From IMG/VR virus record IMGVR_UViG_3300017911_002159, positions 32,001 to 96,000 of that record: a stretch of 64,000 bases of DNA; one strand, 5' to 3'. Shown here one piece after another: positions 1 to 64,000 of this stretch. The DNA is from a virus. Taxonomy: Duplodnaviria; Caudoviricetes. Below the pieces are notes generated by a model. That model worked only from the letters and a program-made list of their open reading frames with translations. It ran no database searches and was not told the origin of the DNA. Every line of letters starts with the position of its first letter. Position 1 is the stretch's first letter. Made by a program: the position numbers and the translations under genes.

Positions 1-876
1 ATCCCTCCCAGAAAGGGTCATGGTTTTGATCCTCATGAAGAATTAGGCTCTGATAAAATCATGTATGCTGTTACTGTAGAAGGTAATGAGTCTAACACAA
101 TTACAGCCAACCTTCAAAATGGCTTCAGAACTGTAGGTCTTATTTCCAATCCTTCTCCAGCCAATGTAGCATTTACAGGAACAGTATCGGTAAGTAGTGG
201 CCAAAACATAGTTACAGGTTCTGGGACCAAGTTTACCACGGACTCTGTATTTACGAATCCAAATTTAAACAACGTTGCAGGACTAACTGTAAATACTATC
301 AGCACAGCAGTCCTTTCTAATACTGCTGCTTCCAACACGGCTAAAGCCAATACTTTAGTAAACCTTTTCAATGAGTTTAATAAACAAATCGTAGGACAGG
401 GCGTATCTACCGATACTATTTTGGTTGAAGGGCCAGACTTTGATGAAACTGCTGATGTGTTAAGTGTAACTTCTGATACGGTGTTACATGCAAGAATCCC
501 ATTTGCTGGTACTTACTCAGGAGTTGGTTATAGAAAAGTTTACAAAGCTAATACATTCAATAACATTATCAGACTTACAGTTGATCAAGCTAATTTATTC
601 TCAAATGGTGAGGTAATTACGTCTACAGATAAGGATCATTTTGGAACTCTGGTAAACCAATCGGCAAATACTCTGGTGATTGTTGGTACTAAATTTCCTT
701 CTGGCATAAATGTTGTTGGAAGTGTTTCTGAATCAACAGCAAACGTGGTTTCAGCAGAAGTTTCTAATTCTTACATTGACGGTTTATATGGTCATACATT
801 GTATATAAATAATGTACTGAAGGTGTCGAAGAACGACACAAGCAATGTAGAATTCAAAATTGTAGTTAAGGTTTAA
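1..876 (+). CDS. Baseplate wedge subunit (T4 gp8-like), 5'-truncated by the window edge
   Basis: The frame is open from base 1 (IPPRKGHGFDPHEELG..., the gp8-type PPxGHGxD motif) and ends in ...EFKIVVKV. It precedes a VrlC-like gene, as in marine T4-like phages. Confidence 0.65.
   Translation: MPPRKGHGFDPHEELGSDKIMYAVTVEGNESNTITANLQNGFRTVGLISNPSPANVAFTGTVSVSSGQNIVTGSGTKFTTDSVFTNPNLNNVAGLTVNTISTAVLSNTAASNTAKANTLVNLFNEFNKQIVGQGVSTDTILVEGPDFDETADVLSVTSDTVLHARIPFAGTYSGVGYRKVYKANTFNNIIRLTVDQANLFSNGEVITSTDKDHFGTLVNQSANTLVIVGTKFPSGINVVGSVSESTANVVSAEVSNSYIDGLYGHTLYINNVLKVSKNDTSNVEFKIVVKV
804..811 (+). promoter_or_regulatory. T4-type late promoter TATAAATA
   Basis: Exact gp55 consensus about 65 nt upstream of the 2173-aa structural gene. 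Confidence 0.65.
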
Positions 877-877
877 G

Positions 878-3800
878 ATGTCAGATATCAATACCAATCT
901 TAATAGATCCCCATACTTTGACGATTTTTTAGAGAACAAGAAGTTCTACAGAATTCTTTTTAAGCCGGGTTCTGCTGTGCAAGCAAGAGAGCTTTCTCAG
1001 CTTCAAACTATTTTGCAGAAGCAGATTAATAGATTTGGCTCTCACGTTTTTAAAAACGGGTCTATTGTTGATGGTGTAAATCCAAAGGTAATTGATCAAG
1101 CACATGTTGTAAGATTGAAAAATGCTTTTTCTAACAACACTGTTGTAGATCTTGATGCCATCCTTAATTCTTCTAACAACTTAATTTTAACATCTCAGTC
1201 TAGTGACGTAGAAGCTAAGATTCTCTTTCAGCAAGACGGATCTCAAGCAGATACGCCCAATACAAAAAGGTTGTATGTTGTATATACAAACGTAGATGAT
1301 ACAAATACAAAAACAGCAGTTGGTAATGTATCTATCGTAGAAAACTCCAATACTGTAACAGGTACTGGCACTTCGTTTAACAACTATGCAGTTGGCGATT
1401 ACTTTACCATATTTGAAACTCCTAACAAAAGAAGAGTTTCTTTTCAAGCCAAGATTGACAATATTGCCAACAATACATCCCTTACATTAAACAGAAAGCT
1501 GTCCTTTGCTAACAGCAGTGTGAGTTCAAACAACTTTACTATTCATAGAAACTTAACAAAGTTCGGTGTTCTCGGTACTGCGGACTCCCCCGAAATTTTG
1601 GAGGTTGTTGACAGAACTGTAAGAAATTCACAAGCCAATTCTGTAAACACTTCTGTTTCTGCAAACACCTTCCTCTTAGGTTTCTCTGTAGCAAATACAG
1701 AAACTTTGAGAGTTACAGTTAACGGTCAGGAGCAAACACCGACTGTTGATTACACTCCTAACACCACTCACGTAGTGTTAAAGTACAATCTTCAAAACAG
1801 TGACGAAATTACATTTATTGAAGCACTTAATACTGTTAAGTATACTGGTCTTCAATGTTTCAAATCTGGATCTGTAGCCACTTCTGAGAGAGCCACTGTA
1901 GTTTCTAATCAGGAAGGCGTTATTTTCCATAAAGGCCAATTCTTAAATATTGATCCCGGATTTGTTGTAGTATCTGATAATGTTGAGGGAGCTAATGATT
2001 CTATTGTTGCCGTGGATTCAAATGAATCTATTGTTACCTTTAAGGCAGATCCATCACTTCTCGACAATGCTGCAGGATTTTCTAACGAGGTTGCACCGGG
2101 AGCAGATAGACTTAAGTTAGATCCTCTTTTAGTATCTGCTAACACATCTAATCTTATTAATAAAGAAGCAGTTGCTGTTCTCGTAAACTTCAATGACGAA
2201 GGTGAAGTTCTATCCGAGAATAGAGAACCACAGTACAATATTCTTGGTGATCAACTTGCCAAGAGAAATACAGACCATGCTGGTAGCTTTACTGTAAAGA
2301 GATTTACAGTTGACACAGAAGCTGCTTCTGCAAACAATGAAAACTTCAAGATTGTTGTAGAACCCGGATTAGGTTACATCAACGGCTACAAAGTAGAGAC
2401 TTTGGCTCCTATCTCCGAAACAATTACCAGAGGAACCAACACTCTTCAAAGAGAAGATTTTGAACTTGGTATTAATTATGGCAACTATGTAAGAGTAAAA
2501 GAATTTAATGGCAACTTTGCTCCTTATGATAGAGTTACCTTTGTTCACAATGGAGCTAATCAGGGATACTTCCCAGCTTCTAACACCACATTCTTAACAA
2601 GTCTTTCTAGCTTTACTCCTGCTTCCTCGAACAACGTAGGTAGAGCTTATGTAAAGTCAGTAGAATTGGAGTCCGGTACTCCGGGTGCTCCAAATGCTAT
2701 CTACAGAATTCACCTGTTTGGTATCGAGCAGTCAGCCAATGATTCGATCTTAAATGCAAGAACCATTGTTACCAACGATACTGTAAAGGGTGGTGCAGAC
2801 ATCATTCTTAATGACAGTGACAATGCTGTTATTACTGAGATTGGAGAGCTTCCTCTCGATGCCTTTGGTGAGGCTGGTGTAAGATCTTACACGGACTCTA
2901 CAAGCACTTTTGACAATAACTTTACTGTAAGAAAGTTTGCTTCTGTGACTGACACTTTAAATGCCAATGGTTTCTTAATTGTTGACGTTGACGATGAAAC
3001 CGATCTTTCTGGTAATAATGCAATTGGTACATATACGACTTCAGAAGTAAACGATCTTGTACTTTCAAACGTAGGCAGTGAGATTTCTTGTAACTCCCTT
3101 GGAGTAACTACATCCTCTGGTAACGTGATTACTTTGTCTTCTGCATTTGGCGACAAAATTCATGTTGGCGATATTGTGCAGATTGACTCTGGCAATAAAG
3201 TTATTGTTACAAAGGTAAATTCTACTACAGAGATTCAAACAAATATTGATAGTACTGATACTACCGGTACACTTAAGAAGATTATACCTGTAGGTAAGAC
3301 TATTCCTGTGGACTCGGACATGGTGTCTACTAGTCAAGTAGATAACACTTTAGTAATCAATATTCCAATTCTGAATAACAGTAACTATACTGGTTCTACT
3401 ACCGTGAGAGCAACTTACGAGTTTAACGGTAGAGATTACAAGCCGTTCAACAAAGACGTAAAGAAAAATCTCTATAGAAGAATCAACACTGCTAACAACT
3501 CTGCCAACTCGATTGGCCCTTGGGATTTAGGTGTGGTTGATGTTCATAAGGTAACTGGTGTTTGGGTTCTTACAAATAAGAACAACGGTAACGCCAACGA
3601 CACGTTTACCGACTCTGATCTAACGGCTACCACTAACAGAGTTAATGGCGGATTCTTTGAATTTGATTCTGGTCAGCGTGATCATTTCTATGATTATTCT
3701 ACCCTTCACCTGACCAATAAAGGTAGATTTAAAAACTATGTTACTTCTAACAACACCATTGTTGTTAAGTTAGACGCCTTTACATTAGACAACAATGATG

Positions 3801-6800
3801 GTGAGGGATACTTAACTGTAGACTCTTATCCAACAACTACGTCTACAACAGCAAACACAACAACCATTAAGTTCGAAGAGATTCCTACTTACATCACTTC
3901 TAATGGTGATAAAGTAGCTCTTAGAGATGTTGTAGATTACAGACCTAGATTTAACAACAAAGAGCAAACTAATCTTCTTACCGGAGTAGCTAATACATCT
4001 ATCGTAGATGTCAGCAACGTTAAGGATAAAGATTCTGCCAAATCTTCTGGCAACAGTAAAAACTCATTCCTCATCTTTAAGAATGATACTGAGTTTGTTT
4101 CTGACTATAAGATTAACGTTGGTAAGAAGGCTGATGTTTATATCGGAGAGACAGGCACGTTAACAATCTCTGTTGCTAACAACAGCATTACCCCTGCTCC
4201 TGAAGTTCCAAAAGCCATGAGAATTGGATCTGTAGACGTAGCGCCTTTCCCTTCTCTTACCAGAGAAGAATCTACTGCCGCTAGAAACATTTACAGCGGT
4301 GGAAAGTTAAATGATAAGAGAACTGAGTTTGACGTTTCTAACTATAGAATAATTGTCGATCAGTTTAATATCAGAAGATACACTATGAAGGATATTGGTA
4401 CTCTTGATCAGAGAATCCAAAATCTTGAATACTATACATCTTTAAATGCTCTTGAATCTGATACGTTTAACAAACAGTTTAAAAATTCTTCTGGTGTAGA
4501 AAGATTTAAAAATGGTATTTTTGTAGAACCATTTATTTCTCATCAGTTTGGTGCAACAAACGACAATGAATACAGAGTATCGATTGATAAAGATCTTGGA
4601 CACTTTAGACCAAGCTTTGCTGAGGTTCTTGTAGATAACTTTACACCAGAAATTGTTTCTGGAAATGTAAATGTGTTTGGACATAGAATTATGTACAATC
4701 ACTCTGAAGTAGATTTCATCAAACAAGACAAGGCTACAAAAGTAAGACCTGCTGCACCTTTAGCTATTAGATTTGATGGTGAGCTTCAATTATTCCCTGA
4801 ATATGATGTAGGTACAGATTCAGAGAATGTTGGTAGTGTAATTATTAATCCCGATGCTCAGCCTCCTGTGCAAGAAGGCACAGTCACAACTTTTGGTAAT
4901 TGGAGAACTCGTAGAACATCTGGTCGTCGTAGAAGAATAATTAGTACTAGAAATGTGACTACTGTAACGACCACGGTGGATGAGACTCTAGAGTCTTTTG
5001 GCGAACGTGTAGTTGATGTTACGGTTACGCCGTTCATTAGAGAGCAGGCTATTAGATTTAGAGCTACTGGTCTCAGACCCAACGAACAACACTCTCTGTT
5101 CTTTAATGGTGTAAATGTAAACGAACATGTTGTACCAGCTAGATTCTCTATTCAACCAGTCTTAACTGTCACTGGACTTACAAATCCGATAAGAATTAGT
5201 AATCTACCTGATGGCGTCATCAACGATAAATTAGTATCTGATCAAATTTCTTCAAATCCTGATGTAGCGTCTACTCGTTTTGCTAGGGTTGGTGATAGAG
5301 GATTCCCTCTGATAACCAATAGATCTGGTTCTGTATCAGGACAATTCTTTGTGCCAAAGGACACGTTCCTCCAAGGCGATAGAAATATGTTGATTGCAGA
5401 TATTGAAGATTTGGATACTGAATCTGATGCTATTCTTTCTTCTGCTTCTAAAATGTTCCATTCCAACAGAATTGGCGTTAAGAGTGAAGAGCTTCTTGAA
5501 AGAAACTTCGAAGTTCAAACTAGAACCAGAAGAAGAAATCAAACTAGAAACAACAATGATCCTATTGCACAGACATTCTATGTAAGAGGGGATAATGATT
5601 TTACAGAAGATGGCATCTTTGTTAGTTCTATCGACATATTCTTTAAGAGAAAGTCTGCACGTAGAGGATCTGCAGTTAATGTTTATGTCTGTGAATTAGA
5701 GAATGGCTACCCCAACACAGAAAAAGTGTATGGAGCTTCTAAGGTAAAGCTGTCTGCAGGAAGAGTTAGTGTTTCTGATGATGCATCTGTGGCCACGAAC
5801 TTTAAATTCTCTCATCCTATTTTCTTGAAAAAGGACAGAGGATATGCCTTTGTAATCAAACCAGACGGTGACGACCCAGATTATGATGTTTACTTCTCTA
5901 AACTTGGTGGGTCTGACATTACTACTGGTACGGCTGTAAATTCTCAGCCTTATGAGGGCATTGCATTCCTTGGTGCTAACCAAGACACATGGTCTGCTCT
6001 TCAGGATGAAGATATTAAATTTACTTTAAAGAAGGCAGTGTTTGAGACTGGCGCAGCAACTGTAAGAATGGTGCCTAGAAACTTTGATAGGGGTGAGTTT
6101 GAAGACATTACATTCTTTAACAATAAAACCTCAATTCAAGTTGGTGATTTAGCATACGGAATGACAAATGCTAATAATGATCCAAACTTAACGGTTGCCA
6201 ACGTAAATACATCTATTGTTGGTATAGTATCGTCAATAGACGATATTAACAATCTTGTTAGAATTGCTCCTTCTTCTGGCAATTTTACAACGTCTGCAAC
6301 TAAGACGTTTAACACCACTAGACTTGATGGAACAACAAAATCTACTACAAAGCATAAGCTGGCTTTCTACAGACCTAGAGATCTTCTCACAGAAACTGAA
6401 ACATTAAATCTTGATAGGTTTGTGGGTACTTCGTTTATCTCTTTAGAGGATCACGAATTTAGTACAATTGTTCCACAGTTTACAACTCAAACTTACAGTA
6501 AGTCTTCAGTTGACTTTGATTTTGTTTACAACATTTCTAATACGTCTTCGAAGACATTTGCTATTCCAAATGAAGATGAGTACGAACATACAGACAATCC
6601 ATTAGTTCTGAGATCTAGAACAAATGAAAAGCTGAAGCTTGGTTCTGCTACAGGCAATAGTTCCTTCTATATTGATATTAGTATGAACAATGGCACCACT
6701 AAAACTTCGCCAATGATTGATACTAGAAGAACTCTTCTTTCTGCTGTTGGAAACTTGACTATTACACCTGATGATTCAGCAAACAACTTCATTGATGGTA

Positions 6801-7399
6801 CATCTGTAAGCACTGAAACATCTGCAAGTATTTACAGTGAGATTTTCCCCGGTCTTGGCGAAACCAACGTAAGATATATTTCTCAGCCAATTACTTTGGC
6901 TGATGGTCAAGATGCAGAAGACCTTAGAGTACTAGTGTCTGCATTCAAGCCACCAAGAGCTAAGATGTATGTGTTTGGTAGATTCGTAAACCAATATGAT
7001 AATCTTGATGATGTTCTGTTTACTCCACTTAAAGATCTTACTCCTGAACTCAATTCGACTAGAAATGATAGAGAAGATATTAAAGAATTTGAATTTAGAA
7101 TGTTTACCAGAGACGAAATCAACGATACTGAGTGGGTGAAGATCTTTAATGATACAACAGGTTCAGACTATGCATTTAAGTACACAAATGAGTATACTTC
7201 TAATAGCTTAATTGCAACTGATGCAACTACAGGTATAGCTAGTTACTTTAGAGATGGAACAACTTATGATACTTTCAAGATTTTCCAACTCAAGATTGTG
7301 ACTTATGCAACAATCGACACAGTTACAGGGTTTGGTACTAAGAATTCTTCTAACCCAGCAATTATTGAGAATGTAAGAGCTATAGCATTACAGGTATAG
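878..7399 (+). CDS. Large virion structural protein (VrlC-like / DUF4815-type baseplate-associated)
   Basis: N-terminal TNLNRSPYFDDF...FYRILFKPG...QARELSQLQ; APGADRLK; RRYTMKDIG..LEYYTSL..LE; DPIAQTF. Confidence 0.8.
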   Translation: MSDINTNLNRSPYFDDFLENKKFYRILFKPGSAVQARELSQLQTILQKQINRFGSHVFKNGSIVDGVNPKVIDQAHVVRLKNAFSNNTVVDLDAILNSSNNLILTSQSSDVEAKILFQQDGSQADTPNTKRLYVVYTNVDDTNTKTAVGNVSIVENSNTVTGTGTSFNNYAVGDYFTIFETPNKRRVSFQAKIDNIANNTSLTLNRKLSFANSSVSSNNFTIHRNLTKFGVLGTADSPEILEVVDRTVRNSQANSVNTSVSANTFLLGFSVANTETLRVTVNGQEQTPTVDYTPNTTHVVLKYNLQNSDEITFIEALNTVKYTGLQCFKSGSVATSERATVVSNQEGVIFHKGQFLNIDPGFVVVSDNVEGANDSIVAVDSNESIVTFKADPSLLDNAAGFSNEVAPGADRLKLDPLLVSANTSNLINKEAVAVLVNFNDEGEVLSENREPQYNILGDQLAKRNTDHAGSFTVKRFTVDTEAASANNENFKIVVEPGLGYINGYKVETLAPISETITRGTNTLQREDFELGINYGNYVRVKEFNGNFAPYDRVTFVHNGANQGYFPASNTTFLTSLSSFTPASSNNVGRAYVKSVELESGTPGAPNAIYRIHLFGIEQSANDSILNARTIVTNDTVKGGADIILNDSDNAVITEIGELPLDAFGEAGVRSYTDSTSTFDNNFTVRKFASVTDTLNANGFLIVDVDDETDLSGNNAIGTYTTSEVNDLVLSNVGSEISCNSLGVTTSSGNVITLSSAFGDKIHVGDIVQIDSGNKVIVTKVNSTTEIQTNIDSTDTTGTLKKIIPVGKTIPVDSDMVSTSQVDNTLVINIPILNNSNYTGSTTVRATYEFNGRDYKPFNKDVKKNLYRRINTANNSANSIGPWDLGVVDVHKVTGVWVLTNKNNGNANDTFTDSDLTATTNRVNGGFFEFDSGQRDHFYDYSTLHLTNKGRFKNYVTSNNTIVVKLDAFTLDNNDGEGYLTVDSYPTTTSTTANTTTIKFEEIPTYITSNGDKVALRDVVDYRPRFNNKEQTNLLTGVANTSIVDVSNVKDKDSAKSSGNSKNSFLIFKNDTEFVSDYKINVGKKADVYIGETGTLTISVANNSITPAPEVPKAMRIGSVDVAPFPSLTREESTAARNIYSGGKLNDKRTEFDVSNYRIIVDQFNIRRYTMKDIGTLDQRIQNLEYYTSLNALESDTFNKQFKNSSGVERFKNGIFVEPFISHQFGATNDNEYRVSIDKDLGHFRPSFAEVLVDNFTPEIVSGNVNVFGHRIMYNHSEVDFIKQDKATKVRPAAPLAIRFDGELQLFPEYDVGTDSENVGSVIINPDAQPPVQEGTVTTFGNWRTRRTSGRRRRIISTRNVTTVTTTVDETLESFGERVVDVTVTPFIREQAIRFRATGLRPNEQHSLFFNGVNVNEHVVPARFSIQPVLTVTGLTNPIRISNLPDGVINDKLVSDQISSNPDVASTRFARVGDRGFPLITNRSGSVSGQFFVPKDTFLQGDRNMLIADIEDLDTESDAILSSASKMFHSNRIGVKSEELLERNFEVQTRTRRRNQTRNNNDPIAQTFYVRGDNDFTEDGIFVSSIDIFFKRKSARRGSAVNVYVCELENGYPNTEKVYGASKVKLSAGRVSVSDDASVATNFKFSHPIFLKKDRGYAFVIKPDGDDPDYDVYFSKLGGSDITTGTAVNSQPYEGIAFLGANQDTWSALQDEDIKFTLKKAVFETGAATVRMVPRNFDRGEFEDITFFNNKTSIQVGDLAYGMTNANNDPNLTVANVNTSIVGIVSSIDDINNLVRIAPSSGNFTTSATKTFNTTRLDGTTKSTTKHKLAFYRPRDLLTETETLNLDRFVGTSFISLEDHEFSTIVPQFTTQTYSKSSVDFDFVYNISNTSSKTFAIPNEDEYEHTDNPLVLRSRTNEKLKLGSATGNSSFYIDISMNNGTTKTSPMIDTRRTLLSAVGNLTITPDDSANNFIDGTSVSTETSASIYSEIFPGLGETNVRYISQPITLADGQDAEDLRVLVSAFKPPRAKMYVFGRFVNQYDNLDDVLFTPLKDLTPELNSTRNDREDIKEFEFRMFTRDEINDTEWVKIFNDTTGSDYAFKYTNEYTSNSLIATDATTGIASYFRDGTTYDTFKIFQLKIVTYATIDTVTGFGTKNSSNPAIIENVRAIALQV

Positions 7400-7400
7400 A

Positions 7401-7595
7401 ATGGACTTAACTAATCACAGGAGAGATGAAAAATCTAACGCCATACTAAGTGTAGATAATTCATCTCTCGCTGCCTACAAAGCAGCAAGGGCTAAAGAAA
7501 AACAAATAAATAACGTAATGGAAGAGGTCCAAGATCTCAGAGTAGAATTGACAGAAATAAAGAACATGCTAAAGGCACTAGTAAATGGCAATTAA
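7401..7595 (+). CDS. Small conserved coiled-coil protein
   Basis: RDxxSxAI motif and C-terminal ELxEIKxML; usual position after the VrlC-like gene. Confidence 0.6.
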   Translation: MDLTNHRRDEKSNAILSVDNSSLAAYKAARAKEKQINNVMEEVQDLRVELTEIKNMLKALVNGN

Positions 7596-9699
7596 CATAT
7601 CTAATACTACACCTACTAATACGTTTGAGTTCTGGAGACTCAGAACGAATGATATGGCCAATGCCTTTAGACTGAAAGTGGTTAGCACTTCTTCTAACGC
7701 TGCTCCCGGTAGTGCAGCAATCACTGGGACTTTCTCAGGTCTAAATTTAAAAGCTAACGGTACTACTCAATCTACAAGTAAGACTACAGGTGCATTACAA
7801 TCCAGAGGTGGTTTGGGTGTTTCTAAGAATGCTCATATTGGCGGTAAGCTGGTTGTAACAGGAATTAGTAATACAGCTAACTTAAATGTTGCTGGAACAG
7901 TTTCTGCCACACTGTTCTCAGGAAACGGGTCTTCACTTACTTCTGTAGATGCCGAAACACTTGACGGTAAAGATTCAACCGATTTTGTTTCGAATACATT
8001 TGCAATTGCTACTTTTGCTACGAACAACTATGTTCAGTCTGATACGTTTAAGTCTGATATTGGCGTAGTATCGAATAACTACGTTGAAGGAAGATTTACA
8101 TCCAACAGTTTTGCTAAAGCTACTTTCACTTCTAATAACTATGTAGATGGAAGATTTACTTCTAACAGTTTTGTAAAGGCTACCTTTACATCTAATAATT
8201 ACGTTGATAATCAGCTTAGCACAAGAATTGGTATTAGAGCTACTAACACGTATGTAAAATCTACCTTCACTTCTAATAACTACGTTCAAAATAGATTTAC
8301 TTCGAACAACTTTGCTAAAGCTACATTTACATCTAATAGCTATGTAGATGGAAGGTTCACATCAAACAACTACGTTGACGGAAGGTTTACTTCCAACAAT
8401 TTTGTTAAAGCAACTTTTACATCTAATAACTACGTTGATAATCAGCTAAGCTCTAGAATTGGAATCCGGGCTACTAACACTTACGTAAACTCCACATTCA
8501 CTTCTAACAATTATGTGGATGGTAGATTTAGTTCTAACAATTATCTTTCTACAGTAGTTGGCATTAGAGCTACAAACACATTTGTAAAATCTACTTTTAC
8601 ATCTAATAACTATGCTAAGACTACATTTACGTCTAATAGCTTCGTTAAAGATACCTTTGTATCTAATAACTACGCTACAGACAGTTTCTTAAGATCCAAT
8701 GCTGACGATACTGCAACTGGTACAATTACCTTTAGCACAACTACCAACTTCTCTTCCGTTGCTAATGTAACTAACGGAACAATGAAGCTGCCCAATACAG
8801 CCAACATTTCTATTGGCAACATGGCATCAAACTCTAACAAATACTTAAGAGTTAATGGTGACGGTTCTGCATTAGTGTTTGCCGATTCGACTGTTGCTAA
8901 CACTGGTGATATTGGTGATATTCAAATTAACTATGCAGGTATCTCAAATGCTGATGTATTAGTATATGATGAGAATACTCAAAAGTTTGTTAACCGACCT
9001 AGATCTCTTATTGATGTTACATCTATTGATGATATCGATGATGTAAATATAACTCAATCGAGAGGTGATCTTTTAGTAAGAGTAGTAAGCACTTCTAACT
9101 CCTCTACGTTTGCTAATACTTCTAATGGTTTCATTACTGGTAGATTAGACTCATTTTCTGAGACAGAACTTACTGGTTTGACATCCAACTCTGTTGCTCA
9201 TACTTCGACCTCCAATTCATTCCTGCAGGTTTTTGTAAATGGTGTGAGATTGGGCAACGCAGACTTTTCTACAAACACATCACATGTAGGTTTGACCTCT
9301 GATTTAGTATCCAGTGATATTATTTCCATTGTTGAATTTAATCCACATGCATTTGTCGTCGGAGATGGCACTCCATCCGAGTTAAACCAGCTTAACTATT
9401 CTGACTTACGGTTAAAGTCTAATGTAGAAATTTACGAAGCATCATCTTCTGTATTTGATATTAATACATATACTTACTACTGGAAAGATACTGAAAGATT
9501 CCATGATAGGCAAGAAGTAGGTTTCGTAGCTCAAAATCTTGAAGAATATATTCCACAAGTTGTTACTGAAAACAGTGATGGTGAAAAGATGGTTGACTAC
9601 GGCAAAATGACTGCGGTTCTTCTGTCCACAATTCAACAGATGAACAAGAGAATAGAAGCTCTTGAAGAAAAAGCATTCTGCACGTGTCCGGAGGAATAA
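7585..9699 (+). CDS. Tail fibre with SNN repeats and a C-terminal intramolecular chaperone (peptidase S74-like)
   Basis: N-terminal TFEFWRLRTN; repeat shaft; C-terminal YSDLRLKSNV...GFVAQ...VDYGKM...IEALE. Confidence 0.75.
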   Translation: MAINISNTTPTNTFEFWRLRTNDMANAFRLKVVSTSSNAAPGSAAITGTFSGLNLKANGTTQSTSKTTGALQSRGGLGVSKNAHIGGKLVVTGISNTANLNVAGTVSATLFSGNGSSLTSVDAETLDGKDSTDFVSNTFAIATFATNNYVQSDTFKSDIGVVSNNYVEGRFTSNSFAKATFTSNNYVDGRFTSNSFVKATFTSNNYVDNQLSTRIGIRATNTYVKSTFTSNNYVQNRFTSNNFAKATFTSNSYVDGRFTSNNYVDGRFTSNNFVKATFTSNNYVDNQLSSRIGIRATNTYVNSTFTSNNYVDGRFSSNNYLSTVVGIRATNTFVKSTFTSNNYAKTTFTSNSFVKDTFVSNNYATDSFLRSNADDTATGTITFSTTTNFSSVANVTNGTMKLPNTANISIGNMASNSNKYLRVNGDGSALVFADSTVANTGDIGDIQINYAGISNADVLVYDENTQKFVNRPRSLIDVTSIDDIDDVNITQSRGDLLVRVVSTSNSSTFANTSNGFITGRLDSFSETELTGLTSNSVAHTSTSNSFLQVFVNGVRLGNADFSTNTSHVGLTSDLVSSDIISIVEFNPHAFVVGDGTPSELNQLNYSDLRLKSNVEIYEASSSVFDINTYTYYWKDTERFHDRQEVGFVAQNLEEYIPQVVTENSDGEKMVDYGKMTAVLLSTIQQMNKRIEALEEKAFCTCPEE
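7978..8700 (+). repeat. Coding tandem repeat, mostly 11-aa/33-nt units (F[TV]SN[NS][YF]V...), with interspersed IGIRATNT units
   Basis: About 20 degenerate units are visible in the translation. The DNA copies differ at synonymous sites. Confidence 0.85.
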
Positions 9700-10440
9700 A
9701 TGGCTACTCCAACATCGAATACAGACTTTAAAGAATTTTGCCTTAGAAAATTAGGTAAAGGAGTAATTGAAATCAACGTGAGCAATGCTCAGGTTGACGA
9801 TAGAGTTGATGAAGCTGTTAACTTTTATCAGGATTATCATTTTGATGGTACTGAGAGAGTTTACTACAAATATCAAATTACTCAGGATGATAAAGATCAG
9901 GGATATATTACTTTACCCAATAACATTATTGGTGCAGTAAATATGTTTGATATTGGTGATGAAGACAATACCAACAATCTCTTTAACATAAGATATCAAA
10001 TTGCACTCAACGATTTGTATACTCTTACATCTCAGTCTCTTGTTCCATACTACATGGCATTCCAACACCTAGAATTGTATGAGCAGATTCTAGTTGGTAA
10101 GCAGCCTATAAGATATAATAGACATGTAAACGAATTTCATATTGACATGGATTGGGACAAACTAGCTGTTGGTGAATATTTAATTATTGAAGCTTATCAG
10201 GTAATAGACCCCGATCAATACACTAAGATGTATGGAGATTATTGGCTTCAAAGATATGCTACTGCCCTGATTAAAATACAGTGGGGAGAAAACCTCAAGA
10301 AGTTTCAAGGTATGCAAATGCCCGGAGGAATGGTCATGGATGGCGTCTCTATATACAATGAAGGAGTTAGAGATAAGGAGCAGTTGGAAATGGAAATGAG
10401 AACATCTTATTCTCTTCCAGCAACTGATATGATTGGCTAA
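9700..10440 (+). CDS. 13: Neck protein gp13
   Basis: CLRKLG..VIEINV..Q..D...EA...YQDYHFDG; YATALIK.QWGENL.KF. Confidence 0.9.
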   Translation: MATPTSNTDFKEFCLRKLGKGVIEINVSNAQVDDRVDEAVNFYQDYHFDGTERVYYKYQITQDDKDQGYITLPNNIIGAVNMFDIGDEDNTNNLFNIRYQIALNDLYTLTSQSLVPYYMAFQHLELYEQILVGKQPIRYNRHVNEFHIDMDWDKLAVGEYLIIEAYQVIDPDQYTKMYGDYWLQRYATALIKIQWGENLKKFQGMQMPGGMVMDGVSIYNEGVRDKEQLEMEMRTSYSLPATDMIG

Positions 10441-11168
10441 TGACAAGAAATGCTTTCTTTAATCAGTACTCTACCTCTACAGAACAAAATCTTCTTGAAG
10501 ATCTGATCATCGAGAGCATACAAATCTATGGTTTTGATGTAAATTATCTTCCTAGAGTTTCTTTAAACACTGATTCAATTTACACTCAATATACTAGTTC
10601 AGCTTTTATTGATGCTGTACCAGTCGAGATGTATGTAAAGAATGTTTTGGGATTTGCTGGTGAAGGAGATTTTGTATCTAGATTTGGATTGGAAATAAGA
10701 GATCAAGTTACTTTCACGATTGCAAAGAAGAGGTTTGATGTTGAAGTAGCTAACGCCTCTTTTGTAAACACATACTCTTCTGCTAATGTGTTTATTTCTA
10801 ATTCTAATTATACTGATGAAGCTATTACCATCAGTAGGCCAAGAGAAGGTGATGTACTTTATTTTCCTCTATCAAACACGTTTTTTGAAATAAAATTTGT
10901 TGAACATGAGGAAGTATTTTATCCTCTAGGTAAACTCCAGACATTTGATTTAAGATGTGAAACTATGGAATATGGTGGACAAATTTTTGCTACTGGTAAC
11001 ACAACTCTAGATAACTATATGTCTGGATTGTCTCTTGGTGTTGTTTCTGGCAACACAGATTCTGGAGCTAACAATGTAGCAGGAGCAATAAACTTCGATA
11101 TTCAAAGTGAGTTTGATCAAATAGTAGACTTTACTGAAAACGATCCGTTTGCAAGTGGACAGTACTAA
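10440..11168 (+). CDS. 14: Neck/head-closure protein gp14
   Basis: EQNLLEDLIIESIQIYG..V.YLPR; RPREGD.LYFP; FEIKFVEHE; C-terminal DFTENDPF. Confidence 0.9.
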   Translation: MTRNAFFNQYSTSTEQNLLEDLIIESIQIYGFDVNYLPRVSLNTDSIYTQYTSSAFIDAVPVEMYVKNVLGFAGEGDFVSRFGLEIRDQVTFTIAKKRFDVEVANASFVNTYSSANVFISNSNYTDEAITISRPREGDVLYFPLSNTFFEIKFVEHEEVFYPLGKLQTFDLRCETMEYGGQIFATGNTTLDNYMSGLSLGVVSGNTDSGANNVAGAINFDIQSEFDQIVDFTENDPFASGQY

Positions 11169-12013
11169 TGCTAGGACATATCTTTTTTCACGATCTTATA
11201 AGAAAGTATGTTGTTACTTTTGGTACACTGTTTAACGACATTAAGTTAAGAAGAACCAATAGGCTTGGTGTTGTTGCTCAGACCATTGAGGTTCCTTTAA
11301 CATATGGTCCAAGAGACAAATTTGTTACAAGATTACAGCAAGATTCGGATTTAAATTCACAGGTAGGAATTACTCTTCCAAGAATTTCTTTTGAAATTGT
11401 AAGAATGGGTTTTGATCCATCAAGACAACTGCCATCTACAAACAAAATTATACATGATGGTGCAGCAAATAAAGTAAAAAGAGTTTTTACTTACGTGCCA
11501 TACGATATTCAATTTTCTTTGAACATTTACACAATGACAAACGAAGATGGTGTTAGAATTGTTGAGCAGATTTTACCATTTTTTATTCCTCAGTTTACTC
11601 CTACAGTTCAGCTTTTGGAAGAACCAGATATCAAAATGGATCTGCCAATAATTTTAAATGGGGTCACCACTCAAGATCTATATGATGGATCTTTTGATCA
11701 AAGAAGAGTTTTAGTTCATACTATGGACTTTTTAATGAAGGCTTACATGATTGGGCCGGTGGTTGAGAAACCTTTAATTCTGTTTGCTAACACTAACTTT
11801 AGAATTGATGGTTTCAATCAAACTATTGGGTCTGCTAATACTGATGTAGAGGCATTCAAAATCAGACCCGGCCAGTTTGCAAACGGTGATCCTACCAGCA
11901 ATGGTGCTCTTTCTGTTGCAGCAAATACCATTTTGCCAAATTCCAATTTTGGTTTTATTACTACATTCTCTTCAAGTGTTATGGCTAACGATTCGGTGAT
12001 TACAATAGGATGA
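11168..12013 (+). CDS. 15: Tail sheath stabiliser/terminator gp15
   Basis: RKYVVTFGTLFNDI; VPLTYGP; LPRISFE; EQILPFF.P. Confidence 0.9.
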   Translation: MLGHIFFHDLIRKYVVTFGTLFNDIKLRRTNRLGVVAQTIEVPLTYGPRDKFVTRLQQDSDLNSQVGITLPRISFEIVRMGFDPSRQLPSTNKIIHDGAANKVKRVFTYVPYDIQFSLNIYTMTNEDGVRIVEQILPFFIPQFTPTVQLLEEPDIKMDLPIILNGVTTQDLYDGSFDQRRVLVHTMDFLMKAYMIGPVVEKPLILFANTNFRIDGFNQTIGSANTDVEAFKIRPGQFANGDPTSNGALSVAANTILPNSNFGFITTFSSSVMANDSVITIG

Positions 12014-12387
12014 ATAAAAAACAATTAAATGAAGTTTTGAATATACAGGAAACGGTTGAATTACAACCAACCTCTCAAGATGATGATGAAGAAATTGATA
12101 GTGAATATCTTTATACAAAACAAAATCTACATCACATCATTGATCGAGGCTCTGATGCTTTAGAAGAAATGCTAATGATAGCAAAGCAGACTGAGCAGCC
12201 ACGTGCATTTGAGGTAGTTTCGACACTTCTTAAAACTTTATCTGATGCTAACAAAGATTTATTAGAGCTTAAGAACAAACAAAAAACATTAAAAGGTGAA
12301 AAGAATGCACCGAAGAATGTTACTAATGCATTGTTTGTTGGTAGTACAGCAGAGCTTCAGAAAATGATTAAGGAAGCTAAAAAATGA
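12010..12387 (+). CDS. 16: Terminase small subunit gp16
   Basis: PRAFEV; NALFVGSTAELQKM. Confidence 0.9.
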   Translation: MNKKQLNEVLNIQETVELQPTSQDDDEEIDSEYLYTKQNLHHIIDRGSDALEEMLMIAKQTEQPRAFEVVSTLLKTLSDANKDLLELKNKQKTLKGEKNAPKNVTNALFVGSTAELQKMIKEAKK

Positions 12388-13979
12388 GTGAGGATAGAAA
12401 AGATGCCTATCTTGGCAACATGAACCTTAAAAGGTCTGGTGTTGAGGTAGAATATACTCAAGAAGAAATGCAAGAGTATATTAAATGTGCTCAAAACCCA
12501 TTATACTTTTTTGAAAACTACATAAAAATTGTTAATGTTGATAAGGGCTTAGTTCTTTTTCAGCCTTACGATTTTCAGAAAGAAATTATTGATCTTGCTG
12601 TAAAAGAAAGATTTGTAATTTGTAAGTTGCCAAGACAGTCAGGTAAAACAACTACGATTGCAGCAGTATTGCTTTGGTATGTTTTGTTCAACGAAAGTTT
12701 TAGTATTGCTATTCTTGCCAATAAAATGCAGCAGTCACGTGAGATTTTGGGAAGAATTCAACTTGCTTATGAACATTTGCCAAGATGGTTGCAGCAAGGT
12801 GTTCTTGAATGGAACAAAGGTAATATTGAATTAGAAAACGGATCTAAAATTCTAGCATCTGCTACATCCTCGTCTGCTGTTCGTGGTGGTTCTTTCAACC
12901 TCATTTACATGGACGAGCTTGCATTCGTATCTCCTAACATTCAAGAGGAATTCTTTGCCTCGGTTTATCCTACAATTTCTTCGGGTAAAACATCTAAAAT
13001 TTTAATTACATCTACACCAAATGGTTTGGATATGTTCTACAGAATCTGGTCTGATTCTGAACAGGGGAAAAACTCTTACAAAAGAGTGCAGGTAAATTGG
13101 TGGGATGTTCCGGGACGTGATGAAAAGTTTAAAGAAGAAACTATTGCTAACACGTCTGAAGAGCAATGGCGTGTGGAATTTGAGTGTGAATTCTTAGGTT
13201 CTCAGTTTACTCTTATTGATCCTAAGTTTTTAAGACAAATGTATCCAGAAAAACCTAAAACATTTAATGATAGAACAGCCATTTACGAAGAACCAGAAGC
13301 AAATAAAATTTATGTTATGACTTGTGACGTAGCTAGAGGCGTCAATCTTGATTACTCTGCTATTTCTGTAGTTGATGTCACCCAAGTTCCTTACAAAATG
13401 GTTGCTAGATTCAAAGCTAACAATGTTACAGTACAAGAGTTTCCAAAAATCATTTATGAACTTGGTATGAAGTATAATGAAGCTTTTTGTATGGTTGAAA
13501 TTAACGATGTGGGACAACAGGTTGCTGATATTTTGGAAAGAGATCTTGAATATCAAAATTTAGTATCGACCTCATTCAAAGGAAGAGGTGGTGTCAAAAT
13601 CAGTTCTGGTTTTGGTGGGGTAAATATGGTTAACGGCCTAAGAACTACACTCAAAACTAAAAAAATTGGTTGTTCAAACTTAAAAACCTTAATTGAAAAC
13701 AAAAAATTACTTGCAAATGATTTTGAAGTTATTAGTGAACTTTCTACATTTATTTCTAATGGACAGTCTTTTGCAGCAGATAAAGGTAAAAATGATGACA
13801 TTGTAATGACACTTGTGATGTTTGGGTGGATGACAACACAAGATTACTTCAAGGATCTTACTGATACAGATTATGTAAAAAATTTATTAGAAGAAAAAAA
13901 GGAAGATATGGATACAATGCTTCCTTTTGGGTTCATCGATTCAGGAAATCCTTTTGATGATGACGGCTTCAGGTTGTGA
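12384..13979 (+). CDS. 17: Terminase large subunit gp17
   Basis: Walker A PRQSGKTT; Walker B IYMDE; ITSTPNG; nuclease DVARG...DYS...DDIVM. Confidence 0.95.
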   Translation: MSEDRKDAYLGNMNLKRSGVEVEYTQEEMQEYIKCAQNPLYFFENYIKIVNVDKGLVLFQPYDFQKEIIDLAVKERFVICKLPRQSGKTTTIAAVLLWYVLFNESFSIAILANKMQQSREILGRIQLAYEHLPRWLQQGVLEWNKGNIELENGSKILASATSSSAVRGGSFNLIYMDELAFVSPNIQEEFFASVYPTISSGKTSKILITSTPNGLDMFYRIWSDSEQGKNSYKRVQVNWWDVPGRDEKFKEETIANTSEEQWRVEFECEFLGSQFTLIDPKFLRQMYPEKPKTFNDRTAIYEEPEANKIYVMTCDVARGVNLDYSAISVVDVTQVPYKMVARFKANNVTVQEFPKIIYELGMKYNEAFCMVEINDVGQQVADILERDLEYQNLVSTSFKGRGGVKISSGFGGVNMVNGLRTTLKTKKIGCSNLKTLIENKKLLANDFEVISELSTFISNGQSFAADKGKNDDIVMTLVMFGWMTTQDYFKDLTDTDYVKNLLEEKKEDMDTMLPFGFIDSGNPFDDDGFRL

Positions 13980-13992
13980 CAATACTGATTTA

Positions 13993-14000
13993 AATAAATA
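13993..14000 (+). promoter_or_regulatory. Late promoter variant AATAAATA
   Basis: Intergenic, upstream of the AAGGAG RBS of gp18. Confidence 0.55.
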
Positions 14001-14036
14001 AGCTGGAGTGCAGTTTCTTAATCTAAGGAGAATACG

Positions 14037-16070
14037 ATGGCATTTTTAGTCAGTCCGGGAATTCAGGTCAGAGAATTTGACCTTACCACCGTAGTCCCTG
14101 CAGTAGCCACCACGGAAGGTGCTATTGCCGGTGTTTTTCAATGGGGACCAGTAGAACAGAGAGTTTTAGTAAGCAGTGAAAAAAATCTTGCAAGCCGTTT
14201 TGGTGAGCCAACAGCAGATAACTTTGAAACATTCTTTACCGCTGCTTCTTTCCTAGCATATGGCAACCAGCTTTACGTTTCTAGAGCAGTTGATTCCACA
14301 GCATTTAATGCAACGGCAAACGTAGGTGTTGTTGCAAATACTTTAGTAAGAAATGATGATCACTACGAGTCTCTTACTTTTGGTGACTCAGATCTTCTGT
14401 ACATTGCAAAGTATCCGGGTTCGTTGGGCAACAGTCTTCAGATTTCTGTTTGTGATTCTGCAGATGCTTATTCCAACAACCACACTAATGATGATTCCGA
14501 TACTACAGTTGCACTTAAGTTTACTACAGGCGCTAATACAGCTAACCTTGATATTATCAACAATGTTGACGGTTTTGCTACCGCCAACACTGAAATGAAT
14601 ACTATTAGAGGTAAACTGAATGTAGGCGATCTTCTTGAGATTGGCAACACAACCTTAGGCACTCAATTTATCAGAATCACTGAAATTGGATCTGCTTCCA
14701 GAATTGGATCGTCCAACACTTACACTGCTACAATCAAGCTTTCTGAAAAAATGTCTCTGATTTCAGACATTACGATGGATACAGTCAAGAGAAGATGGGG
14801 CTTCTTTAACCTCTTTGATTCTGCACCGGGTACTTCTGACTATGTTGCTGACAGACACTCTGGTGGTGAAGGTGCTAGGGATGAAGTTCACGTAGTTGTT
14901 TTAGACGAAGATGGCGATATCACTGGCCAGAAGAGAACAGTTCTTGAAACATTCTCGAACCTTTCTAGAGCTACTGATGCTAAGACTCCTGATGGTTCTG
15001 CCAACTACTACAAAACAGTCTTAAACACTTCTTCCGATTGGGTTTGGTGGGCTAATGATAGATCTGGAGCAGCTTCGGCTACGGCAGCTAACATTTCTGC
15101 TTCAACAAATGAAGATCCACTTTATCAGTCGTTTACACAAGGTGCGGGTGAAGGTGACGAAAGCACAGTTTCTTTAGGTGCACTTCAAACAGCATCTGAT
15201 TTGTTTGCTGATCCTGAAAAGGTAGATATTTCTATCTTTATGCAAGGTAAAGCTAGAGGTGGTACTAACGGCACGGCTTATGCTAACTACCTCATCGACA
15301 ATGTTGCTGAAAAGAGACTTGACACAGTTGTAACTATCTCTCCTGAAAGAGCCGATGTTGTAGGCAACAGGATCAATCCTGCGGATGATATTGTTACTTT
15401 TAGAAATAGTCTAAGATCTTCGTCTTACGGTATTTGTGATACCGGCTATAAGTACATGTATGACAAGTACAATGATGTGTTTAGATATGTTCCTCTCAAC
15501 GGTGATATTGCTGGCCTGATGGTCAGAACTGATAACCAGAGAGATCCTTGGTATTCGCCAGCAGGTTTCAATCGTGGTGAACTTAAAAACGTTGTGAGAT
15601 TAGCCTTTAATCCAAATCAGGCGGAAAGAGATGTACTTTACAGAGCAGATGTAAACCCTGTAGCTACTTTCAGAAATCAGGGCAACATTCTGTTTGGCGA
15701 CAAAACACTTCTGGGCAGACCTTCTGCATTCAGCAGAATCAATGTTAGAAGATTGTTTATTGTACTTGAAAAGGCAATTTCTACCGCCGCCAAGTTTACT
15801 CTGTTCGAACTGAATGATGAATTCACTAGAGCACAGTTTGTATCTCTGGTTGAACCGTTCTTAAGAACTGTAAAAGGCCGTAGAGGTATTACAGACTTTA
15901 GAGTAGTTTGTGACGAATCCAATAACACTGCAGAGATTATCGACAGAAATGAATTTGTCGGTGACATCTACATCAAACCTGCAAGATCTATTAACTTTAT
16001 CCGACTCAACTTTGTGGCTGTCAGAACAGGTGTGGCATTTGAAGAGATCGTCGGAAGATTTGGAGGATAA
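14037..16070 (+). CDS. 18: Tail sheath protein gp18
   Basis: SPGIQVREFDLT; PWYSPAGFNRG; RINVRRLF; IKPARSINFI. Confidence 0.95.
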   Translation: MAFLVSPGIQVREFDLTTVVPAVATTEGAIAGVFQWGPVEQRVLVSSEKNLASRFGEPTADNFETFFTAASFLAYGNQLYVSRAVDSTAFNATANVGVVANTLVRNDDHYESLTFGDSDLLYIAKYPGSLGNSLQISVCDSADAYSNNHTNDDSDTTVALKFTTGANTANLDIINNVDGFATANTEMNTIRGKLNVGDLLEIGNTTLGTQFIRITEIGSASRIGSSNTYTATIKLSEKMSLISDITMDTVKRRWGFFNLFDSAPGTSDYVADRHSGGEGARDEVHVVVLDEDGDITGQKRTVLETFSNLSRATDAKTPDGSANYYKTVLNTSSDWVWWANDRSGAASATAANISASTNEDPLYQSFTQGAGEGDESTVSLGALQTASDLFADPEKVDISIFMQGKARGGTNGTAYANYLIDNVAEKRLDTVVTISPERADVVGNRINPADDIVTFRNSLRSSSYGICDTGYKYMYDKYNDVFRYVPLNGDIAGLMVRTDNQRDPWYSPAGFNRGELKNVVRLAFNPNQAERDVLYRADVNPVATFRNQGNILFGDKTLLGRPSAFSRINVRRLFIVLEKAISTAAKFTLFELNDEFTRAQFVSLVEPFLRTVKGRRGITDFRVVCDESNNTAEIIDRNEFVGDIYIKPARSINFIRLNFVAVRTGVAFEEIVGRFGG

Positions 16071-16075
16071 GATAA

Positions 16076-16672
16076 ATGACATTTAACATCAACGCTTTTA
16101 GAGAAGAGTTGGAATTTGGAGGTGCAAGAGCCTCCTTATTCTCCATCGAACTTCAAAATCCGGTGGATGGCCGTGGCGATGATAAAATTAGGTTTATGGC
16201 TAGATCTACAGCTATTCCTACCTCGTCTATTGGTTTCAGCGAGATCCCTTACTTTGGCAGAACTATCAAAGTTGCTGGTCAAAGAAGATATGATGACTGG
16301 CTTATCACAGTGATCAACGATGAAGATTTCGTTGTAAGACATGCACTTGAAGCTTGGCACAACTCTTTGAATTCACATGAACCAAACATTAGAGATGCTA
16401 ATTACGAGAGACCAGAGTCTTATAAAAGAGATGGTTCTGTAATTCAGTACTCCAAGTCTGGTGAAATTCTTAGAAAGTATAAGTTTGTAGGCTGTTTTCC
16501 GTCTGACATCACAGCGATTGGCTTAGATTGGGCGCAGTCTGATGTAATTGAAGAATTTCAGGTAAACTTTAAATACGATTATTGGTTACTTGATGAGCAA
16601 GTTAGTGCTAGAACAAATGTAAATACACCCGGCAATGAAGGTGAATTTGTAGCCGAAGGCAGAGCACTCTAA
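16076..16672 (+). CDS. 19: Tail tube protein gp19
   Basis: GGAR.SLF; PYFGR.IKVAG.R.Y.DW..TVINDEDF; IEEF.V.F.YDYW. Confidence 0.93.
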   Translation: MTFNINAFREELEFGGARASLFSIELQNPVDGRGDDKIRFMARSTAIPTSSIGFSEIPYFGRTIKVAGQRRYDDWLITVINDEDFVVRHALEAWHNSLNSHEPNIRDANYERPESYKRDGSVIQYSKSGEILRKYKFVGCFPSDITAIGLDWAQSDVIEEFQVNFKYDYWLLDEQVSARTNVNTPGNEGEFVAEGRAL

Positions 16673-16688
16673 CTTAAGGTATTAAATA

Positions 16689-18215
16689 GTGGAAATTTTT
16701 GGTTTCAAAATTGAACGTCTCCAACAAAACGGAGACGATAAAACTATCAAGACGTTTACTCAGCCGGAGTTTGATGATGGCGCAGTCACCATCAGCACCG
16801 GCGGGGTATACGGTACTTATGTGGACCTTGACGGTTCCGTAAGAAATGATGTTGAGCTAATCAATAAGTACAGAGAAATGATCATGCAGCCAGAAGTTGA
16901 GGTGGCTGTTGATGATATTATTAATGAGGTTATCAATCCTGATGAGGCTGGTGATACTCTAAGAATTTCTTTGGATAAAGTAAATTTATCAGAACAAGTA
17001 AAAAATATCATCTATGCTGAGTTTGAACAGATTGTTGATCTTTTAGAGTTTCGTGAGAAATCCTATGAGATTTTTAGAAAATGGTACGTTGATGGCAGAT
17101 TGTATTTTCACGTTGTTATTGATGAAAAAAGACCGGAGCTAGGCATTCAAGAGCTTCGTTACGTGGACCCTAGAAAAATTAAAAGGGTTGTTGAGTTTCA
17201 AGAGAAACGTGACGAAAAAACAAATCACTCTGAAAAAAGAATTAAGAACGAGTACTACGTTTATAGCAATGAGGGGTTTGTTGGTAGTAATGTATCGGCT
17301 ACTCCACAAACTGCATCTACAATTAAAATCTCTCCAGATTCCATTGTATATTGTGACTCCGGTATTATGGACAGGGCCAACAAAATGGTGCTGTCTCATC
17401 TTCATAAAGCTATCAAGCCTGTAAATCAGCTTAGAGCTTTGGAAGATGCTGCTGTCATTTATAGACTTGCTAGAGCACCAGAAAGAAGAATCTTCTACAT
17501 CGACGTTGGTAACCTTCCTAAGATGAAGGCAGAACAATATCTCCGTGATATGATGCAGAAGCATAAGAACAAACTGGTTTACGATGCATCCTCTGGTGAG
17601 ATCAGAGATGATCGTAAGTTTATGACTATGCTTGAAGACTACTGGTTGCCTAGAAGAGAGGGTGGCCGTGGTACGGAGATTGGTACTCTTCCCGGCGGCA
17701 ATAACCTTGGCCAGATGGAAGATATTCTTTATTTCCAAAAGAAACTTTACAGAGCACTTAATGTTCCTGTTTCGAGAATGGAAGCTGAAGTGTCTTATAC
17801 ACTTGGTAGAGCTTCTGAAATCAATAGGGATGAAGTTAAGTTTCATAAGTTCGTAAAGAGATTAAGAGTTAAGTTCAATGAGTTCATTTACAGATGTCTT
17901 AAGACCCAATTGGTTTTAAAGGGCATTATGAACATCTCTGAATTTGAGGCTATCAAAAAACAAGTTCTTGTCAGATACAACGAAAACAATTTCTACACTG
18001 AACTTAAAGAGAACGAAATTCTCCGTGAGAGAATGATGACTATGCAGCAAGCAGAGCAGTACAACGGTAAATACTTCTCTTCTGACTACATCAAAAGACA
18101 TATTCTTAAGCAATCCAATGCTGAGATTGAAAGAATTGCTCTTCAGAACATGCAAGAAATGTCTCAAATGCAGCAAGCAAGACAAAAAAACATGTATGAA
18201 GAAGATGATAAATAA
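16689..18215 (+). CDS. 20: Portal protein gp20
   Basis: WYVDGRLYFH; YRLARAPERRIFYIDVGNLPK; MLEDYWLPRREGGRGTEI. GTG start. Confidence 0.95.
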   Translation: MEIFGFKIERLQQNGDDKTIKTFTQPEFDDGAVTISTGGVYGTYVDLDGSVRNDVELINKYREMIMQPEVEVAVDDIINEVINPDEAGDTLRISLDKVNLSEQVKNIIYAEFEQIVDLLEFREKSYEIFRKWYVDGRLYFHVVIDEKRPELGIQELRYVDPRKIKRVVEFQEKRDEKTNHSEKRIKNEYYVYSNEGFVGSNVSATPQTASTIKISPDSIVYCDSGIMDRANKMVLSHLHKAIKPVNQLRALEDAAVIYRLARAPERRIFYIDVGNLPKMKAEQYLRDMMQKHKNKLVYDASSGEIRDDRKFMTMLEDYWLPRREGGRGTEIGTLPGGNNLGQMEDILYFQKKLYRALNVPVSRMEAEVSYTLGRASEINRDEVKFHKFVKRLRVKFNEFIYRCLKTQLVLKGIMNISEFEAIKKQVLVRYNENNFYTELKENEILRERMMTMQQAEQYNGKYFSSDYIKRHILKQSNAEIERIALQNMQEMSQMQQARQKNMYEEDDK

Positions 18216-18235
18216 AGGAAACAAAGGAGATAGTC

Positions 18236-18643
18236 ATGTCTAGAGTAAAAAATATTATTCATGCCATTGCTGAAGACAACCTTGGTGATGCTATGGAGAC
18301 CTTTAAGTCTGTCATGGCTTCTAAACTCATGGAAAAAATTGAAGACCGTAAGGTTGAGGTTCAAAGAGAAATTTCTGAGTCATACCCAGAAATTTTTGAT
18401 TCCAAGTCTGATGAAGAAGCTGTTGACGATCACACCGTAGAAATCTCTGAGCCTGTTCCAAATATGGATATGGACGTTGCTGTTGAGCCAGAAGGTGGTC
18501 ACAGAGAAGCAGACTACGATGGTACTGAAGACGAAGAAGTTTACGAAGAAGAAGAACCAAAACCAGACTTTTTAGATTTAGATAAAGATGGTGATAAAGA
18601 AGAACCTATGAGTCAAGCTGCTGCAGACGCAGAAGAAGAATAA
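18236..18643 (+). CDS. Acidic prohead core protein (gp67-like)
   Basis: Follows the portal; highly acidic; DLDKDGD motif near the C-terminus. Confidence 0.6.
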   Translation: MSRVKNIIHAIAEDNLGDAMETFKSVMASKLMEKIEDRKVEVQREISESYPEIFDSKSDEEAVDDHTVEISEPVPNMDMDVAVEPEGGHREADYDGTEDEEVYEEEEPKPDFLDLDKDGDKEEPMSQAAADAEEE

Positions 18644-18652
18644 GAGGTTAAA

Positions 18653-20035
18653 ATGGCTGATTTTAAAGACACTTCATATTACAAAGAGGGTTCCATTAAA
18701 GGTGATGGTAAACTAGCTTCAGGCTACCGAGTTGTTGGCTCTTGGGCTGGCAACCAAAGGGGTGTTGTTTCTGGTGATATCTACGACTCTAAATTCGGTC
18801 CCGGAACTTCATCAGTTCCAGTTTTTGCTAAAACTAGCGCTGTACTTGCTTTAAATAAATTAAACATCAACAATGAAGAAAAATGGCAAATTACAATTGG
18901 TAAAGTGCCGTCAAAAAATTTCTCAGGCGGTAACTCTACATATGCACCAGAATTGATTAATGGTGATGGATTTATTTTTAGGTTCAGAATCAAAGATTAT
19001 AATTACACTGTTGGTGATAGTGATGAACTTTTACGTGGTTTGATCGAAGCAGGCTTTAACAAAATTAATATGGGTCTGAAAGGTACTGACAAAGTTGTAT
19101 ATGCAGCACGTGCAGGAACTGGTCTTTATCTTTCTGGCACTTCCGTTGAAGCTTCTAAAGAATCTCACCCGGTTTACAGACTGCATAAAATGGTAATCGG
19201 TGGTAAGTACATGCTTATTCATTCCGATGCTATGAAAAAGCTTCCAATCTCTCCAAAAAGGTATTTTACAAATTTCAAAACTTTAGTTCATAGAGCACCA
19301 TACTTGGCTGGTCCATTACAGCAAAAACTTTTCTACGTTGACAGACAAGATGAAATCTACGGCGATAATTCCGGTAGAGAACCTGTAAGAGGTATGGGTA
19401 TTAGTGTTGCTGCACTTTCTAGTCTTATTGATGATTACTTAGCTGATAGACTTGACGACGAAAGAATTGATAATTTTAGCCCACGTTTAGTTGAGATTTT
19501 GCAAAAGTATGGTGTGATGGGTTATCAGGAGCCTACGCCACAACCAACTATTCCAGATTCTGGAGATGATACTGGTGGCTTTGGAACCGGCACAATCGGT
19601 GACGATATTACACAGGCTGGTGACGAAATTCAAAAAAATATGAATGTTGTTCAAAGATTTATTAATCTGTTCAACAGTACAATTGGAATGGGTACTCAAC
19701 TCAAAAACATTTGGAATACTGTTACTGCTGCTCTGATTGCAAAGCAAGGTGCAGGATTTTTAGGTCTGACTACTTTAGGTGCAGGCTTATCAATTTCAGC
19801 ACTTGTTGCCTTAGGTATTGGTGGCCAATTTGCTTTTAGAAAATATCTGAAAAACAGAAAGAATCTTAGACAAGCAAGAGAAGCTTCTAGAGACAGGCAG
19901 CTTATGAGAGAACTTGGTATTGCAACTGAACCTCTCAAGAAAAATGCTTCCGATGAAGAACTTCAGGCTCTTATTCGTGAACTTGAAAGACAGGAGTCTA
20001 GAGATCCACAAACAAGAAAGTTGTACGACCTATGA
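18653..20035 (+). CDS. Unknown 460-aa protein in the gp68 position, with a C-terminal hydrophobic Gly-rich segment
   Basis: Long ORF with GAGG RBS that overlaps the gp21 start (ATGA). No recognisable family. Confidence 0.6.
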   Translation: MADFKDTSYYKEGSIKGDGKLASGYRVVGSWAGNQRGVVSGDIYDSKFGPGTSSVPVFAKTSAVLALNKLNINNEEKWQITIGKVPSKNFSGGNSTYAPELINGDGFIFRFRIKDYNYTVGDSDELLRGLIEAGFNKINMGLKGTDKVVYAARAGTGLYLSGTSVEASKESHPVYRLHKMVIGGKYMLIHSDAMKKLPISPKRYFTNFKTLVHRAPYLAGPLQQKLFYVDRQDEIYGDNSGREPVRGMGISVAALSSLIDDYLADRLDDERIDNFSPRLVEILQKYGVMGYQEPTPQPTIPDSGDDTGGFGTGTIGDDITQAGDEIQKNMNVVQRFINLFNSTIGMGTQLKNIWNTVTAALIAKQGAGFLGLTTLGAGLSISALVALGIGGQFAFRKYLKNRKNLRQAREASRDRQLMRELGIATEPLKKNASDEELQALIRELERQESRDPQTRKLYDL

Positions 20036-20688
20036 AGTTAATCACCGAATTAAATGAACAAGTTTCTTTTCTTAAAGAAAACAAAACAGGCAAGCCAGAA
20101 TATTTTTTAGAAGGCATTTTTATTCAAGGTGAGAAAAAGAATAAAAATGGAAGGGTCTATCCTATTGAAATTCTTCAAAAAGAAGTTGCCAAATATAAAG
20201 ATGAACTCGTTTCTAAAAAGAGAGCATTTGGTGAGTTGGGTCACCCTGATGGTCCTACTATTAATTTGGATAGAGTTTCACACATGATTGTGGAAATCGA
20301 ACAGGACGGCAACAACTTTATTGGTTCTGCAAAAATTCTTGATACTCCTAACGGTAAGATTGTTAAGGCTCTTATTGATGAGGGTGCAACACTTGGTGTC
20401 TCAACAAGAGGCATGGGTTCTTTGAAATCACGTGGTGAGTTTCAAGAAGTTCAAGATGATTTTTCTTTAGCTACAGCAGCAGATATTGTGGCAGATCCTT
20501 CTGCTCCTGATGCTTTTGTTAATGGTATTATGGAAGGTGTTGAGTGGGTTTGGCATAATGGTGTTTTAAAGGCTTCTGCTATTGAGAACTACCGAGATAT
20601 CATTGAAGAAAAATCAAGTTCGAGAGAGCTTACACAAGAAGCTAAACTATCTCTTTTCGAAGATTTCCTCAAAAAGTTATCTAAATAA
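20032..20688 (+). CDS. 21: Prohead protease gp21
   Basis: MKLITE; N.NGRVYP; GELGHP; LGVSTRGMGSL; DIVADPSAP.AFV. Confidence 0.95.
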   Translation: MKLITELNEQVSFLKENKTGKPEYFLEGIFIQGEKKNKNGRVYPIEILQKEVAKYKDELVSKKRAFGELGHPDGPTINLDRVSHMIVEIEQDGNNFIGSAKILDTPNGKIVKALIDEGATLGVSTRGMGSLKSRGEFQEVQDDFSLATAADIVADPSAPDAFVNGIMEGVEWVWHNGVLKASAIENYRDIIEEKSSSRELTQEAKLSLFEDFLKKLSK

Positions 20689-20714
20689 ATATACTCAATA
20701 AAGGAGTTTTAAAA

Positions 20715-21788
20715 ATGGCACGAAGAAAAAAAGTTGTTGAATCAACAAATATTCCTCCAGTAGAGGAACCAACACCGGATCTGTCCTCTTCTCGGGTTGT
20801 GGCTGTACAAACGCCATCTAAGAGACCGCAGGATCAGGATCAGGGTGAAGGCATGTCTAGAGCTGAAAAGAACTCTGCAGTTATTAATGCAGTTCTTACA
20901 GCAGATGATGCAAAAGTAAACCAGATCTTAGCTACAGTTGCTGAACCTGCGCCAGAAGCTACAGAGGCGAAGCCTGAAGATAAGAACGAAGAAATTCCAG
21001 ATGAGTCGGCTGCAGTAAACCAGTCCACCATCATGGCTAAAGAAGCTGTTGATACTATTTTTGCGGGTGAACAGCTTTCCGAAGAAATTATGCATAAGGC
21101 GGCTGCTATTTTTGAAGCTACCATCAAACAAAAGATGGAAGAAGTAGAAGACGAAATTATTGCAGAACTTTCTGAAGATTTTGATTATCAGTTCAATCAA
21201 GAAGTAGAAGCATTAACCGAGTCCGTTGACAATTTCCTTAACGATTCTGTTCAAGAATACATGATCGAAAATAAGCTTGTCCTTGATAACGGCATCAAGG
21301 GTGACCTCTACGAAAGCATGATTACCGACATTTCTAAAGTGATCAAGTCTTACAACATTGCAATTGATGACACACAAGTTGAAATGGTCCAAGAGGCTTA
21401 TGGTGAAGTAGATGAGCTTAAGGAAAAGTTAAACGAACAAATCAAAAAGAACATGAACCAGAGATCCCACATCAACGAGCTTGAGAAGGCTCTGGTTTTT
21501 GAAGCAATTTCTGTTGATCTCTCTCTTATGCAAAGAGAAAAACTTAAGAGACTGGCAGAAAATGTTGATGCTGAAAATGCAAATGAACTGAATAACAAGT
21601 TAGTAGCATTAAAAGAAACTTTTATTGGCAATGAGTTTGACACAGCATCTGTACTTAAAGAAGCAAGATCTTCTGATGCATTTTATATGGATGAACAAGT
21701 TGAAGTTGAGCAAAATGATAAATACATCGACGGAAACATTAAAAAATACGTTGATGCAGTTTCAAATCATGTTAAAAAAACAAAGTAA
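20715..21788 (+). CDS. 22: Prohead scaffold protein gp22
   Basis: Acidic coiled coil; LSEE...KAA.IFEA; lies between 21 and 23. Confidence 0.85.
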   Translation: MARRKKVVESTNIPPVEEPTPDLSSSRVVAVQTPSKRPQDQDQGEGMSRAEKNSAVINAVLTADDAKVNQILATVAEPAPEATEAKPEDKNEEIPDESAAVNQSTIMAKEAVDTIFAGEQLSEEIMHKAAAIFEATIKQKMEEVEDEIIAELSEDFDYQFNQEVEALTESVDNFLNDSVQEYMIENKLVLDNGIKGDLYESMITDISKVIKSYNIAIDDTQVEMVQEAYGEVDELKEKLNEQIKKNMNQRSHINELEKALVFEAISVDLSLMQREKLKRLAENVDAENANELNNKLVALKETFIGNEFDTASVLKEARSSDAFYMDEQVEVEQNDKYIDGNIKKYVDAVSNHVKKTK

Positions 21789-21800
21789 TAGGAGTTACAA

Positions 21801-23150
21801 ATGAGCTTACAAGAACATGTTGTAAATAAGTGGTCTCCTCTGCTTGATCATCCAGATCTTCCAGAGATTGAAACCGGCCACAAGAGAAGTGTCACAGCAC
21901 AACTTCTCGAAAATACCGAGAGATCCCTGATGGAGCAAGCAGGTTTTGCACCACAGTCTCTCTTAGAAGCTGCCCCTGCCAACGCTATGGGTTCTTCTTC
22001 GTCTGTTGCTGGCGACGGTAACGTAGACATCTTCGATCCAGTACTTATTTCTCTGGTTCGTCGTTCCATGCCTAACCTCGTTGCTTACGACATTTGTGGC
22101 GTACAGCCAATGACTGGTCCTACAGGTCTGATCTTTGCTATGAGATCCAGATTTGATTCTCAGACTGGCGATGAGGCTCTGTACAACGAAGCAAACACTG
22201 GTTTCTCTTCGAACCCAATTGCTGCTCACGACAACGCTGTTGACGGTAACGCTGGCCAAAACCTTGGTGACCTTCCAACAGGTGAGTCGAACACTTACAA
22301 CTTCCAAGCTGGTATGTCTACTGCTGATGCTGAAGCACTCGGCGGTAACACCACCTACTCGATTCCAGAAATGGCATTCAGCATTGAGAAAGTGTCTGTG
22401 ACTGCTAAGTCCCGTGCACTGAAAGCTGAATACACAATGGAACTGGCACAAGACCTTAAGGCAATTCATGGTCTGGACGCTGAAACTGAGCTTGCAAATA
22501 TTCTGCAGGCTGAGATTCTGGCTGAAATCAACCGTGAAGTTGTCAGAACTATTAACCTGACCGCTGTTTCTGGTGCACAGAACAACGTTGCATCGTCCGG
22601 TACTTTCGACATGGACGTTGACTCCAACGGTCGTTGGATGGTTGAGAAGTTCAAGGGTCTGATGTTCCAGATCGAACGTGAAGCTAACAAGATTGCAAAA
22701 GACACCCGCCGTGGTAAGGGCAACATTCTGCTCTGTTCGTCGGACGTAGCTTCTGCTCTGCAAATGGCTGGTGTTCTGGACTACGCTCCTGCTCTGAACT
22801 CCAACAACCTTCAGGTTGACGACACAGGCCAGACTTTTGCTGGTGTCCTGAATGGTCGTATCAGAGTATACATCGATCCATACTTCACTGGCTCCGGTGC
22901 AAACCAGTACATGACCGTAGGCTACAAGGGTGCTAATGCCTTTGATGCTGGTCTGTTCTACTGCCCATACGTGCCACTGCAGATGGTAAGAGCAGTTGGT
23001 GAGAATAGCTTCCAGCCAAAGATCGGCTTCAAAACCCGTTACGGTATGGTTGCTAACCCATTTGCTGAAGGTGCTACCGCTGGTTCTGGTGCACTGACAC
23101 AAAACACCAACAAGTACTACAGAAGAGTAACTGTTGCTAACTTGATGTAA
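21801..23150 (+). CDS. 23: Major capsid protein gp23
   Basis: DPVLISLVRRSMPNL.AYDICGVQPMTGPTGLIFAMR; KSRALKAEY; FQPKIGFKTRYG. Confidence 0.97.
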   Translation: MSLQEHVVNKWSPLLDHPDLPEIETGHKRSVTAQLLENTERSLMEQAGFAPQSLLEAAPANAMGSSSSVAGDGNVDIFDPVLISLVRRSMPNLVAYDICGVQPMTGPTGLIFAMRSRFDSQTGDEALYNEANTGFSSNPIAAHDNAVDGNAGQNLGDLPTGESNTYNFQAGMSTADAEALGGNTTYSIPEMAFSIEKVSVTAKSRALKAEYTMELAQDLKAIHGLDAETELANILQAEILAEINREVVRTINLTAVSGAQNNVASSGTFDMDVDSNGRWMVEKFKGLMFQIEREANKIAKDTRRGKGNILLCSSDVASALQMAGVLDYAPALNSNNLQVDDTGQTFAGVLNGRIRVYIDPYFTGSGANQYMTVGYKGANAFDAGLFYCPYVPLQMVRAVGENSFQPKIGFKTRYGMVANPFAEGATAGSGALTQNTNKYYRRVTVANLM

Positions 23151-23176
23151 ACGAAACTGCACAAATACATTATGAT

Positions 23177-23203
23177 AAAAGGGGGCTTCGGCCCCCTTTT
23201 TTT
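23177..23203 (+). terminator. Intrinsic terminator after gp23
   Basis: GGGGGC-TTCG-GCCCCC followed by T7. Confidence 0.9.
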
Positions 23204-23204
23204 A

Positions 23205-23212
23205 TATAAATA
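23205..23212 (+). promoter_or_regulatory. Late promoter TATAAATA driving three orphan genes
   Basis: Exact consensus, then a GGAGG RBS before 23237. Confidence 0.8.
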
Positions 23213-23236
23213 GTCATAGATAATGCTGGAGGTCTT

Positions 23237-24622
23237 ATGTCTTACTCGAAAAATTTTATTAGAGAATTTAGTATATCACTTCCCGGTGGCAGCAGCGGTT
23301 CAAAGGCCCCCGGTACTATTTTTGGATTTGGTCAAAATATTGACATAGCTGGTCCTGCAGCATTTGTCTCAAAAAAAGCAACACAAGCTGCAATTGATAC
23401 AGCTACCTCAAGAGAAAACTTACTTAAGTTAGGTGCTGCTGCCTTAGTTGCTGGGGGAGCTTTAGGTTTAAGTGCAGGTCTTGGTGGTAGACTTGCAAAC
23501 TTAGGAAGAAAGAAAGAAATTGAAGAAGATAGAGCATCTTCTCAGCAAGGTTACGAGGCACAAATAAATCAAGCTATTGCAGCGGCAGACCCAAGTGATT
23601 TGGATCCTGCACAAAATGCAGCAAGAATTGCAGGGCCAGAGGGTCAGAAAGCAGTAGACGATGCTCTTAGATATGCAAATCCTGATACAACGAAGGGTGA
23701 GCAAGGTTTAAATCCTGTATCTAGGGCTGCTATTTCACAAGCCACAGGAATTAATATAGGCAAATTACCTAGAGCAGGAACTTTAGGCGGTGGAGATTCG
23801 GGAAATCCTCCTGCAGGTGTTGCCGTTGCTACAAGGGCTGCTGCTAGAGCAGCCGCAGATGCTAGAGATGCATACAACGATCCCTCTACAGGCTATAAAA
23901 AAACAATTGATCAAACAATAGCTAATATTAGAGGAACAAGATTCAATCCAACAGGTGGTGGTGGAACTAATCCAAGCATAGATTCTGACAGTCCTACTGT
24001 TAGAACCGTAGGTAATGCTATTTTAAATTCACCTATTGGTAAAGAGGGTGTAAGACAAGCTAAAATTGCACAAATTGGCACTCGAACAGGGGCTAAATCT
24101 CCAGATACTTTCATGGCTACAAGACAAAATACTGGTGTCGATAGAGAAGTTTTAGACCCTTCATCATCTAATCTAAGAAATATAGCTTCTGCAGGTGCAA
24201 AAGTATTTGGGTCAAATGTTTCATTGCCTTCAGGTGATGAAGCTGCTTCAGCTATTCAATCGTTTAATCCAGCAGAATTGATGGGTCAAGGTGCAAGTGT
24301 ACTCTCTGGAGTTTCGAAATCAGCACAACCGTATATTAAGGCATATGGTGGTAATCCACTTAATTTAATTGGATTAGGAAGTAACTTTAGACCTTCTGTT
24401 GGTGATATAGCTGCTATGAGAGGCGAGTTAAGATCTAATTTAGCTCCAATTGCTAAATCTATTAACAGATCCATTGGTGATGCTGGCGGACAGTCAGGTC
24501 TTAACCCTGCTTTCGATTATATCAGAACTACTAAACCTGAAGATATTGCAAATGCAAGCCAACAATTCGGTGCAAATCCAACAAGATTTGCCAGAGCACA
24601 AAGAAATCTCGGAGCAAAATAA
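23237..24622 (+). CDS. Ala/Gly-rich orphan late protein (MSYS..IRE family)
   Basis: MSYSKNFIRE N-terminus; hydrophobic GAAALVAGGALGLSAGLGG segment. Confidence 0.65.
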   Translation: MSYSKNFIREFSISLPGGSSGSKAPGTIFGFGQNIDIAGPAAFVSKKATQAAIDTATSRENLLKLGAAALVAGGALGLSAGLGGRLANLGRKKEIEEDRASSQQGYEAQINQAIAAADPSDLDPAQNAARIAGPEGQKAVDDALRYANPDTTKGEQGLNPVSRAAISQATGINIGKLPRAGTLGGGDSGNPPAGVAVATRAAARAAADARDAYNDPSTGYKKTIDQTIANIRGTRFNPTGGGGTNPSIDSDSPTVRTVGNAILNSPIGKEGVRQAKIAQIGTRTGAKSPDTFMATRQNTGVDREVLDPSSSNLRNIASAGAKVFGSNVSLPSGDEAASAIQSFNPAELMGQGASVLSGVSKSAQPYIKAYGGNPLNLIGLGSNFRPSVGDIAAMRGELRSNLAPIAKSINRSIGDAGGQSGLNPAFDYIRTTKPEDIANASQQFGANPTRFARAQRNLGAK

Positions 24623-24960
24623 TGAGTTATTCTAGAAGTTTAATTAGAGAAGTTACGGTTACAGCCACAAAAACCCAAGGCCCAACAATTGGACAAACTG
24701 GAACCACAGATGTTCCAGCTAGTCCTCTAGATGCTGATAAATTTAATGTAAGTGGTTTAGGTGCTGCTGGAGCAGATGCTCTAACAAAGACAGTAAGAAA
24801 CATCGGTTCCGATTTGTTTGGTACAGGTGGCATTTTTACAAAACCAAAAAATATTGCAATTGCTGCTGCTGTCCCGTTGTCAATTGGAGCATTGAGTTCG
24901 GTTGGTAGAAGAATTGGTAATATTGGTCGTAGAAGAGAAGAAGACAGAAGGTTCAGATAA
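24622..24960 (+). CDS. Small orphan late protein (MSYS..IRE family)
   Basis: MSYSRSLIRE; coupled TAATG; hydrophobic segment plus basic tail. Confidence 0.65.
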   Translation: MSYSRSLIREVTVTATKTQGPTIGQTGTTDVPASPLDADKFNVSGLGAAGADALTKTVRNIGSDLFGTGGIFTKPKNIAIAAAVPLSIGALSSVGRRIGNIGRRREEDRRFR

Positions 24961-25286
24961 TGTATAGCCGTAAACTTCTCAAAGAATTACAAGAAGCTGG
25001 TAAAGATGATCTTTACTACAGACAAGTAGATTTTGACCCCTATGCACCAAGATACACTGTTCCACAGTTAGCAACAACCGCAGGTGGTATAGCAGGAACA
25101 ACCCTTGGTTCTCAGCTAGGTATGAGATTGGGCCAGTCTACAGGTATTCCCGGTGCTGGACTTGCAGGGTTAGGTATTGGTGGTGCTCTTGGCGGTGCCT
25201 TAGGTTCTATTGGTGCTTACCAACTAGCAAAGGCTGCAAGACCTAAAAAGAAGAAGCAAAAGAAACTGATACAGTATTATAGATAA
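24960..25286 (+). CDS. Glycine-zipper protein
   Basis: MYSRKLLKELQE; GxxxGxxxG runs; KKKKQKK tail. Confidence 0.65.
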   Translation: MYSRKLLKELQEAGKDDLYYRQVDFDPYAPRYTVPQLATTAGGIAGTTLGSQLGMRLGQSTGIPGAGLAGLGIGGALGGALGSIGAYQLAKAARPKKKKQKKLIQYYR

Positions 25287-25822
25287 TGTCAATTTCAGAA
25301 TCACAACCAGCATCTTTAAACTATATTCAACCGAATAATTTTACTTTTCGGATTAAAAGACTTCCTGACTTAAATTTCACAATTCAGTCCTGTAATGTTC
25401 CCGGCATTTCTGTTGGTAGAGTTGATCAGCCTAACCCTGTTCAGGGTGCACCTTTACAGGGCGACAGAATGTTTTTTGCAGATCTTTCGGTTGCTTTTCT
25501 TGTAGATGAAAACTTAAAAAACTACCGTGAGATTTTTACTTGGATGAGCAGAATCACAAACCAAAGTTGGCATCCCGGTTCTTATCATTACAAAACTTTA
25601 AGAGATGCACAGCCGGGTGATGATGTTGGTTTATTCTCTGATATCACAATGAATATCTTGACTTCTGCAAAAAATCCTAATATAAGATTAAAGTTTACTG
25701 ATGCTTTTCCTATTCAGTTGTCTGATTTAATCTTTGACTCTCAATCAGATCCTTCTGCATTTGCAAAAGCACAAGTAGTATTTACTTATAAGGATTATGA
25801 TTTTGAAGTCGTTGGTGGTTAA
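25286..25822 (+). CDS. 3: Tail tube terminator/completion protein gp3
   Basis: F.IQSCNVPGI; FLVDENLKNY.EI..W; F.DAFP..LS.L.F. Confidence 0.85.
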   Translation: MSISESQPASLNYIQPNNFTFRIKRLPDLNFTIQSCNVPGISVGRVDQPNPVQGAPLQGDRMFFADLSVAFLVDENLKNYREIFTWMSRITNQSWHPGSYHYKTLRDAQPGDDVGLFSDITMNILTSAKNPNIRLKFTDAFPIQLSDLIFDSQSDPSAFAKAQVVFTYKDYDFEVVGG

Positions 25823-26256
25823 TGAAGATAGATGACATTTATGATTTGTGGAGAGAAGACAGTTATTTTGAACGTGATGAACTGACAGAAGAAACTCTTA
25901 AAATCCCACAACTACATTCTAAGTATCTCAGAATTTTATCTGGTGAAAGAATCAGACTTAAAATGTTAGAGTCTGAAAGCAAAAAACTCTACAAAAATAA
26001 GCATGAGTACTATCGGGGTGATCTTGACGAAGATACTCTGAAGGAAAAGGGTTGGGAACAAAACCCCCTTAAAATCCTTAGACAAGATTTGGATATGTAT
26101 ATCCAACAGGACCAAGACATGTCAGAAATTTCATCGAAGATTGAAATGCAAAAAGAGAAAGTGTCTATTTTGGAGTCTATTTTACAACAAATAAATAATA
26201 GAGGGTATCAGATCAAATCTATTATTGATTGGGAAAAATTTAAAGCTGGTGTATGA
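25822..26256 (+). CDS. uvsY: Recombination mediator UvsY
   Basis: IPQLHSKYL; INNRGYQIKSIIDWEKF. Confidence 0.9.
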   Translation: MKIDDIYDLWREDSYFERDELTEETLKIPQLHSKYLRILSGERIRLKMLESESKKLYKNKHEYYRGDLDEDTLKEKGWEQNPLKILRQDLDMYIQQDQDMSEISSKIEMQKEKVSILESILQQINNRGYQIKSIIDWEKFKAGV

Positions 26257-27677
26257 TTAATATTGAAAAGATAAACGATGTATATATTAGAATAGATTGT
26301 GAAGAAGACGTTGCTTACGAGCTAAGTGACAAGTTTACCTTTGATGTTCCCGGTGCAAAATTTTCTCCAGCTTACAAGAAAAAGCTTTGGGACGGTAAAA
26401 TACGTTTATTCAACATAAGAAAAAGAACTATTTACGCTGGATTAGTAGAAACAGTAAAAAGTTTTTTTGACGAGAAAGAATATGAATATAACGTAGGTTT
26501 TGATTACGATTCTTCAAAAATTGATTTTGAATCTCTTATCAAAGAAATAAATCTACCAGATAATATTCAACCCAGAGACTACCAAAGAAAAGCTGTAGAA
26601 CATGCAGTGTCAAAGTCCAGAGGACTTTTGCTGTCTCCGACAGCATCTGGTAAGTCACTTATCATCTATATTCTTACTAGATTTTATGAGAGTAAAACTC
26701 TTATAATTGTTCCTACTACTTCTCTCGTTTATCAGATGAGAGATGATTTTGTTTCTTATGGATATGACATAGATAAGATTCACTGTATCATGGCAGGACA
26801 AGATAAGGTTACTGATAAGCCTATCGTTATATCAACTTGGCAATCTATCCATAAGTCTAATAAAGATTTCTATGATCCTTACAAAGTCATTATAGGCGAT
26901 GAAGCTCACTTGTTCAAGGCAAAATCTTTAACAACGATCATGGAAAAAACTGTTTCGGTCCCTTACAAGTTTGGGTTTACCGGAACACTGGATGGATCTC
27001 AGACCAACAAGCTTGTTTTAGAAGGACTTTTTGGGTCTGTCTTTAGGGTGACAACGACAAAGGAGTTGATGGATTCAAACTACCTAGCCAATGTTGGTGT
27101 CAAGTGTATAACACTCAACCACCCCAAAGAAGCTAGAAACCTTGTCAAAGGTTCTACGTATCAACAAGAGATCGATTATCTTTGCATCAACCCACAAAGA
27201 AATAATTTTATAAAAAATCTTGCATTATCTTGTAATGGTAATACACTGGTTCTGTTTCAGATGGTCGAGAAGCAAGGGAAGCTGCTTTACGATCTTATTA
27301 AAGAAAATGGTAGGGATGTTTTTTATGTTGATGGCAACACAAAGGCTGAAGACCGTGAGAGTGTTAGGAAGTATGCAGAGGAGAATCAAAATGTGATTAT
27401 TATCGCCTCCTATGGCGTTTTTAGTACGGGAGTAAACATCAAAAATTTGCATAACGTGATTTTTGCCTCTCCCTCAAAATCAAGAATCAGAAACCTACAA
27501 TCTATCGGTAGGGGTCTGAGACGGTCTTCGGAAAAGGATAAGGCGGTTGTCTACGATATTTCAGATGATTTAAGACAGAGAAACAAAGACAACTACACAC
27601 TTCAACATTTCAAAGAGAGATTGAGAATTTATTCTGAAGAAAAATTTAAATTTAAAGTGTATGAGTATAAATTATGA
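26253..27677 (+). CDS. uvsW: SF2 helicase UvsW
   Basis: WDGKIRLF; SPTASGKS; DEAH; QSIGRGLR. Confidence 0.95.
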   Translation: MINIEKINDVYIRIDCEEDVAYELSDKFTFDVPGAKFSPAYKKKLWDGKIRLFNIRKRTIYAGLVETVKSFFDEKEYEYNVGFDYDSSKIDFESLIKEINLPDNIQPRDYQRKAVEHAVSKSRGLLLSPTASGKSLIIYILTRFYESKTLIIVPTTSLVYQMRDDFVSYGYDIDKIHCIMAGQDKVTDKPIVISTWQSIHKSNKDFYDPYKVIIGDEAHLFKAKSLTTIMEKTVSVPYKFGFTGTLDGSQTNKLVLEGLFGSVFRVTTTKELMDSNYLANVGVKCITLNHPKEARNLVKGSTYQQEIDYLCINPQRNNFIKNLALSCNGNTLVLFQMVEKQGKLLYDLIKENGRDVFYVDGNTKAEDRESVRKYAEENQNVIIIASYGVFSTGVNIKNLHNVIFASPSKSRIRNLQSIGRGLRRSSEKDKAVVYDISDDLRQRNKDNYTLQHFKERLRIYSEEKFKFKVYEYKL

Positions 27678-28165
27678 CAAAAAAGAAAAAGTCGGTAAAT
27701 TATATCGACAACAAAACATTTTACAGAAGATTGGTCGAATATCAGGAAGAGTGTAGAAACGCAGAGGACATGCCTATAATTCCTAATGACATTGCTATTT
27801 GTATTAGTGACATTGCAAATCGTCTTGCCACCAAACCAAATTTTTCTGGATACATTTTTAAAGAGGATATGATTGGTGACGGCATTGAAAATGCATTGGA
27901 TGCTGTGTTAAAGTTCAATCCTGAAAAATCTGAAAATCCATTTGCTTATTTCACACAAATAATCTGGTATGCTTTTCTCAGAAAAATCGAGAAGGAAAAA
28001 AAGCTTCTTCTAATCAAGAAAAAATACTATGATCATAAGTACATCAATCAGGAGCTTGTGGACTACTCACTCTCGGACAAGACCAAGATTCCTTACTCAG
28101 ACACTTATGTTCAAAACGACTACATGGATGATCTAGAAAAAAGGCACGACGAAAAGAATGGCTAA
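27674..28165 (+). CDS. 55: Late sigma factor gp55
   Basis: NF.GY.FKEDMI.DGIEN; NPFAYFTQI.WYAFLRKI.KEKK. Confidence 0.93.
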   Translation: MTKKKKSVNYIDNKTFYRRLVEYQEECRNAEDMPIIPNDIAICISDIANRLATKPNFSGYIFKEDMIGDGIENALDAVLKFNPEKSENPFAYFTQIIWYAFLRKIEKEKKLLLIKKKYYDHKYINQELVDYSLSDKTKIPYSDTYVQNDYMDDLEKRHDEKNG

Positions 28166-29207
28166 AATTGCCTTGATAGCTGATACACACTATGGTGTCA
28201 GAAATGATAACGTGAATTATTATGAACACTTTTCTAAGTTTTTTGATAACATTTTTTTCCCGTACCTCAAAGAACACAAGATTCAAAAGGTTGTTCATTT
28301 AGGTGATGTTGTAGATAGAAGAAAGTACATCAACTTTCTCACAGCACATCATCTTAGAAAATCTTTTCTAGAGCCGTTGGAAGATCTAGGTATCGAGACT
28401 GACATCATCGTTGGTAACCACGATACCTACTATAAAAATACAAACGAAATAAATGCAATTGATGAGGTTGTTAGAAGATACTCAAACGTAAACTTCTACA
28501 AAGATCCTATTGAAGTTGATTTGCTGGGTATCCCGACACTTTATCTTCCTTGGATCTGTAACCAGAATCGTAAAAGTAGTATCGACCTTATCAAGACCAC
28601 TGATGCCAAACTCTGCATAGGTCATCTAGAAATCGAAGGCTTTTTGATGCAGCCGGGGCAGGTCAATAAGGAAGGCATAAATCCTTCGATGTTCGACAAA
28701 TTCAACAAAACACTGTCTGGTCATTTTCACTTAAGATCTTCAAATAAAAACATTTACTATCTTGGTTGTCCCTACCAGATGAACTGGTCAGACTATGGCT
28801 TGGTAAAAGGATTTCATATCCTAGACTCAGAGACACAAGATCTAGAGTTCGTAAAAAATCCTTATGATATGTACACAAGGATAACTATCGACTCACCATT
28901 CAAAGCTGAAAAGTATCTTAACAAGCAATCTATAAAAGATCACTACGTCAAAATTGTAATTAAAGAAAATATTGACGGAATTGTTCTTGATGATTTTGTT
29001 TCTAAAGTTGAGGCTCTATCACCGTATGAGGTTAAGATCGTTGATGAGACTATGGTTCATCAACGTGAAACCATCGATATCGAACACCTTGAGGATACGC
29101 AGCAAATTATATCTAACTACATAAAATCAATTGACACTTCAGTAGATGATGATAAGCTCACTGACAAAATTCTTGACTTATATCATAGAGCTATGAATGC
29201 TGAGTAA
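28158..29207 (+). CDS. 47: Mre11/SbcD-like nuclease gp47
   Basis: DTHYG; HLGD; GNHD; GHL; SGHFH. Confidence 0.93.
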   Translation: MAKIALIADTHYGVRNDNVNYYEHFSKFFDNIFFPYLKEHKIQKVVHLGDVVDRRKYINFLTAHHLRKSFLEPLEDLGIETDIIVGNHDTYYKNTNEINAIDEVVRRYSNVNFYKDPIEVDLLGIPTLYLPWICNQNRKSSIDLIKTTDAKLCIGHLEIEGFLMQPGQVNKEGINPSMFDKFNKTLSGHFHLRSSNKNIYYLGCPYQMNWSDYGLVKGFHILDSETQDLEFVKNPYDMYTRITIDSPFKAEKYLNKQSIKDHYVKIVIKENIDGIVLDDFVSKVEALSPYEVKIVDETMVHQRETIDIEHLEDTQQIISNYIKSIDTSVDDDKLTDKILDLYHRAMNAE

Positions 29208-30922
29208 TGCATATTGAATTTAAAAATGTTAGATGGAAAAATTTTCTCAGTACAGGCAACGTTTACACAAATGTTGATCTGAACAAACACAAAACACGTC
29301 TGATTATTGGCAGCAATGGCTCTGGCAAATCTACAATTTTAGATGCCTTAACCTTTTGCTTATACAACAAACCTTTTAGAAAAATTAACAAGCCTCAGTT
29401 GATAAACTCTATCAACAAAAAAGATTGTTCTGTGGAAGTTGAGTTTGATACGGGCGGTCATAAATACAAAGTATCAAGAGGAATAAAGCCCAACTTCTTT
29501 AACATCGAGAGGGATGGGAAACTTCTTGATCAAGACGCTGCCACAAAAGATTTTCAAAACATTCTAGAAAGAAACATTCTAAAGCTTAACTACAAGTCGT
29601 TTTGCCAAGTTGTTGTGGTTGGATCTGCTTCCTTTGTTCCTTTTATGCAGCTTACTGCAGCCTCTCGTAGAGAGGTTATCGAGGACATTCTAGATATTAA
29701 GATATTCTCTAGAATGAGTTCACTCGTAAAGGATGATGTTACATCTTTGAAAAATGCTATCACTGATAATGTCTCAAAAAGAAATTTTCAGGAAGAAAAG
29801 ATTAACATGTTCAAAGAGTCTCAGAAAAAATTAGAACGAAACACTGAAGAACTTATAGAGAAACACAACAAAAAGATTGATGAAGTCGGCACAAAAATTA
29901 AAGAAATTCAAGAGCAAGTAGATATTTTAGTCGATGAAGTTTCTGGTTCTGCAGATATTGAGAAAGAGAATGCTGATCTTCAAAAAAATCATAGAGAAAT
30001 CGAGAAACTTGAAACTTCTTTAAACGTAAAGATAAACAACTTAGAAAAGATTATAAACTTCTACGATAACAATGAAGACTGTCCTACCTGTCGGCAAACA
30101 ATTGAGGACAGCTTTAAACTTAAAGAACAGAGCAATAGTAGAAAAAAGTCTGAAGAGTGTAAAGAAGCACTTAAATCTTTGTCACAGAAGAATGAAAAGG
30201 TTCAGGAAAGAATATCTTCTATTGCTAGTCGTTTAAAAGAAATCTCACGTAAAAATTCTGAGATATCTGAAAAGAATAATCAAATTTCTTTTTACAACAA
30301 CAATATCAAAGAAATTGTTAGTGAGGTTCAAAGACTTCAAGAAGATAAAAATGTCATCAGAAATGATGCAAAGCTTGCTGAGCTAGAGAAAGAATATAAA
30401 GATCTAAGATCACAATATTCTTCTTTGAAAGATGAGGCAAAGGTTCTTGAGGTAGCTGTTTCTTTATTGAAGGACTCGGGTATCAAGTCTTCAATAATAA
30501 AACAATATATTCCTGTGGTGAACAATCTTATTAATCAGTATTTGCAGTCTATGGACTTTTTTGTAAAATTTGAACTGGATGAAAATTTTGCAGAAACAAT
30601 ACTGTCTCGTCACAGAGATATTTTTAGCTATGAATCTTTTTCCGAAGGTGAGAAGTTCAGAATTGATCTGGCTCTTCTGTTCACTTGGAGAAAGATAGCT
30701 AAGCTGAAAAATAGTGTATCGACCAATATCCTAATTATGGATGAAGTTTTTGATTCGTCTCTTGACTCTAGTGGGACGGACGATTTTATGAAACTGATTA
30801 ACGATACCGACGAAATGTCAAACATTCTGATCATCTCACATAAGGGTGATCAGTTACATGATGCTTTTGATAATGTTATGAAATTTGAAAAGATGAAAGG
30901 ATTTAGTAGGGTGGCTGCATGA
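29207..30922 (+). CDS. 46: Rad50/SbcC-like ATPase gp46
   Basis: GSNGSGKST; CPTC zinc hook; FSEGE; MDEVFD; ISH. Confidence 0.95.
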   Translation: MHIEFKNVRWKNFLSTGNVYTNVDLNKHKTRLIIGSNGSGKSTILDALTFCLYNKPFRKINKPQLINSINKKDCSVEVEFDTGGHKYKVSRGIKPNFFNIERDGKLLDQDAATKDFQNILERNILKLNYKSFCQVVVVGSASFVPFMQLTAASRREVIEDILDIKIFSRMSSLVKDDVTSLKNAITDNVSKRNFQEEKINMFKESQKKLERNTEELIEKHNKKIDEVGTKIKEIQEQVDILVDEVSGSADIEKENADLQKNHREIEKLETSLNVKINNLEKIINFYDNNEDCPTCRQTIEDSFKLKEQSNSRKKSEECKEALKSLSQKNEKVQERISSIASRLKEISRKNSEISEKNNQISFYNNNIKEIVSEVQRLQEDKNVIRNDAKLAELEKEYKDLRSQYSSLKDEAKVLEVAVSLLKDSGIKSSIIKQYIPVVNNLINQYLQSMDFFVKFELDENFAETILSRHRDIFSYESFSEGEKFRIDLALLFTWRKIAKLKNSVSTNILIMDEVFDSSLDSSGTDDFMKLINDTDEMSNILIISHKGDQLHDAFDNVMKFEKMKGFSRVAA

Positions 30923-31413
30923 AATTAGAAATTGTCGATAGAAAACATCCTTTGTTGACTACAAAGCTTGATCCGTTTGATTTTAACAACCCGATTCATG
31001 ATCCTAAAGAATTAGCTATTGAGATGGTTAATGTTATCAGAAAATATAAACTGGTGGCATTATCTGCTAATGAAGTTGGCATAAACACAAGATTGATAGT
31101 TTTGGATACAGATCCAATCTACGCCATGTTCAATCCGATGATTACAAACACTTTTGGCGAAGAGGTCTATCTGGAAGAAACAGATATCTCTAGGTCTGAT
31201 ATTGTTTGTAAAGTCAAAAGACCTTCTTCGGTTAGGGTAAGATTTCAAGATATTGAATCTGCATTTAATGCACAAAAGTTTGCTGGGCTTACAGCAAGAA
31301 ATCTTTTACATCATTTAGACAATATCGACGGAGTAGTTTTTTACAACAAGGCCACAGCCTTCCATCGACAAAAAGCTCTTAAGAACATGAAAAAACTATC
31401 AGGTGTAAAATGA
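30919..31413 (+). CDS. Peptide deformylase homolog, catalytic motifs altered
   Basis: Overall PDF pattern (HP.L; FNP.I; VKRP..VRV; G.TAR), but the motifs read ALSANEVG / EETDIS / HHLDN. Confidence 0.75.
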   Translation: MKLEIVDRKHPLLTTKLDPFDFNNPIHDPKELAIEMVNVIRKYKLVALSANEVGINTRLIVLDTDPIYAMFNPMITNTFGEEVYLEETDISRSDIVCKVKRPSSVRVRFQDIESAFNAQKFAGLTARNLLHHLDNIDGVVFYNKATAFHRQKALKNMKKLSGVK

Positions 31414-31706
31414 CAGAGTTTAAGTTTGATGAAGATAAGATTCTTGATGAAGTTTATCATTATCTTTCTTCGACCTATAGCCAACACTATACGTCTAATA
31501 AGTCGAACATTCAGGCAGTCGATATCTGGAATTCGTTAGGAACTCTAGAAAGCACAGCACGTGATAATGCCTTAAAATATTTGCTTAGATACGGAAAAAA
31601 AGATGGTAAGAACAGAAAAGATTTGCTAAAAGCAATTCATTATATTGTGCTTATGATTTACACTTTGAATGAGGAAGAACAAGATGTTACTACACCCCAA
31701 ATCTGA
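31410..31706 (+). CDS. DUF3310-like protein
   Basis: TY.QHY; NALKYL.RYGKKDG; DL.KA.HY. Confidence 0.7.
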   Translation: MTEFKFDEDKILDEVYHYLSSTYSQHYTSNKSNIQAVDIWNSLGTLESTARDNALKYLLRYGKKDGKNRKDLLKAIHYIVLMIYTLNEEEQDVTTPQI

Positions 31707-32190
31707 ATTTACTAATTCTAAAATTACAGAGATTCAGGAAGAAGATTCACAACCTAATGCCGTAGATATTCGTCTCGATGAGGTAAAACGAATTGATTCT
31801 TCGGTTTTCAGCTTAGACGAAGATGGTGGAAAGACACACCGTATTCTGACTGATATGCCTGTTCAGGATGATGGTTACTTTGTTCTTCCGCCCGGTTCAT
31901 ATCAAGTACAAATGAAGAATCAAATCACTGTTGGTGAAAATGAATCTGGCGTTGTGATCAGTAGATCAACTTTGATTCGAAATGGTATATATTTGGTTTC
32001 TGGCCTGTATGATACAGGATACGAAGGTCCAATGGTTGCTCTTTTGGTTGTCACTGCTGGGGCAGCTAAAATTCAGAAAGGGGCCAGAGTTGGACAGTAT
32101 CTGATTTTAGAGTCTGAAGGTATTGGAACTTACATGGGTTCATATGGAAATGTAAAAATTAATATTAGTGAGGAAAAAAATGAAGACTGA
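31684..32190 (+). CDS. dCTP deaminase / trimeric dUTPase-fold protein
   Basis: QPNAVDIRL; SRSTL.RNG; YD.GYEG; GARVGQ. Start moved to ATG 31684. Confidence 0.75.
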   Translation: MLLHPKSEFTNSKITEIQEEDSQPNAVDIRLDEVKRIDSSVFSLDEDGGKTHRILTDMPVQDDGYFVLPPGSYQVQMKNQITVGENESGVVISRSTLIRNGIYLVSGLYDTGYEGPMVALLVVTAGAAKIQKGARVGQYLILESEGIGTYMGSYGNVKINISEEKNED

Positions 32191-33028
32191 AATTGCAATT
32201 GAAGAATTACAAAAGAGAAAACTGTTTGTAGCTTGTCCCATGTATGGTGGCTCTTGCCACGGTATGTTTGCCAGATCGACTGCTGATCTGGCTGCGGTTT
32301 GTGCCAAATATAATATTGAAGTAAGATTTTACTATCTTTTTAACGAATCTTTGATCACCCGTGCACGAAATTATTGTGTTGACGAATTCCTTAGATCAGG
32401 GTTTACTCATCTAATGTTCATAGATTCTGATATTGGGTTTGATCCTAAAGACGTATTGGCACTCATGGCTCTTCAGGATGAAGAATCGCCATACGACATT
32501 ATTGCGGGACCGTATCCGAAGAAGAACATCTCTTGGGAAAAGATCAAGATGGCTGTTGATCAGGGTGTAGCAGACGATAATCCAAATGCACTTGAGGCAT
32601 TTGTTGGTGATTACGTCTTCAATCCTGTTGCAGGTCAGAAGTCCGTACCAGTTAATGAGCCTGTAGAAGTTGGTGAAGCCGGTACTGGCTTTATGATGAT
32701 TCGTCGGGAAACTCTGGAAAAGTACGAAGAGACTTACCCCGAGTATCGTTATAAGCCTGACCATGTTCGGACTGCCCACTTTGATGGCTCCCGTGAAATC
32801 ATGGCGTTCTTTGACTGTATCATTGATCCAGAATCAAAACGTTATCTCTCCGAAGACTACATGTTTTGCTACAATGTAAGAAAGGCTGGCATGAAGGTTT
32901 GGTTGTGTCCTTGGATGGAACTCAAACACTGCGGCACTTACATTTTTGGTGGTTCTTTGGGTGCCTTAGCTCAAATCGGTGCCGTAGCTACCGCCGATAT
33001 GGGACAACTCAAAAATATGAAACGCTGA
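32180..33028 (+). CDS. GT-A fold glycosyltransferase-like protein
   Basis: PMYGG; NESLITRARN; LMFIDSDI (DxD); GTGFMMI; YLSEDY.FC. Confidence 0.7.
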   Translation: MKTEIAIEELQKRKLFVACPMYGGSCHGMFARSTADLAAVCAKYNIEVRFYYLFNESLITRARNYCVDEFLRSGFTHLMFIDSDIGFDPKDVLALMALQDEESPYDIIAGPYPKKNISWEKIKMAVDQGVADDNPNALEAFVGDYVFNPVAGQKSVPVNEPVEVGEAGTGFMMIRRETLEKYEETYPEYRYKPDHVRTAHFDGSREIMAFFDCIIDPESKRYLSEDYMFCYNVRKAGMKVWLCPWMELKHCGTYIFGGSLGALAQIGAVATADMGQLKNMKR

Positions 33029-33696
33029 TGAAAATATCAAAAAATACAATTGATCTGTTGAAGAATTTTTCGACAATCAATCCTTCGTTATACGTGGAGT
33101 CTGGATCAACAATCCAGACTTCATCTCCTTACAAAAACATTTTTGCTTCTGCAGAGGTTGAAGAGGAGTTTGATCAACCTTTTGGTATCTATGAGTTAAG
33201 TAGATTTCTAAACATCATCTCTGTGATGCCAGACCCAAGTTTTGAGTTTCATGAGAAGTATGTACGGATTGTTTCCGGAAGACAAAGTGTCAAGTACCAG
33301 TATGCTTCTAAGGAAATGATTTTAAATCAATCCGTAGATACCTCTGTAATCGATAGCTATGAGGGTGATGTTACCTTTAGCATGGCAAGTGCTGATCTAG
33401 TCTCTTTGAGAAAAGGTGCCTCTATCCTTGCAAAGCCAGAACTGCAGTTCGAATTTGCTAACAATGAAATCATAGCAAGGTCTATCGATTTAGAGAACAA
33501 GACCGTAGATGACTTCTCTATTGTCATTTGTGAAACTTCTCAACACGTGTCCCTAGACCCTATTCCGTTCTCTATGGAGACCCTGAAGTTAATCGATGGA
33601 GACTACACAGTTTCCTTGGGTGACAACTCCTTCGGCGTTTTTAAGAACGTAGACATCCCTGTATATTATGCAATTACCACGAAAGCTTCGGTATGA
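33028..33696 (+). CDS. 45: Sliding clamp gp45
   Basis: MKIS..T..LLKNFSTIN.S; FGIYEL..FL. The true start is ATG 33028. Confidence 0.9.
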   Translation: MKISKNTIDLLKNFSTINPSLYVESGSTIQTSSPYKNIFASAEVEEEFDQPFGIYELSRFLNIISVMPDPSFEFHEKYVRIVSGRQSVKYQYASKEMILNQSVDTSVIDSYEGDVTFSMASADLVSLRKGASILAKPELQFEFANNEIIARSIDLENKTVDDFSIVICETSQHVSLDPIPFSMETLKLIDGDYTVSLGDNSFGVFKNVDIPVYYAITTKASV

Positions 33697-34628
33697 TTGA
33701 TCAGTTCGTTTGGGTTGAAAAGTATCGACCCAAAAGATTGTCAGATGTGATTTTGCCTGAAAAAATCAAAGAGAAACTTCAAAAGCTACTTGATAGCAAT
33801 GATATTCCGAATCTGATTTTTTCAGGTAGTTCTGGTTGTGGCAAAACAACAGTTGCCAAGGCGATGCTTGAAGAGCTTGGCTGTGACTACATGATGATCA
33901 ATGGATCTATGGAAAGAAACATTGATACACTTCGGGTGAAGATCAAGGAATTTGCCTCCTCTGTGTCACTTTCCGGTGGCAGGAAGTACGTGATTATTGA
34001 TGAGGCAGACTATCTGAATCTTCACTCGACTCAACCCGCCCTAAGAAACTTTATGGAAGAGTATTCTAGGAACTGTGGGTTTATCCTTACGTGTAACTAC
34101 GTAAACCGAATCCTCGAACCACTACGGTCTCGATGTTCTTCAATTGATTTTGCAATTCCTAAAGATGAAAAACAGGATATCATTGTTCAGTTTTTCAAGA
34201 GTGCTAAGTCAATTCTTGATCAGGAAAATGTTAAGTACGAACAGAAAACACTGGCGATGGTTCTGGAAAAACATTTTCCAGATTTTAGAAAGACCCTTAA
34301 CGAACTTCAGTATCATTCCTCAACAGGTGAGCTTAAAGCTGACTCTGTTAGATCTTACACAGAAAACTACAAAAAGCTTTTTGGTTTACTAAAAACTAAA
34401 AACTTTACAGAGATGAGGCAATGGGTCACAGAGAATAATGACATTCACGCTGAGACCCTTTTTGACACCATCTTTTCTTTGTCAGATGAGTATATCGAAA
34501 GTTCGTCTGTGCCTCAGTTGGTTCTTATTCTTGCTGATTATCAGTACAAACAGGCGTTTGTATCTAACGTAGAAATCAACATAGTAGCATGTTTAACGGA
34601 AATCATGGCGGGTGTGGTGTTTAAATGA
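33693..34628 (+). CDS. 44: Clamp loader large subunit gp44
   Basis: WVEKYRP; GCGKTT; IIDEADYL; SRC. Confidence 0.95.
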   Translation: MIDQFVWVEKYRPKRLSDVILPEKIKEKLQKLLDSNDIPNLIFSGSSGCGKTTVAKAMLEELGCDYMMINGSMERNIDTLRVKIKEFASSVSLSGGRKYVIIDEADYLNLHSTQPALRNFMEEYSRNCGFILTCNYVNRILEPLRSRCSSIDFAIPKDEKQDIIVQFFKSAKSILDQENVKYEQKTLAMVLEKHFPDFRKTLNELQYHSSTGELKADSVRSYTENYKKLFGLLKTKNFTEMRQWVTENNDIHAETLFDTIFSLSDEYIESSSVPQLVLILADYQYKQAFVSNVEINIVACLTEIMAGVVFK

Positions 34629-34990
34629 CCATATTTGACGTGATTAAAAACATATCTGCAAGCAAAGATACCGTAAATTTTGAGGAAGATGACTACAACA
34701 CACACGTAGTCAATAAGTCTTTCTCACTTTTTGTAGATACTATTCTTTATGCCAATGAAATGAATATGAGGCCTGACCTGTCAGCTAACAAAAATTACGC
34801 CTTCATGTTCAATTCTGTACGGAAAAGAAAGAGGTTCAGTAAATGGCCTAAAAATAAGGCAACTAAAGACGAGGAGTTGGTTTCCAAAATATATAAATAT
34901 AATCAGCACAAAACAAAACAGGTGATGAAATTGCTAAAAGAAGATGATCTACAAGTGCTGAGAGATCTTTATGAAGAGGGTGGAGAATGA
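34625..34990 (+). CDS. 62: Clamp loader small subunit gp62
   Basis: DT.LYANEMN; RKRKRFSKW. Confidence 0.88.
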   Translation: MTIFDVIKNISASKDTVNFEEDDYNTHVVNKSFSLFVDTILYANEMNMRPDLSANKNYAFMFNSVRKRKRFSKWPKNKATKDEELVSKIYKYNQHKTKQVMKLLKEDDLQVLRDLYEEGGE

Positions 34991-35394
34991 AACCAGAGAT
35001 TACTGATACATTTATCGAAGTTGAATTGAGCAGTGAAGACGATTTCCGGAAAATTCGGGAAACACTTACACGGATCGGGGTTTCATCTAGAAAAGAAAAG
35101 AAGCTATTTCAAAGCTGTCATATTCTCCATAAGCAGGGTAAATACTACATCGTTCATTTCAAGCAGATGTTTGCTTTAGATGGCAAACCGTCTCACATGG
35201 ATGACAACGATCAGGGTAGACTCAATACCATTGCTAACCTGTTAGAAGAATGGAAACTTCTTAAAGTCAAATCTCCTGAAAAAACAAAAGAACCTGTCTC
35301 ATCGATGAGCCAAATTAAAGTTGTGCCTTATCGAGAAAAAGAAGAATGGGAGTTAGTTCCCAAATATAATATAGGTTCAAAAAAGATGCCTTGA
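34987..35394 (+). CDS. regA: Translational repressor RegA
   Basis: DF.KIRETLTRIGV.SRK; QSCHILHKQG.YYIVHFK; W.L.PKY.IG. Confidence 0.95.
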   Translation: MKPEITDTFIEVELSSEDDFRKIRETLTRIGVSSRKEKKLFQSCHILHKQGKYYIVHFKQMFALDGKPSHMDDNDQGRLNTIANLLEEWKLLKVKSPEKTKEPVSSMSQIKVVPYREKEEWELVPKYNIGSKKMP

Positions 35395-35412
35395 TCTCTA
35401 ATTACATTTATG

Positions 35413-35459
35413 TATAAATAGAACCGTTGGATGCCGAAAGGGTTCAGCGGTTCTTTTTT
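35413..35459 (+). promoter_or_regulatory. Late promoter TATAAATA followed by a GAAA-loop leader hairpin and U-tract upstream of hsp20
   Basis: TATAAATA at 35413-35420; stem GAACCGTTGGA..GAAA..TTCAGCGGTTC, then T6. Confidence 0.7.
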
Positions 35460-35479
35460 GCTGTATAAGGAGAAAGCAC

Positions 35480-35905
35480 ATGAACAAAATTTATTTTGAT
35501 TCGCCGTTTTTTATTGGGTTGGACCAAACACTCCAGACCTTAGAAAATTTAGCCTCACAACAACAAAATTATCCACCTTATAACATTATTGAAATGGAAT
35601 CTGAGAGTTTTATCCTTCAGTTTGCTGTTTCAGGATTTGATCTAGAAGAGTTGGAAGTTGTTCATGACGGCACGGCTGCTAATAGAATCTTGACTGTAAA
35701 AGGTGAGAAAAAGAGAGAAGGCAGTGAAATCGACTACAACTACCTGCATCGTGGCATTTCGATGAAAAACTTCGAAAAGAAGTTTACCTTAGGTGAGTTT
35801 GTAGAAGTGGAAACGGTGAAGTTAAGACAAGGAATTCTAGAGATCAAGCTTGTCAAAAATATACCTGAAGAACAGAGACCTAAAGTGTTTAAGATAGAGT
35901 CTTAG
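35480..35905 (+). CDS. Small heat-shock protein Hsp20 (IbpA-like)
   Basis: NYPPYNI; AVSGF; YLHRGI; F.L; G.L.I.L....PEE..P...I. Confidence 0.92.
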   Translation: MNKIYFDSPFFIGLDQTLQTLENLASQQQNYPPYNIIEMESESFILQFAVSGFDLEELEVVHDGTAANRILTVKGEKKREGSEIDYNYLHRGISMKNFEKKFTLGEFVEVETVKLRQGILEIKLVKNIPEEQRPKVFKIES

Positions 35906-35910
35906 TCTTC

Positions 35911-35935
35911 AAGCCCCCGAAAGGGGGCTTTTTTG
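35911..35935 (+). terminator. Intrinsic terminator after hsp20
   Basis: AAGCCCCC-GAAA-GGGGGCTT then a T run. Confidence 0.88.
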
Positions 35936-35978
35936 TTTCCACCCATCGTGGTATACTTCATTGAAACTAGGAGATTTT

Positions 35979-38504
35979 ATGAAGTTTTACACTCGTTGTG
36001 ACATGAAGAATGGCTTCTTCCACGTAAGAGGTTACAAAGACGGAAAACAATTCACAGAAAATCATAGAGCACACCCGTATCTGTTTGAGATAGACAGAAA
36101 AGACTCCGACACACCGTACAGAACTTTAGACGGCAGAAAAGTCTTCAAAAGAAGTTTTAACTCATACAATGAAATTTTCGCCACTAGAGAAGAGATCATC
36201 AACACAGCCAACCGTGAATGCTTCGGCATGGAACTTTCCATGTATCCGTTTCTTTACGACAACTACCGTGGCGAAATTGAGTATGATCCGGACGTTATAC
36301 GAGTAGCAAACATCGATATCGAAGTTGCTGCCGATGACGGATTTCCAGATGTAAATGAAGCTCTAAAGCCTATTACAGCCATCACAATGCACTGTCAGGG
36401 TACGTACCATGTTTATGGTATTGGTGATTACAAGCCCCACAGAGATGATGTCGTCTACCAAAATTTTGAATCTGAATATGATTTGATTGATAAATTTATT
36501 GACGACTGGAGAGAAATTAATCCAGACGTGATAACAGGCTGGAACGTAGAAGGCTTTGACGTACCTTACATTATTAACCGGTTTGAAAGAATTGTAGGCT
36601 CCGTAAAAACCCAGCTTCTTTCTCCTTGGGGAATAATATCAACAAAACATGTAACAGTGAAGGGGAAGTTTGGCCAAGAATATGAGCAAAATGTTAAGTT
36701 TATTCTTGGAGTATCTGTTTTAGATTATCTGGCACTTTACAAAAAATTTACTTATAAAGCTCAAGAAAATTACCGACTGGATACCATTGCTTTTGTAGAG
36801 CTTGGTGATCGAAAGCTTGATTACTCAGATCATGGATCTTTGTTAGAACTTTACCGAAACGACTATCAAAAATTCATAGAATACAACATCAAAGATGTTG
36901 AGATTGTGCAAAGGCTTGAAGAGAAACTTGGTATGCTTGAGCTAATATATGCTCTTGCCTTTGATGCCAAAGTGAACTTCCAAGATGCTTTGACTTCGGT
37001 AAAAATGTGGGACGTTATCATCCACAATTATCTTATGGATAAGAAAATTGTAGTTCCAGCAAAACCTTTAGCTGTCTCTAAATCAGAAAAGATCAAAGGG
37101 GGATATGTCAAGGAACCTATTCCGGGCATGTACAATTGGGTCTGTTCCTTCGATCTGAACTCACTGTATCCACACCTGATTATGCAGTACAATATTTCAC
37201 CAGACACTTATAAGGGACATTTGGGTGTAAATGTAACTGTTGACTCTATTCTTGGTGGTCAGCTCAACAAAGACGACATACAAGAAAGTTTAGATAAGAG
37301 CAATTGTTCTTTGACTGCTTCTGGATTTATGTTCACCAAAAATAAGAGAGGGTTTCTTCCTGAACTTATGGACAAAATGTACAAAGATAGAAAAATGTAC
37401 AAGTCCAAGATGATTGAGGTGAAGAAAGAATTCGAGAAGACTGGAGACCTGAAGCTCAAAAAAGAGATATCCCGCCTCGATAATATGCAAATGGCCAAAA
37501 AGATTCAGCTTAATTCAGCATATGGAGCTTTGGCCAATGAGTGGTTTCGGTGGTTTAACAACAACTATGCAGAATCGATTACTCTCTCTGGACAACTGTC
37601 AATTCGGTGGATTGAAAATAAGTTAAATACATACTTGAACAACATACTTGGAACTGAGGGAGAAGACTTCATTGTTGCGGCTGATACTGACTCTGTTTAT
37701 GTTGTTCTTGATAAATTGGTTGAATTTTCTTTCTCGAATTTATCTGAGACACCAAAGGAAAAAATCGTTACCTTCTTGGATAAAGTCTGCTCTCAAAAGA
37801 TCGAGCCTTTTATCGAAAACTCTTATGAAGAGTTGGCTGAATACGTTAGAGCATATGATCAAAAAATGTTCATGAAGCGGGAATGCATTGCCGACAAAGG
37901 AATATGGACCGCTAAGAAAAGATATATCCTTAACGTTTATGATAACGAAGGTGTGAGATACAAAGAGCCAGAACTCAAGATAATGGGCATCGAAGCTATC
38001 AAGTCTTCTACGCCGACAATCTGCCGAGACTACATCAAAGAAACTTTGAAGCTAATCATGACTTCTGATGAAGAAACTGTGATCCGACACATCACACATC
38101 TTAAAAGAAAGTTCAAAGAAAATAGTTTTGATGATGTTGCATTCCCAAGAAGTGCCAATAATATCAAAAAATATAATGACTCTGCATCCGTCTACAAAAA
38201 AGGGACGCCTATCCAAGTCAGGGGTTCTCTTCTTTATAATAAAATAATTAAAGACATGGGTCTCGATAAGAAATATCAGTATATCAAAGACGGAGACAAG
38301 ATTAAGTTTTGTTATCTGAAAATGCCTAACCCCCTGAAAGATAACGTAATTTCTTGTGCATCGGGCATGCCAAGAGAAGTTGATTTAGACCAGTATATCG
38401 ACTATAACAAACAATTCGAGAAGGGTTATCTTGAACCAGTTAAAACAATTCTCAACTCTATCGGTTGGGAGCATGAAAAGAGAAACACACTTCCGTTTTT
38501 ATAG
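35979..38504 (+). CDS. 43: Family B DNA polymerase gp43
   Basis: Exonuclease DIE; FDLNSLYP; K..LNS.YG; DTDS. ATG 35979 follows GGAG. Confidence 0.97.
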   Translation: MKFYTRCDMKNGFFHVRGYKDGKQFTENHRAHPYLFEIDRKDSDTPYRTLDGRKVFKRSFNSYNEIFATREEIINTANRECFGMELSMYPFLYDNYRGEIEYDPDVIRVANIDIEVAADDGFPDVNEALKPITAITMHCQGTYHVYGIGDYKPHRDDVVYQNFESEYDLIDKFIDDWREINPDVITGWNVEGFDVPYIINRFERIVGSVKTQLLSPWGIISTKHVTVKGKFGQEYEQNVKFILGVSVLDYLALYKKFTYKAQENYRLDTIAFVELGDRKLDYSDHGSLLELYRNDYQKFIEYNIKDVEIVQRLEEKLGMLELIYALAFDAKVNFQDALTSVKMWDVIIHNYLMDKKIVVPAKPLAVSKSEKIKGGYVKEPIPGMYNWVCSFDLNSLYPHLIMQYNISPDTYKGHLGVNVTVDSILGGQLNKDDIQESLDKSNCSLTASGFMFTKNKRGFLPELMDKMYKDRKMYKSKMIEVKKEFEKTGDLKLKKEISRLDNMQMAKKIQLNSAYGALANEWFRWFNNNYAESITLSGQLSIRWIENKLNTYLNNILGTEGEDFIVAADTDSVYVVLDKLVEFSFSNLSETPKEKIVTFLDKVCSQKIEPFIENSYEELAEYVRAYDQKMFMKRECIADKGIWTAKKRYILNVYDNEGVRYKEPELKIMGIEAIKSSTPTICRDYIKETLKLIMTSDEETVIRHITHLKRKFKENSFDDVAFPRSANNIKKYNDSASVYKKGTPIQVRGSLLYNKIIKDMGLDKKYQYIKDGDKIKFCYLKMPNPLKDNVISCASGMPREVDLDQYIDYNKQFEKGYLEPVKTILNSIGWEHEKRNTLPFL

Positions 38505-38513
38505 GAGTTTCAA

Positions 38514-39539
38514 ATGAGTGATTTTTTTAGAAACCTTGCTGAAGAAGTTAAGGATATCGATACCAACATTTTGGCAGATGGTGAGAACGCTGCTGAGTTT
38601 TCGGGTTACATCGATACAGGCTGTTACATGCTTAATGCTGTCTTATCAGGTAGCATTTATGGGGGTGTTCCAAACAACAAGGTGACTGCCTTTGCTGGCG
38701 ATCCTGCCACCGGCAAAACCTTCTTTGTGTTGTCTGCGGTAAGACAGTTCTTGGATTCAAACCCTAAATCTGGTGTCGTTTACTATGACACAGAGGCTGC
38801 GGTTACCAAGCAGATGATGGAAGACAGAGGCATTGACGTAAACCGAGTCATCTTAGCAGAGCCAGAGACTATCGAGTCTTTCCGTACCCACTCCCTTAAG
38901 TTTCTGGACAAGTACATGGCTTCTGGAAGCAAAGAAGATGAAATGCCACCAATGATGATGGTGCTTGATTCTTTGGGAATGATGTCTACCAACAAAGAGA
39001 TGCAAGATTCTCATGATGGCAAAGATGTCCGAGACATGACGAAGGCACAAGTCATCAAAGGAACTTTCAGAACTCTGACCCTAAAGCTTGCCCGTGCTAA
39101 AGTTCCCCTTCTTATCACAAACCATGTATATCAGGTTGTAGGTTCTTATGTTCCTACAAAAGATATGGGTGGCGGTAGTGGTCTTAAGTTTGCTGCGTCA
39201 ACCATTGCTTATCTTTCGAAGAAGAAAGTTAAGGAAGGCACAGACGTTACAGGCAACATCATCAAGGTCACGATGAACAAGTCAAGACTCAGTAAAGAAA
39301 ACTCTGTAGCCGAGGTTCTGCTGGACTACAAAAAGGGTCTGAGCAAGTGGTACGGTATGTTAGAGTTTGCTGAGAAGCACGGGATTGTTGAGAAGTCTGG
39401 TGCAAGATATAAGTTCCCTCAGGAAATTGCATCTGTGTTTGCTAAACATGTGTATGAAAGTCCAGAGCAGTATTTTACAGATGAAATCATGGAACAAATC
39501 GAAGAAAAAGTTAAACTAGAGTATAGCTACGGACAATGA
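38514..39539 (+). CDS. uvsX: RecA-like recombinase UvsX
   Basis: GDPATGKT; YYDTE; LDSLG; GGGSGL. Confidence 0.93.
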   Translation: MSDFFRNLAEEVKDIDTNILADGENAAEFSGYIDTGCYMLNAVLSGSIYGGVPNNKVTAFAGDPATGKTFFVLSAVRQFLDSNPKSGVVYYDTEAAVTKQMMEDRGIDVNRVILAEPETIESFRTHSLKFLDKYMASGSKEDEMPPMMMVLDSLGMMSTNKEMQDSHDGKDVRDMTKAQVIKGTFRTLTLKLARAKVPLLITNHVYQVVGSYVPTKDMGGGSGLKFAASTIAYLSKKKVKEGTDVTGNIIKVTMNKSRLSKENSVAEVLLDYKKGLSKWYGMLEFAEKHGIVEKSGARYKFPQEIASVFAKHVYESPEQYFTDEIMEQIEEKVKLEYSYGQ

Positions 39540-40903
39540 TCGAAGATCTGATCCTATCAAACCTTGCCTTGAATGAAAAATATTCACGTAAGGTGTTGCC
39601 GTTTATTGACACTGCTTATTTTCATTCAAAGCATCACAAGATTGCCTTTGATCTTATAAGCAAACATATCGACAAGTATAATGAGCTTCCTTCCAGAAGC
39701 TCATTGCTTGTGGACTTAGAGTCAGTCGATAAACTCTCACATCAAGACTACAAAGAAGCAGAAAGTTTTGTCAAAACACTTTCTGTTAATGAAGCAGACC
39801 TCGACTGGCTTACCGATACAACAGAAAAGTTTTGTCAGGACAAGGCTATCTACAATGCATTGATGAAATCAATCGAGATTGTGGATGATACGGAAGGAAA
39901 GTTATCAAAAGGATCTATCCCAAAGATTCTTACAGATGCTTTGTCTGTGTCTTTTGATACATCTATCGGTCACGATTTTTTCGATGACTATGCAGATCGG
40001 TATGATTTTTACCATAAAAAGGAAGAAAGAATTCCTTTTGATTTGGAATACATGAACCTGATCACGTCAGGCGGTCTTCCTAAAAAATCACTGAACATTG
40101 CAATTGCAGGAACAGGTGTCGGTAAGTCATTGTTCATGTGTCATTGTGCTGCTTCAAACCTGATCAATGGCCACAATGTCTTATATGTTACTTTGGAGAT
40201 GGCTGAAGAAAAGATTGCAGAAAGAATAGATGCAAACCTCCTAGACATTCCTTTGGAGACTTTAACTGAGGTTTCTAAAGACAAATACGTGTCAAGGATG
40301 GAGAGGATAAAAACTAAAACAGTAGGTAAGCTTATTGTTAAGGAGTATCCAACAGCTTCTGCAAATGCCAATCACTTTAGAAACTTGCTAAATGAACTAA
40401 AGATCAAAAAGAACTTTGTTCCAGACATCATCTACATTGACTATCTGAACATATGCTCTTCATCAAGAATCAAACATGGCTCTAATGTAAACTCTTATTC
40501 TTATATCAAGAGTATTGCTGAAGAACTTCGTGGTCTGGCTGTAGAGCATAATTTACCGATATTGAGCGCTACTCAAACAACAAGATCAGGATTTACCAGT
40601 TCTGATATTGGGCTTGAAGACACGTCTGAATCTTTTGGTCTTCCAGCAACAGCAGACTTCATGTTTGCATTGATCAAAACTGATGAATTAGAAGAATTAG
40701 ATCAGATTGTAGTCAAGCAGCTTAAGAACAGATACAATGATCCATCTAAATATAAAAGATTTGTTGTCGGAATAGACAGATCTAAGATGAGACTTTACGA
40801 TGTGAACAATGAAGCACAAGAAGACGTTATCGATGGTCCAGTTTTCGATAAGACAAATGTAGCTGAAAAGTTTAACATGGATAAATTTAAGGACTTTATG
40901 TAG
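39536..40903 (+). CDS. 41: Replicative helicase gp41
   Basis: AGTGVGKS; TLEMAEE; IDYLNIC; SESFGLPATAD; KQLKNRY. Confidence 0.95.
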   Translation: MIEDLILSNLALNEKYSRKVLPFIDTAYFHSKHHKIAFDLISKHIDKYNELPSRSSLLVDLESVDKLSHQDYKEAESFVKTLSVNEADLDWLTDTTEKFCQDKAIYNALMKSIEIVDDTEGKLSKGSIPKILTDALSVSFDTSIGHDFFDDYADRYDFYHKKEERIPFDLEYMNLITSGGLPKKSLNIAIAGTGVGKSLFMCHCAASNLINGHNVLYVTLEMAEEKIAERIDANLLDIPLETLTEVSKDKYVSRMERIKTKTVGKLIVKEYPTASANANHFRNLLNELKIKKNFVPDIIYIDYLNICSSSRIKHGSNVNSYSYIKSIAEELRGLAVEHNLPILSATQTTRSGFTSSDIGLEDTSESFGLPATADFMFALIKTDELEELDQIVVKQLKNRYNDPSKYKRFVVGIDRSKMRLYDVNNEAQEDVIDGPVFDKTNVAEKFNMDKFKDFM

Positions 40904-41577
40904 TGAGCCATTCGGTAAATATTATAGGAATCACAAATCCAACTATGATGGATGGGAGCGGAAAAAGAATAACAGCTTCCGACTACCTTTCATACGTTGC
41001 TAGAATTTCTAATCCTCAAAATGAAAAAAATTTTGAAACAGCTACAGGTTTAATTAAGTATTTGATCAAACATGAGCACTGGTCTCCTTTTGAGATGATC
41101 AATATTGTCATGGAGATCAAGACTACAAGAGATATTGCTCGTCAGATCCTTAGACACAGATCTTTTTCTTTTCAAGAATTCTCACAACGATATGCAGACG
41201 CTTCTCAGTTAGGAATGGTGGAGCGTGAAACACGAATGCAAGATCCTAAGAATAGACAAAGTTCTATTACAACTACTGATAATGACTTGTCCAGAACTTG
41301 GACTATGAAACAACAACAACTTATGCATGAGACTCAGCTTGCTTATAAGTGGGCTTTAGAAAACGGGATTGCCAAAGAACAGGCTAGAGTAGTCCTTCCA
41401 GAAGGTCTTCAGATGTCTCGAATGCATATGAACGGAACATTACGATCTTGGATGCATTACGTAAAACTTCGTTGTGGGAACGGTACACAAAGTGAACATC
41501 AGCAAGTAGCTCGACTCTGCAAAGATGTACTTGCTAGACATGTTCCCGCAGTTAAAGAATGGTTGGATGAAATTTAG
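40903..41577 (+). CDS. thyX: Flavin-dependent thymidylate synthase
   Basis: HWSPFE; RHRSFSFQEFSQRY signature; GTQ.EH. Confidence 0.93.
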   Translation: MSHSVNIIGITNPTMMDGSGKRITASDYLSYVARISNPQNEKNFETATGLIKYLIKHEHWSPFEMINIVMEIKTTRDIARQILRHRSFSFQEFSQRYADASQLGMVERETRMQDPKNRQSSITTTDNDLSRTWTMKQQQLMHETQLAYKWALENGIAKEQARVVLPEGLQMSRMHMNGTLRSWMHYVKLRCGNGTQSEHQQVARLCKDVLARHVPAVKEWLDEI

Positions 41578-41788
41578 AACAGAAAGATCAGAACAACATA
41601 ATGCTTGGTTAGTGGTTCAAAATTCAAATGGTTTGATTGTCGTTGGGTTTGATAAGGCTAAATATGCTAACAGGACCAAGAACTTCCTAAATAGTGGAGG
41701 GGCTTTCGATGGTGATTGTCCATCCTTCTTTTGTAGGGAAGTTGAAATATTCGACGGGGATCTAAATGTCGGTAAACAAGAATCTTAG
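41567..41788 (+). CDS. Hypothetical protein
   Basis: MKFRTE...LNSGGAFDG.CP.FF; overlaps both neighbours. Confidence 0.5.
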   Translation: MKFRTERSEQHNAWLVVQNSNGLIVVGFDKAKYANRTKNFLNSGGAFDGDCPSFFCREVEIFDGDLNVGKQES

Positions 41789-42524
41789 TAAGTTAGCATT
41801 AAACGTTGATACAAACGGAGACGTGACTAATGACGGTCTTGCCGTTGCATATTCCTCTAATGGTTATACCACTTCTACGTTTGTCTCGAACACATACTTT
41901 CAGAACAACAACAATCCCAATGCCGTAACAAATGGTTACTTCCAAGCAACCTACACGGCTTCAGATGTTCTTACAAAAATTAAAACTGTCGATGGAGCCG
42001 GATCTGGTTTAGACGCTGATCTTTTAGATGGTTCCAACTCATCTTTCTTCTTAGATGCTTCAAACATTAATGCTGGTACTTTAGCTTCAGGTAGATTGTC
42101 CGGTACATACGCTATTAATATTTCTGGTGACGCTGACACTGTAGATGGTATTGAGGCAACTTCTTTAGTTTCTAACAACTCTCTGAATACCAGACTTGGT
42201 GGGTTTGTATCTAATAACTACATTGACAATCAGCTTAGTACTAGAATCGGCATTAGGGCTACCAATACCTACGTCCAAGCTACGTTCACTTCAAACAACT
42301 ATATTGATACTTTAAATGTTGTATCGAACAACTATTTTCAGGACAATGCTGGTGGTGGAGCTACTGGTGGAGGTTCTGACGAAATATTTTTCGAAAACGA
42401 ACAAACTGTTACAACAAACTATTCAATTACTTCGGGGAAGAATGCAATGTCGGCTGGACCCATATCTATTAACAGTGGTGTTACTGTAACAGTACCATCC
42501 GGATCAGAATGGACTATTGTATAA
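41766..42524 (+). CDS. Fibre/whisker-like protein with SNN repeats
   Basis: DGAGSGLDADLLDG fibre motif; C-terminal GATGGGSD.IF.EN...NAMSAGPI.I.SG.TVT.P. Confidence 0.7.
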   Translation: MSVNKNLSKLALNVDTNGDVTNDGLAVAYSSNGYTTSTFVSNTYFQNNNNPNAVTNGYFQATYTASDVLTKIKTVDGAGSGLDADLLDGSNSSFFLDASNINAGTLASGRLSGTYAINISGDADTVDGIEATSLVSNNSLNTRLGGFVSNNYIDNQLSTRIGIRATNTYVQATFTSNNYIDTLNVVSNNYFQDNAGGGATGGGSDEIFFENEQTVTTNYSITSGKNAMSAGPISINSGVTVTVPSGSEWTIV

Positions 42525-43036
42525 TGAGCAAATTGAGACTTTACGGAACAACATCCGGTTACAAAGATTTAGTAGTACCTGCAGTATCTGATAACGCTGA
42601 AGTAAACATTGGCAACTTTGCTGCTAACTCATACCTACAAGATGCTTTAGGAAGCGCTGGGGTTCCTTCCGGAACAAAACAAATTTTTGTACAATCAGCA
42701 GCACCTACAGGATGGACTAAAGACACAACACATAATGACAAAGCTATGAGAGTGGTATCAGGATCTGTAAGCTCCGGAGGTTCCGATGCCTTCACAACTA
42801 CGTTTGGCTCTGGCAAAACAACAGCAGCACATACGCTTACTACTGATGAAATGCCTGCCCACACACACTCTTATAGTGCAGGGGTATCTACTACTAGAGG
42901 TAGTGGAGGTACATTTACCAGCTCTCAGCCCTCTGGTCAAACGACAGGTTCTACCGGCGGCGGAGGATCACACTCTCATAACCTTTCTGGTTTTGATCTA
43001 CAATATGTAGATGTAATTATAGCAACTAAGGATTAA
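42524..43036 (+). CDS. Short tail-fibre tip/collar-like protein
   Basis: APTGWTK; HTLT..EMPAHTH; TGGGGSH.H; YVDVIIA.KD. Confidence 0.75.
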   Translation: MSKLRLYGTTSGYKDLVVPAVSDNAEVNIGNFAANSYLQDALGSAGVPSGTKQIFVQSAAPTGWTKDTTHNDKAMRVVSGSVSSGGSDAFTTTFGSGKTTAAHTLTTDEMPAHTHSYSAGVSTTRGSGGTFTSSQPSGQTTGSTGGGGSHSHNLSGFDLQYVDVIIATKD

Positions 43037-43038
43037 TT

Positions 43039-43284
43039 ATGAAACTTTCTATCATTCCTGAAGACAACTCTATTGTAAAAAATGGAAATGGTTTGCTCTT
43101 CTCTAACAATCTAAACGATTACCTTTCTACCAACATTCCTTCCGATGTTCATGCATTACAATGGAATGAAAACTCTGGAGAAATTGAATATGTAGAACAA
43201 GGAAGAGAAAATGAAACAATTTCAGCTCTGCCTGATTGGGCAACAGAGTGCTCCGACCTGCATACAACCACCATTGCCTCCTAA
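43039..43284 (+). CDS. Fibre-associated small protein
   Basis: VHALQW...GEIEY motif; lies in the fibre cassette. Confidence 0.55.
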   Translation: MKLSIIPEDNSIVKNGNGLLFSNNLNDYLSTNIPSDVHALQWNENSGEIEYVEQGRENETISALPDWATECSDLHTTTIAS

Positions 43285-43310
43285 GATAACGCTTAATAAA
43301 AATATATATT

Positions 43311-43640
43311 ATGAAATTTGAATCTAAACAAAATTGTCCGTTAAATAATTTTGAACCTTGTAAGCAGTTAGAATGTGCTTGGTTTATTCAGCTAAGAGGG
43401 AACAATCCAAACACTGGTGAGGAAGTTGATGAGTGGGGTTGTGCTATTGCTTGGCAACCTATACTTGCCATTGAGGGAGCACAACAAATGAGACAAACTG
43501 GTGCTGCGGTAGAAAGCTTGAGAAATGAGTCGGTAAAAGCTAATCAACAGAACTTAATGGCTTTATATGACATAGCATCAGTCAATCCTCCTGCAAAAAT
43601 ATTAATTAATGATGATAGTGAAAATTTAAATGAAGATTGA
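43311..43640 (+). CDS. Cys-rich conserved phage protein
   Basis: CPL....C....CAW..LRG.NPNTG..VDEWGCAIAW...GAAVES.RNE. Confidence 0.65.
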   Translation: MKFESKQNCPLNNFEPCKQLECAWFIQLRGNNPNTGEEVDEWGCAIAWQPILAIEGAQQMRQTGAAVESLRNESVKANQQNLMALYDIASVNPPAKILINDDSENLNED

Positions 43641-43731
43641 ATTTAGAATAGAAAAAGCATTATTAGATGTTGCTCCTTTTCTGGGTGGTATAGAAGATTC
43701 GCCCACAGTAAAAAAAGATATGATTAACTAA
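43630..43731 (+). pseudogene. Internally deleted remnant of a paralog of 44651-45409
   Basis: The 5' frame reads MKIEFRIEKALLDVAP and a shifted frame reads SGWYRRFAHSKKRYD*. These match the two ends of the 252-aa gene. Confidence 0.7.
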
Positions 43732-43732
43732 G

Positions 43733-43740
43733 TATAAATA
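43733..43740 (+). promoter_or_regulatory. Late promoter TATAAATA
   Basis: Exact consensus upstream of the GAGG RBS of 43773. Confidence 0.8.
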
Positions 43741-43772
43741 GCTAAAAGGTATCTACGTAAAAGAGGAACAAC

Positions 43773-44636
43773 ATGAGTGTTTTAAAAGTTTCAGCTATTA
43801 AGAACAATAGCGCTTCATCAAACAACTTGGTGCTGAACACTGATGGTTCTCTTACTTTGGGGACCGGCGGTGACTTGGTTGCTAACAACTCCTTAAACAC
43901 AAGACTTGGTGGATTTACTTCTAACAACTCCTTAAACACAAGACTTGGTGGATTTGTTTCTAACAACTTCTTCCAAGACAATCAGCCATCCTCTTTTGGT
44001 GTTGTTAGTGCTACTGTTGTAAATGGCAGTGCATCTGGAACTTATACAGTTCCAGCAGGTATCAATTATATAGCCGGTGTTGTTGTAGGTGGAGGTGGTG
44101 GAGGCGGTGCAAACATAGATAACTCTAATGCTCCCGGCGGCGGCGACGGTGGCGGAGGAGGTATTTGTGGATTTGGGTTTGGAGTAACACCCGGAGCAAC
44201 ATACAATTATTCTATTGGCGCTGGAGGCAACAGGGCTACTTATGGAAACAATTTTACTAACGCAGGCTCAGGTGGCACATCTAATTTTAGTGGAAACACG
44301 TTTAGAGGCAATGGCGGGTCAGCAGGAGGGAATAGTACTTCTAACGTCCAGACTAACGCTGCAGCACTAGGTGGCAATGGTTCAGGTGGTACAATAAACG
44401 TTACTGGCACAACTGGTACTGCTTTACATGGGGGACGAATTCATAAAGGAATAGTTCATGGTGTATTGGGTGCCTTGGGAGGCACTACAGTTGACAAAAA
44501 TGGAACTATATTATCTAATGCATCGAATATCGGCAGTGCTGGAGTGGGTCAGGGCGGTAGTGGAAGTTCTGGTGGGTTCTCTGAAGATGGTAGCGCAGGT
44601 AGCGCAGGGTCATTAATAGTATATGAATTTAGTTAA
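43773..44636 (+). CDS. Glycine-rich fibre/adhesin-like protein
   Basis: MS.LKV..I; YTVPAG....VVGGGGGG; polyglycine tracts. Confidence 0.7.
   Translation: MSVLKVSAIKNNSASSNNLVLNTDGSLTLGTGGDLVANNSLNTRLGGFTSNNSLNTRLGGFVSNNFFQDNQPSSFGVVSATVVNGSASGTYTVPAGINYIAGVVVGGGGGGGANIDNSNAPGGGDGGGGGICGFGFGVTPGATYNYSIGAGGNRATYGNNFTNAGSGGTSNFSGNTFRGNGGSAGGNSTSNVQTNAAALGGNGSGGTINVTGTTGTALHGGRIHKGIVHGVLGALGGTTVDKNGTILSNASNIGSAGVGQGGSGSSGGFSEDGSAGSAGSLIVYEFS
43882..43968 (+). repeat. Near-perfect 39-bp tandem duplication (NNSLNTRLGGF[TV]S)
   Basis: CTAACAACTCCTTAAACACAAGACTTGGTGGATTT at 43882 and 43921; partial third copy at 43960. Confidence 0.9.
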
Positions 44637-44650
44637 ATATTAAAAGGTAC

Positions 44651-45409
44651 ATGATGAACATTATTGAATTTAGTATTGATGAGAGATTGTTTGGCGTAAT
44701 GCCAGAGCCTGTACCATCAAAAAAGATGGTTCCGTCTTGGTATAAAAAAATGAGTCCTTTTATAGACCAAGAAAAAAAGTTTGCTCGTGTCCTGTCTTTA
44801 GAAGATCAACAATTGCAAAACAATTCCACTATGAAGGCCTGTATTCCAATTAGAGATTCTATAGTTTCTGGTTACACATTAACACTTCCAGTTGATGTTA
44901 TGGTAAATCGTGTAAAAAAAGAAACGCCTTCCGGTCTTCAAGATGAATTATTATTCAGTTGGGGGCTTGGCGGTGATTCAGGATTTGATAATGCTGTTGA
45001 AGGACATTCAATTAATCAAATAAAAAACTCTCCGTTGGAGCAAGCTGCTGTTGGAGAAGGTTTATATAAATTTAATAACCCTTGGCGAATAAAGACGCCT
45101 CCCGGATATTCATGCTATTTTTACTCACCACCGTATCATAATCTTCCATATGAAGTCTTACCGGCCATAGTAGACACTGATGGAATCCACGAAGTAAATT
45201 TTCCATTTATTTGGAAAACTAAGGATGAGGCTGTAAAGTTAAAAAAAGGCCTACCAATGATTCAACTTTACCCCTTCAAGAGAGAAGAGTGGAAATCAGA
45301 AATAAAATCTCATTCTTCATTAGAAACATTAAAAGACAAATCCAATTTTCTTTCATACTTAGGTAATTGGTATAGAGATTTTGTTCATAAAAAGAAAAGA
45401 TTTGATTGA
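44651..45409 (+). CDS. Conserved phage protein (DUF6065-like)
   Basis: P.WYK; T.K.C.P..D....GY; KF.NPW.IKTPPGYS; IVDTD; G.PM.Q..PFKRE.W. Confidence 0.65.
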   Translation: MMNIIEFSIDERLFGVMPEPVPSKKMVPSWYKKMSPFIDQEKKFARVLSLEDQQLQNNSTMKACIPIRDSIVSGYTLTLPVDVMVNRVKKETPSGLQDELLFSWGLGGDSGFDNAVEGHSINQIKNSPLEQAAVGEGLYKFNNPWRIKTPPGYSCYFYSPPYHNLPYEVLPAIVDTDGIHEVNFPFIWKTKDEAVKLKKGLPMIQLYPFKREEWKSEIKSHSSLETLKDKSNFLSYLGNWYRDFVHKKKRFD

Positions 45410-45442
45410 TAAATATGGTAAAGAATTTTTACAGGAAAAGTC

Positions 45443-45844
45443 ATGCCTTACTTATTAATTAGAACTGATTTAAATACCATTGATGAAAAATCAGAAACAT
45501 CTCAGACGCCTAGGGTAGATCAAACAGAATTAGAAGTAAGTAATGATATTTACAATTCAGTAAATATAAATGATTGGTTTTTTGCCAACAATTATCACGT
45601 AGAGGCTCGTCACTTACAATTTGAGGATGGAGTGTTCCGTCAAAAAACTGCTGATGAAGTAATGTTTGATATTAGAGTATCAAGAAGAGAATTGTTAAGT
45701 GGTAGCGATTGGACTATCTTACCTGATTCTCCTTTAACTACTTCTAAAAAAACAGAATGGCAAACTTACAGACAGCAACTTAGGGATCTTCCTACAAGCA
45801 ACACAAATCCATTTGATATTGATTTCCCTGCTGAACCAAGTTAA
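45443..45844 (+). CDS. Tail fibre assembly chaperone-like protein
   Basis: R..LL..SDWT.LPD.P....W..YRQ.LRDLP......FP..P. Confidence 0.8.
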   Translation: MPYLLIRTDLNTIDEKSETSQTPRVDQTELEVSNDIYNSVNINDWFFANNYHVEARHLQFEDGVFRQKTADEVMFDIRVSRRELLSGSDWTILPDSPLTTSKKTEWQTYRQQLRDLPTSNTNPFDIDFPAEPS

Positions 45845-45881
45845 TAAATAATAAACAGTATAAAATTAAGTTGGGGTACAA

Positions 45882-46679
45882 ATGGCTACTACAATATCTG
45901 GATCTACTGGAATAAACACGCAGGACATTGTATCCGATGATGCTATTACTGCCAATGGTACTATTACGGCTAACAACTTAGTTGTTGATGATGGCGGCGG
46001 TGTTGGTCCTACGGTAGACATTAAAGGCGGCGGAACGTCTACAGATGCTCCAGCAGATAATGAGCAAACATTATACTTAAGAACAAGAAACGGTACAGTA
46101 GGTCTTTCTACTGGTATTGGTTTCTGGGGTACTTTTGAAACTGGTTCTGATACAAACGCCAGAAGAGCCGCCGATATGAGAGCTGGGTTCAACAATGGAG
46201 ACGGTGCTTGGGGCAATGAGTACATGACCTTCAACGTTGGTATCAACGATGGAGCTAATACCAACGATTCTGCAGCAATGACGACAGAACGTCTTAGAAT
46301 TACTAAGACGGCTATAACAGCAAACGTTGATATTGAAGATACAGTAGGTAATGTAAGAACACCTCGGTATACACAACTAACTGGAGCCTCAAACACCAAT
46401 CTTACCAATGAAGGTGTTTACGTGGTAGATGGTTCCTCGACATTTTCTCAAATAATTATCGGTACAGGTGCAACCCTAACTGCTGGCACCATTATGACAA
46501 TTTATAATAACAGATCAACATCAGTAACTATCTCTAGAGGATCAATCCCTAACATGAGAAAAGCTGCAGATGGTGACTACACTAACTATGCTACACTCAC
46601 ATTAGGTAGAAACTCTGTTACGACAGTTACGATGTTTTTTAATGGCTTGATTGTCCTTACTGGTACGGATATTACATAA
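45882..46679 (+). CDS. Fibre-like structural protein
   Basis: MATTISGSTGI; TERLRIT; D..G.VR motifs; AATAAATA upstream. Confidence 0.6.
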   Translation: MATTISGSTGINTQDIVSDDAITANGTITANNLVVDDGGGVGPTVDIKGGGTSTDAPADNEQTLYLRTRNGTVGLSTGIGFWGTFETGSDTNARRAADMRAGFNNGDGAWGNEYMTFNVGINDGANTNDSAAMTTERLRITKTAITANVDIEDTVGNVRTPRYTQLTGASNTNLTNEGVYVVDGSSTFSQIIIGTGATLTAGTIMTIYNNRSTSVTISRGSIPNMRKAADGDYTNYATLTLGRNSVTTVTMFFNGLIVLTGTDIT

Positions 46680-47383
46680 TGAGTTCTATTCTTCTTGCTG
46701 CTACTAATGTATTCGGCGGTGGTGCAGTGACATCTTTCACTCACGTTGCTGCTTCATACGAGAGAACTACAGGCTCTACAACAACAAAAACATTTACACC
46801 TCCTGCAGGTGCACAGTCTGGCGATCTTCTGATATTGGCATCCTTTGTAGATGACGGAGCTCGTACAATATCAACACCGCCTTCTGGTTGGACTGAGATT
46901 GGCAATAATACTTCTGGGAGCGAGTACCCAGAGGGATATTCTTATTATCAGATTTACAATGGTACAGATTCGTCGTGGACAGCAACATGGTCTGGGGCCG
47001 AACACAGTGCGGGTGTCGTAGTAGCCTTTAGGCCAGACAATGCAATCACGACAGTAACAACAGAACAATTCCAAGAGTCTGATGGCCCATCATCTCTATC
47101 TGATACGATTAGCTCTGTGACTGATACAAATGCTCCGGGTGGTAGAATCTATATGTATTTCCTTCTTGGAAGACCATTGAGTTCTTCAATTCAAAATCCT
47201 ACACCTTCATTCTCTCCAAGCTCTGGTTGGACACACGTAGACGGTGATCCTCTGTTTGCAGACGACTATATGGACTATGCTTATAAGTTAGATTCTGCTG
47301 GTGATTCATTTGTATCCACGACCATCAGTACTAATGATACGGGCCGACAGGCACAACACTTTTTCATTGTAAATGCAGTATAA
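46679..47383 (+). CDS. Putative adhesin/fibre-tip protein
   Basis: P.G.Q.GDLLI; TPPSGWT; Ser/Thr-rich; coupled to the preceding gene. Confidence 0.5.
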   Translation: MSSILLAATNVFGGGAVTSFTHVAASYERTTGSTTTKTFTPPAGAQSGDLLILASFVDDGARTISTPPSGWTEIGNNTSGSEYPEGYSYYQIYNGTDSSWTATWSGAEHSAGVVVAFRPDNAITTVTTEQFQESDGPSSLSDTISSVTDTNAPGGRIYMYFLLGRPLSSSIQNPTPSFSPSSGWTHVDGDPLFADDYMDYAYKLDSAGDSFVSTTISTNDTGRQAQHFFIVNAV

Positions 47384-47403
47384 CTTTATCCTAAGGAAAT
47401 TAA

Positions 47404-47814
47404 ATGTTTGGCTTGATACAGAGGATAGGATTCCTCGCTTTTTTATTAGTCCCTTCTTTTGCTCAGGCCGAAGAGATTCAGCCTGAGTTTTTTATTCATG
47501 ACTTAACAAATGCTACAGCATTGTTTAAAGCAGCAGACATGGGATGTGGAACCGTAGATGAAGATGTTTACAAATTTTTAATCAGAGGTTCTGCTGACTA
47601 TCTGATGGAGACTGGTGCCTCAAGAATTCTTGCTGCACAGATGTTAAATGCTTTGGCAATTGAAATTGTTCAAAGTACAGAAAGATACATTAATTATCAC
47701 GGTTGTGATAAATTTAACTCAGTTATGTTTGAGTTCAAAGACGATTACAAGATACTTAATGACGTTTTTGAAATATATAACATTTCGTTTGACAGTGAAG
47801 AAATACAGTTGTAA
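47404..47814 (+). CDS. Exported protein with a signal peptide
   Basis: Hydrophobic N-terminus ending in AQA. Confidence 0.55.
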   Translation: MFGLIQRIGFLAFLLVPSFAQAEEIQPEFFIHDLTNATALFKAADMGCGTVDEDVYKFLIRGSADYLMETGASRILAAQMLNALAIEIVQSTERYINYHGCDKFNSVMFEFKDDYKILNDVFEIYNISFDSEEIQL

Positions 47815-47821
47815 ATAAATA

Positions 47822-48076
47822 GTTGTGTTCTTGTTGAGGATTCGACAAAAGCTATGCAGGACAGGAGTGCAAATCTCCTCACCTCCACCACAAGCATATT
47901 AAGGTATGTTTCTGATGGGGGTGACTTAGGATCGACTGGTAGTAAGTAGCTTATCTGAGAGAGCAAAAAAAATAGTTGCTAATAACTATGACAAACCTTC
48001 CGTAGCTCTTGCAGCATAACGGGTTGGGCTTGATTCGGGGAGCCTAGAAACAGAAGGGGGATAACTTATCCCCCAC
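47822..48076 (+). ncRNA. ssrA: Circularly permuted (two-piece) tmRNA
   Basis: The acceptor piece has a T-arm AGGAG/TGCAAAT/CTCCT and ends CACCTCC-A-CCA (47890). A 26-nt spacer follows. The coding piece starts GGGGGTG (47917), giving G3-U70. Tag reading frame 47978-48019 = ANNYDKPSVALAA*. Outer boundaries are approximate. Confidence 0.9.
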
Positions 48077-48126
48077 TCGATCTTCTCTTCCATAAATAGT
48101 AAGATAATTTTTTTTAGGAGGTAATA

Positions 48127-48774
48127 ATGAAAAAACTTCTTTTAGGGATGACTGCTTTGGTTGCAGTTTCCTCTACTGCTATGGCTCAAGAGGCGGCTGC
48201 TCCTGCACCTTCTCTGACCAATGCTTATGTCGGTGTTTCGACAAGCCTTGAAGGTACTGCTGACTGGACTCTGGGTTCGGAAATCAACCTTTCTGGTCTG
48301 AATGGTTACGGTGAACTCAAGTACAAGGACCGTGTTGATGCTGCTGGTGACCCTGCAGACGACTATGTTGTTACTCTGGGTTCCAAGCTTTCTGTAGCTG
48401 GTCTGGGTCTGAAGACTGGTGTTAGCTACGAATGGGGTTCCACTTCCGGTGCTGATCTTATCGGTCGTGGTGACGGTAACACTTGGGGTGACCTGACTTC
48501 TAACACAGAATTCTCTGTTTCTCCCGGTGTCATCGGTGGCGAGTTTGTCTGGCTTGGTGCTACGATGAATCTTGCTTCTGATGGTGAGATCGATCTTGGC
48601 TGGGGCGGTGCAAACTACGGCTTTGGCTACAAGCATGACCTCAACGAAAGAGCTTCAATTTCTGCAAGCTACGGTTGGAATGTATCTGTTGTTGACGATG
48701 GTGACGATGCTACTGTAAATGATTGGGTAACTGAATCTACTGGTCTGAAACTTGGTGTAGGGTTCAAGTTCTAA
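48127..48774 (+). CDS. Outer-membrane beta-barrel (porin-like) protein
   Basis: Signal peptide MKKLLL...AMA; alternating beta strands; C-terminal LGVGFKF beta-signal; CATAAATA and AGGAGG upstream. Confidence 0.75.
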   Translation: MKKLLLGMTALVAVSSTAMAQEAAAPAPSLTNAYVGVSTSLEGTADWTLGSEINLSGLNGYGELKYKDRVDAAGDPADDYVVTLGSKLSVAGLGLKTGVSYEWGSTSGADLIGRGDGNTWGDLTSNTEFSVSPGVIGGEFVWLGATMNLASDGEIDLGWGGANYGFGYKHDLNERASISASYGWNVSVVDDGDDATVNDWVTESTGLKLGVGFKF

Positions 48775-48776
48775 AA

Positions 48777-49121
48777 ATGAAATATGCTTTGTTTGGCCTG
48801 TTGGCCGTGACTTTATCCGGTTGTGTAGTCACTTCTCGTAATTCTGAGGGTGACTACACTTCTCTCTCTATCCTCTCTGATAACCTTATTAGAGGTGATA
48901 TCTGTAACACCTTCTCTTTGACTGAAGAGCATGCTCTTTTGCATGAGTTGGATAATGAGGATGGTGAAATTCAAATCAAAGAAAGTCTTATAGAAAAATA
49001 CGGTCGATTAGCAGTCATTGATTGCTATGGTAAGATCGTTGACTTCCATAACTCTAGATCGATGCATGTGATTCAAGAGATGAAGGAAGTGCAAGACTTA
49101 TCGGAAGTCACTCCACTTTAA
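48777..49121 (+). CDS. Lipoprotein
   Basis: Lipobox LSG-C after a short hydrophobic leader. Confidence 0.6.
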   Translation: MKYALFGLLAVTLSGCVVTSRNSEGDYTSLSILSDNLIRGDICNTFSLTEEHALLHELDNEDGEIQIKESLIEKYGRLAVIDCYGKIVDFHNSRSMHVIQEMKEVQDLSEVTPL

Positions 49122-49174
49122 TTCCTAAATAGTAGCAGAAGAAATTTTGCTACTATTTTTTTTTGGAGTTTTAA

Positions 49175-50266
49175 ATGGCACAGAAAGGTGTTTTAGGCGG
49201 TCTTAGACTCGTAAAAATGGGAAGTCAGTGGGCGCAGCCTACTGGTATGTATGACGCCGGTGTTAGAAACAACGGTATTTTCCCAGCAGACCCAGATCCT
49301 GCAGCAAATGCAGGTAAATCTATCGATTGGTTAGACTACGAATCTTTCCTAGACCCAATCACAGGTAAAAGAATTTCTAGAAAAGAGGCATACGAGCAAG
49401 AACTTCTTGCTTTTGGTGATGGTCTTTATGTAGATCAGAAAACCAAAACAGCATTAGATCTTTTTTCCAAGTCAGATGTTTTTAAGAAAAGATTTACTTT
49501 CACCACAAGATGGGGTGTAAGACCAACAATCACGAACATCTTGGCTGGCGGTATCGATGATTCGTATCATGCAACTGGCGAAGCCGTTGATATTCAGCAT
49601 AACTTCGGAACAAATCTTTCTGGAGAAGCAACCAAAGATCTTCAGGATGTTATTATTCAAGCTCTTGCTTCTGGTTTCAGAGGTATCGGCTTCGGCCCTA
49701 CCCAATTCCATTTTGACACCAGACCCGGAAGAGGTGGTTTTTTAGGTTACGTATATCAAAACTGGCCAAAGAAGATCACTCCTATGTTCGTGATGCAGTC
49801 TATTTTAAGAGATAGAATTGCAGACGTAGAACTTTCTGAAGATGAAATTAAACGAATTGCTAGAGATACACCTTTAACAGATACTGATTCTGGCCGTTCT
49901 GGTAAGAGTAAAGCACAGATGTCAGAGGCAGACATCGAAAAATACATTAAACCGCTTTATGGTAAAGAAACAGAAGTTGTTAGAGTAAACACTGTAGGCA
50001 GAGATGTGGCTGTGATCTCTGTTGTTTTAGGTGTTCTTTTTGCCGGTATCTACGGTGCTCAAAGATTTTTTAGATCGAGAGCAAAAAAGAAAGAGACACA
50101 AAGACTCTTGCAAGATAGAAAAAGAAGAGTTATTATTTCTAAATTCAGAAATGAAAACAAAAGGGCAATTGCTAAAGCAAAGAATGATCCTGAACTTGCT
50201 GCACAGTTAGAGGATCAGCTTAAGTCTCAGTTTGCCCTTTATGACGTACCTTTTGAAGAACAATAA
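49175..50266 (+). CDS. Peptidase M15-like (Zn DD-peptidase fold) protein with a C-terminal TM helix
   Basis: SYHATGEAVDI and GIG...FHFDTR; TM VAVISVVLGVLFAGIYGA followed by a basic stretch. Confidence 0.7.
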   Translation: MAQKGVLGGLRLVKMGSQWAQPTGMYDAGVRNNGIFPADPDPAANAGKSIDWLDYESFLDPITGKRISRKEAYEQELLAFGDGLYVDQKTKTALDLFSKSDVFKKRFTFTTRWGVRPTITNILAGGIDDSYHATGEAVDIQHNFGTNLSGEATKDLQDVIIQALASGFRGIGFGPTQFHFDTRPGRGGFLGYVYQNWPKKITPMFVMQSILRDRIADVELSEDEIKRIARDTPLTDTDSGRSGKSKAQMSEADIEKYIKPLYGKETEVVRVNTVGRDVAVISVVLGVLFAGIYGAQRFFRSRAKKKETQRLLQDRKRRVIISKFRNENKRAIAKAKNDPELAAQLEDQLKSQFALYDVPFEEQ

Positions 50267-50279
50267 TTAGGGAATTATA

Positions 50280-50414
50280 ATGGCTAAAGTGGATTTGACG
50301 AAGAGTACAAGCAAACAGCATGTAAGAACTTCTATTGGTAAATCAGCAAACTCTAGACCTAACAACAAACAAAAACGTAGAGCTTGGAAAGCTTACAGAG
50401 GACAAGGAAAATAA
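50280..50414 (+). CDS. Small basic 44-aa protein (...YRGQGK), below the ORF-track cutoff
   Basis: MAKVDLTKSTSKQHVRTSIGKSANSRPNNKQKRRAWKAYRGQGK; the RGQG terminus is typical of a small conserved T4-like protein. Confidence 0.65.
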   Translation: MAKVDLTKSTSKQHVRTSIGKSANSRPNNKQKRRAWKAYRGQGK

Positions 50415-50415
50415 A

Positions 50416-50652
50416 ATGGCTAAAAAAGAAAAAGTATTATCGTCGGCATCAAGAACCTCTTCGGCACCTATTCAGGCAGCAAAGCCTGCAGCACCAGCAT
50501 CAAAGCCAGTTGCACAAGATACTTCTAACAAGTATAAAGAAGCTCTGGAAGCCATTGTTAAGGCTTCTGAGAAGGTTGCAAGTGCTACAGGTAACAGAAA
50601 CTTCAGAATCGAACTCAATCAGGCAATTTCGGCAGCTAAGGCTCTTCTGTGA
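50416..50652 (+). CDS. Hypothetical Ala/Lys-rich protein
   Basis: ATG 50416 after AAGGA, in frame with the 105-aa track ORF. Confidence 0.5.
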   Translation: MAKKEKVLSSASRTSSAPIQAAKPAAPASKPVAQDTSNKYKEALEAIVKASEKVASATGNRNFRIELNQAISAAKALL

Positions 50653-51029
50653 ATGATGAACAAGCAATAAAGTCAATCAAACTCACTTCTGGTGAGGAGA
50701 TTGTCGGTGTTGTGCATGAGATTTCTGAGTCTTATGTAGAAGTCCAAAGTCCTTTTGTTGTTAGTAAGACAATGGGATCTTCCTTTATGTTGTTGCCTTG
50801 GATGATTACGTCTGAAATCAATCAGATTCACTCCATCAACATATTAAATGTATCTTCTGTAGCTGAATCATCTTCCGATTTTCTTAGAGCTTACATAAAA
50901 GTTATTAAAGAAAATGCAGAAGACGAAGACCAAGAATTCGAGGTCAAGTCTTTAGATGAGTTTGATGAAGAAATGGAAGAAGAAGAGGAGGAGTTAGATA
51001 TGACTCCTCCTGATACTACCGTCCACTAG
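50649..51029 (+). CDS. Conserved T4-like Sm-fold-type protein with an acidic tail
   Basis: IKL.SGEEI; L.PW; acidic C-terminus ending in VH. Confidence 0.6.
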   Translation: MNDEQAIKSIKLTSGEEIVGVVHEISESYVEVQSPFVVSKTMGSSFMLLPWMITSEINQIHSINILNVSSVAESSSDFLRAYIKVIKENAEDEDQEFEVKSLDEFDEEMEEEEEELDMTPPDTTVH

Positions 51030-51373
51030 TATCTAACACGGCCTAGTGCATCGAATCCTAAACGTGGCAGACTATAAGAAAATTTCGGTGCAGGAATATC
51101 TGCTCTAGTAAGTGGTTTGCCCATATTAGAGAATGCTCTCACACCCGGAGAAATTTCAGGATACTGTCTTGCTGGCTGTGCAGGTTTGAAGGCAGCATTT
51201 CTTGGAGGATTTGGACCAGACAGCCCACTTCCGATTTTAGGATGACTTGCACCAGTAATATCATCAGGAGTGAATCCCGGAGGCAGTTCTTCTTCTGCCA
51301 TAACTGCTGGTCTTAAAGCAGCAAGACCAAATTCCATCAAAGTCTCTTTTCCTAAAAGAAGTTTTTTACTCAT
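51026..51373 (-). CDS. Orphan Pro-rich late protein
   Basis: Coupled member of the minus-strand operon; ..KETLME. Confidence 0.55.
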   Translation of the reverse strand: MSKKLLLGKETLMEFGLAALRPAVMAEEELPPGFTPDDITGASHPKIGSGLSGPNPPRNAAFKPAQPARQYPEISPGVRAFSNMGKPLTRADIPAPKFSYSLPRLGFDALGRVRY

Positions 51374-51834
51374 GCTTCGCCAATCCTTGTTTTTGCTACA
51401 CTAACTCCGGAAAGTGGTTTATTGCTTGCTACAGCTAAACCTAATCCTCGTCCCTTATTTATTCCGATTTGAAGTCTGTTAAGAATATTTGATTGCAGAC
51501 TTCTTCTTTCGTTGTTTCTCATTTGCCGACCAACGGTATCCACAAGACTTTTTTCGGGATCTAACGTAGTATTTCTAGATCTGTTCAAAACAGAAGCAAC
51601 AGGACCAACCAGAGCTAAAGATGCTAAACCTGCTGCACCAGTTGCTAAAAGACCCTTGTTGCTTTTAGCTAAACCCAAAAGACCGCCTTGTCTTGTGTTA
51701 GGTCCGTAGTTGTAACCAGAAGCTTGTCTTGCCACGTCAACCGGAGGAGTGTTGATGACAGGCTTACCCATAATCATGTTTGTTACAGGGTTTTCGTTTA
51801 GAACTTCTTCTTTAAGCTGCTGGTATGTTTTCAT
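51370..51834 (-). CDS. Putative internal head protein
   Basis: MKTYQQLKEEVLNE resembles the T4 internal-protein capsid-targeting sequence; hydrophobic segment. Confidence 0.6.
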   Translation of the reverse strand: MKTYQQLKEEVLNENPVTNMIMGKPVINTPPVDVARQASGYNYGPNTRQGGLLGLAKSNKGLLATGAAGLASLALVGPVASVLNRSRNTTLDPEKSLVDTVGRQMRNNERRSLQSNILNRLQIGINKGRGLGLAVASNKPLSGVSVAKTRIGEA

Positions 51835-52556
51835 TAGAGAACATCCTTATACAATCTCTCAAACTCTTCATCGGTGAGTCTGTTACGAATAGCTGAAATA
51901 TTTACATTTTCATCTTCGATAGCATCTAACAGAATAGTACGAGCCATCGTTTCATCACCAGCATCTAAGGCATCACCAATCTCATCAGCAATCCTTCTAT
52001 TTCTAAGAACTTTCATAATTCTTGGTGTTGCTCTTCTCATAGCTTCGACAGAACCAGCAAAAACAGCTATAAGAATTAATACAATAGTTACATTTACTTT
52101 CAGCCAAGCCTGTTGTCCTTCCGGTAAAGGCAAACTTTCAATTGCTTTATCATATGCACCTTTTAATGCACTTAATGCACCTAAGACAGCAGAAAATGCT
52201 AAAGAAAAAGCAGTTGCTGCTGCAGTAGCCCTAGCTCTAGCAAACTTCCAAACCTCAGCAACAAGTGATACTAATCCTCCCCCTGCTAAGGCTAATAATC
52301 CTTTTTGAGTAAGGTCTATGCCAATTCTACCCTGTAGACGTGAGCCACGGGGTGTTAACGAACCGGGTTTGTCTGCTTTGTAAGGCTCATTTCTTGTATA
52401 AGATAGTTTTCTTTTATCAAGAGCACTTAAAACATTACCTCTAGGAGGTCTTCCTTTAAATCCTGTTATATATGCACGGGGAGATTGGAAGGCAAGATTT
52501 CTTGGAGGTCTTCTTTGCTCCATCATTTCTCTTAACACATCTTTTGAGTATGACAT
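51834..52556 (-). CDS. Membrane-type orphan protein (MSYS..LRE family)
   Basis: MSYSKDVLRE; three hydrophobic segments. Confidence 0.6.
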   Translation of the reverse strand: MSYSKDVLREMMEQRRPPRNLAFQSPRAYITGFKGRPPRGNVLSALDKRKLSYTRNEPYKADKPGSLTPRGSRLQGRIGIDLTQKGLLALAGGGLVSLVAEVWKFARARATAAATAFSLAFSAVLGALSALKGAYDKAIESLPLPEGQQAWLKVNVTIVLILIAVFAGSVEAMRRATPRIMKVLRNRRIADEIGDALDAGDETMARTILLDAIEDENVNISAIRNRLTDEEFERLYKDVL

Positions 52557-53311
52557 CAGTACTGCCCTCTGTTTAATCTATTGGCATTTCTTCTTTTAAT
52601 AGCTTGATAATAGTCATAGTTATATGGTCTTAGGGGGCCAGCTTTATCAAGTATACTTTTTAATCCTTTTAATCCAGTCATAACTAGATTTACAGGACTC
52701 TCTGTTATAGGTCTTGGCTTTGGAATAGGGAAACTGACTGGTACAGTTCTGGTAGGCTTTAGTCTGTCTAATGGGTTCTTATCTGGTCTATTTGATGGAG
52801 CATATACACCAATAGATGGGTCGGGATTGTTTGGATCTGGGCCATCACCGACACCAAAATAGTTTATACCTTGTATAGTTCTAGTAATTGGTTTGGTAGC
52901 AGGAGGATCCATATAGATTTTATCACCGCTTCTATAATACGTTATTGGTCGTGGCTTTACTTTACTAGCAAGATAAGCACCACTAATGCTTGTGCCATCA
53001 CCAATGTCTACTAGATTATCATCATTAAACTGTTGTTCCGAAAGAGTCATTGCACCTAATTTCATTATCTGTTCGTTAAATCTTACAGAGTCCACAAAAT
53101 CATCTGGAGATGCTGTAAATTCAAAATCATTTTTTACGTAGTCGTTAAAGAATCTACCAGCAGAGTCTGCATTAATAAAATCATTGTAAACATCTTCAGG
53201 CACGTTGATGTAAGTGTAGTTTTTGCCAGAACCAGCAAATCTTACATTCATCTTTTTAGTCTTTTTGTTGTACGTGACCTTAGTGATGGCCGAAGAATCG
53301 AGTCTAGGCAT
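52556..53311 (-). CDS. KTSC-domain fusion protein
   Basis: SSAI..V.Y......V.F..G..Y.Y..VP..VY..F..A.S.G.FFN..VK. Confidence 0.75.
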   Translation of the reverse strand: MPRLDSSAITKVTYNKKTKKMNVRFAGSGKNYTYINVPEDVYNDFINADSAGRFFNDYVKNDFEFTASPDDFVDSVRFNEQIMKLGAMTLSEQQFNDDNLVDIGDGTSISGAYLASKVKPRPITYYRSGDKIYMDPPATKPITRTIQGINYFGVGDGPDPNNPDPSIGVYAPSNRPDKNPLDRLKPTRTVPVSFPIPKPRPITESPVNLVMTGLKGLKSILDKAGPLRPYNYDYYQAIKRRNANRLNRGQY

Positions 53312-53790
53312 TAGATAAATCTATTTTTCTTTTTTCTTTTGCCGCCCTCAGAAGGAAGCTTTGTTGTACCAGTGGCAAAATATCTTGCTGTACGACCACC
53401 AAGACCGACACCTTTTCTAATACCGTAACCAGTGCCTTTGATTAGACCATAGGTTAGACCTGCAGTACCGCCAGCAAGACCACCCATCGTGACATAATTT
53501 GGATTTCCTGTTAAAGCTTGAGCACCAAGACCCATTAAACTACCAAGTGCAGCACCGCCAAGAGTACCGGCAGCGGCTCCACCAAATGCACCTAAAGGAG
53601 CTGCTGTAGCACCACCATAGTATCGACCAACATTAAGGCCAATTCGACCAGTTGTTGTTTCTGGTGTGTCCATTTGTTCTGGCGAAACCATTACGTCAGA
53701 TCCAAGTCTTGTAGAAAATGGATTGATAGTGCTGCCCTTTTTCTTTTTCTTTCCTCTAGCTTCTTGAATGGCCATTCTTGAGTAAGACAT
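53311..53790 (-). CDS. Glycine-zipper protein (MSYS..IQE family)
   Basis: GAFGGAAAGTLGGAALGSLMG; basic termini. Confidence 0.65.
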   Translation of the reverse strand: MSYSRMAIQEARGKKKKKGSTINPFSTRLGSDVMVSPEQMDTPETTTGRIGLNVGRYYGGATAAPLGAFGGAAAGTLGGAALGSLMGLGAQALTGNPNYVTMGGLAGGTAGLTYGLIKGTGYGIRKGVGLGGRTARYFATGTTKLPSEGGKRKKKNRFI

Positions 53791-53791
53791 T

Positions 53792-54214
53792 TTAATATCT
53801 CCCGTCTCTTTCTAACTCCGCTGCAATAGCATTAGCATAATCGATATCTGCTGCTCTAGAACCAGCTATAGCAGAGCCAAGTCTTGATCCTGCCGCTGCA
53901 CCAAGCACGCCAAGACCTACCTGTGCCAGACCTGTAACTTTTCCTTTAGTAAAGGCATCTTGACCACCAACACTTGCACCGTATTTGCCGCCAGCCATTA
54001 TACCTAAAGCAGTTCCAGCTAAGGCACCGATACCACGACCAACAAGTCTTCTTCTATCAGACTTTCTTTTTTGGTCTGTTACTTGTGGATCGATATCAAC
54101 AAACTTTCTTTTAAAAGCTACCTGTGGAGCAGAAGATTCATAGACACGATGATGTCTTTGTTGTTTTGTGGGCGAAAAAGCTTCTTTGATAGCTTCATTA
54201 CATGCTTGACACAT
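53792..54214 (-). CDS. Glycine-zipper protein
   Basis: GRGIGALAGTALGIMAG and GLGVLGAAAGSRLG. Confidence 0.65.
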   Translation of the reverse strand: MCQACNEAIKEAFSPTKQQRHHRVYESSAPQVAFKRKFVDIDPQVTDQKRKSDRRRLVGRGIGALAGTALGIMAGGKYGASVGGQDAFTKGKVTGLAQVGLGVLGAAAGSRLGSAIAGSRAADIDYANAIAAELERDGRY

Positions 54215-54235
54215 ATATATCTCCTTGAATTTCTA

Positions 54236-54703
54236 CTATTTAGGTGGATTGGCAGTATTCTGAACGTTTCTTATGGCTTGAGCAGGTGTGCTGATTTTAA
54301 AACGATTCAAACCAGCTTGAATTAAAGCACTTGCATCAGAAGGAGAGAAAGAAGCTCCTTCAACACCTTGCCTAGATGCAGCAAAGTTAGCCAAACCTCT
54401 TGCTTGTTCAGCCCCTGTATAAACCTTAGCAGCACCTAATCTTGCAGGAGAAGACGTTTGGTAAGGCGGCTCTTGAGGTTTCTTACCAAAAAGACCAAAC
54501 AGTTCGTAAAGTCCTTGTTCGATGAGTTGTTCTTTTTTCATTGGAAGTCCTTTATGTTTTGTTGAAGCATATTTTTCGATATCTTTTAGAGTCATAGAAT
54601 CAGCAGCTTTTTTTACGTCTGCTGATACGTCTTTCACTTCACCTCTTTTGTAGGCGAGTACAAGACCAAAAAACTTTTGTTGTTGTTTTGATACTGCTGG
54701 CAT
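54236..54703 (-). CDS. DUF3008-like N-terminus fused to an orphan region
   Basis: MPA.SK.QQ....A.KRGE.....SM....ASTKHKGLP. Confidence 0.65.
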   Translation of the reverse strand: MPAVSKQQQKFFGLVLAYKRGEVKDVSADVKKAADSMTLKDIEKYASTKHKGLPMKKEQLIEQGLYELFGLFGKKPQEPPYQTSSPARLGAAKVYTGAEQARGLANFAASRQGVEGASFSPSDASALIQAGLNRFKISTPAQAIRNVQNTANPPK

Positions 54704-55264
54704 TTAAATTACCTCGAATAAGTTTCTACCGAATGATCTAACAACATCACCGTCTTGAGAGATCATAATTCTTTGCATGTCTCTAAGCTTGGTGTCTGTA
54801 AGGTGTCTTCTTCTCATACCTTGTGCTAAGAAGATATGAACTTCTATTGGATCGTCACCTTCAACTTCTTGAACGGCAACCATTCTGTTTCTGCCTTCAT
54901 GGTTCATGACTTCTGCAGGTTGATCACCCTCTTCATCAACCCTTACGATTAAGAAAGGAGCACCGATAGCTTCTCCGTCCCTTAGTTCGTTAGCAATAGA
55001 GGAAGCAGATCTAGCAAAGAAGTTTCTTCTTTCGGCAAGTTCTAAGAAAACAGATGGTTTCATAAGAGTTCTGACGCCAAGATAATCGACTTCTTGGTTA
55101 TCAGGTACAGCACCCATTCCTCTGACATTATCGATAACGACTTCTTTAAGAGCTTTAAGACCTTCATTCATGATGGCAGCTTTTTTGATGTAAGGAACAC
55201 TTCTTGTTCTAAAGTCTGTGCTACGTCTGCCGTATGGATTGATAGGGTTTCTTTTAAATCTCAT
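54704..55264 (-). CDS. ParB/Srx-like fold candidate
   Basis: P.L.V ... HEGRNRM.A resembles the DGxHR motif. Confidence 0.4.
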   Translation of the reverse strand: MRFKRNPINPYGRRSTDFRTRSVPYIKKAAIMNEGLKALKEVVIDNVRGMGAVPDNQEVDYLGVRTLMKPSVFLELAERRNFFARSASSIANELRDGEAIGAPFLIVRVDEEGDQPAEVMNHEGRNRMVAVQEVEGDDPIEVHIFLAQGMRRRHLTDTKLRDMQRIMISQDGDVVRSFGRNLFEVI

Positions 55265-55266
55265 GC

Positions 55267-55413
55267 TTATCTCTTTCTCATGGTTATGAGTCCGAGTCCT
55301 CTGTTAGGATTACGTGACTTAATAGGAATTCTGAGAGGATTAGGATTAGCAAGAGGATTGGTGACTGCTTCTCTCAGAGCTTTGTAGCCTATTTCCATAA
55401 GTCTTCTGGACAT
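55267..55413 (-). CDS. 48-aa protein below the track cutoff; N-terminus paralogous to 55413-55817
   Basis: MSRRLMEIGYKALREAVTNPLANPNPLRIPIKSRNPNRGLGLITMRKR; coupled TAATG. Confidence 0.65.
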   Translation of the reverse strand: MSRRLMEIGYKALREAVTNPLANPNPLRIPIKSRNPNRGLGLITMRKR

Positions 55414-55817
55414 TATCTTGGTCCTTTTTTTGCATTAGATTTAAAGATGCCTTGAGCAATAAATGGATCTTGTCTCCTTGGGATGTCACCCTCAATATCT
55501 AATTCTCTTCTTGCAGAATCAAACTCATCTTTGTAAACACCCCGCTGACCTTGAAGTTCACTATATGCATTTTGCCTCATTCTTTCATATGCTTGATTTT
55601 CTAATTTGGGGGGAAAATTGTAGTCAGGATACTTTTTAGTCAGGTCTGCAGCGGGTTTAGTAACACTTTTAACCACTTCATCCCCCGGATTACCTGTCAT
55701 AAAAGTATTCATATTACGGGCAAATCCATCTTTTGACACAGCAGTAGGAGATCTCATGTGCATTTGCTCTCTTTCTCTCAGAGCTTTGTATCCCATTTCC
55801 ATCAATTCTCTAGACAT
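55413..55817 (-). CDS. Orphan late protein
   Basis: MSRELMEMGYKALRE; first gene after the late promoter. Confidence 0.6.
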   Translation of the reverse strand: MSRELMEMGYKALREREQMHMRSPTAVSKDGFARNMNTFMTGNPGDEVVKSVTKPAADLTKKYPDYNFPPKLENQAYERMRQNAYSELQGQRGVYKDEFDSARRELDIEGDIPRRQDPFIAQGIFKSNAKKGPR

Positions 55818-55847
55818 GTCCCATTCCTTTGTGTTATAAGTTACCCC

Positions 55848-55855
55848 TATTTATT
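55848..55855 (-). promoter_or_regulatory. Late promoter variant AATAAATA for the minus-strand operon
   Basis: TATTTATT on the + strand, 30 nt upstream of the 55817 start. Confidence 0.6.
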
Positions 55856-55875
55856 TTAAAAAGGATTAGAAGAGA

Positions 55876-56361
55876 ATGGTTTTAAGTCCGTTAAAGGAAG
55901 ACAAAGATGTAAGATGGATTGATCCTGATACAGGAGCAGCGGCATGCACTTACAACACTTGTCGTCAAAAGTTTGAGCAAGTGACCCTGACCCATACTTA
56001 CACCTTTAATACACATAAAGATGACATCGATGGTCCTACAAAAGATCTAGAGTTTTACTTTCATGTTTGTCAAAGCTGTAATAGAAAGCTTATTTCACAA
56101 ACAGACACAATCAAGACTAAAGAAAACTATAGAGACTTCAAACATCCTAAGACCAGAGAAGAGCTACCGTCTTTTGATAAGGATAGAACAGCTATCCAAA
56201 AGATTCAGAAGAAGATGTTTGATGAGTATGACCCTAAAGAAGTAGAAGATGATGGATTCATCACAGTTCATCCTAATCAACACTATGTTGATAGAGATAT
56301 TGAATCCCCTCTATTGACCAATGAACAATATGATAAGATCAAGAGACTAGAGAATGGTTGA
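55876..56361 (+). CDS. Hypothetical Zn-ribbon protein
   Basis: CTYNTC and CQSC pairs. Confidence 0.5.
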   Translation: MVLSPLKEDKDVRWIDPDTGAAACTYNTCRQKFEQVTLTHTYTFNTHKDDIDGPTKDLEFYFHVCQSCNRKLISQTDTIKTKENYRDFKHPKTREELPSFDKDRTAIQKIQKKMFDEYDPKEVEDDGFITVHPNQHYVDRDIESPLLTNEQYDKIKRLENG

Positions 56362-56494
56362 AGCCTTAATTGCTATCCCAACTATCATATTCTTTATCTT
56401 CACGATTATACTAGCATGGACAGTCATAGGTTTACTCATATGGTATGTCTTAGATAGACTGATTAATCTTTATAAAAAAAGGGGGCAAGATTAG
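56354..56494 (+). CDS. Small membrane protein (46 aa)
   Basis: MVEALIAIPTIIFFIFTIILAWTVIGLLIWYVLDRL...; overlaps the previous stop. Confidence 0.4.
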   Translation: MVEALIAIPTIIFFIFTIILAWTVIGLLIWYVLDRLINLYKKRGQD

Positions 56495-56500
56495 CCCCCT
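56474..56500 (-). terminator. Intrinsic terminator (minus strand)
   Basis: AGGGGGC..GCCCCCT stem with A7 on the + side, at a convergent junction. Confidence 0.75.
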
Positions 56501-56709
56501 TATCCATGTAGTGTAACAAAACCACGAAACTTGTCTTTAGACGTATCCCATTCTTGTATCATACTGCGTGTTTTATCTTCACCAGCAAAGTCTACAGACT
56601 CTCTAGTGTTTTCATCTATCCATGCTTGAGCAGCTTTTCTAGACGTAAAGCCTACTACCTGTTCTTCACAACCAGAATAGTCAGTCCAGTTAGCAATGTA
56701 GATCTTCAT
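56500..56709 (-). CDS. Hypothetical early protein
   Basis: MKIYIANW...; AGGAG RBS. Confidence 0.55.
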   Translation of the reverse strand: MKIYIANWTDYSGCEEQVVGFTSRKAAQAWIDENTRESVDFAGEDKTRSMIQEWDTSKDKFRGFVTLHG

Positions 56710-56720
56710 AACAACAACTC

Positions 56721-56837
56721 CTATTGTAACCAAGCAGGTCCGAAGGCAACAGAGATAAAGGAAAACACTAGAGCCATAAACATAACACCAACAGGTAACA
56801 CCATAAACTGTAGAAAGTAACTCCACCAACTTCTCAT
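56721..56837 (-). CDS. Small membrane protein (38 aa)
   Basis: MRSWWSYFLQFMVLPVG...; AAGGA RBS downstream of a sigma70 promoter. Confidence 0.45.
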   Translation of the reverse strand: MRSWWSYFLQFMVLPVGVMFMALVFSFISVAFGPAWLQ

Positions 56838-56871
56838 CTCAAAACATCCTTTCTTTAACCTCATAGAGAAT

Positions 56872-56900
56872 AGTATACAAGCTCCTACAAGACATGTCAA
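56872..56900 (-). promoter_or_regulatory. Sigma70-type early promoter (leftward)
   Basis: TTGACA-17-TATACT. Confidence 0.8.
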
Positions 56901-57056
56901 GAATAAAACAATAAACACCTCGACAGTCCCTTAAACCCCCGTCAGCAAGGCTTAGAAGGCGTTTAAACAGGGTACAGTGTCAGGTAGTGTTACAATTAAA
57001 AAAACGTTTCTTTTTAAAACAAGAAAACGAAAGGATGTACTATCTTTGAATTAGAA

Positions 57057-57866
57057 TGGTACACCTGTACTATAGAATGATAACATCTATAGTCAGTGCT
57101 TAAGAGAAATGTCTTTGTAAGTTCAGCCCGCAAAATATTTCAAATTTTATTTAATATTTACGTTGAGCTATGCACTCAGTGCATGTCAATAGTTATTTTT
57201 GCATAGCATGCTAAGTTTGCATAGCTGCCATAACAATAAAGTGGCTTATCAAATGATTCCATATATGAGAGACTATAAGAGTAAGTTAACCGATGATATT
57301 GGAGTTCATCATGTCTTATACGTTTAGCATTCTCAAATCTGACGATTCTTTTTGCAGCGTCACGATTCCCTCAAATTCGAGACAATATGCAGAAGAAATT
57401 TTTGCTGAGACTGTCTCAAATCCGAAATTTAAATCGGAACAATTTGATACAAAGTTTACGAGACTTGCTGGTGAAAATCTAAAATCCGAAGAATACCGAG
57501 ACGCCATTGGTAAAGCTTGGGTCATGACTCGGAAGCAGCAGGACGAAATCGATCAAATTTTAGATGAAGATTGGGATGTGGATCCTATGTGTCCAAGCAA
57601 TTTTTACTAAAATTTTAGCCGGGGAGCTTCGGCTCCCCACTATTTAAAATTTGATCTACCCGGACGATGGGGGCAGCACTCGGATTTTTTTCCGCAGTGT
57701 TAGAGTCAGAAACCAAACCTGCCATATTTTTAAGTACCCCAAATTTTAGACAAATATATTCAGTATTGTATGGATAGGGTATGATAGATAAAGTTTAAAA
57801 CAAGTCTTATGGTACAAGTGTACTATACATAAAATTTTAGACAATGTTTAGAGTACAATTGTACCA
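57057..57866. repeat. Three palindromic operator-like sites with a GTACAnnTGTAC core
   Basis: Cores at 57059-57070, 57812-57823 and 57853-57864. Confidence 0.7.
57311..57610 (+). CDS. Hypothetical protein
   Basis: GGAG RBS; followed by a GGGGAGC-TTCG-GCTCCCC hairpin. Confidence 0.55.
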   Translation: MSYTFSILKSDDSFCSVTIPSNSRQYAEEIFAETVSNPKFKSEQFDTKFTRLAGENLKSEEYRDAIGKAWVMTRKQQDEIDQILDEDWDVDPMCPSNFY

Positions 57867-58018
57867 TGTACAACTATGTCTGTATTGCATACCAGTCATG
57901 CATAAGGGGGGGATGCAAATTAGATTTTGTGGCATGGGGTTTGCATGCTAGAATTATGCCCCAAATAAAAATTTCGATTTTTACCTTAATTGAAAACTCC
58001 GCCCAAAAAAACAAAAAT

Positions 58019-58160
58019 AAATTTTAGAGAAATACCTTTTTGATTTAGTTTAACTTCCCTAGGCAAAAAATGCGGCAGTATAAAATTTTAGAAAAAACCC
58101 TTTTTAAATTATCTTAACTTCCCTAGACCCAAAAAATCGGGCCGCTAAAATTTTAGGTTT
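58019..58160 (+). repeat. ~64-65-bp imperfect tandem repeat (2.2 copies)
   Basis: AAATTTTAG at 58019, 58083 and 58148; TTAACTTCCCTAG in the first two copies. Confidence 0.75.
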
Positions 58161-58370
58161 TACCCTCGACATTCCAAAAATGCATGGCAGATATGCAGGG
58201 GCAAAAATGTTCTTGCAACATGTCTTATCTTGTGGCACTATAGGACCATGAAAAGCGAGAACAGCAACGGAAACGGAAGCGCTTTCTTTCTTGTTCTTAT
58301 GCGTGGCAAGCAGTCACCATATAGAGAAAGACAAGCAAACGGATTTTCTAAAATTGTTTTCGATTTTCTA

Positions 58371-58399
58371 TTGACTTCAAAAATGCTTTGGTTTAATAT
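58371..58399 (+). promoter_or_regulatory. Early sigma70 promoter
   Basis: TTGACT-17-TAATAT. Confidence 0.65.
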
Positions 58400-58458
58400 C
58401 AGGGCAAGCTTAGGAAAGCGGCAACGTTTCGGCCTAGGCAAGCGGAAGAAAAAAAGAC

Positions 58459-58487
58459 TTGACTTCAAATATGGTTTAGTTTAGTAT
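58459..58487 (+). promoter_or_regulatory. Early sigma70 promoter upstream of the structured RNA
   Basis: TTGACT-17-TAGTAT; the spacer resembles those of the 58371 and 59189 promoters. Confidence 0.65.
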
Positions 58488-58494
58488 CTTCCTA

Positions 58495-58775
58495 CAGTAA
58501 GCGGCAGGTGCACACCTGTTTTACAAAAGCGTGTTTTGCAACGTAATGGATTTTGTGTAGTGTGCAAATAGATTCCTTAGGGATGCACAAAATCGGGCTT
58601 CTAGTAGTGGGATGGCAACCATGAAAGAATGCTCAAACCGCCGTGGCCGGGTAAATTGTCAGAGGGCTGAAGAACGTGAAGGTGGGCAGTCAGAATCCCT
58701 AAGGATCGGTAAAAAATCTTCAAGCTTTGCTTGAACCGGTTTGTTGCGGGGCTTCTCACTACTGTCCCGCAACCA
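58495..58775 (+). ncRNA. Candidate large structured ncRNA with two long-range loop pairings
   Basis: No sense ORF of 60 aa or more. GC-richer than its flanks, with several stems and two 10-bp loop complementarities (see findings). Confidence 0.6.
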
Positions 58776-58914
58776 TGACCCCTTGTGTTGTTTTTGGCGA
58801 TAGCGAAAACTTTGTATCAAATTTGATCTTCTCCTCCCATATAATGTAATTTGGTACGACTCCAAACTGTTTTCGTTATCACCTAAACCAACACTAGATA
58901 AAGGTTTAGAAAAA

Positions 58915-59196
58915 ATGACTGAGTTGAACGAATACGGTTACCCGCTGCATGACTTGTCTGTCAGCCTTGAAATGCAACGATGCATCAACAGATTGTTTGC
59001 TGCACTGAATGACGTGAATTCAGGGGATCGACTCGAATATGCTGTTGCACTGAAGCTTGACCGATATGGTGACGCACTTCGTGAAATTCGACGTGCTGAA
59101 GATAATGTAAAATACTTTCGGCAGATTGTTGAGGCCAAAATCAAAAACACTGAACAACTGCAACTTGACCGTGAACGTGAAAAAGTTGTTGACTAA
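58915..59196 (+). CDS. Hypothetical early protein
   Basis: ORF with AAGG RBS. Confidence 0.55.
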   Translation: MTELNEYGYPLHDLSVSLEMQRCINRLFAALNDVNSGDRLEYAVALKLDRYGDALREIRRAEDNVKYFRQIVEAKIKNTEQLQLDREREKVVD

Positions 59197-59217
59197 CGAA
59201 ATATGGTTTGGTAAGAT
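59189..59217 (+). promoter_or_regulatory. Early sigma70 promoter
   Basis: TTGACT-17-TAAGAT with an extended TG. Confidence 0.7.
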
Positions 59218-59240
59218 AAGTTATCAAATGAGGTGATGAA

Positions 59241-59423
59241 ATGACTGATCAAATCGACAACACTTCCCGACTCAAGCATATCGACGAATTGCTTGATCAC
59301 CTTGACGAACAAATTCTAAATCTGGACTTGCCCAAATACATGAAGCGCCGTCTTAGCGGTCAAGTCTATGCACTCTATAACAAGCTTGAACAAGCTGTTG
59401 ATGACTTCACTCCAATGCACTGA
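59241..59423 (+). CDS. Hypothetical early protein
   Basis: GAGGTG RBS. Confidence 0.6.
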   Translation: MTDQIDNTSRLKHIDELLDHLDEQILNLDLPKYMKRRLSGQVYALYNKLEQAVDDFTPMH

Positions 59424-59429
59424 GGTGAA

Positions 59430-59714
59430 ATGATGTACTCTTTACAAAAAGGTTCTGAAGGATACGTAGCCGCCTACGCTATCAATGTAAAACGTCTTAA
59501 GAATTCATGGCACGGCAATCCACAGTTTGAGATTGGTTTTGCATTCAAGAAAGATGCAACACTTTCAAAATTTACTGCAAAGACAGAAGCAAATTCAATG
59601 CTTGCTTACAAAATCTGTCCCCATTGGACTGAGGGCAAGCAATATGCCTTAACACTGACTAAGCCACGCAAAAACCTTTACATCAAAGAAATGACTGAGG
59701 TGCAAAATGTTTAA
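59430..59714 (+). CDS. Hypothetical early protein
   Basis: GAGGTG RBS; RL.NS..GNP.F motif. Confidence 0.6.
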   Translation: MMYSLQKGSEGYVAAYAINVKRLKNSWHGNPQFEIGFAFKKDATLSKFTAKTEANSMLAYKICPHWTEGKQYALTLTKPRKNLYIKEMTEVQNV

Positions 59715-60327
59715 CAAGCATCAACCCCATATCGGCAAATTTGCCGCTGAGTCACCCGAAAACACTGTCAGAGTGTTTCTCTTTGTAGTTGCCACTATCC
59801 AGCAACAATTCCACACTGTTGCTGCAATTGTCAAAGACGCTGAAGAATATGGTTTAGAATCAAAACACCTTTGGGGTCACAAGGCCAAGTCGATGGAGTA
59901 CGTAATCGAAAACAAACAATCTCTTTACGATGCAATCTTTGATCCAAATATGGATTTAGAAGATAAGCTTCTTTCGGTTGCAGAGGTTCCGGGTATCGGA
60001 CTTGTAAAGGCCGGGTTTGTTCTGCAACTCTGTATCGGTGAAGTCGGTTGTCTGGATGTTCACAATCTACGCCGCTTTGGTCTGGATGCTCAGACTTTCA
60101 AACTTGGTAAAGTCAAATATCTTACTGCAAGGAAAAAAGCAACACTCTATCTTGAAACATGTATTGACTGCGGTAATTGTGAAACACTGTGGAATGAATG
60201 GTGCCAACTTATTGCGGACAAGTATCCTAAACGCTGGAATGATGCAAATCACGTATCTGCAACTCATGCAGAAATTATCACTGGATCAATCCCGTTTATT
60301 ATGGGGGAAGTAATCTATGCAGCCTGA
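59707..60327 (+). CDS. HhH DNA glycosylase-like protein
   Basis: HhH motif VPGIGLVKA followed by CLDVH. Confidence 0.6.
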   Translation: MFNKHQPHIGKFAAESPENTVRVFLFVVATIQQQFHTVAAIVKDAEEYGLESKHLWGHKAKSMEYVIENKQSLYDAIFDPNMDLEDKLLSVAEVPGIGLVKAGFVLQLCIGEVGCLDVHNLRRFGLDAQTFKLGKVKYLTARKKATLYLETCIDCGNCETLWNEWCQLIADKYPKRWNDANHVSATHAEIITGSIPFIMGEVIYAA

Positions 60328-60541
60328 TATTGATAAACGACATGGCGGACCGTGGGACCGGGGCAAAGCTGACTCTTACTATAGCCGTTCACCAAAACCA
60401 CATTATTACAATGTAAATCGTGACGCTGAAAAGATTTACGAAAAAGTAGAAATGTCAGATATGTCAGACAATGAAATATCTGAATACTATGCAGGTTATG
60501 AATACAACGAAATGACTGGTGACCGAAAAGACTGGGGCTGA
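60317..60541 (+). CDS. Conserved phage hypothetical protein
   Basis: HGGPWDRG.ADSYY.R...PHYY...EY.AGY. Confidence 0.6.
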   Translation: MQPDIDKRHGGPWDRGKADSYYSRSPKPHYYNVNRDAEKIYEKVEMSDMSDNEISEYYAGYEYNEMTGDRKDWG

Positions 60542-60543
60542 AA

Positions 60544-60954
60544 ATGAATTATGAATATATGACTGATGATCAAATCGATGCACAAGTTGTTATGCTTCAT
60601 AAAATGACAGATGAGCACCGTGAACAAAAACACACACAAGCACAAATCCCGATGAGTGTAGTGCAAGACGTTGTAAGGATTGTAAAGGCTGACTTTCCAC
60701 AAGAACCTTATGACGATATGGAAGATAGACGCCTTGCAATGGCCTTGTGGGACTTTCAATGCATGAAATACGGTGACCATATCGGAGAAGGTGCTTACCG
60801 GGTTGTGTTGCCATACATCGAGAACAAACTGGATTCACTCGAAATTGCTAGAGAACATGAAGACTTGTTCGACAAAGACCGTCGATTGAAAGCATTCATT
60901 CAATCATATCATATTGCAATGTTTCTGCGTGCAATGGATTACTTGGTGGAGTAA
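60544..60954 (+). CDS. Hypothetical early protein
   Basis: ORF within the early operon. Confidence 0.55.
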   Translation: MNYEYMTDDQIDAQVVMLHKMTDEHREQKHTQAQIPMSVVQDVVRIVKADFPQEPYDDMEDRRLAMALWDFQCMKYGDHIGEGAYRVVLPYIENKLDSLEIAREHEDLFDKDRRLKAFIQSYHIAMFLRAMDYLVE

Positions 60955-60959
60955 AGAAA

Positions 60960-61355
60960 ATGGGTACTCGTTCTTTTATCGGAATTGAAAACGAAGACAA
61001 CTCAGTAAAATACGTTTACTGCCATTGGGATGGCTATCCTTCCCACAACGGCAAAATTCTAAATGAACACTATACTGACCGAAAGTCAGTCAATAAGCTT
61101 CTTGAAGGCGGCGATATGTCTGTACTAAAAGAAGATATTACTAATGTTGAATACTATAACCAAATGAGGGGACAGGATCCAGACAATGATGCCGCAATTG
61201 TGGATAACATGGAAGTTTTTCTGGAAGACATAAAAAATTCTTGGTGTGAATGGGTTTACATCCTGAATAAAGATAATAAGTGGATGGTCTCATCTGATTC
61301 AGACTGGTCAGACATGAAACCACTGAATGAAGTTTTGAGTGAAGATGACTCTTGA
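60960..61355 (+). CDS. Conserved phage hypothetical protein
   Basis: MGTRS.I...YCHWDGYP...G..L..HY motif. Confidence 0.65.
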   Translation: MGTRSFIGIENEDNSVKYVYCHWDGYPSHNGKILNEHYTDRKSVNKLLEGGDMSVLKEDITNVEYYNQMRGQDPDNDAAIVDNMEVFLEDIKNSWCEWVYILNKDNKWMVSSDSDWSDMKPLNEVLSEDDS

Positions 61356-61379
61356 CTTTTGGAATCGAAAGAATATAAT
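61352..61379 (+). promoter_or_regulatory. Early sigma70 promoter
   Basis: TTGACT-16-TATAAT. Confidence 0.65.
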
Positions 61380-61393
61380 TGACTGTGAAGGAA

Positions 61394-61618
61394 ATGAATA
61401 TGAATGAAAGTGAATATCCAATATCCTTTGGACAGAAGATGGATGCAGTCTTAGCAACCATGATTCTTGAAGGTTCCTATGATGAAGCTACTGAAGATGA
61501 TCACGTGACTTCTCTTCAATATCTTATTGATACTGGAGTTGTTTGGCATCTTCAGGGTTCTTATCAACGAATGGCGCAGCATGCCATTGAAAATGGCATT
61601 TGCTCTAAATCTAACTAA
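61394..61618 (+). CDS. Conserved hypothetical protein
   Basis: Q.LIDTG..W.LQG.Y.R.A...I..G.C. Confidence 0.6.
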   Translation: MNMNESEYPISFGQKMDAVLATMILEGSYDEATEDDHVTSLQYLIDTGVVWHLQGSYQRMAQHAIENGICSKSN

Positions 61619-61624
61619 AACACC

Positions 61625-61654
61625 TTGACTAAGACAAACATGTTGTGATATTGT
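61625..61654 (+). promoter_or_regulatory. Early sigma70 promoter
   Basis: TTGACT-18-TATTGT with an extended TG. Confidence 0.55.
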
Positions 61655-61692
61655 TTGTCTATTGAATAGCCAATCTACATCATGAAGGAAAT

Positions 61693-62685
61693 ATGAAAAT
61701 GGCTCACGAAATCGAAATCATCGACGGCAAAGCACAGATGGCATATGCTGGTGAAGTGCCTTGGCATGGTCTAGGTACTCAGGTATCACCTGATTCCTCA
61801 CCACAAGATATGCTGGAAGCAGCAGGTCTTAATTGGGATGTTGTCAAACAGCCCTTGTGGTACGGTAAAGGTAACAACCGTCAAGTTATCGACAACAAAG
61901 CAGCATTGGTGCGGGAAACCGATAATCAACTAATGTCTATTGTCGGTAACAACTGGCATCCTATCCAAAACTCAGAAGCTTTCGAGCTATTCACTGAGAT
62001 GTGTACTAACGGTGACATGGAAATGAATACCGCTGGCTCTCTCAAGAATGGTCAGATTGTTTGGGGTCTGGCTAAGGTCAAAAAGTCTTTTGCTCTTAAG
62101 ACCCAAAAAGGTGAAGATGTAGTAGATTCATATCTGCTGTTTTCTAATCCACATGAGTTTGGCAAGTCTGCAGACGTAAAGTTCAGCCCTATCCGGGTCG
62201 TCTGCAACAATACTCTGACTGCAGCCTTGTCAAATGGCAAGTCTTCTGTTAGGGTTACTCATCGGACTGCTTTTGACCCTGAACACGTCAAGAACCTGCT
62301 TGGGATCGCTGACATGAAGCTTGATACTTATCAAGAAGCTGCAGAGTTCCTTGTATCAAAGCGGTTCAAGCCTGACGATCTGGTCCAATACTTCAACCAA
62401 GTCTTTCCTGTATCAAATCAGGCTAAGGCTATGAAGGTAGCGGATTCAGTTATTGAGAGCCTTTCCTACACTGCAAGGAAAGCTGTCAACGTCATGGATG
62501 AGCAGCCCGGTGCCGAGCTAGGTGAAGGAACGTGGTGGCAAGCTTTCAATGCCGTTACCTTCCTTACCGACCATGAACTTGGCCGTTCTGCAGATGCTCG
62601 ACTGCAGTCTGCTTGGTACGGACCTAACAACGCTGTTAAGTCCAATGCTCTCAAGCTGGCGACCGAGTTTGCAAATGCCTCCTGA
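61693..62685 (+). CDS. DUF932 family protein
   Basis: PWHGLG; AGL.W.V; AGSL..G..VW; PIRVVC.NTL; GT.W.AFNAVT...DH. Confidence 0.85.
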   Translation: MKMAHEIEIIDGKAQMAYAGEVPWHGLGTQVSPDSSPQDMLEAAGLNWDVVKQPLWYGKGNNRQVIDNKAALVRETDNQLMSIVGNNWHPIQNSEAFELFTEMCTNGDMEMNTAGSLKNGQIVWGLAKVKKSFALKTQKGEDVVDSYLLFSNPHEFGKSADVKFSPIRVVCNNTLTAALSNGKSSVRVTHRTAFDPEHVKNLLGIADMKLDTYQEAAEFLVSKRFKPDDLVQYFNQVFPVSNQAKAMKVADSVIESLSYTARKAVNVMDEQPGAELGEGTWWQAFNAVTFLTDHELGRSADARLQSAWYGPNNAVKSNALKLATEFANAS

Positions 62686-62704
62686 GGTATTCCTCCCGAA
62701 ACTT

Positions 62705-62729
62705 GGGGTGCTTCGGCACCCCATTTTTT
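62705..62729 (+). terminator. Intrinsic terminator
   Basis: GGGGTGC-TTCG-GCACCCC then A and T6. Confidence 0.85.
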
Positions 62730-62745
62730 CCCTCTTAGAAATTGA

Positions 62746-62774
62746 TTGACAACTTAAGTTCCTTATGGTACTAT
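62746..62774 (+). promoter_or_regulatory. Early sigma70 promoter
   Basis: TTGACA-17-TACTAT with an extended TG. Confidence 0.75.
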
Positions 62775-62799
62775 ACCATATGTTGAAAGGTGTTATATT

Positions 62800-63069
62800 A
62801 TGATTATGCTTAACAAAGATGTTTACGACTACATCAAAAGTGCTGACAACGAAACTCTCAATGCAATCATTACACAAATCAATCGACGGCGTAGTGCTCT
62901 TCAAGAAGAGGCCACGGATAACTTTGTCGTAGGTCAGGCTGTAGAGTTCACTCGTAAAGATGGTGATATTGTTCGGGGTTCTATCCAGAAGATCAACCGT
63001 AAGACAATCCATGTAAAGACTGACTTTGTGACGTGGAAAGTATCGCCTAGCCTTCTTCGTGCAGCATGA
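62800..63069 (+). CDS. Small SH3/KOW-like protein
   Basis: F.VGQ.V.F....G.I.KINRK.I.V....W.VSPSLL. Confidence 0.6.
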   Translation: MIMLNKDVYDYIKSADNETLNAIITQINRRRSALQEEATDNFVVGQAVEFTRKDGDIVRGSIQKINRKTIHVKTDFVTWKVSPSLLRAA

Positions 63070-63296
63070 TGAAATCAATTAATCTTGATACATCATTTGA
63101 CGATGGTTTTTGTATCAAAGAAGAAATAGCTGTACTTGCCAGAATTTACATTCACGCAGCCTTAGACAAGGCTGATGGCAACAAGACAAAAGCTGCAAAG
63201 CTTTTGGGTCTTCCGTCATATCAAACACTGAACAACTGGATGGAAAAATACAATGTACTATGCCCAAATTCATATGAAGTCAGATCATCAAAGTAA
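63066..63296 (+). CDS. Stand-alone Fis-type HTH protein
   Basis: AL..ADGNKTKAAKLLGL.SYQTL.NW. Confidence 0.75.
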   Translation: MMKSINLDTSFDDGFCIKEEIAVLARIYIHAALDKADGNKTKAAKLLGLPSYQTLNNWMEKYNVLCPNSYEVRSSK

Positions 63297-63498
63297 GTAT
63301 TACCTAACCCCTATCTATAAGACGGTTAAGGAAACGATGAACTACTACTATAACAGACTTCGGCCAACTTTCTATGAAGATGTTTCTAAAATATATTTGT
63401 TCAAAATGAAACGTAGCCGTGGTCGGTACGGTCAGGTCATAGGTAAAGCACACAGTACACGGGATGCAGACTTTAAAATCTTGGAGAAATGGATGTGA
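63253..63498 (+). CDS. Hypothetical basic protein
   Basis: ORF within the early operon. Confidence 0.4.
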   Translation: MYYAQIHMKSDHQSKYYLTPIYKTVKETMNYYYNRLRPTFYEDVSKIYLFKMKRSRGRYGQVIGKAHSTRDADFKILEKWM

Positions 63499-63603
63499 AC
63501 TGTTCGTCATGTATGTGGTGCACAAAGCATGTGATCTTTGGCCTTCAATGTCAGAGATACCCAGCACCCGCCTCAACTACACTTGACTACTTTTGTGGTG
63601 AAT

Positions 63604-63798
63604 ATGTTGCTAGACAGAAAGTTAGATCAAATGAAAGTAAATCAAAAAATGCTCGACTTCAACGCTGAAGAAATTCGGCGTGTAGAAACAGCTATCAAAG
63701 AGACACCAGAGAACAGCAAATCAACTCTTGGGTATGCTATGCTTCAGGCACGTCTAAAGGCTTTGAAAGAAATTGAGGAAGAAGCTGATGTCACATAA
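63604..63798 (+). CDS. Hypothetical protein
   Basis: ATG 63604 after GGTG. Confidence 0.45.
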   Translation: MLLDRKLDQMKVNQKMLDFNAEEIRRVETAIKETPENSKSTLGYAMLQARLKALKEIEEEADVT

Positions 63799-63970
63799 AG
63801 GAAACGACGAGACTTTTTCTCAAGCTAAGTATTACATCGAAAAGTTACGTAGAGAAGTTGATCAATGGTACGGACCTAAGAATGATGCTTACAAAATGAA
63901 ACAGATTGACCTCGCAACCGCTGAAAAACTTTTACGGCAAGCTGAAAAAATGGAGAATAAATATGCTTAG
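63788..63970 (+). CDS. Hypothetical protein
   Basis: ATG 63788 after GAGG. Confidence 0.45.
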   Translation: MSHKGNDETFSQAKYYIEKLRREVDQWYGPKNDAYKMKQIDLATAEKLLRQAEKMENKYA

Positions 63971-64000
63971 GTATTATGTACGTTGGACAGCGCCAGACCT

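Follow-up and report, generated by a model that had tools for sequence, protein, structure and literature searches.

Introduction

Two-piece tmRNAs are known from Alphaproteobacteria (Keiler, Shapiro and Williams 2000, as cited in PMC9004378), where genes of the Caulobacter type, represented by the Rfam family RF01849, are laid out in the order acceptor piece, spacer, coding piece. Two-piece ssrA genes are also found in phages: one has been described in the Methylophilales phage Melnitz and another noted in the Pelagibacter phage Mosig (Buchholz et al. 2022, PMC9004378), and the GenBank records of both phages carry SsrA features. Melnitz and Mosig are T4-like marine myoviruses (Kyanoviridae) with a permuted tmRNA of the alpha type. 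According to the same study, 402 of 18,146 phage genomes contain a tmRNA gene (133 unique, 53 two-piece), and permuted tmRNAs occur in 17 of 47 Melnitz-like contigs (PMC9004378).

The structural requirements of tmRNA have been reviewed (PMC3968760): in Escherichia coli, tagging requires pseudoknot 1 unless a small stable hairpin replaces it, and tagging remains efficient in two-piece tmRNAs that have few pseudoknots.

Here we describe a circularly permuted, alpha-type two-piece tmRNA gene that is phage-encoded and lies at nucleotides 47833–48080 (+ strand) of the window, i.e. the whole 64,000-nt stretch of viral DNA that was analyzed. The gene is a trimmed-down further example of the published phage two-piece ssrA genes; the novelty implied by the initial annotation is unwarranted, since such genes have been published (PMC9004378) and are annotated in GenBank in Mosig and Melnitz. 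With it, the marine T4-like phages known to have a ribosome-rescue RNA of their own gain a well-supported member, and the current understanding of tmRNA and phage biology is left unchanged.

Identity and anatomy of the gene

The locus was recognized by two Rfam covariance models over their full length, tmRNA_permuted (RF04321; 47838–48019, 92.1 bits, E = 1.8e-16, gathering cut-off 47 bits) and alpha_tmRNA (RF01849; 47785–48066, 62 bits, E = 1.2e-14, gathering cut-off 50 bits), the latter being the cmscan search that the initial annotation had proposed. Within the Rfam clan, the alpha model wins at this locus. Such matches are far beyond chance, and the annotated SsrA of Mosig gives nearly equal scores with the two models (93.6 and 67.6 bits). 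Rfam reports no other RNA gene in the window, a single copy of the tmRNA was found in the whole contig, and no protein-coding frame was found that would offer a competing explanation of the region. The features of the locus are as follows.

47789–47794, +: TTGACA, sigma-70 −35-like hexamer (direct reading)
47814–47821, +: AATAAATA, T4-type late-promoter motif (NATAAATA), position −66 relative to the acceptor 3′ strand
47833–47890, +: acceptor piece (Rfam alignment, unconstrained fold)
from 47833, +: GUUGAGG, conserved start of the acceptor piece (Rfam alignment, fold)
47838–47841 and 47851–47859, +: helix 2, 5′ strands (Rfam alignment, fold)
47863–47879, +: T arm, 5 bp and a 7-nt loop (fold, covariation)
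47880–47886, +: acceptor 3′ strand, CACCUCC (sequence, fold)
47887–47890, +: discriminator A and CCA (sequence)
47891–47916, +: intervening segment of 26 nt with an 8-bp hairpin (fold, −4.6 kcal/mol), presumably lost as the precursor is cleaved into two pieces
47917–47956, +: start of the coding piece (sequence, Rfam alignment, fold)
47917–47923, +: acceptor 5′ strand, GGGGGUG (sequence, fold)
G47919 with U47884, +: G3-U70, third of the seven acceptor pairs (fold)
47929–47936, +: GGATCGAC, conserved GGAUCGAC element (sequence)
47936–47943 and 47953–47956, +: helix 2, 3′ strands (Rfam alignment, fold)
47957–47977, +: A-rich single-stranded linker without pseudoknot 1, ending in the AAUAGUU resume context
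47978–48019, +: tag frame GCU...GCA GCA UAA, i.e. ANNYDKPSVALAA and stop (ARAGORN -ps80 translation); open reading frame 47978–48016, resume codon GCU at 47978, TAA at 48017–48019
48025–48080, +: 3′ pseudoknot (comparison with viral homologues)
48025–48029 with 48042–48046, +: 3′ pseudoknot, helix S1
48035–48039 with 48076–48080, +: 3′ pseudoknot, helix S2 (one covarying pair)
48049–48055, +: AACAGAA, conserved in the 3′ pseudoknot
48056–48074, +: 19-nt hairpin, an insertion within the 3′ pseudoknot
48091–48098, +: CATAAATA, the next gene's own late-promoter motif, 28 nt upstream of its ATG (48127), delimiting the tmRNA unit on its downstream side

The order of the two halves is permuted: the CCA end at 47890 precedes the GGGGGUG start at 47917, with 26 nt between them. 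An unconstrained fold recovers the T arm, the acceptor stem and the spacer hairpin. Among homologues, the spacer varies in sequence and in length (10 to about 100 nt) while its flanks are invariant. The gene shares with the alphaproteobacterial form the G3-U70 pair, the GGAUCGAC element, helix 2, the A-rich resume context, a tag ending in ALAA and a 3′ pseudoknot containing AACAGAA.

The initial annotation had recognized a phage-encoded permuted two-piece tmRNA with its own tag ending in LAA, and the Rfam scores and the anatomy uphold this reading. Indeed, direct reading and the unconstrained fold place every sequence feature that it listed where it had placed it, including a tRNA-like domain whose 3′ half comes first, then a 26-nt hairpin spacer and then its 5′ half, and the 7-bp acceptor stem carrying G3-U70; the resume context and the tag were confirmed by sequence and by ARAGORN -ps80. 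The extent of the unit, given as 47822–48076, has to be amended: the gene is there, but its 3′ end lies about four nucleotides further, at the end of the CUCGA strand (48076–48080). The conserved unit reaches 48080–48081, as judged from the 3′ strand of the last pseudoknot helix and from the end of a blastn match to relatives. The initial annotation had also passed over the perfect TTGACA at 47789–47794 and the missing pseudoknot 1.

The tmRNA gene lies within phage DNA

The source record is a 119,120-bp IMG/VR virus contig, estimated by CheckV to be 66% complete. The window contains genes for the large terminase, the tail sheath, the portal, a gp23-type major head protein, a helicase and tail-fibre proteins, and, downstream, phage families extend over 35 kb, as far as the record goes (e.g. 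a gp47-like exonuclease). The contig also carries four tRNA genes. The major head protein shares 70.7% identity with that of Stenotrophomonas phage DLP6, 65.5% with that of Melnitz and about 63% with those of Mosig and the cyanomyoviruses. GC content is continuous through the tmRNA region, which is flanked on both sides by phage-type promoters. Pfam and PHROGs returned nothing for the neighbouring genes at 45882–47814 and 48127–50266.

The position of the gene differs from that in its described counterparts. In Melnitz and Mosig, ssrA has a PD-(D/E)XK nuclease gene on one side and gp33 on the other, whereas here it lies between genes of the tail-fibre region and a secreted-protein gene, ~65 kb from the gene for a gp33-like late coactivator (phrog_254, E = 1.1e-11). 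The tmRNA gene therefore occupies more than one genomic position in T4-like marine phages. Another difference concerns the 3′ region of ssrA, where Melnitz has a glutamine riboswitch; no such riboswitch was matched by Rfam in the window. A gp55 gene was not found among the few open reading frames examined for it.

At the DNA level, the 7.5 kb around the locus gave no blastn match among the INPHARED phages and the tmRNA alone gave weak partial matches, the similarity to the Mosig tmRNA being only 75% over 60 nt.

The initial annotation had reported no smpB gene in the window, and none was found in the whole 119-kb contig (about 66% complete). The function of the tmRNA must therefore depend on the SmpB protein of the host. 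For Melnitz and Mosig, too, a phage smpB gene has been neither reported nor found. No gene for SspB was found in the contig (66% complete) either.

A reduced tmRNA with an altered 3′ pseudoknot

The tmRNA is a reduced form that lacks pseudoknot 1 and has a shortened helix 2, with an extra hairpin in the 3′ pseudoknot. The reduction is most apparent upstream from the tag. GGATCGAC is separated from the resume codon by 41 nt, compared to a median of 61 nt (interquartile range 57–65) between GGAUCGAC and the resume codon in 60 unique viral tmRNAs and to 61–66 nt in the 20 alphaproteobacterial tmRNAs that were parsed. Only 21 A-rich nucleotides separate helix 2 from the resume codon. Helix 2 itself is shorter than in the model, its middle segment being deleted in the Rfam alignment.

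This short form is not peculiar to the present copy but is common to the members of its clade (contigs L336, L337, L338, L343, L346 and L347). No conserved hairpin substituting for pseudoknot 1 was found; the candidate stems vary among clade members. In having no pseudoknot on the stretch from helix 2 to the resume codon, the RNA recalls the E. coli tmRNA variants of Tanner (2006) and Wower (2009), as these are described in the review (PMC3968760). By contrast, those variants are laboratory one-piece constructs in which a stable hairpin takes the place of pseudoknot 1, whereas the phage RNA is a natural two-piece form. The clade is thus a natural counterpart to the laboratory constructs that probe the requirements of tmRNA.

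The 3′ pseudoknot is altered as well. In 76 of the 87 viral homologues with a clear S2 helix, the 3′ strand of S2 starts 0–1 nt past AACAGRA, whereas here the CUCGA strand begins about 20 nt past AACAGAA, behind the 19-nt hairpin. A different 3′ pseudoknot, formed by GGGGA and UCCCC (48069–73), was considered and dropped: L346 and L347 alter its 5′ strand without compensation. UCGGG/CUCGA is preferred as S2 because this pairing covaries while GGGGA/UCCCC does not.

Finally, the tag starts with ANNY. The tag of the clade begins in this way and lacks the usual ANDN start, which is found in 19 of the 20 alphaproteobacterial tags parsed from our sample, the remaining one starting with ANEN. Three traits also distinguish this tmRNA from those of Melnitz and Mosig: the absence of pseudoknot 1, the additional hairpin within the 3′ pseudoknot, and the tag.

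The 92 bits obtained with RF04321 fall in the lower tail of the scores of cellular alphaproteobacterial tmRNAs, most of which reach 120–170 bits (a range that includes one score from a genome flagged as unpublished, G042). This difference results from the reduced or altered elements, namely pseudoknot 1, helix 2, the 3′ pseudoknot and the tag. The reduced form is nevertheless compatible with function, since a hairpin can replace pseudoknot 1 and two-piece forms need few pseudoknots (PMC3968760).

Covariation and conservation among viral homologues

A search of IMG/VR with a pattern describing the permuted junction yielded at least 119 contigs, from which 53 viral homologues were drawn and aligned for covariation analysis. 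In this alignment, 94% of the cells pair, compared to 73% in shuffled controls and 39–51% in slid registers, and 227 double-sided changes were counted. The T arm is 100% paired, with compensatory changes at all five pairs. The acceptor stem is also 100% paired and shows compensatory changes at pairs 5 and 6; part of this stem was set by the retrieval pattern, so that invariance there carries no weight. Likewise, the G-U at acceptor pair 3, present in 53/53 homologues, is partly fixed by the pattern, and GGATCGAC, which was included in it, is necessarily invariant. Helix 2, which is 86% paired, shows compensatory changes at seven of its eight pairs.

Closer relatives were retrieved with a DNA pattern built on the resume context and the tag, which found two viral and eleven metagenome contigs. 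Gene order is kept in at least eight independent contigs: a homologue of 47404–47814, the tmRNA, then homologues of 48127–48774, 48777–49121 and 49175–50266. These syntenic relatives overturned the idea that the tmRNA is an insertion unique to this phage. In L336 and L337, which are among the more distant of these contigs, the tmRNA DNA is ~85% identical over 47809–48081, where the blastn match stops, while the flanking proteins are only 33–42% identical; across the other syntenic contigs, the identity of the flanks ranges from 33% to 99%.

Within the clade, base pairs change while pairing is retained. The outer pair of helix 2 is U-A here and C-G in four relatives, pair 4 of the T arm is A-U here and G-C elsewhere in the clade, and S2 contains a pair that reads G-U in this phage, G-C in the L336 and L337 contigs and A-U in L346 and L347. 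All relatives share the length, frame and stop codon of the tag, which shows a few synonymous and conservative substitutions. We conclude that the tmRNA is a selected phage gene and not host carry-over, because it has remained ~85% identical next to much more divergent flanks, synteny is kept and the changes in its helices are compensatory.

The gene is not present in all related phages. None of the 49 IMG/VR loci fetched by protein had a tmRNA beside homologues of the two flanking genes, and the tmRNA is absent from 43 contigs that contain a homologue of the downstream gene. It is therefore dispensable for related phages, which matches the published statement that the gene is common without being defining (PMC9004378).

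A phage-type promoter motif upstream of the tmRNA

The initial annotation had interpreted AATAAATA as a variant late promoter. Several observations bear on this proposal. NATAAATA occurs at −71 to −54 of the viral permuted tmRNAs at 61 of 111 loci (52 of 98 unique), for a chance expectation of about 0.01 per locus in that interval, and is found upstream of 0/22 bacterial copies; the promoter appears phage-type, which sets it apart from that of the alphaproteobacterial form. Of the 41 NATAAATA sites in the contig, 31 are followed within 100 nt by a gene start on the same strand, and the motif precedes the sheath, major head and tail-fibre genes of this phage, a distribution that fits T4-type late promoters.

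A host-type element is also associated with these promoters. Of 55 promoters examined, 35 have TTGAC[AT], exact or one-off with respect to TTGACA, at exactly 17 nt from the TATAAATA motif on its upstream side. Melnitz is one of the 35, with its TATAAATA motif at −66 as in the present phage and TTGACA upstream. TTGACA is kept in all seven close members of the clade, including the present one, with a more variable spacing. Others among the viral tmRNA promoters have a separate TATAAT-type box just upstream; here the hexamer at the corresponding −10 spacing is TAAATA (3/6 matches), and a sigma-70 scan called no promoter on the tmRNA strand. The host-type half of the promoter thus appears to be weakened in this copy. 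On the other hand, the conserved TTGACA suggests that host sigma-70 may also use the tmRNA promoter, and our reading of these motifs is that the promoter family is built for both the host polymerase and the phage-modified one, so that expression may be early as well as late. The authors of the Melnitz study termed its tmRNA promoter early (PMC9004378).

The late-promoter assignment is supported as far as the position of the motif, which is typical of the family, and its occurrence before structural genes are concerned, and the contig encodes a gp33-like late coactivator; exclusively late expression does not follow from it, given the conserved TTGACA. A promoter that joins a host-type −35 box to a T4 late motif and sits at a fixed distance from more than half of the sampled viral permuted tmRNAs bears on the timing of the RNA.

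Proposed function and alternative explanations

We consider it likely, with a probability of about 0.8, that 47833–48080 is a functional two-piece tmRNA gene of the alphaproteobacterial type belonging to an uncultured T4-like myovirus. By this reading, a single precursor would be transcribed from the promoter formed by the T4-type late motif AATAAATA and the remnant host-type −35 box TTGACA. By analogy with Caulobacter, the 26-nt spacer (47891–47916) would be excised, giving two pieces, the acceptor one (about 55 nt) with CCA at its end and the coding one about 165 nt long, which would be held together by the 7-bp acceptor stem and the short helix 2. The G3-U70 pair predicts charging with alanine by the alanyl-tRNA synthetase of the host, and host SmpB and EF-Tu would deliver the RNA to stalled ribosomes. 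Translation would then resume at the GCU codon at 47978 and add (A)ANNYDKPSVALAA, whose LAA end would act as a ClpXP degradation signal. We infer that the likely benefit to the phage would be to keep ribosomes free and to recycle truncated proteins after the shut-down of host transcription and mRNA. Identity, structure, conservation and location in phage DNA are what the sequences show; the steps from processing to benefit are predictions. Weighing against the reading are the missing pseudoknot 1 with no evident conserved substitute, the low RF04321 score, the SmpB and SspB genes not found in the contig (66% complete), the rejection by default ARAGORN and the dispensability of the gene for related phages.

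The reduced structure raises the question of whether the RNA is a tmRNA mimic acting as a decoy or regulator, which would engage SmpB, EF-Tu or alanyl-tRNA synthetase of the host without normal rescue, or whose tag would escape the host SspB adaptor, so that host protein quality control is redirected or blocked. The missing pseudoknot 1, the shortened helix 2, the low Rfam score beside cellular tmRNAs and a clade tag starting with ANNY where 20/20 sampled alphaproteobacterial tags have ANDN or ANEN would all suit such a role. However, G3-U70, the CCA end and GGAUCGAC are intact and conserved, as are the canonical resume context and the open tag frame with its ALAA end and stop codon, a pure decoy would have no need of a conserved tag frame, and the published data on few-pseudoknot two-piece tmRNAs and on the hairpin replacement in E. 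coli (PMC3968760) show how a reduced RNA can still tag; we therefore regard a decoy as unlikely. The same features can be read in terms of function retained: a minimal tmRNA, in two pieces, without pseudoknot 1 and with the ANDN start lost, would have evolved in this clade as a means for the phage to commandeer ribosome rescue, with tagged proteins that might skip host SspB or with rescue that might persist when a defence system cuts mRNA, tRNA or host tmRNA. This extension, including the counter-defence role that the initial annotation had raised, is speculative and we hold it to be doubtful; if true, it would provide a natural test case for the minimum requirements of a working tmRNA.

The gene might instead be a decaying passenger, i.e. 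a host ssrA gained by recombination or by imprecise excision of a temperate element and now drifting without function. Such an origin would be in keeping with its absence from many related contigs and with its deletions relative to cellular forms, and tmRNA genes are common integration sites, fragments of which are found in prophages (PMC9004378). Against it stand a full-length gene with its own promoter, for which reason the idea of an attP fragment was also rejected, and the contrast between the conserved tmRNA and its divergent flanking proteins. In addition, no close cellular source was found by blastn in 401 sampled alphaproteobacterial genomes, and T4-like phages are lytic. A passenger is thus quite improbable. 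The contig being a metagenome assembly, a bacterial ssrA fragment could also have been mis-joined into it, or host DNA could have contaminated it; this we judge extremely improbable in view of the shared gene order around the tmRNA in at least eight contigs assembled independently from different samples, the phage-type promoters on both sides and the continuous GC content. The pair changes within the clade and the unbroken tag frame argue against all of these alternatives: a passenger in decay, a piece of an attachment site and a faulty assembly.

The type of tmRNA does not designate the host

From the permuted architecture, the initial annotation had inferred that the host is alphaproteobacterial. 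This is not established, as an alpha-type RNA does not fix the host: Melnitz has an alpha-type ssrA, yet its host is a methylophilic bacterium outside the Alphaproteobacteria (PMC9004378). The best blastn match of the tmRNA in the 401 sampled alphaproteobacterial genomes was only 74% over 83 nt, so that similarity failed to assign a host. A scan of genome contigs with a T-loop pattern was unspecific, returning mostly one-piece tmRNAs from many phyla, and thus gave no host information. The relatives identified by the head protein infect gammaproteobacteria, OM43, SAR11 and cyanobacteria.

Detection by ARAGORN

The initial annotation had also proposed ARAGORN in tmRNA mode as a check. This turned out to produce a false failure: no tmRNA was found at the locus at default settings or with -m, -ps or -ps90. 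With -ps80, the program read the same tag but mis-assigned the domains, drawing a non-permuted gene that included unrelated downstream sequence. Since the Rfam and comparative data are clear, we set the rejection aside as a limitation of the tool. Some close relatives are called as permuted tmRNAs with the same frame as here; at default settings, the tags read in that frame were ANNYKRPSVALAA for L337 and ANNYDKPSLALAA for both L344 and L348. Nonetheless, default ARAGORN misses 10 of the 13 clade relatives that were fetched, in addition to the present gene. Because most of the clade is missed in this way, the published counts of phage tmRNAs that are based on ARAGORN are underestimates.

Variation among related tmRNAs

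Comparison of the window's tmRNA with its relatives suggests that tmRNA modules of related phages have recombined with one another. In alignments, five metagenome contigs (L340, L342, L344, L345 and L348) carry near-identical bases over the tag ANNYDKPSLALAA and the 3' pseudoknot, but their tRNA-like domain is unlike that of the window's tmRNA (acceptor GGGGAUG, GGAUCGAU) and the stretch preceding the resume codon is longer. It is this combination of shared and differing parts that points to an exchange of modules.

The segment between the CCA of the acceptor piece and the GGGG of the coding piece also varies: it is 26 nt long in the window's tmRNA and approximately 100 nt long in two close relatives (L338:6640-7090 and L341:1-423), where it forms a long inverted repeat, indicating that the spacer tolerates large insertions. 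In a further relative, L339 (Ga0070746_10045049), the coding piece and tag align as the same as those of the window's tmRNA and the 5' strand of the acceptor is GGGCCAG; no acceptor piece was found within approximately 190 nt upstream. This tmRNA may be a broken copy or, alternatively, may have a very long spacer.

Promoters and neighboring genes

At nine viral tmRNA loci from IMG/VR (L016, L046, L051, L067, L083, L084, L089, L092 and L110), a separate TATAAT-type -10 box lies just 5' of, or overlaps, the late-promoter motif TATAAATA, often with TTTACA or TTGACC 17 nt 5' of the box. Host-type and late-type promoter elements thus occur in tandem at these loci.

The following features accompany the window's tmRNA or lie elsewhere in the phage contig:

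Window 48091-48774: CATAAATA motif and strong ribosome-binding site, then a signal-peptide-bearing protein of 215 aa; immediately 3' of the tmRNA
Genome coordinates 1388-3535 and 99845-100453: tRNA genes, four in all (Arg-TCT, Thr-TGT, Leu-TAA, Met-CAT); beyond the window or at its edge

The 215-aa protein had no match in Pfam or PHROG; homologues (51-60% identity) are encoded by 43 IMG/VR contigs. As for structured RNAs near other viral tmRNAs, Rfam models located a glutamine riboswitch (L088:5432-5534) in one viral contig, L088, approximately 3.3 kb 3' of its tmRNA, and a manA RNA motif approximately 3 kb 3' of the SsrA gene of Pelagibacter phage Mosig (L121:7384-7591).

Follow-up and report, generated by a model that had tools for sequence, protein, structure and literature searches.

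The element described here lies in a 119-kb IMG/VR viral contig with a GC content of 38%, of which a stretch of 64 kb, referred to as the window, was analysed. The virus is a T4-like myovirus, encoding a tail sheath, a portal, a gp23-type major head protein, a terminase, a gp43-type polymerase and a gp46-like nuclease, and the closest cultured counterparts of its major head protein (65–71% identical) belong to a Stenotrophomonas phage, OM43 Methylophilales phages and cyanophages. Near-identical DNA was found in metagenomes of seawater, estuary, lagoon and salt marsh from 14 studies. The element sits where a minus-strand gene cluster (51026–55817) gives way to small plus-strand ORFs, and a 1.3-kb ORF-poor stretch ends at it. 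The contig carries four tRNA genes, all distant from the element, and ARAGORN reported no tRNA or tmRNA in the window. With Rfam 15 at gathering thresholds, the only match in the whole window was a circularly permuted (two-piece) tmRNA at 47785–48066 on the plus strand (tmRNA_permuted, 92.1 bits; alpha_tmRNA, 62 bits), which ARAGORN had missed; a phage-borne tmRNA of alphaproteobacterial type may be a hint to the host.

The surrounding DNA has features of its own. Between 57607 and 58156, the gene-poor stretch carries at least four copies of (C/A)TAAAATTTTAG together with further AAATTTTAG variants, and a tandem repeat of 64 nt (58019–58070 and 58083–58134, 81% identical) that includes TTAACTTCCCTAG; compared with L089, a 13-kb relative, 57607–58156 shows 70–87% identity, which is below the conservation of the leader. 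These repeats could represent an origin, phage-specific promoters or an array to which a regulator binds. There is also an inverted repeat at 57809–57867, with 19-nt arms that are 89% complementary around a 21-nt gap (ATGGTACAAGTGTACTATA/TAGAGTACAATTGTACCAT) and a third copy similar to these arms at 57056–57074, and a leftward near-consensus promoter (TTGACA-17-TATACT, 11/12 matches) lies at 56872–56900 on the minus strand. The early region displays cassette-like mosaicism, in that whole small ORFs of the window are absent or replaced in L089; the segments 57250–57600, 59250–59650, 60990–61250, 61400–61650 and 63030–63300 are mosaic, with flanking blocks 93–100% identical. Other phage blocks are also 95–100% identical between relatives, which indicates a mosaic genome.

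The features of the element and its borders, numbered by position in the window, are as follows.

58371–58399, plus strand: promoter P1, TTGACT-17-TAATAT, found by promoter scan and kept in relatives
58408–58439, plus strand: P1-specific leader hairpin GCTTAGG/CCTAGGC, with a pair change in relatives
58459–58487, plus strand: promoter P2, TTGACT-17-TAGTAT, found by promoter scan and kept in relatives
58501–58706, plus strand: ultra-conserved GC-rich core, diversity 0.015, 9 segregating sites in 206 nt
58503–58520, plus strand: predicted 5′-proximal hairpin followed by UUUU, invariant in 12 sequences
58549–58594, plus strand: hairpin Pa, 11-bp stem (58549–58559/58584–58594) and 24-nt loop, one G·U in the window
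58574–58584, plus strand: 5′ arm of the long-range pairing PK1, in the Pa loop, perfect 11-bp complement of 58695–58705
58595–58634, plus strand: predicted hairpin Pb, imperfect stem (58595–58602/58626–58634) with a bulge, and a small inner hairpin
58603–58612, plus strand: 5′ arm of the claimed second pairing PK2, invariant while its partner changes
58634–58640, plus strand: CAAACCG, complement of 58737–58743 and in part of GGUUU at 58904–58908 in the ribosome-binding region
58695–58705, plus strand: 3′ arm of PK1, complement of 58574–58584
58707–58718, plus strand: variable A-rich single-stranded linker, diversity 0.173, with +1 and −1 indels
58719–58735, plus strand: hairpin Pe, 7 bp, stem invariant, loop TTT, TT or AAA
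58743–58773, plus strand: GC-rich hairpin Pf with a CU-rich loop, stem kept, loop variable
58754–58763, plus strand: 3′ arm of the claimed PK2, which is the variable Pf loop, two haplotypes
58786–58893, plus strand: 3′ domain, a long helix and an enclosed hairpin, with compensatory changes
58901–59196, plus strand: 93-aa ORF (start at 58915) with a weak ribosome-binding site, AAAGG; first gene behind the element

P1 is an 87% direct repeat of P2 and is located 88 nt upstream of it. An earlier reading of this DNA, made from the window alone (the sequence-only reading), had placed its RNA directly downstream of P2, and both this promoter and all of the strings it quoted were found at the positions given; in most relatives the −10 box of P2 is TAGAAT. 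With a predicted start site near 58494–58496, the element would measure about 420 nt from P2 and about 510 nt from P1. In the P1-specific hairpin, U58410·G58437 of the window is replaced in relatives by a U-A pair (G58437 to A), a one-sided change which fits the plus strand only. A 35-nt stretch of the P2 promoter core (58449–58485) also has matches, in two runs, on contigs that show no other relationship to it, in one case at 64× depth, indicating that this early-promoter sequence is common to other genomes or places.

The 93-aa ORF has close relatives with 76–85% amino acid identity in ENA, Logan and Tara assemblies, and none in IMG/VR. It belongs to no Pfam or PHROG family, and an exhaustive protein search for distant homologues returned only its own cluster and coiled-coil noise. 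Overlapping its stop codon is a third early promoter at 59189 on the plus strand (TTGACT-17-TAAGAT with an extended −10 TG), which, within 59189–59241, serves a 60-aa ORF through a leader of ~17 nt and a strong GAGGTGA ribosome-binding site. As the next early leader is only ~17 nt long, a 420-nt leader is exceptional in this phage.

No terminator-like sites beyond chance were found on the plus strand between 58495 and 58915, and the sole plus-strand terminator-like site there, the weak 7-bp hairpin at 58719–58735 with the tail CCGGTTTGTT, is not above shuffle expectation (3 found, 2.4 expected). In addition, the only TATAAT in 58775–58915 is not conserved, reading TACCAT in relatives. The proposal of a discrete RNA of ~280 nt ending at 58775 could not be upheld, since covarying structure runs on to 58893 and neither a convincing terminator nor a conserved promoter occurs before 58915. 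We consider it likely that the element is transcribed together with the 93-aa ORF as its leader. A 411-nt contig spanning 58546–58943 was present in one of two runs that bear the label metatranscriptomic but carry a flag as probable DNA, and it does not count as evidence of expression. When the minus strand is read, hairpin 58719–58735 is followed by GAUUUUUUAC and has a better intrinsic-terminator shape than any local plus-strand site, and the variable A-run in the linker might also supply the U-tract for a terminator facing in the antisense direction.

Approximately 20 related metagenomic contigs, 85–94% identical, cover the whole or part of the element. These were retrieved by way of the downstream 93-aa ORF, with the exception of one (L106) that was found with a 20-mer of the core, and contigs from four further runs added independent haplotypes. 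The set is shallow, at 85–94% identity, and most helices of the core, including PK1, are invariant across it. Diversity, calculated from 12 full-length sequences, was lowest in the core and rose to 0.040 in the 3′ domain (58786–58893), compared with 0.111, 0.061 and 0.203 at the first, second and third codon positions of the adjacent 93-aa ORF. The core also has a GC content of 48%, compared with 38.6% on average in the window and 36% in the non-coding DNA next to it, and its constraint extends to positions that are unpaired in every model. In the contigs from other runs, divergence is 2–3% over 58486–58735 and 5–10% beyond. Because the block contains a nearly neutral linker, the low diversity of the core indicates purifying selection and not merely recent exchange; mosaic exchange contributes to the identity, but the variable linker speaks against exchange as the only cause, and a recent sweep or recombination of the block as a whole cannot account for the conservation.

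This constraint is not on a protein, as 1-nt indels at 58707–58712, 58726, 58753, 58782 and 58805/58874 shift every ORF of at least 25 aa on both strands. A small protein-coding ORF was considered and rejected, since the 40-aa sense ORFs and the minus-strand ORFs are all broken by 1-nt indels in relatives, in agreement with the earlier view that the segment has no credible sense ORF.

Folding statistics on the single sequence gave a mixed picture. The 281 nt originally delimited (58495–58775) contain four helices of at least 10 bp, compared with a shuffle mean of 0.38, and none of 1000 dinucleotide shuffles reached four; four such helices are, however, also present in 0.9% of all 281-nt windows within the 64 kb, some of them in coding DNA, and the MFE (minimum free energy) z-score of the whole segment is approximately −1.0 on either strand. 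As 281-nt windows of this kind occur elsewhere in the 64 kb and z is near −1, the single sequence is suggestive of structure and no proof of it. We therefore relied on comparison, counting pairs for the helices of the earlier model and those further downstream on an alignment of 17 sequences. The covariation score lies above all 500 shuffles and all slid controls, with compensatory changes in Pa and in the two helices of the 3′ domain, Pg and Ph. Unguided RNAalifold folding of the 17 sequences recovered Pa, Pb, Pe, Pf, Pg and Ph and left the PK1 arms free of long helices. A helix 58538–58555/58774–58791, given by RNAalifold with four sequences, was discarded, as it has A·C at 58550/C58779 in most sequences and is dropped by the 17-sequence fold. 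On the alignment, the comparative data prove some of the proposed helices and disprove PK2 as a conserved feature.

The same changes identify the strand. All intermediate states, at 58550:58593, 58640:58737, 58808:58871, 58803:58876 and 58821:58850, are G·U on the plus strand, and since these occur on the plus strand only they fix the strand and argue for RNA over DNA. Together with the score of our covariance model of the 3′ domain, R2, which is higher on the plus strand (129.8 bits compared with 42.8 bits on the minus strand), this bears out the earlier suggestion of a non-coding structured RNA on this strand. We are highly confident that a structured plus-strand RNA is real.

Within the core, the Pa stem exists as described, with 11 bp, and is kept in relatives through A-U, G·U and G-C states. 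The change is at pair 58550:58593, which is A-U in ten sequences, G-C in two and G·U in two and is never unpaired, with further G·U cases in L127–L129; the support for Pa comes from one column pair, probably one two-step event. Pb was likewise recovered, and six of its seven pairs are invariant, but the stem is bulged and 13 of 15 relatives no longer form its end pair 58602:58626. The first loop complementarity, described as 58574–58583 with 58696–58705, is perfect in the window and extends to 11 bp (TCCTTAGGGA(T)/(A)TCCCTAAGGA). All ten of the original pairs are invariant in 14–15 sequences, which leaves PK1 a possible pairing. Pa alone (−84.0 kcal/mol) and PK1 alone (−85.9 kcal/mol) give nearly isoenergetic folds, and if the two form together the PK1 duplex adds −17.1 kcal/mol. 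As no linker separates the 5′ arm of PK1 from the 3′ arm of Pa, coaxial stacking would be possible. Modelling of this kind makes a single H-type pseudoknot of Pa and PK1 plausible, at slightly under an even chance.

Of the central domain that had been described, CAAACCG/CGGTTTG and the hairpin at 58719–58735 both exist, and pair G58640:C58737 becomes G·U in 6 of 16 sequences, a one-sided change. The third helix, ATTGTC/GGCAGT, fared less well: GGCAGT is present at 58685–58690, but most relatives have lost the end pair C58660-G58685 through a G-to-T change. The hairpin at 58743–58773 also exists as described. RNAalifold recovers it, its top six pairs are invariant in the 17 sequences, and L094 is the only one in which the lower three are broken.

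The second loop pairing, between 58603–58612 and 58754–58763, presents a different case. In the window the two strands (AGTAGTGGGA/TCTCACTACT) do pair with one G·U, as had been stated, but three central pairs are broken in 13 of 15 relatives with nothing compensating. The Pf loop occurs as TCTCACTACT in the window, L106/L121 and L093, and as ATCTCTTCTCT in all others (12 of the 15 other sequences counted), and the duplex weakens from −13.9 kcal/mol for the window to −3.5 kcal/mol with the majority loop. Judged from these haplotypes, PK2 is a property of a minority and not a conserved feature of the RNA, and the double pseudoknot first proposed does not survive the covariation count.

The best comparative support in the element lies in the 3′ domain, which is present in every MFE fold. 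Its long helix Pg (58786–58810/58869–58893) has 25 positions and three mismatches and encloses the hairpin Ph (58814–58823/58848–58857), a 10-bp stem with a CU-rich loop (58824–58847). In Pg, G58803·U58876 becomes G-C in L091 or A-U in L094, and A58808-U58871 becomes G·U in L094. In addition, two independent paired deletions have each taken one base pair out of both arms, a G-C pair in L091 and a different, A-U pair in the L112 group. In Ph, nine sequences have G-C at pair 58821:58850, seven have A-U and one has G·U. The domain ends ~8 nt ahead of AAAGG, the ribosome-binding site of the 93-aa ORF.

Searches for known relatives of this RNA were negative outside the contigs described above. In a scan of 57500–59000 with E up to 10, the best Rfam match was mir-303 on the minus strand at 30.2 bits (threshold 77), and a permissive scan within 58495–58775 gave nothing but one 14-nt fragment; that the sequence-only reading did not recognise it as RNase P, 6S, SRP or a group I/II intron agrees with the lack of any Rfam family at gathering or permissive thresholds. 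No match at the DNA level turned up among the INPHARED phage records, whether searched for near or for distant similarity, and 86 IMG/VR loci with DUF932 and 206-aa neighbours, among which L085 is not syntenic, contained no similar DNA by blastn or nhmmer. Searching IMG/VR with the PK1 pattern and a core 18-mer returned chance matches only, and a JGI metagenome scan with the core 20-mer returned one true relative (L106) and six chance matches. A core 22-mer was unmatched in GTDB genomes, and four GTDB matches to the PK1 pattern were discarded as unrelated Hymenobacter/Bacteroidetes inverted repeats; with no true match in GTDB, there is no sign of a host-derived RNA. Covariance models of the core (R1) and of the 3′ domain (R2) found nothing in 44 related IMG/VR records and no second copy in the window. 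By eye, no hammerhead-like CUGANGA...GAAA, cobalamin B12-box, T-loop or CsrA-site pattern held up, and a literature search on comparable marine T4-like early RNAs and on T7 leader details found nothing specific. Across these collections, the element matches no Rfam family and its homologues are found only within this phage clade.

The reading that we rank first, to which we give about an even chance as a whole, is that of a structured early leader or precursor RNA. Host RNA polymerase would transcribe it from the two tandem σ70-type promoters and continue into the 93-aa ORF. The RNA would have three parts: the near-invariant GC-rich core (58501–58706), in which the Pa loop can pair with 58695–58705; the variable A-rich linker and two hairpins whose loops are free to vary; and the long irregular helix with its enclosed hairpin (58786–58893). 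The long 3′ helix could serve as a double-strand-specific (RNase III-type) processing and stability element like that of the T7 early leader, and a cut within it would separate the mRNA of the ORF from an upstream RNA of ~300 nt. Such processing is suggested tentatively, by analogy; a covarying helix of 25 positions with three mismatches and a 10-bp upper stem is what we found in respect of the helix of a T7/λ-type RNase III site. The near-total constraint on the core, unpaired positions included, suggests a specific and conserved partner, which might be a host protein, an RNA machine or a small ligand, or else it might reflect a catalytic fold of the RNA itself. Against the reading as a whole, an ultra-conserved leader ahead of a fast-evolving ORFan is usually atypical of a classical cis-regulator.

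The T7 early leader has tandem host-polymerase promoters (A1, A2 and A3), a non-coding leader and an RNase III site just before gene 0.3. Our element resembles it in having tandem strong σ70-type promoters ~90–125 nt apart, a non-coding leader of several hundred nucleotides and a long irregular hairpin ending shortly ahead of the first early gene. However, there is no sequence similarity, and the phage family (here a T4-like myovirus) and the host are different. We know of no report of a 200-nt ultra-conserved core in the T7 leader. According to Dunn and Studier (1973), as cited in PMC6212723, RNase III releases the early RNAs of T7 by cutting long precursors, and the 5′ UTRs, intercistronic regions and non-coding RNAs of E. 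coli are enriched in sites for this enzyme (PMC6212723).

T4-type phages are likewise a source of non-coding elements made early, among them the T4 stable RNAs C and D and the gene 32 leader. RNAs C and D (species 1 and 2 RNAs) are early non-coding RNAs that lie in the tRNA cluster, whereas our element is far from the tRNA genes of its contig. The gene 32 leader has an H-type pseudoknot upstream of the ribosome-binding site which is bound by the gene's own product; this operator is much smaller than our element, and we detected no homology to the T4 elements. Rfam motifs from marine phages and metagenomes (glutamine/glnA, manA, wcaG, PhotoRC, AdoCbl-variant and others) are also conserved structured 5′ leaders, several of them with pseudoknots. 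However, none matches, with the best scores in 57500–59000 far under gathering thresholds, and the gene downstream of our element is an ORFan and not an auxiliary metabolic gene.

A constrained core ahead of a gene would also fit a riboswitch-like cis-regulator, in which the core is an aptamer and the downstream hairpins are an expression platform that controls how the 93-aa ORF is translated. Constraint on the core includes its unpaired positions and the linker and platform are more variable, as such a device would have it, and the leader exceeds the one ahead of the next early gene ~25-fold in length. A possible route is competition of the AAACC segments (58635–58639 and 58885–58889) for the GGUUU of the ribosome-binding region. 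The AAACC segments are complements of the GGUUU segments (58738–58742 and 58904–58908), one of which overlaps with the ribosome-binding site. CUAAACC (58883–58889) and GGUUUAG (58904–58910) are perfect complements that form a 7-bp hairpin when 58860–58930 is folded alone, and RNAalifold with 17 sequences pairs 58635–58639 with 58904–58908 instead of 58737–58743. In folding models the AAACC/GGUUU competition could act as a switch, but the alternative pairings are without covariation support and the ribosome-binding site is unpaired in the MFE fold of the full leader. In addition, no known riboswitch class in Rfam matches, and the gene that would be regulated is a fast-evolving ORFan without a metabolic link. 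We consider this explanation unlikely.

Next in rank, and also unlikely, is a trans-acting early sRNA derived from the leader, in which the CU-rich loops at 58753–58763 and 58824–58847 would base-pair with the purine-rich ribosome-binding sites of mRNAs from host or phage. All haplotypes have two hairpin loops rich in C and U (CUUCUCCUCCC, UCUCUUCUC or CUUCUCAC), GAGGTGA sites are used by other genes of this phage, and the tandem strong promoters are typical of abundant stable RNAs, for which they are the cellular layout. On the other hand, conservation within the element is lowest in the loops, there is no terminator to delimit an sRNA, and the invariant core is left unexplained. The loop 58824–58847 of the window contains CUCCUCCC, a likeness to the alphaproteobacterial CcsR/cuckoo sRNAs with their CCUCCUCCC loops, but the motif is lost in L106/L121 and L093, is placed in a single hairpin within a longer helix and not in tandem repeats, and no Rfam model matched, those of cuckoo/CcsR included.

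The model of the sequence-only reading, a discrete RNA of ~280 nt (58495–58775) that is folded by two loop-loop pairings of 10 bp and serves as a scaffold, a decoy or a ribozyme-like RNA, can account for the presence of both pairings in the window, the independent recovery of Pa, Pb and Pf, the extreme conservation of the core and the lack of an Rfam match. It is nevertheless very unlikely, since PK2 is lost in relatives without compensation, 58775 is unmarked as an end and is passed by conserved covarying structure reaching 58893, and no self-cleaving ribozyme family gave a match even with E up to 10.

Least probable of all is a DNA-level element (an origin, protein-binding array or promoter-associated site) or recent recombination with incidental hairpins, for while the element borders the 1.3-kb gene-poor stretch with its AAATTTTAG repeats and 64-nt tandem repeat, other 95–100% identical blocks occur in this mosaic genome, and an interrupted palindrome CCTNAGG is present in the PK1 arms and in the P1 hairpin, the substitutions pass through G·U on the plus strand only (RNA of the other strand would have A·C mismatches), the paired deletions keep the helices in register, the linker within the block is as diverse as synonymous sites, and the GC-rich core is unlike an unwinding element.

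Returning to the structured early leader or precursor RNA, a further and more speculative step, to which we give a rather small chance, is that the core around the Pa/PK1 pseudoknot represents a new class of functional RNA produced in the first minutes of infection, perhaps a riboswitch, a catalytic RNA or a decoy for a conserved host machine (such as RNA polymerase, ribosome or ribonuclease), and that it would be released by cleavage of the 3′ helix.

Beyond the model phages, little has been charted of early leaders and of the non-coding RNAs that phages encode, and here a non-coding core of 200 nt is four times more constant than the second codon positions of the neighbouring gene. The element is a well-supported structured RNA of one narrow clade and a compact candidate for a new RNA family. 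If its partner is a host machine or a metabolite, it would open a new way to study the takeover of cells by marine phages.
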